A stretch of 14,548 nt of DNA, from positions 1 through 14,548 of the forward strand of contig CAVYBU010000028.1 in NCBI GenBank assembly GCA_963766735.1. Reading direction: 5' to 3'. The DNA is from an uncultured Chloroflexia bacterium. Lineage in GTDB: Bacteria > Chloroflexota > Limnocylindria > Limnocylindrales > CSP1-4. Positions 1-14,548 of this stretch are shown piece by piece. The stretch's first letter is position 1. Each line of letters begins with the position of its first letter. A model generated the notes under the pieces. The model was not told the origin of the DNA and made no database searches. It was given only the letters and a program-made list of their open reading frames with translations. Made by a program: the position numbers and the translations under genes.

Positions 1-181
1 AGCGCGCGCCGAGTTCGCGATCGTCCGGCCGACGGGTCGGAGCTACACCACGTCCTTCAGTGTCATCGTCCTCGGGGCGCCGGCGGCTCGCTCAACCACT
101 TCGTGCCCTTCGTGGCCAGGTCCCATCATGCGGCCGCCACCGCTACGGGGATCGCCGACGTGACCTGATAGCGCCTCTGTG

Positions 182-1221
182 TCAAACGACGATGTGGTTC
201 TGGCGCCGAGCGTGGTCCTCGAGGAGATGGCGGTAGACGACGTTGGAGAGCTGGCGCTTGAGGCTGCGCTGGGCTTCTCTGGGGGTCTTCAGCTCGGCGA
301 TCTTGCGCTCGTAGTGATCTCGTCCCGGTCCGCCCCGGGTACACCTGAACGATCGCCGCCGTGTGCAGGGCGCTGTTGAGCTGGCGGTTGCCGGCTCGGT
401 TCAGGCGATGGCGGCGAAGGTCGCCGCTGGAGGCCTCGACGGGGGCCGTTCCGGTGTAGCTCGCGAAGTGCGCCTTGGACGCGAAGCGGGTGATGTCGCC
501 GGCGTGGCCGATGATCTTGGGCCGCCAGGATGAAGCCGATGCCGAGCACCTCGGGCAACGACGAGCGGGCGGCGATCACCGCCTCCTCGATCTCCTTGGC
601 CAGCTGCTTGAGCTGGAGATCGGCCCGCCGCAGATCGTCGATGAGCTGGCGGGCGATCCGCTTGCGCTGGTGATCGGTGGTCGTCATCGGACGCACCTTG
701 GCGAGGAAGACGCGCGCGGCGGCCGTAGAGATCTGTCGGGGCGCCCCGCCGGCAACAAGCTCCCGCAGCAGGACCTGGAGGCGATTCATGGTGCGTGTGC
801 GCTGGGCGACGATGTCATCTCGCCGGTCCGACAGCAGACGCAGGACAGTGGTGTCGTCCTCGGCGTGGACCACGGACAGCTTCGGGTTGTGGATGGCGAC
901 CGAGGCGACCGAGGCGCCATCGGTCAGATCTGTCTTTCGGGAACTGCCCGAGCCCAGCAGGCGAGCCCGTGCCGCCAGCGTGGCCGGGACGTCTACGACG
1001 TGCTCGCCTGCGGCCACCAGCGCCTGGGCAACGCCATGGCCAAGCCCGAGTGCGCCCTCCACCGCCCAGACCCGCACCGGCCAGCGCCGTGCCCAGGCGA
1101 TCAGCTCGTCCGCGGTCGTGGTCGTCGCGGCCAGCCGCCGCTGGCCGAGGAGCGTGCTGTTCGCATCGAGGGCGGCGGCGGTGAGGCTGGCCTTGTGGGG
1201 ATCGATGCCGATGGTGATCAC
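182..1221 (-). pseudogene. IS110 transposase/bridge recombinase A with two frameshifts (~521, ~340)
   Basis: GIDPHK, AVEG and RKTDLTD form the DEDD RuvC-like motifs. After the shifts it reads KIIGHAGDITRFASKAHFASYTGTAPVEASSG..HRLNRAGNRQLNSALH..HYERKIAELKTPREAQRSLKRQLSNVVYRHL, ending at TGA 182-184. GTG start with a GAGAGG RBS. Confidence 0.92.
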
Positions 1222-1224
1222 GCG

Positions 1225-1438
1225 ATGCCTCTCGTCGGGTGGAAGAAGCCCGCGACGGGCAGCCTGACTTCAGGGGGTCACACGCCTCTGTTGAGCCACG
1301 TCACGGCGGGCGCCGAGTGGATTGGGCGGGCTATCAGCGAGTCACCCGAGGGGACAAGGAGCGATGCGAGCCACCCACCCGGCGCCCTGAGCACGCTAGG
1401 GCTGCAGACCCAGCGGCATGGGCTCATCCAAACAAGTC
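1225..1438 (-). ncRNA. Putative bridge RNA of IS110-A
   Basis: About 215 nt non-coding left end. It contains target guides CGCTCCT (1357-1363) and CTGATAG (1331-1337), then donor guides ACAGAGGCG (1283-1291) and AAGTCAG (1264-1270), in the canonical LTG-RTG-LDG-RDG order. Confidence 0.85.
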
Positions 1439-1511
1439 AGGAGCGTGGCTGCGCCCCCACTGATGTGTGCCCACCGGCCGGTCCTGTCACCCGCTCACGA
1501 CGAGAGGCGAC

Positions 1512-2574
1512 ATGGACATGGTGATGATCGGGATCGACGCCCACAAGCGAACGCATACCGCGGTGGCGATCGACGAGCGCGGGCGCCAGCTGGCGAGCCG
1601 CACGACCGAGGCGACGACGAGCGCCGCCAACCTGGAGCTCGTCCGTTGGGCTGACGGGCTCGACCCTGATCGGGTCTGGGCGGTCGAGGACTGCCGGCAG
1701 CTCTCGCGTCGCCTGGAGGCAGACCTGCTCGCAGCCGGCAGGCGGATCGTGCGGGTCCCGCCCAAGCTCATGGCCCACGCGCGCGACGCCGCCCGCAGCT
1801 ACGGCAAGTCCGACCCGATCGACGCCCTGGCGATCGCCCGCGCCGCCGCCCGTGAGCCCGATCTGCCGGTCGCCCACCTCGATGAGGTCGCCCGCGCCCT
1901 GCGGCTGCTGGTTGACCACCGCGAGGACCTGCTGGCCGAGCGAACCCGCCACATCAACCGCCTTCGCTGGCATCTGCACGAGATCGATCCCGCCTGGGAT
2001 CCCAAGCCGCAGGCGCTCATCACCTACAAGCATCTGGCCCATCTGCACCGACCGGCTCGAGGGCCTGGAGAGCGTCGTCGGCGCGGTCGCGCTCGACCTC
2101 GTCGCACGGGTCCGGGCGCTCACCTTCGACATCCGGCGCCTCGAGACCGAGATCGCTGAGCGCACCGCGAAGGTCGCACCGGCGCTCCTTCGGGTTCACG
2201 GTGTGGCGGCCCTGTCGGCGGCCAAGATCATCGGCGAGGTCGCCGGGGTGGCGCGCTTTCGCTCCCGCCACGCCTTCGCGCGCCACAACGGCACGGCGCC
2301 GCTTCCGGTGTGGTCGGGCAACCGCCGCCGCCATCGGCTCTCGCGAAGCGGCAACCGCCAGCTGAACGCCGCCCTGCATCGGATCGCCGTCACCCAGGCG
2401 CGCGCCTTCCCCGAGGCGATGGCCTACCTCGAGCGCCGCCAGGCCGACGGCAACACCCGCACCGAGGCGATCAGGGCTCTGAAGCGACGGCTCTCCGACG
2501 TCGTCTTCCGCGCCCTCGTGGCCGACGCCGCCGCTGCCGCCGACGGAGGTCAGCCCGGCGGCCGATTGACATAG
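1512..2574 (+). pseudogene. IS110 transposase B with one frameshift (~2047)
   Basis: GIDAHK, AVED and GKSDPIDA in ORF 1467-2159. It continues in ORF 1852-2574 as AKIIGEVAGVARF..GTAPLPVWSG..HRLSRSGNRQLNAALH..AIRALKRRLSDVV. GAGAGG RBS before ATG 1512. Confidence 0.92.
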
Positions 2575-2717
2575 GAGTGATGGGGCCTAACTACCGGGAC
2601 ACCCGGCAACCGACGACTCTACGAAGGTCGCCGACCACTCCATTCTGTCTAGGACCCCGATCTTTGCTCAACGCTTCTCAGAACGCGGGGGCGACAAGCA
2701 GTGTCCGGTCCGCATCT

Positions 2718-4142
2718 CTAGCCCGTGGGTTCGAGCGGCGGCACCGGAATCTGCATCGGCTCGCGCTCTTCAGGGTCCGGCAGGCGCCCGTCGCGCAGGG
2801 CGCCGAGGAGCTCCAGCGGGTCATGCACGAACCAGGTGCTCTGGGTCTGACCCGTGCGCTGGGCGGTGAGAAGGGCCGCCTCATAGGAGAGGACCTCATC
2901 CAGGTATTGGATGGCGGGCCGGCGTTCGGCGAGAAAGGCTGCAAACCCCTCAGCCTCACGCGTGGCAAAGAGCTCGGGATCGGTCGTGCCCCAATGCTCC
3001 TCCATCAAGGACCACAGGCCGGCCTTGCCGAGGTTCACGACGATCAACTGGCACGTGAGGGGCATGGTTCCGATGCACATCCCAGCCCGTGCCTCAAGTG
3101 AGAGCTGGCGAGTCAGACCCAGCCCGGGATCCGCCTGCAGCTGCCTTTCGAGATCGCTTGTGGCCAGCCTGCCAGTGAGGAGGTTACCAAGGGTGGCCTC
3201 CCACTCGTCGGGCGACGGCCCGGGCGGTGGGGCGCTCTCGATCCGCGTCGGCAACGGGTGCGGATGGTGGGGACCAGCTCCGCCTAGATCACGTAGCTGC
3301 CAGATCTCGCCGAGGGACACCAGTTGGGCGGCGACCCCCTCGAGACCGAGCCGTCCGATCATCTCCGTCTCAAGCTCGAAAGTGATGGCGCGCAGGTTCG
3401 GAAGCAGCGGCACCGCCACGCGCGCGAGCTCGAGCAGGGGCTCATCGAGAAAGCCCGAGTGGGAGTCGAGCAGGTAGCCGTTCAGCTCCATCCCCGCGGC
3501 TACGTGGATCTCCCAGACCCGCTCCAGAGGTAGCTCGGAGATGAACTCGAGAGCTGGCTGGCGGCCGTTGGTCTCGTTCACGTGCAGGTTGTGGAGATCG
3601 AGCAGGATCCCGCAGTCCGCCGCGTCGGCGATCGCCGCGACGAATGAGCCATCGGGGATCTCGTCGGGTCGCGGCTTCAGATAGCTGACGCCGGTCTCCA
3701 CGGCGAACGGCACCGGCAGATCGGCTGCGAGCCGGCGTATCGCGTTGGCCGCCCGATCCACGCCCTCGGTACTCTGGCGCAAGGGGAGCATCCAGCCGGC
3801 GCAGCTCGTGTCGTCGCCTCGGCGGACCGTGTTGAAGCCGAGATGCTCGCTCGCCCAGGGGGCCTCGAGGTCTTCGATGAAGCGGCGCAGCAGATCCACC
3901 GCGATGGGGTCAGGATCACACGCTCCCCCGAGCGGGAACCCGACCCCATGCACGAGGACTCGCTGCGGTAGCGCCGCCAGGCGCTCGATCGCTCCCCGGC
4001 GAACTCGATAGCCGTCGTCGGTCGCCGTCCACAAGGTCTGCGGCTCGACCTCGACCATGGTCGCGAGCGCGGTGTCGTCCTCGAGTAGCGGCGACAGCGC
4101 ACTGGACCACACGATACCCACTCCGAGTTCGGGGAGCTTCAT
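2718..4142 (-). CDS. DUF692 / multinuclear non-heme iron oxidative enzyme (MNIO; MbnB/TglH/ChrH family) with a fused C-terminal DUF2063-like partner domain
   Basis: Iron-ligand motifs appear in the family order: LVHG, WASEHL, AVET, LLDLHN, EIHVAAG, LDSH, FELE. A Pro/His linker follows, then ~170 aa with MP..LG..L..P..F..FL...YL.EV..YEAA. Confidence 0.9.
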   Translation of the reverse strand: MKLPELGVGIVWSSALSPLLEDDTALATMVEVEPQTLWTATDDGYRVRRGAIERLAALPQRVLVHGVGFPLGGACDPDPIAVDLLRRFIEDLEAPWASEHLGFNTVRRGDDTSCAGWMLPLRQSTEGVDRAANAIRRLAADLPVPFAVETGVSYLKPRPDEIPDGSFVAAIADAADCGILLDLHNLHVNETNGRQPALEFISELPLERVWEIHVAAGMELNGYLLDSHSGFLDEPLLELARVAVPLLPNLRAITFELETEMIGRLGLEGVAAQLVSLGEIWQLRDLGGAGPHHPHPLPTRIESAPPPGPSPDEWEATLGNLLTGRLATSDLERQLQADPGLGLTRQLSLEARAGMCIGTMPLTCQLIVVNLGKAGLWSLMEEHWGTTDPELFATREAEGFAAFLAERRPAIQYLDEVLSYEAALLTAQRTGQTQSTWFVHDPLELLGALRDGRLPDPEEREPMQIPVPPLEPTG

Positions 4143-4150
4143 CGAAAGGC

Positions 4151-4402
4151 CTACTGGCCCGGCAGGCCGAAGCTCGGCACCTCGGTGAGCTGCAGCTTCG
4201 GTCCCACGACGACATCGTTCATGTGGAGGAAGGCGAAGTTGCGTCCGGAGAAGCAGCTCGGACAGCCTGAGAGCTTCAGGAGGTTCTCAGTGAGCTGGTG
4301 AACCTGCGCTATATCCATTGGTGCCGCTGGCAGGTGGACATTGATGGTAGGGACGGCCTGCCCCAGCGCCACTCCCTGCTGGGACTGCTGGATTCGCTGC
4401 AT
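4151..4402 (-). CDS. Putative MNIO-modified RiPP precursor peptide with a GCPSCFSG core (83 aa; alternative start 4435)
   Basis: Small ORF ending 8 nt upstream of the MNIO start on the same strand. Its only two Cys form a CxxC (motif at 4244-4267). A GAAGGG RBS precedes ATG 4402. Confidence 0.75.
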   Translation of the reverse strand: MQRIQQSQQGVALGQAVPTINVHLPAAPMDIAQVHQLTENLLKLSGCPSCFSGRNFAFLHMNDVVVGPKLQLTEVPSFGLPGQ

Positions 4403-4778
4403 GACGTTCCCTTCGTTTCGGTTTCTGCTTGCCATGTTGGAGACGAGTGCCGATCACGGTACGGCTGACGCTCAGGCGCTGGCAATCACCCCGAAATGGG
4501 CCGTGATCCCTAGCTGCGACCGCTTTTGGCGTTCGCCTGGTCCGGCTGTTTCACGATGCGCGCGGGGTCTCGGCCTGCGATTGACAGCTGGCCCCGAGGG
4601 GGGCCAGTCCTCGACGTCAACCAGAAGCACGTCCCCTCTCGATCAGCTCGTCCAGCTCGGCGAGTAGCGATCGGCCCTCTTCGTAGTGGTCGAACGGCAT
4701 GTCGTCGTCGCCCGGCCCCTCGGGATTTGAGAGAACCAGCAGCACGTTGAGCGCTTGGGCGACCGGCTCGAGCCCTAG

Positions 4779-6429
4779 CCCGGATCGTGCAACAGGCTCC
4801 GGGAATCACCTGTCGGGCATGACGTAGGGGCGCGATGGCGTCGTTCGCGGCAGGCGCGTCAACAAGAGCGGCTGCGGAGTGCTCGCGGGCGCTCTTGGGC
4901 ACGGCCTGGAGGGCGTTCGCGGCCAGGCGGGATCGCCCGCGCCGCCGACTCCTCGACCTCGCGAGGCCCCCCGCAGTCGCTACCCGGGAGCGGGCAAGGC
5001 GCGCAGCACCGAGAAGGCGGCGAGCAGATCGGCCGCCCACGGCCAGCGTGCGGGAAGGTGGAGCCGGATCCGTCGCCCCGAGCGGGTGATCCGCCCGGCG
5101 ACGTGCAGCAGCCGGTAGCGAAGGCGCTTGGGCTCACAGCGAGCGAGATCGCCGTCCAGAAGGAGCGTCTGGGCCCAGCTCATGAGGTCCTGGGCGATCA
5201 GCACCAGCTCCAGCCAGGCCGCGTTCGCGGTGAAGTCGCGAAAGGGCAGGTTGCGCAGCCCTGAGTCCTTGGCGGCGCGGATCGCGTCCTCGACCCTCGC
5301 CCGGGCCCGGTGGCGGGCCTCGAGGACGACCGGATCGCCCTCGTGGTTGGTCAGCATCACCTGGAAGCGGTGGCCGTCGGCATCGCTGAAGGTGAGCTGG
5401 GCGCCCGGGTGGGGACGCTCACGCCGACAGATCGCCCGCGATCCCTGGGGCCATCGCGACAGATCGAGGTCGCGAAGCTCGGTCACCCAGGCCCCCTCGC
5501 GCTCGGCGCCGTCTTGTCGGATCGCCGGTGCCCATGCGCTCTCAGGAAGCGCGAGGATCACCGCTCGAGCGCGCTCGTCGATGGGCATGCTCGCCGAGAA
5601 GGCGCACTCCATCTCGACAGCCGCCTCGATGAAGGCGTGGGTGCAGCCGGCCGAATCGGTGCGCACCAGAATCGGGGTGCCCTCGTCCTCACGTACCGCC
5701 TCGGGCAGCTGATCGAGCGCATCCACCAGCACCCCGATGTGGTCGGCGGCGGTGTTGGCGCCGGCGTTGCCGGGCCGAAGGACGCCCGCCAGGGGCTCAC
5801 CACCCAGGTAGCAGAGCATCGGATGGAAGCCGAAGCCGCGCTTGTAGGTGGGGGCGGCGCCCTCCTTGTCCGAGTGGGCGCTGAGCAGGGTCGCGTCGAT
5901 GTCGAGGACGATCTCGGTGGGCTGTGCGCCCAGAGCCCAGGCGCGCTCACGGGCGCGCGCCCGGGCGGCGCGGATCGCCACGAGGCGCTCGGCGTCGATC
6001 GAGTCGATCACCCGAAAGGCGGTCGAGTCCGAGGCGACCGCCCCGAACAGATCGACCTGATCGCGAAGGGCCCCCAGATCGGACAGGCAGTCGCCGCCGC
6101 CCGCGAGCATGACGGCCAGGTCGCGGACGACCCGCCCGGGGTCGTGGGCCGAAGGGCGCTCGCGAGTCGGCGCCAGCGCCGCGCCAAGGCCCGCTGTCAG
6201 CCCGAGCCGGTCTGCCAGCTCGCTGAGGAGGAGGCCCCCGGCGTGGGAGGCCACCGACGTGTCATCCGCGAGCACTTGTAGCGTCTTCTTGCACGTCCGA
6301 CGCATCACCTTCACGGTGATCCTCCTGGGCGGGGTGTGATCGAGATTCGACACCCCGATTCTCCCCGCCCAGTCGGACATCTCGGCGAACGCCCGACCTC
6401 AACCGCCGTCGGCTAACGAATGATCCGGG
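4779..6429 (-). mobile_element. IS1380-family insertion sequence, complete
   Basis: Terminal IRs CCCGGATCGTGC (from 4779) and CCCGGATCATTC (reverse, ending 6429). CTAG target duplication at 4775-4778 and 6430-6433. Confidence 0.92.
4980..6314 (-). CDS. IS1380-family DDE transposase (intact)
   Basis: Motifs SHAGGLLL, LDIDAT, KRGFGFHP, LRPGNAGAN, VRTDSAG, RRERPHPGAQL, HRARARVEDAIR and KRLRYRLLHVAGRI. AGGAGG RBS before GTG 6314. Confidence 0.95.
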   Translation of the reverse strand: MKVMRRTCKKTLQVLADDTSVASHAGGLLLSELADRLGLTAGLGAALAPTRERPSAHDPGRVVRDLAVMLAGGGDCLSDLGALRDQVDLFGAVASDSTAFRVIDSIDAERLVAIRAARARARERAWALGAQPTEIVLDIDATLLSAHSDKEGAAPTYKRGFGFHPMLCYLGGEPLAGVLRPGNAGANTAADHIGVLVDALDQLPEAVREDEGTPILVRTDSAGCTHAFIEAAVEMECAFSASMPIDERARAVILALPESAWAPAIRQDGAEREGAWVTELRDLDLSRWPQGSRAICRRERPHPGAQLTFSDADGHRFQVMLTNHEGDPVVLEARHRARARVEDAIRAAKDSGLRNLPFRDFTANAAWLELVLIAQDLMSWAQTLLLDGDLARCEPKRLRYRLLHVAGRITRSGRRIRLHLPARWPWAADLLAAFSVLRALPAPG

Positions 6430-6517
6430 CTAGTGGGTAGCGCCGTTCGCGGGCGAGGCGCACAAGGTGCGCATCAGGTGCGAGCACGAGCGCCACTTCG
6501 CCGTCCGGGTCGGATCT

Positions 6518-7534
6518 GACCAGTGCCTTCTCACCAACCGGGCAGGGATGGAGTGCTGTCGCCAGGTCGGTCGCAACGCCCGCCCGGTCACCCAGATGGC
6601 GGCCGAGCTCGGGGTCTGCTGGGACACGGTGGTGGGCGCGGTGCGCGAGCACGGCGAGCCCTTGGTCGAAGACCCGGAGCGGGTCGAGATCGTCAGGGCG
6701 CTTGGGGTGGACGAGACGACCTGGCTCTCGCCACCAAGGATCACGCGACGCTCTATGCCACCGGCCTGGTCGACCTCGACGCGAAGATCGTGATCGACGT
6801 CATCCCGGGAAACGCCAGCAAGGACCTGGGCTCCTGGCTCGACCGCCAGACCTCGGCGTGGCTCGGCCAGGTGCGGGTGGTCGCCACCGATCTGGCCGAG
6901 TCCTACCGCTCCGGCCCTGATGGCCGGCTCGATCACGCGACCCCGGTGGCCGACCCCTTCCACGTGGTGCGCCTGGCCAACCGCTGCCTCGATCAGGTCC
7001 GCCGCCGTGTCCAGCAGCCGCGGGGCGGCCACCGTGGAAGAAAGCGCGACCCGCTCTACTGGATCAGAAAGCTGATGCTGACGGGCGCCGGGCGCCTGGA
7101 GGGCCAAGGGCTCAGCGGATGCTCCTTGGCCTGCGGGCTGGCGACCCCGACCAGGAGGTGCTCGGGCCTGGCTGGCCAAGGAGTCGGTGCGCGACGCCTG
7201 CCTCACCGAGCACCCGGCCGACGCCGCGCTGCTGCCCGACAAGACGATCGAGGGCTGCCGCCTCGACCCTGTTCCCGAGATCCGTTCGCTCGGGCGGACC
7301 CTCGGCCGCTGGCGGACGGAGATCCTGAACCACCACACGACAGGCGCCTCGAACGGCCCCACCGAGGGCTGAACCTGCTCGTGAAGAAGGTCAAGCGCGC
7401 CGGCCACGGCTTTCGCTCCTTCGCCAACTATCGGCTGCGGATCCTGGTGCACGCCGGGGGCGTGGACTGGCCCGCGACGCGACCTCCGGCGCCGCACATC
7501 CGAAACCGCTCGCCCCAGTGAAACCAGAAGGACC
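6518..7534 (+). pseudogene. ISL3-family transposase remnant (5'-truncated, several frameshifts) with its right end
   Basis: Motifs AAELGVCWDTV, ALGVDET, VVATDL, ADPFHVVRLAN, GHRGRKRDPLY, SNGPTEG and KKVKRAGHGFRSFANYRLRIL across three frames. Stop at 7521, followed by a degenerate end GAAGGACC. Confidence 0.9.
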
Positions 7535-7735
7535 ACTATTGGTCTCGAGCGGCACGATGTCGGGGTTCGGGCCGAGGGTCTCCCCGGCGCTCCCCACCGC
7601 TGGGCTCCAGAGCGGGGGCCACGGCAAGTCACTCGCCAGCTCCTCGGGCTCGTCGGGGACAGGGCGAGCCGCGTCGGCGCGCACGCGATCCCGGGTCGTG
7701 TCGTCTCGGTCCGCTCCGCCGTCCCCGTTTGCCAT
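7535..7735 (-). pseudogene. N-terminal gene fragment truncated by ISL3
   Basis: ORF MANGDGGADRDD.. has a GAGGG RBS-like motif and runs into the ISL3 end. It may be the 5' part of the CHAT-like gene. Confidence 0.3.
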
Positions 7736-7757
7736 ATCGCCGCCGTCCCTCTATGCT

Positions 7758-8105
7758 CTATTGACTGAGTACGGTGAACTGATGATACCCACTGATCACC
7801 GACGCCATCGGCGGCAACTGCTGGGGAGCCCGCCCCGGGAGCGACGGCTGGAGTTCGGTGCCCACGACGCCTTCGCCCGGGAAGGTCTTGGAGACGGCCC
7901 CGAACCGCCGAAGACCCTCGGCGGCCGTCGCAGGGCCTCCGAGTCGGCGCAGGACGCGATTGGTCGCCGGGTTGCTCGACCACCCCGCCATCGCCTTCAG
8001 GTCGTAAGCGTAGGCCGCGGAGACGCTCGCGCCGCCCACGCGAAACCAAGGTTCTGGCGTTTGGAGGTCCGAATCCGCAGGCGCGTTTCGGGAAAACCCG
8101 ATCAC
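7758..8105 (-). pseudogene. Possible fragment of a serine hydrolase (class A beta-lactamase-like)
   Basis: DLKAMAGWSSNPATNRVLRRLGG resembles the M..SDN.ATN.L..RLGG segment. No SxxK or KTG motif is seen. Confidence 0.3.
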
Positions 8106-8252
8106 GCCCCCGCCTCATTGCGTTCTACTCGCTGCAGCCAACAAGGGGATTCGCGCCATGGAGAAGTCCAGCTCAACAGGCTGTGGTGGGGACGGCTCTA
8201 ACGAAGCAGAGCTTCTCGATCGGTCTCTTGGCGTCAAGAGGAGAGGCACACC

Positions 8253-9212
8253 ATGAGCACGACGGAGCTTCCACACTACCTCGGGAACTACCCACGAGAT
8301 CGTGAGCAGGGTTGGAGTGATGAACTCCAAGGGGTCACGCACGACGAGGCGAATTGGTATTTCACCCAGCGGACGACGTTGTGGCGGTTCCCCGTCACGC
8401 ACCCGCTCGGGGCAAGGGTGACGAAAGCCGACCCCGCCGGGGGCATCCTTCGGGCCGGTATACCTACACGACTCTCCGGACAGGGATATCGACACTTCGG
8501 GGACCTTGACCACTACCAAGGGCACCTGTTCGTCCCATTGGAGGGAAAGGCGCTCGTCTCTGCGTTTGGGCCGTGGCGTGCTCTCCCCCCGAGGATTTGC
8601 GCGTTCCGTGGCTTCGACCTTGCCTTCATCGCGGAGGCAGATCTTGCGGCCACAGGGGCAATAGCCAAAGAGGAGGACCTGGGTGCACCATTGTCGAGTG
8701 CGCCTTGGTGTGCCGTGGAGCCGAGGACCGGCGAGCTGTATATATCGAACTTCAACTCTGGCGGGTACCTATCGGTGTTTGTTATCGACCACGCCCGCCT
8801 AGCGCAGCGAGGGCAGCTGGATATCCATTTCCTGAGAACGATGCGTTTGTCGGATGCGTCGGGCCGGACGGTTTCGGTGAATCAATTACAAGGCGGGACG
8901 TTTGGTGAGGACGGGAGGCTGTACTTGCTGAGTGGCTATGCCAGCGGCTCAAACAAAGATGGGGGTATCCGCATCTTTGATCCCCGAAGTGGGCGCTTGA
9001 TTGCGAAGTCCTCGGCATCGCGCATGCCGTTCAAATATGAGTATCATCCAGGCGCACCAAAGTATGAGGAGCCCGAGGGGCTCACGTGGTGGGACCTTGA
9101 CGATGGCCGCGCTCCGAAGATCTTGGGTCAGCTTCACGCGATCATGCTCGACAATGACCCAAACGACGATGATTTCTACTTCAAGCACTACCGCGTCGAG
9201 CATCGCAGATAG
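8253..9212 (+). CDS. Hypothetical protein, probable beta-propeller
   Basis: 319 aa ORF with a GAGAGG RBS. Recurring blade-like motifs LQGVTHD..WYF, HFGDLDHY.GHLFV, PWCAVEP.TGELYIS, LQGGTF..DGRLYL and EPEGLTW. Visibly more AT-rich than the flanks. Confidence 0.75.
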   Translation: MSTTELPHYLGNYPRDREQGWSDELQGVTHDEANWYFTQRTTLWRFPVTHPLGARVTKADPAGGILRAGIPTRLSGQGYRHFGDLDHYQGHLFVPLEGKALVSAFGPWRALPPRICAFRGFDLAFIAEADLAATGAIAKEEDLGAPLSSAPWCAVEPRTGELYISNFNSGGYLSVFVIDHARLAQRGQLDIHFLRTMRLSDASGRTVSVNQLQGGTFGEDGRLYLLSGYASGSNKDGGIRIFDPRSGRLIAKSSASRMPFKYEYHPGAPKYEEPEGLTWWDLDDGRAPKILGQLHAIMLDNDPNDDDFYFKHYRVEHRR

Positions 9213-9642
9213 CAGTGGCTCTATCGCCCGCCGCGTCACCGCGACCTCTGTCTCGAGCTCGCCGATCCGCGGCCGAGCGGCCGACAGCTCGGCGATCTCC
9301 GCGCTGGTGGGCCCGGCGATGAGGCCCTTGTCGATCGCCTCCTGACGGCGCCAGACGTAGATCGTCTGGTTGGGGATCCCCAGGTCGCGTGCGACCTCTG
9401 CCACGCTCTTGCCCGCGCCTAGCTGTCCGACCTACATAGGTTCCGAACGCGACTGATCGGAGCCTGACCGCCGAGGGCGCTGTGGGGTCGCCGCTCGTTG
9501 TAGTGGCTCAGCCAGTATCGCAGCGCCCTCTGGCGGTGGCGGTGGGAGAGGTAGAGCATCCCGTAGGCCCATTCGCGGGCCATCGTCTGGTGGAAGCGCT
9601 CCACCTTGCCGATGCTCCTATGGGCGTCAAGCCCATGCTGGT

Positions 9643-10692
9643 TCAACCGATCACGGGCGCCTCCAGGATCCGAAAGAGGCGCCGAGCGAGGTAGCGCACC
9701 AGGCAGCGCTTGATCTCCCGGGGGCTCTTGCCCTCGGCGGCGCGACGAGCGATGTAGTCGCGCGTCGGCGGGTGACCCGCGCGGATGCGGCACACGAGGA
9801 TCGTGTGCAGCGCGCGGTTGAGTTGGCGATCGCCACCGCGATTGAGCCTGTGGCGCACCACCATGCCCGAGGAGGCGGGAATCGGCGAGGCGCCCGCAAG
9901 CGCGGCGAACGCGGCCTCCGAGCGCAGTCGACCTGGATGCGACCAGGCCAGGAGAAGCCATGCCCCGGTGATCGGCCCAACGCCGGGCTCCTCCAGCAAC
10001 GCCGGTGGCGCCAGGAGCGTCACCAGCACGGCCATCCTCTTCTCGAGGCGATCCGCTTCGGCCTGAAGGGCAAGAACACGTCGTGCCAGGCTGCGCAGGG
10101 CCTCGGCGGTCGCTTGGCGCTCGAGGTCTTGGATGCGCGCAGGCCGCAGGCCCGCGCAGCGGCGAAGAAGGGCGAGCGGTGGTAGCCGGCGGAGCTCGGT
10201 GCGGAGCTCGTCATCGCAGGTCACGATCAGCGCCCTCAGCTGCTGCAGGGCCGGGCGGTGGGCCCGCATCGCTCCGTCGCGGGCGAGCATGAGCGTGCGC
10301 AATCCCTCGCGGGCGCCGCGAGCACGCGGGTCGGCCAGCCGTCGCACGAGCGCCTCCCGGGCGGCCCGCTCGGCATCTAGCTCGTCATCCTTGGCGCCGT
10401 TGCGCCGCGCCGGCCGTCGGGGCCGGTCGACCTCACCGACGTGCTCCCCGAGTGCTTGGAGGTAGGCAAGGAGTCCGGCGCCGTAGCTGCCCGAACTCTC
10501 GATCGCCCAGAGCCGTGGGCCGGGAGCAAGATCGCGCGCCGCCCGCAGGGCCGCGGCGTACCCACGCCGGTCGGCACCGATGCGCAGGGTGTGTCGCAGG
10601 CCGCCCTGGCGATCGAGTACCGCGATCGCATGCTGATCGCGATGAGTGTCGACGCCGATGACGTATTCGGCCTGATCGGCCATGATCTGCAT
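9643..10692 (-). CDS. IS110 transposase/bridge recombinase C (intact, 349 aa)
   Basis: Motifs GVDTHRD, AIESSGSYG, KDDELDA, PGVGP, PIPASSG, HRLNRGGDRQLNRALH and RCLVRYLAR. AGGAGA RBS. Confidence 0.95.
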   Translation of the reverse strand: MQIMADQAEYVIGVDTHRDQHAIAVLDRQGGLRHTLRIGADRRGYAAALRAARDLAPGPRLWAIESSGSYGAGLLAYLQALGEHVGEVDRPRRPARRNGAKDDELDAERAAREALVRRLADPRARGAREGLRTLMLARDGAMRAHRPALQQLRALIVTCDDELRTELRRLPPLALLRRCAGLRPARIQDLERQATAEALRSLARRVLALQAEADRLEKRMAVLVTLLAPPALLEEPGVGPITGAWLLLAWSHPGRLRSEAAFAALAGASPIPASSGMVVRHRLNRGGDRQLNRALHTILVCRIRAGHPPTRDYIARRAAEGKSPREIKRCLVRYLARRLFRILEAPVIG

Positions 10693-10699
10693 TGGGTCT

Positions 10700-10955
10700 C
10701 CTTTGCCGGGGGCCTTACGGTGGCCGGCCTGGACGGGAAACCGCGCGGGCAGGACTGTGATGGGTCACGCCGTGGAAGCGGCGGACAGGCTCCGGATCAG
10801 GCCAGCGTGCGGGCGCCAGGCCGGCGCCGACGACCACAGACAGACGAATCGGCAAGAAGGCCACCCCGCGTTGCGGAGCGCCAATTGGTGCGTGAGTCAT
10901 GTCCACGGCCATCGACGCCACCCTCGCAGCGGCCGTCCAGAGCCGCTGTGTCACC
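10700..10955 (-). ncRNA. Putative bridge RNA of IS110-C
   Basis: Guides ACCAA (10885-10889) and CTTGCCG (10850-10856) match the target ACCAACGGCAAG. GGAGC (10789-10793) and TCACAG (10755-10760) match the element ends. Confidence 0.75.
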
Positions 10956-12183
10956 CTCACAGTTGGTCTGGGGCCGGTAGGGACGCGTCACCAGGTGGCG
11001 CACGCCGCGCTCGGCGAGCAGATCTGCCAGGGAGCGGTTGCGGGTGTAGGCCCAGGCGCCGTCGCTCATGAGCCGGCGGGCACCCGATGCCGCGGCGCGC
11101 CGAACCAGGACAGGGCGCGCTCGACGAAGGCGGTGACGGTGCCCGCGCGCTCGTCGTCGTGCAGCTCGACGTAGGCCAGGCGTGAGTGGTCATCGACGAT
11201 GCAGTGGGCCTACTGGTAGCCCCAGCGCGCGTCCTTCTCGGCGCGGGTGCGATCGCGCACCCCGGTCAGGGCGTGGCCGGGGCGCTCGAAGCGGGCATAG
11301 CGCTTGGTGTCCATGTGCAGCAGGTCGCCCGGACAGGGCCACTCGTAGCGGCGCACCGGCTCACGCGCGGATCGTGCGGGCCGCGAGAAGCCATGGCGAT
11401 GGAGCACCTTCCAGACGCTCGAGTGCGCCAGCCCGAGCTCGCCCGCGATCAGGCGCGGGCCCCAGCCCGAGCGCCGGCGGGCCAGGACGATGCGGGCCTG
11501 GGCGAGCGGGCTCATCAGGCGCGGTTGTCGATGCGGGCGCGAGGAGCGATCGCAGAGGCAGGCGAGCCCCCGGCGCTCTGTCGACCGAGGCGGCCCTCCA
11601 GCGCGCGACCCACGCGAAGGCCGTTGACACGCTGCATCTGAAGGCGGCTGCCGCCTCCCTGAAGCTGTGGCCCTCGGCGTCGACGAAGAGCACCAGATCG
11701 AGACGGCCGCGCGCCGTGAAGCGGGCGTTAGGGTGCTGCATTCCGGACCTCCCGGAGGTCGTAGGCGTCAGACACCCACAGCCTCTCGGGAGGCCCGGAC
11801 TACTTCTCAGGCGTTCGGAACGTCTGTAGGCGGGTCACCTAGCAGGTCGAGCACCCTGCGACGGAACTCGGACGGGTACCTCTTTGGCATGGCTCTCTCC
11901 TTCGAGAGTCAGCGGCGCGAGCTTCCCAGTAGAGCGACTCCGCGAAGGCCAAGGAAGACCAGCGACGACTCCACGAAAGCCGCCTCTCTGCTTCTCCGAC
12001 TGTCGAAAGGCGTGGGAACGCCAGAACCTTGTACCCACCACGTCGCCATCGTGACAAGCGGCATACGCGGCGATATTCTCGCGCTGATGTGCAGAGCGTG
12101 TTTGGACGTCCCGTCGGCGCTCTGTGCGGTCAGTCCAGCCGCCACGGTGACGGCGGGTGTCGATCACATTTGGAGGTAGCACC

Positions 12184-12678
12184 ATGGACGCTGATGTCCG
12201 TCTCGACGGCAACACCGCGACGATCGAGGGTGACGTCGTCAAGACGACCGCCTTCGACGTGGTTATCGACGCTCCCTCGCGACGTCACGCCTCCGGCGGG
12301 AACCGCCGCGCTCTCGTCCACGACTTCAACGACGGCCTCACGCTCAACTGGGCTGGTGACTACCCCAACGGTGTCACGGTCGAGGGGTTCCGGCTCACCT
12401 GCCACCAGGCCGACATCGTCGTCGACTACGCAGCCCGACGGCGCAACTCCACCCCTTGGCGACGTGCAATCGTCCACGACTACAACGACGGCCTCACGCT
12501 CAACTGGGCGAATGACTATCCCGGGGGGGTCATGATCAACGGCACCGTGATAATCCCCGGATCGCTTCGGGTACCAAACTCCGGCGGCGCGGGGACCGTG
12601 GACGTCGCAGCCGAGCTGAACGCCCTGCGCACCCGCATCGCGCATCTCGAGGCGAGCGTCACCGCGCTGGGCGGGTGA
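12184..12678 (+). CDS. Hypothetical protein with two 52-aa repeats (RRALVHD..DGLTLNWA.DYP.GV) and a C-terminal coiled coil
   Basis: GGAGG RBS before ATG 12184 and GC-rich third codon positions. Internal repeat, and heptad tail VAAELNALRTRIAHLEASVTAL. Confidence 0.8.
   Translation: MDADVRLDGNTATIEGDVVKTTAFDVVIDAPSRRHASGGNRRALVHDFNDGLTLNWAGDYPNGVTVEGFRLTCHQADIVVDYAARRRNSTPWRRAIVHDYNDGLTLNWANDYPGGVMINGTVIIPGSLRVPNSGGAGTVDVAAELNALRTRIAHLEASVTALGG
12314..12509 (+). repeat. Intragenic direct repeat, 40 nt x2, period 156 nt
   Basis: TCGTCCACGACTWCAACGACGGCCTCACGCTCAACTGGGC at 12314-12353 and 12470-12509, with one mismatch. Confidence 0.9.
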
Positions 12679-12684
12679 CCGGCG

Positions 12685-13354
12685 ATGGTCTCGCTCCGTC
12701 AACGAGCGACGTGCATCGGCCTGGCGCCGTCACCGCTCTCAGTGCGGCACGGCCTGCTCGGGCAGCTGACCCGGCAAGTGCCGGTGTCACTGCTGACCGA
12801 GCTGAATCCGGCTCGGCAGGAAGCACGTCCACGTCAACTGCATCCAGGTCGGTTCCGACCAATTCACCTTCAACGATAGCGTCGAGATCGACCGTGCGAT
12901 GGCCAAGACCCGCGAGCTCTACGCCAACGCCGGCGTCGCGTTGGGGGTCGGTCGCATTGAGCACTTCGATATCGCGACAGCCCAGGCCGGCGGGCGCGAC
13001 GTCATCAACTCCGACGGCGAGGCCGAGGCGCTCACTGACGAATGGACCGTGCCGAATGACGCCCTCGACGTCTTCTTCGTGCGGATGTACGTGGGTTCGA
13101 CCGCTGGCCTGTCGAGGGTCGATGGACCGTGCGACAAGGACGCCAAGGGCATGGACGGTAGCGTGGTCGAGATGAACGCCGGCGGGGGCCTCTCCGACTT
13201 CGCGACCGCCCATGAGATGGGCCATTACCTCGGCCTTTCGCACGTCAACAACGCAAACCGACTGATGAACCCGTCGGTGCCGAACGGTGGGCAGATCACT
13301 ATAGGCGAAGCCAACGACATGCGGGACCACTGCCGCATGAAGAACGCGTGCTGA
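12685..13354 (+). CDS. Metzincin-type zinc metalloprotease (frameshift ~12808 joins ORFs 12685 and 12899)
   Basis: HEMGHYLGLSH (HExxHxxGxxH) plus the Met-turn RLMNP. The frame is open upstream of 12899 (RLGRKHVHVNCIQVGSDQF..). Confidence 0.85.
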
Positions 13355-13385
13355 GTGCGCGACGCGGGTCTCGAGGAGGAACGAC

Positions 13386-14440
13386 ATGTCCGTGAAGTTC
13401 GGCAAGACGGAAGACCGCACAGTGGAAGGTGCCCTGCGTGCGCTGGCCGGCGAGGCCACAACACTGAGTCTCGGCACAGCGATCGGCATCCTTGCCGACC
13501 ACGCCGCAGGCGACGCCGATCCGACCCAACGCACCAAGGCGACCCGGGGCCTGACCGAGACCCGGCCAAGCACGCAGATCCACAGGTCCGCGCAGGAGCC
13601 GCCTCGGCCCTCGGGACCGCGGGTTCAGCGGCCGCGCTCCGGGCACTTCGGTCGGTCGTTGACTCGACCGACGACGGGGAGCTTATGGCCGCCGCGGCGC
13701 AGGGCCTGGCCCGCAGCGGCACCAAGAGCGACATCGCTAGGATCCTGAAGGGATCGACGCGGACCGGTTGGGAGCCTGGGCAGCGACGCGCCCGCGCCGC
13801 CGCCCGGATACTGAGCCACCGGATCGGGGAGGCGCTCGACGCCACCGACGCGGCGGTTCGGCTCCCCGGCGAGGATGCAGGCGTCCTGCCGAGGCCTCGT
13901 CGGGGCGCCAAGATCCAGCCGGTTGACATCACCCAAGTCGTGGATCGGGTTCGGATCCGGCCCAGCGAGGCCCATCTGCTGCCCGAACGTGCCAAAGTCG
14001 TCGGCGCGTTCTCCTGCGGCCCGCGCCAGCACATCGTAATGGCCCCCACCAGACCGGCTGACCTCGAGCAGCTGGCAAAGGCGCCTGCGCTCGCGGCCAC
14101 GCTCATGGGCGTCAACGAGACGACCGGCGAGACATTCGTGCGGTGGGTCGTGCTCACGCGACCTGCTACCCCGGACGACGGACCCGGGCGCGGCGGTCCG
14201 GGTGATCTGGTCGTCACCGTCACCCGCGCAACCGGCGAGGTCGGATTCATCGGACGCGGCCGGCTCGAGGGCGGCGCCCTGCGGGTTGAAATCGCGAGCG
14301 TTGACGCCCCTGGGGCGAGCGCGCTTGACATGACCGGAACCCTCATTGCCGGTCAGATCACCATCGAGGGCGTGAGCGATCAACGCATCACGGTGCCCCG
14401 ATTGGTCCCGAGCGCCGCACCCGGCACCTCGACCGGTTGA
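13386..14440 (+). CDS. HEAT-like repeat protein with a beta-rich C-terminal domain (frameshift ~13555)
   Basis: GAGGAGG RBS before ATG 13386. After the shift it reads HADPQVRAGAASALG and DGELMAAAAQGLARSG, which are HEAT/PBS-like helices. Confidence 0.65.
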
Positions 14441-14548
14441 CCCCGCTGGTGGGTCATCCAGCGCTGCGCGGGCGATCGCAGCCGGCGCCGGGGTTCATAC
14501 GCCGAACATGTCGTTAGAGGGGGCAGCCGTCAACCCCGATGATCACCC

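What the first reader, a model, noticed from the sequence alone, without database searches (positions are those of the whole stretch)
160..1470. An IS110 whose bridge RNA is programmed against another IS110's bridge RNA
Seen: excising 172-1440 restores CTGAT-AG-GAGCG (minus strand CGCTC-CT-ATCAG). IS110-A's non-coding end carries CGCTCCT and CTGATAG, a perfect 12-nt two-part guide for that site, followed by donor guides matching its own ends. The site overlaps ATAGGAG, the left donor guide of IS110-B, which matches B's right end TTGACATAGGAG. Known: IS110 (IS621) bridge RNAs have this LTG/RTG/LDG/RDG layout and a CT core. Inference: A is a programmed parasite or competitor of B-type elements. 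It hits a sequence B cannot easily mutate without also changing its donor end, and so disables B's RNA.
Basis: partly seen in the sequence, partly recalled or inferred. Interest (0 to 1): 0.92.

Follow-up and report, generated by a model that had tools for sequence, protein, structure and literature searches.

The report
IS110 homing into another's bridge RNA
One RNA-guided jumping gene sits exactly inside the guide-RNA gene of a related jumping gene, and its relatives in many other microbes sit at the same spot, so this lineage appears to be set to land in its cousins' guide RNA.

Summary
Window 172-1440 (minus strand) is an IS110-family element, A. It lies inside the 5' non-coding end of a second IS110 element, B (57-2577, plus strand).

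A's non-coding end folds into an IS621-type bridge RNA. Its target loop carries CGCTCCT and CTGATAG. By the published pairing rules these specify CGCTC-CT-ATCAG, which is exactly A's insertion site. On B's strand the site reads CTGAT-AG-GAGCG. That is B's left donor guide, and it repeats B's right end (..ATAGGAG).

All 25 uninterrupted B-type copies found in the genus carry the site unbroken. In a census not chosen by flank, 23 of 29 distinct A-type insertions lie at this position, one lies in a B-type right end, and five lie elsewhere. The host elements fall into several clades with under 50% protein identity. Near-identical A-types sit in distant hosts, so the hits are repeated events.

Not shown:
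- Guide-target covariation within the family was not significant.
- That B is disabled, and the "parasite" reading, are inferences.
- Both window copies carry frameshifts.

I found no description of this in five literature searches. It is a new variant of a known kind.

The parts
172..1440 (-). IS110-family element A (includes one copy of the CT core at 1439-1440)
   Evidence: Junctions read. 68% nt identity over its whole length to an intact relative in L002. Pfam PF01548 on its N-terminal part.
170..171 (-). Second copy of the CT core (AG on the plus strand) at A's right junction
   Evidence: The same CT flanks every A-type relative.
1222..1440 (-). A's left non-coding end, which encodes the bridge RNA (two stem-loops, each with an internal loop)
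   Evidence: Alignment of 17 A-type ends. Consensus fold and pair counts.
1357..1363 (-). A left target guide CGCTCCT, equal to the top strand of left flank plus core
   Evidence: Pairing rule from PMC11208160.
1331..1337 (-). A right target guide CTGATAG, the reverse complement of core plus right flank CTATCAG
1283..1291 (-). A left donor guide ACAGAGGCG, equal to A's own right end
   Evidence: Aligned columns 162-172.
1264..1270 (-). A right donor guide AAGTCAG, the reverse complement of CT+GACTT at A's left end
182..1221 (-). A transposase gene, GTG start at 1221, broken by single extra bases at about 519 and about 337
   Evidence: Three-frame translation. Related contigs lack these bases (table 4).
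57..2577 (+). IS110-family element B, interrupted by A
   Evidence: Left boundary: homology with L160 and with a contig of run X1 stops at 57, and the alignment to relatives starts there. Right end read. Pfam hits.
57..171 (+). B left non-coding end, first piece: target-binding loop and the 5' arm of the donor-binding loop, ending ..CTGATAG
   Evidence: alignment. consensus fold of the B clade.
165..171 (+). First half of A's target, which is the first part of B's left donor guide (CTGATAG)
1441..1445 (+). Second half of A's target, which is the rest of B's left donor guide region (GAGCG)
1441..1511 (+). B left non-coding end, second piece, with the right donor guide CACTGA (1458-1463), the reverse complement of B's left end TCAGTG (57-62)
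122..128 (+). B right target guide CCCATCA, the reverse complement of B's right flank TGATGGG (2578-2584)
   Evidence: Read; position in the loop.
1512..2574 (+). B transposase gene, broken by one extra base at about 2041
   Evidence: table 4: contigs of 4 runs lack the base.
2566..2577 (+). B right end TTGACATAGGAG; its last 7 bases repeat B's left donor guide
   Evidence: The same end is seen in relatives.

Best explanation
A (172-1440, minus strand) is an IS110-family insertion sequence of the IS621 type. Its recombinase is steered by a bridge RNA encoded in A's own left end.

Shown here:
- The RNA has a target loop and a donor loop.
- The target loop's two guides (CGCTCCT, CTGATAG) spell the site CGCTC-CT-ATCAG, where A sits.
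- The donor loop's guides spell A's own ends.
- The site lies in the bridge-RNA gene of a second IS110 element, B. It falls on the stretch that serves as B's left donor guide and that repeats B's right end (..ATAGGAG).
- A belongs to a widespread lineage found in Limnocylindrales/Chloroflexota records and in two Actinomycetota records.
- Members of that lineage sit at this same position in several B-type clades that share under 50% protein identity. Very similar A-types occur in very different hosts, so the site has been hit many times independently.

Inferred:
- A arrived by bridge-RNA-guided recombination between its circular form and this site.
- The insertion cuts B's donor-binding loop in two, so that B copy can no longer make a whole bridge RNA in cis.
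- The lineage gains a landing site that is harmless to the cell, multi-copy, itself mobile, and slow to change. The site is slow to change because it must stay equal to B's right end. Damage to B is the consequence.

In this window both A and B carry frameshifts, so the pair is probably a fossil, or carries assembly errors.
For: Anatomy and guide matches:
- Junctions, the CT core on both sides, and 7/7 plus 7/7 guide matches.
- Pairing rules (5' guide equals the top strand; 3' guide is the reverse complement; core included) read in PMC11208160.
- Clean insertion: B's two pieces abut exactly in 8 uninterrupted relatives.

RNA structure:
- 17 A-type ends give 44 pairs, 97% of cells paired, and 11 pairs with compensatory change. 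0 of 500 shuffles reach this, and slid controls give 35-56% paired.
- The target guides lie on the two sides of one internal loop.
- In the B-clade fold the site lies on the 5' side inside the second stem-loop.

The target in uninterrupted elements:
- The site is contiguous in 25 of 25 uninterrupted copies, about 13 distinct elements.
- Right ends of 9 of 11 host elements read ..ATAGGAG. One was cut by a contig end and one was not found.
- L065's host and L207 read GGAGG in both guide and right end, which is covariation between the two.

Census (searches did not use the flank: protein scan, right-end pattern):
- 33 A-type loci collapse to 29 distinct contexts.
- 23 are at the donor-guide site. 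Of these, 14 have a divergent IS110 transposase start 68-129 nt away, 7 have extended similarity to verified B-type ends, and 2 have only 17-19 nt of similarity.
- 1 is in a B-type right end. 5 are elsewhere.
- 0 of 64 chance pattern hits show the flank motif.

Independence of events:
- A-type identity and host identity are decoupled. For example L058 and L063 are 90% identical as A-types but their hosts are 35% identical.
- 6 of 11 pairs with at least 80% A-type identity have hosts under 50% identical. Spearman 0.08 over 45 pairs.
- Between the window and L160 the A parts are 97.7% identical (333 of 341) but the B parts only 86.1% (99 of 115).

Family membership: Pfam PF01548 and PF02371. The intact relative matches the solved IS621 and ISCro4 transposases.
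Against: - Guide-target covariation within the family is weak. Cognate and non-cognate matches are 7.75 vs 7.48 of 9 (left) and 5.25 vs 5.22 of 9 (right); permutation 1194 of 20000.
- Most relatives keep CTCATAG although their target reads ATCAA or ATCAG. At the one variable right-guide position I counted only 5 of 12 matches by eye.
- 5 of 29 contexts are not in B-type elements (L061, L064, L067, L068, L152).
- The 29 contexts are not 29 independent events, because some hosts are close relatives.
80 of 120 hits were handed over, and 64 of those 80 were chance matches.
- A and B are frameshifted and single-copy here.
- Nothing measures recombination, RNA expression or loss of B activity.
- A bridge RNA can act in trans (PMC11208160, passage), so an interrupted B could still be moved by an intact copy.
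- Rfam has no match for either RNA.
Confidence: 0.8

Rival explanations
1. One ancient accident. A landed in B once, and the A-in-B composite has since been inherited or moved as a unit, so the repeated picture reflects descent rather than targeting.
For: Some contexts are clearly the same composite: L059 and L117 equal L058, L071 equals L060, and L161 equals L135. L160 carries the window's composite at another outer location, which could mean the composite moved as a unit.
Against: Host transposases fall into clades with 29-47% identity while their A-types are 84-90% identical. The A parts of the window and L160 are 97.7% identical but the B parts only 86.1%. The guides spell the site. Uninterrupted copies of every host clade examined exist.
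Confidence: 0.03
2. Loose half-site targeting. A-types land at any ..GCTC|CT.. sequence (the reverse of a ribosome-binding-like AGGAGC), and B's donor guide is just one common instance rather than the programmed target.
For: The five insertions outside B-type elements share the left half GCTC|CT and little on the right. A 2026 preprint (10.64898/2026.08.31.748434; abstract and section 8 read) reports that one matching arm plus the core can suffice for IS621. Right-guide matches are often only CTAT.
Against: AGGAGC-like sequences are abundant in any genome, yet 24 of 29 contexts are in B-type elements. The flank similarity runs beyond the left half: AT[C/G]A[A/G]G[T/C]CAC is seen in 13 of 16 metagenome A-type loci and 0 of 64 chance hits. 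In the window both arms match 7 of 7.
Confidence: 0.07
3. Vehicle rather than victim. A-types use B-type elements as a carrier. The interrupted B is still moved by RNA and recombinase supplied in trans from intact B copies, so A spreads with B and does B little harm.
For: Both of B's ends stay intact after A's insertion. Bridge RNA works in trans for IS621 (PMC11208160, passage). The window's composite occurs at a second outer location in L160.
Against: The A part is much more alike than the B part between the two locations, which fits separate A insertions better than one composite that moved. No genome seen here holds two copies of one composite. No intact B copy was found in this assembly.
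Confidence: 0.15
4. Assembly artefact. The nesting is a chimeric join of two repeats in a metagenome-assembled contig.
For: The contig is IS-rich and the three frameshifts could be assembly errors.
Against: The same junctions occur in independent records. L160 and a 539-nt contig in runs X1 and X2 span window 57-513 across the A/B right junction. Dozens of related loci show the same architecture with the CT core on both sides.
Confidence: 0.01

Closest known systems
IS621 (E. coli) and its bridge RNA (Durrant et al. 2024, PMC11208160; structures 8wt6 and others)
   Same: The recombinase has two domains (PF01548 plus PF02371). The RNA is encoded in the left end upstream of the gene. It has two internal loops, with left and right target guides and left and right donor guides. 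The core is CT and is included in each pairing. The 5' guide equals the top strand and the 3' guide is its reverse complement.
   Different: IS621 targets REP elements of the chromosome (passages). Here the target is the donor-guide segment of another IS110's bridge-RNA gene. Protein similarity to IS621 is remote (E 1.4e-9, C-terminal part only).
IS4321/IS5075 and the attC-targeting IS1111-group elements (Partridge & Hall 2003; Post & Hall; seen only as entries in the reference lists of PMC11187229 and PMC11208160)
   Same: These are members of the wider IS110/IS1111 family that insert at one fixed position in a conserved sequence of another mobile element.
   Different: Those are IS1111-group elements, with the RNA downstream of the gene and subterminal inverted repeats. 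Their targets are transposon inverted repeats or integron attC sites. They do not target the guide-RNA gene of a related element of their own kind.
REP-targeting IS110 elements ISPpu9 and ISPpu10 (PMC12288879; 10.64898/2026.03.19.712850; abstracts seen in the listing)
   Same: They home to a short repeated sequence present in many copies per genome.
   Different: REP targets are host sequences. Here the repeated sequence belongs to a competing mobile element and is tied by base-pairing to that element's own end.
Nested self-splicing introns (twintrons) and other mobile elements that home into mobile elements (recalled; no call)
   Same: One selfish element is specialised to live inside another.
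   Different: The chemistry is different, and there is no guide-RNA-against-guide-RNA relation.

Membership tests
IS110 family, IS110 group (IS621-type bridge recombinase elements) | N-terminal DEDD RuvC-like domain (PF01548) | tested here: met
   A N-terminal part scores E 6.3e-19 and B N-terminal part E 1.5e-28. The D, E and D..D motifs are readable.
IS110 family, IS110 group (IS621-type bridge recombinase elements) | C-terminal Transposase_20 domain (PF02371) with the conserved Ser | tested here: met
   B C-terminal part scores E 4e-17. The intact A-type relative aligns to ISCro4 and IS621 chains across the SG motif. The window A's own C-terminal part was read only by eye across its frameshifts; Pfam was not run on it.
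IS110 family, IS110 group (IS621-type bridge recombinase elements) | Non-coding end upstream of the gene that encodes an RNA with two stem-loops, each with an internal loop | tested here: met
   for the A-type (11 compensatory pairs, 0 of 500 shuffles) and for the B clade (57 pairs, 11 compensatory).
IS110 family, IS110 group (IS621-type bridge recombinase elements) | Loop 1 guides match the left flank plus core (same strand) and core plus right flank (reverse complement) | tested here: met
   Window A matches 7/7 and 7/7. Relatives match 5-9 of 9 on the left and 2-7 of 9 on the right.
IS110 family, IS110 group (IS621-type bridge recombinase elements) | Loop 2 guides match the element's own right end and left end | tested here: met
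   A: 9 nt and 7 nt. B clade: ATAGGAG and CACTCAG or CACTGA.
IS110 family, IS110 group (IS621-type bridge recombinase elements) | Short core dinucleotide on both sides and no terminal inverted repeats | tested here: met
   CT lies at both junctions of A and of every A-type relative with visible ends. For the B clade the dinucleotides at the two junctions differ (C/G-T on the left; CA, TG or CT on the right) and were not resolved.
IS110 family, IS110 group (IS621-type bridge recombinase elements) | Excision to a circle and RNA-guided insertion | not testable with these tools
   Only contigs of public runs could be laid.
IS110 family, IS110 group (IS621-type bridge recombinase elements) | Match to a curated RNA family | tested here: inconclusive
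   No Rfam 15 match in window 1-3000 at E up to 1. I do not know whether Rfam holds a bridge-RNA model.
IS1111 group | Guide RNA region downstream of the transposase gene, with subterminal inverted repeats | tested here: not met
   In A, and in the B clade, the structured RNA with all four guides lies upstream of the gene. Only about 10 nt follow A's stop codon.

The most novel reading that the evidence does not exclude
An arms race between IS110 lineages is fought through their guide RNAs. The A-type is a hyperparasite whose target loop tracks the donor guide of its cousins. B-type elements escape only by changing guide and right end together.

Hints seen here:
- L159's host has a changed guide (..ATAGAAGG..), and its A-type's left guide matches the changed site 9 of 9.
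- L098's host has an extra C in its guide, and there the A-type sits in the right end instead.
- The third IS110 in this window (element C) has lost the TAG of the site in its guide and is unoccupied.

More broadly, IS110 elements in these genomes may be set as a rule against conserved sequences of other mobile elements. Element C splits the PQTN|GKVERF motif of another transposase gene.
Probability: 0.25. Interest if true: 0.85.

Novelty: new variant of a known kind. Interest (0 to 1): 0.68.

Why it matters
Bridge RNAs are known as a way for IS110 elements to pick a chromosomal site, usually a repeat. Here the chosen site is the guide-RNA gene of a related element, at the one short stretch tied by base-pairing to that element's own end.

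If this holds, it is a natural case of one RNA-guided mobile element specialised on another of its own kind. That would give a concrete system for studying conflict and dependence between transposons:
- Who disables whom.
- Whether the host element can escape.
- Whether the composite moves.

It would also explain nested IS110 pairs that annotation pipelines report as two adjacent transposase genes.

For people who engineer bridge recombinases it offers a family with a fixed natural target and many natural target variants. It also offers natural examples of insertions that match only one arm of the guide.

Tried and rejected
- Rfam scan of window 1-3000 found no family.
- Single-sequence fold of A's end was uninformative (z -1.71; 9 of 200 shuffles fold as well). 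The alignment fold was used instead.
- After I read the G/C difference between the window's and L002's right guides as a compensatory change. Over all loci it holds in only 5 of 12, counted by eye. The permutation test on guide-flank matches is not significant (1194 of 20000), so I dropped it as evidence.
- Pattern scan of metagenome contigs: 64 of the 80 loci handed over are chance matches without an A-type gene. I used them only as a negative control.
- Public runs:
  - No run holds half of the words, and no RNA holder is listed.
  - All laid runs are contigs.
  - No joint from 171 to 1441 (B without A) was among the listed joints.
  - None of this bears on expression or on whether empty sites exist in the source population.
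- The core dinucleotide of B-clade elements could not be settled, because the left and right junction dinucleotides differ. I left it open.
- Search for relatives of the third IS110, element C, in the genus found only one, at 48% identity. Whether C's odd donor guide is an escape variant therefore stays open.
- Literature. Five searches and passages of PMC11208160, PMC11187229, 10.64898/2026.08.14.744561 and 10.64898/2026.08.31.748434 gave no description of an IS110 that targets another IS110's bridge RNA. Supplementary tables of natural target sites in those papers were not opened and may list such cases.
- No structure or complex prediction was run, because no claim here needs one.
Full report
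**What is there**

The window is a whole 14.5-kb contig of a 3.6-Mb draft genome. Positions 172-1440 on the minus strand are an IS110-family element, A.
- Its N-terminal 227 residues match Pfam PF01548.
- In A's orientation the junctions read ..GCCACGCTC|CT|GACTTGTTTGG at the left and ..ACACAGAGGCG|CT|ATCAGGTCACG at the right.
- A lies inside a second IS110 element, B, on the plus strand. B's gene at 1512-2574 matches PF01548 and PF02371.
- B's right end is TTGACATAGGAG (2566-2577).
- B's left end starts at 57. Homology with a related metagenome contig (L160) and with a contig of run X1 stops there, and the alignment to intact relatives begins there.
- Both elements are single-copy in the assembly.
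- A has single extra bases at about 519 and 337, and B has one at about 2041. Related contigs lack all three (table 4). These are either recent mutations or assembly errors.

**The guides**

Durrant et al. (PMC11208160, passages read) state the pairing rules.
[quoted passage not shown] In A's left end:
- CGCTCCT (1363->1357) equals left flank plus core.
- CTGATAG (1337->1331) is the reverse complement of core plus right flank.
- ACAGAGGCG (1291->1283) equals A's own right end.
- AAGTCAG (1270->1264) is the reverse complement of CT+GACTT at A's left end.

**RNA structure**

A single-sequence fold was uninformative. I then aligned 17 A-type left ends, the window's and those of 16 other loci. The consensus fold has 44 pairs, and 97% of cells are paired. 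Eleven pairs show changes on both sides; 0 of 500 shuffles reach that, and slid controls give 35-56% paired.
- The first large stem-loop has an internal loop. Its 5' side holds the left target guide and its 3' side holds the right target guide.
- The second stem-loop holds the two donor guides.
- Eight uninterrupted B-clade left ends fold the same way, with 57 pairs and 11 compensatory changes.
- In that fold A's target, CTGAT-AG-GAGCG on B's strand, lies on the 5' side inside the second stem-loop. This is B's left donor guide, and it repeats B's right end ATAGGAG.

**Is the site intact in uninterrupted copies?**

A protein search of all 70 genomes of the genus found many IS110 copies. By tblastn they fall into a clade near B (59-67% identity over the N-terminal 176 aa) and a clade near the host element of L002, here called B' (59-73%). 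B and B' are only about 39% identical over the N-terminal 170 aa.
- All 25 uninterrupted copies examined (about 13 distinct elements) carry ..[C/T]T[G/C]ATAGGAGC[G/T]TGGC.. contiguous, 80-89 nt before the start codon.
- 24 of the 25 show a right end ending ..ATAGGAG; in L057 it was not found.
- B's two pieces abut exactly on these relatives.

**Where do A's relatives sit?**

In one genome of the genus (L002) an intact A-type lies at the same position of a B'-clade element. It is 68% identical to A in nucleotides and 54.6% in the N-terminal protein.

The A-type protein has more than 120 clusters at 71% identity or above in public data. I ran two searches that did not use the flank.
- A protein-pattern scan of one genome per species gave 17 A-type loci, 16 with a visible end.
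- A scan of metagenome contigs used the 16-nt right end plus core. 80 of 120 hits were handed over; 16 are A-type and 64 are chance matches.

With the window this makes 33 loci and 29 distinct contexts.
- 23 contexts are at the donor-guide site of a B-type element.
  - 14 have a divergent IS110 transposase start 68-129 nt from the junction.
  - 7 have extended similarity of the other flank to verified B-type ends.
  - 2 have only 17-19 nt of similarity.
- One (L098) is in the right end of a B'-type element, at TTGACAAGAT|AG, which is the same motif in its other place.
- Five are elsewhere (L061, L064, L067, L068, L152). Where the left flank is visible (four of them; L152's is not) it is GCTC|CT, with little match on the right.
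- None of the 64 chance hits has the B-type flank motif.

**One event or many?**

Over ten loci with both proteins readable, A-type identity and host identity are unrelated (Spearman 0.08 over 45 pairs).
- 6 of the 11 pairs whose A-types are at least 80% identical have hosts under 50% identical.
- For example, L058 and L063 are 90% identical as A-types, but their hosts are 35% identical.
- The window's nearest A relative (L086; 66% over the N-terminal 227 aa, 68% over the first 170) sits in a host only 32% identical to B.
- L160 carries the window's A in a B relative at a different outer location. The A parts are 97.7% identical (333 of 341) and the B parts 86.1% (99 of 115). This fits separate recent insertions of A better than one composite that moved.

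The site has therefore been hit repeatedly, in records titled Limnocylindrales, Chloroflexia, Acidimicrobiales and Solirubrobacteraceae.

**What is weak**
- Within the A-type family the guides hardly vary, and they do not track the small differences among targets. Cognate and non-cognate matches are 7.75 vs 7.48 of 9 (left) and 5.25 vs 5.22 of 9 (right); permutation 1194 of 20000.
- Most relatives have CTCATAG, yet many targets read ATCAA or ATCAG. Often only CTAT pairs on the right. That is within the 4-7 nt reported for the 3' guide, but it means the 12-nt perfect match of the window is not the rule.
- Single cases go the other way. L159's left guide matches its unusual flank 9 of 9.
- Nothing here measures activity, expression or the fate of B.

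**How it most likely works**

A-type elements excise, form the donor junction that their second loop recognises, and recombine with the DNA that encodes the left donor guide of a B-type element. They occasionally use the identical motif at B's right end. This follows by homology with IS621; the intact relative matches solved IS621 and ISCro4 transposases.

The insertion splits B's donor-binding loop, so that copy cannot produce its own complete RNA. That step is inferred.

The motif is the most conserved short stretch across B-type clades. Guide and right end must stay alike, and L065's host and L207 show them changing together (GGAGG in both). That makes the motif a dependable, multi-copy, host-neutral landing site.

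The A-type's own donor guide (..ATAGAGGCG or ..ACAGAGGCG) differs from the target at several positions, so it should not hit itself. This is inferred.

Whether the relation is best called parasitism, competition or hitch-hiking cannot be decided here. A bridge RNA can act in trans (passage), so interrupted B copies might still be moved by intact ones.

**Comparison with what is known**

IS110 elements are known to target repeats such as REP (passages). IS1111-group members are known to target transposon inverted repeats and attC sites (reference lists). A target inside the bridge-RNA gene of another IS110 did not turn up in five full-text searches or in the passages read. Supplementary target tables were not seen.

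The elements pass every sequence-level test of IS110-group membership that I could run. They are not IS1111-type, because the RNA lies upstream of the gene. I rate this a new variant of a known kind: known machinery with a new kind of target.

**Verdict**

Interest is 0.68.

Noticed in passing
window 9611-10961 (minus strand), flanks 9430-9610 and 10962-11200: A third, intact IS110 element (C; gene 9643-10692, PF01548 plus PF02371) splits an rve/IS481-like transposase gene exactly within its conserved PYRPQTN|GKVERFHQT motif. C's RNA carries CTTGCCGAT (10856->10848), the reverse complement of its right flank ATCGGCAAG. At the donor-guide position C reads CCTGATCCGGAGCC. This lacks the TAG of the A-type target and no longer matches C's own right end CATAGGAG.
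   Followed up: partly
L033, L044, L049 (G081); L035, L045, L050 (G080); L039, L046, L051 (G087): In 9 of 9 copies of these B-clade elements the right end ..TAGGAG is followed by 7 nt and then ATG or GTG. The left flank has TAGACT or TACC.. 4-5 nt before the element. They appear programmed to land just upstream of start codons and to bring an AGGAG with them. I recall similar behaviour for IS900-type elements, but no call supports that.
   Followed up: partly
L041, L048, L052, L054, L056 (G090): Five identical B-clade copies sit in a palindromic repeat (..GTTGGGTCGCC | CAACCGGCGACC..), a REP-like target.
   Followed up: no
L063, right-end flank of the host element: The B-type host of this A-type has its own right end next to sequence reading ..NAVAESFFASLETELIDR, which looks by eye like an IS3-family transposase motif. 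If so, this is three levels of nesting. No Pfam search was run.
   Followed up: no
L098 (oriented) 1-500 and about 11000-11800: Here the A-type sits in the right end (TTGACAAGAT|AG) of a B'-type element whose own donor guide reads TTGATCAGGAGC, with an extra C. This may be a guide variant that no longer offers the target.
   Followed up: partly
L117 (oriented) 7-4224: This locus has the same B' context as L058, but about 3.6 kb of unrelated DNA lies between the A-type transposase gene (7-549) and the last 35 nt or so of its right end. It may be an expanded or interrupted A-type.
   Followed up: no
L062, right junction: The right flank reads CT|GACTGAGGCCACGG where relatives read CT|ATGAGGCCACGG. 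This is a 3-for-1 base difference right at the crossover.
   Followed up: no
window about 337, 519 and 2041: All three frameshifts are single extra bases. The two in A fall in runs of C on A's coding strand. Contigs from other metagenomes lack them (table 4).
   Followed up: partly
window 2718-4142 (-), 4980-6380 (-): There is an MbnB/TglH/ChrH-type RiPP modification enzyme gene (E 1.9e-36) and a DDE_Tnp_1_4 transposase gene (E 1.1e-75). The contig is rich in mobile elements.
   Followed up: no
L002 1-400: The B' element that hosts the intact A-type relative appears, by eye, to interrupt a transaldolase-like gene after ..EGIKTN. No family search was run.
   Followed up: no
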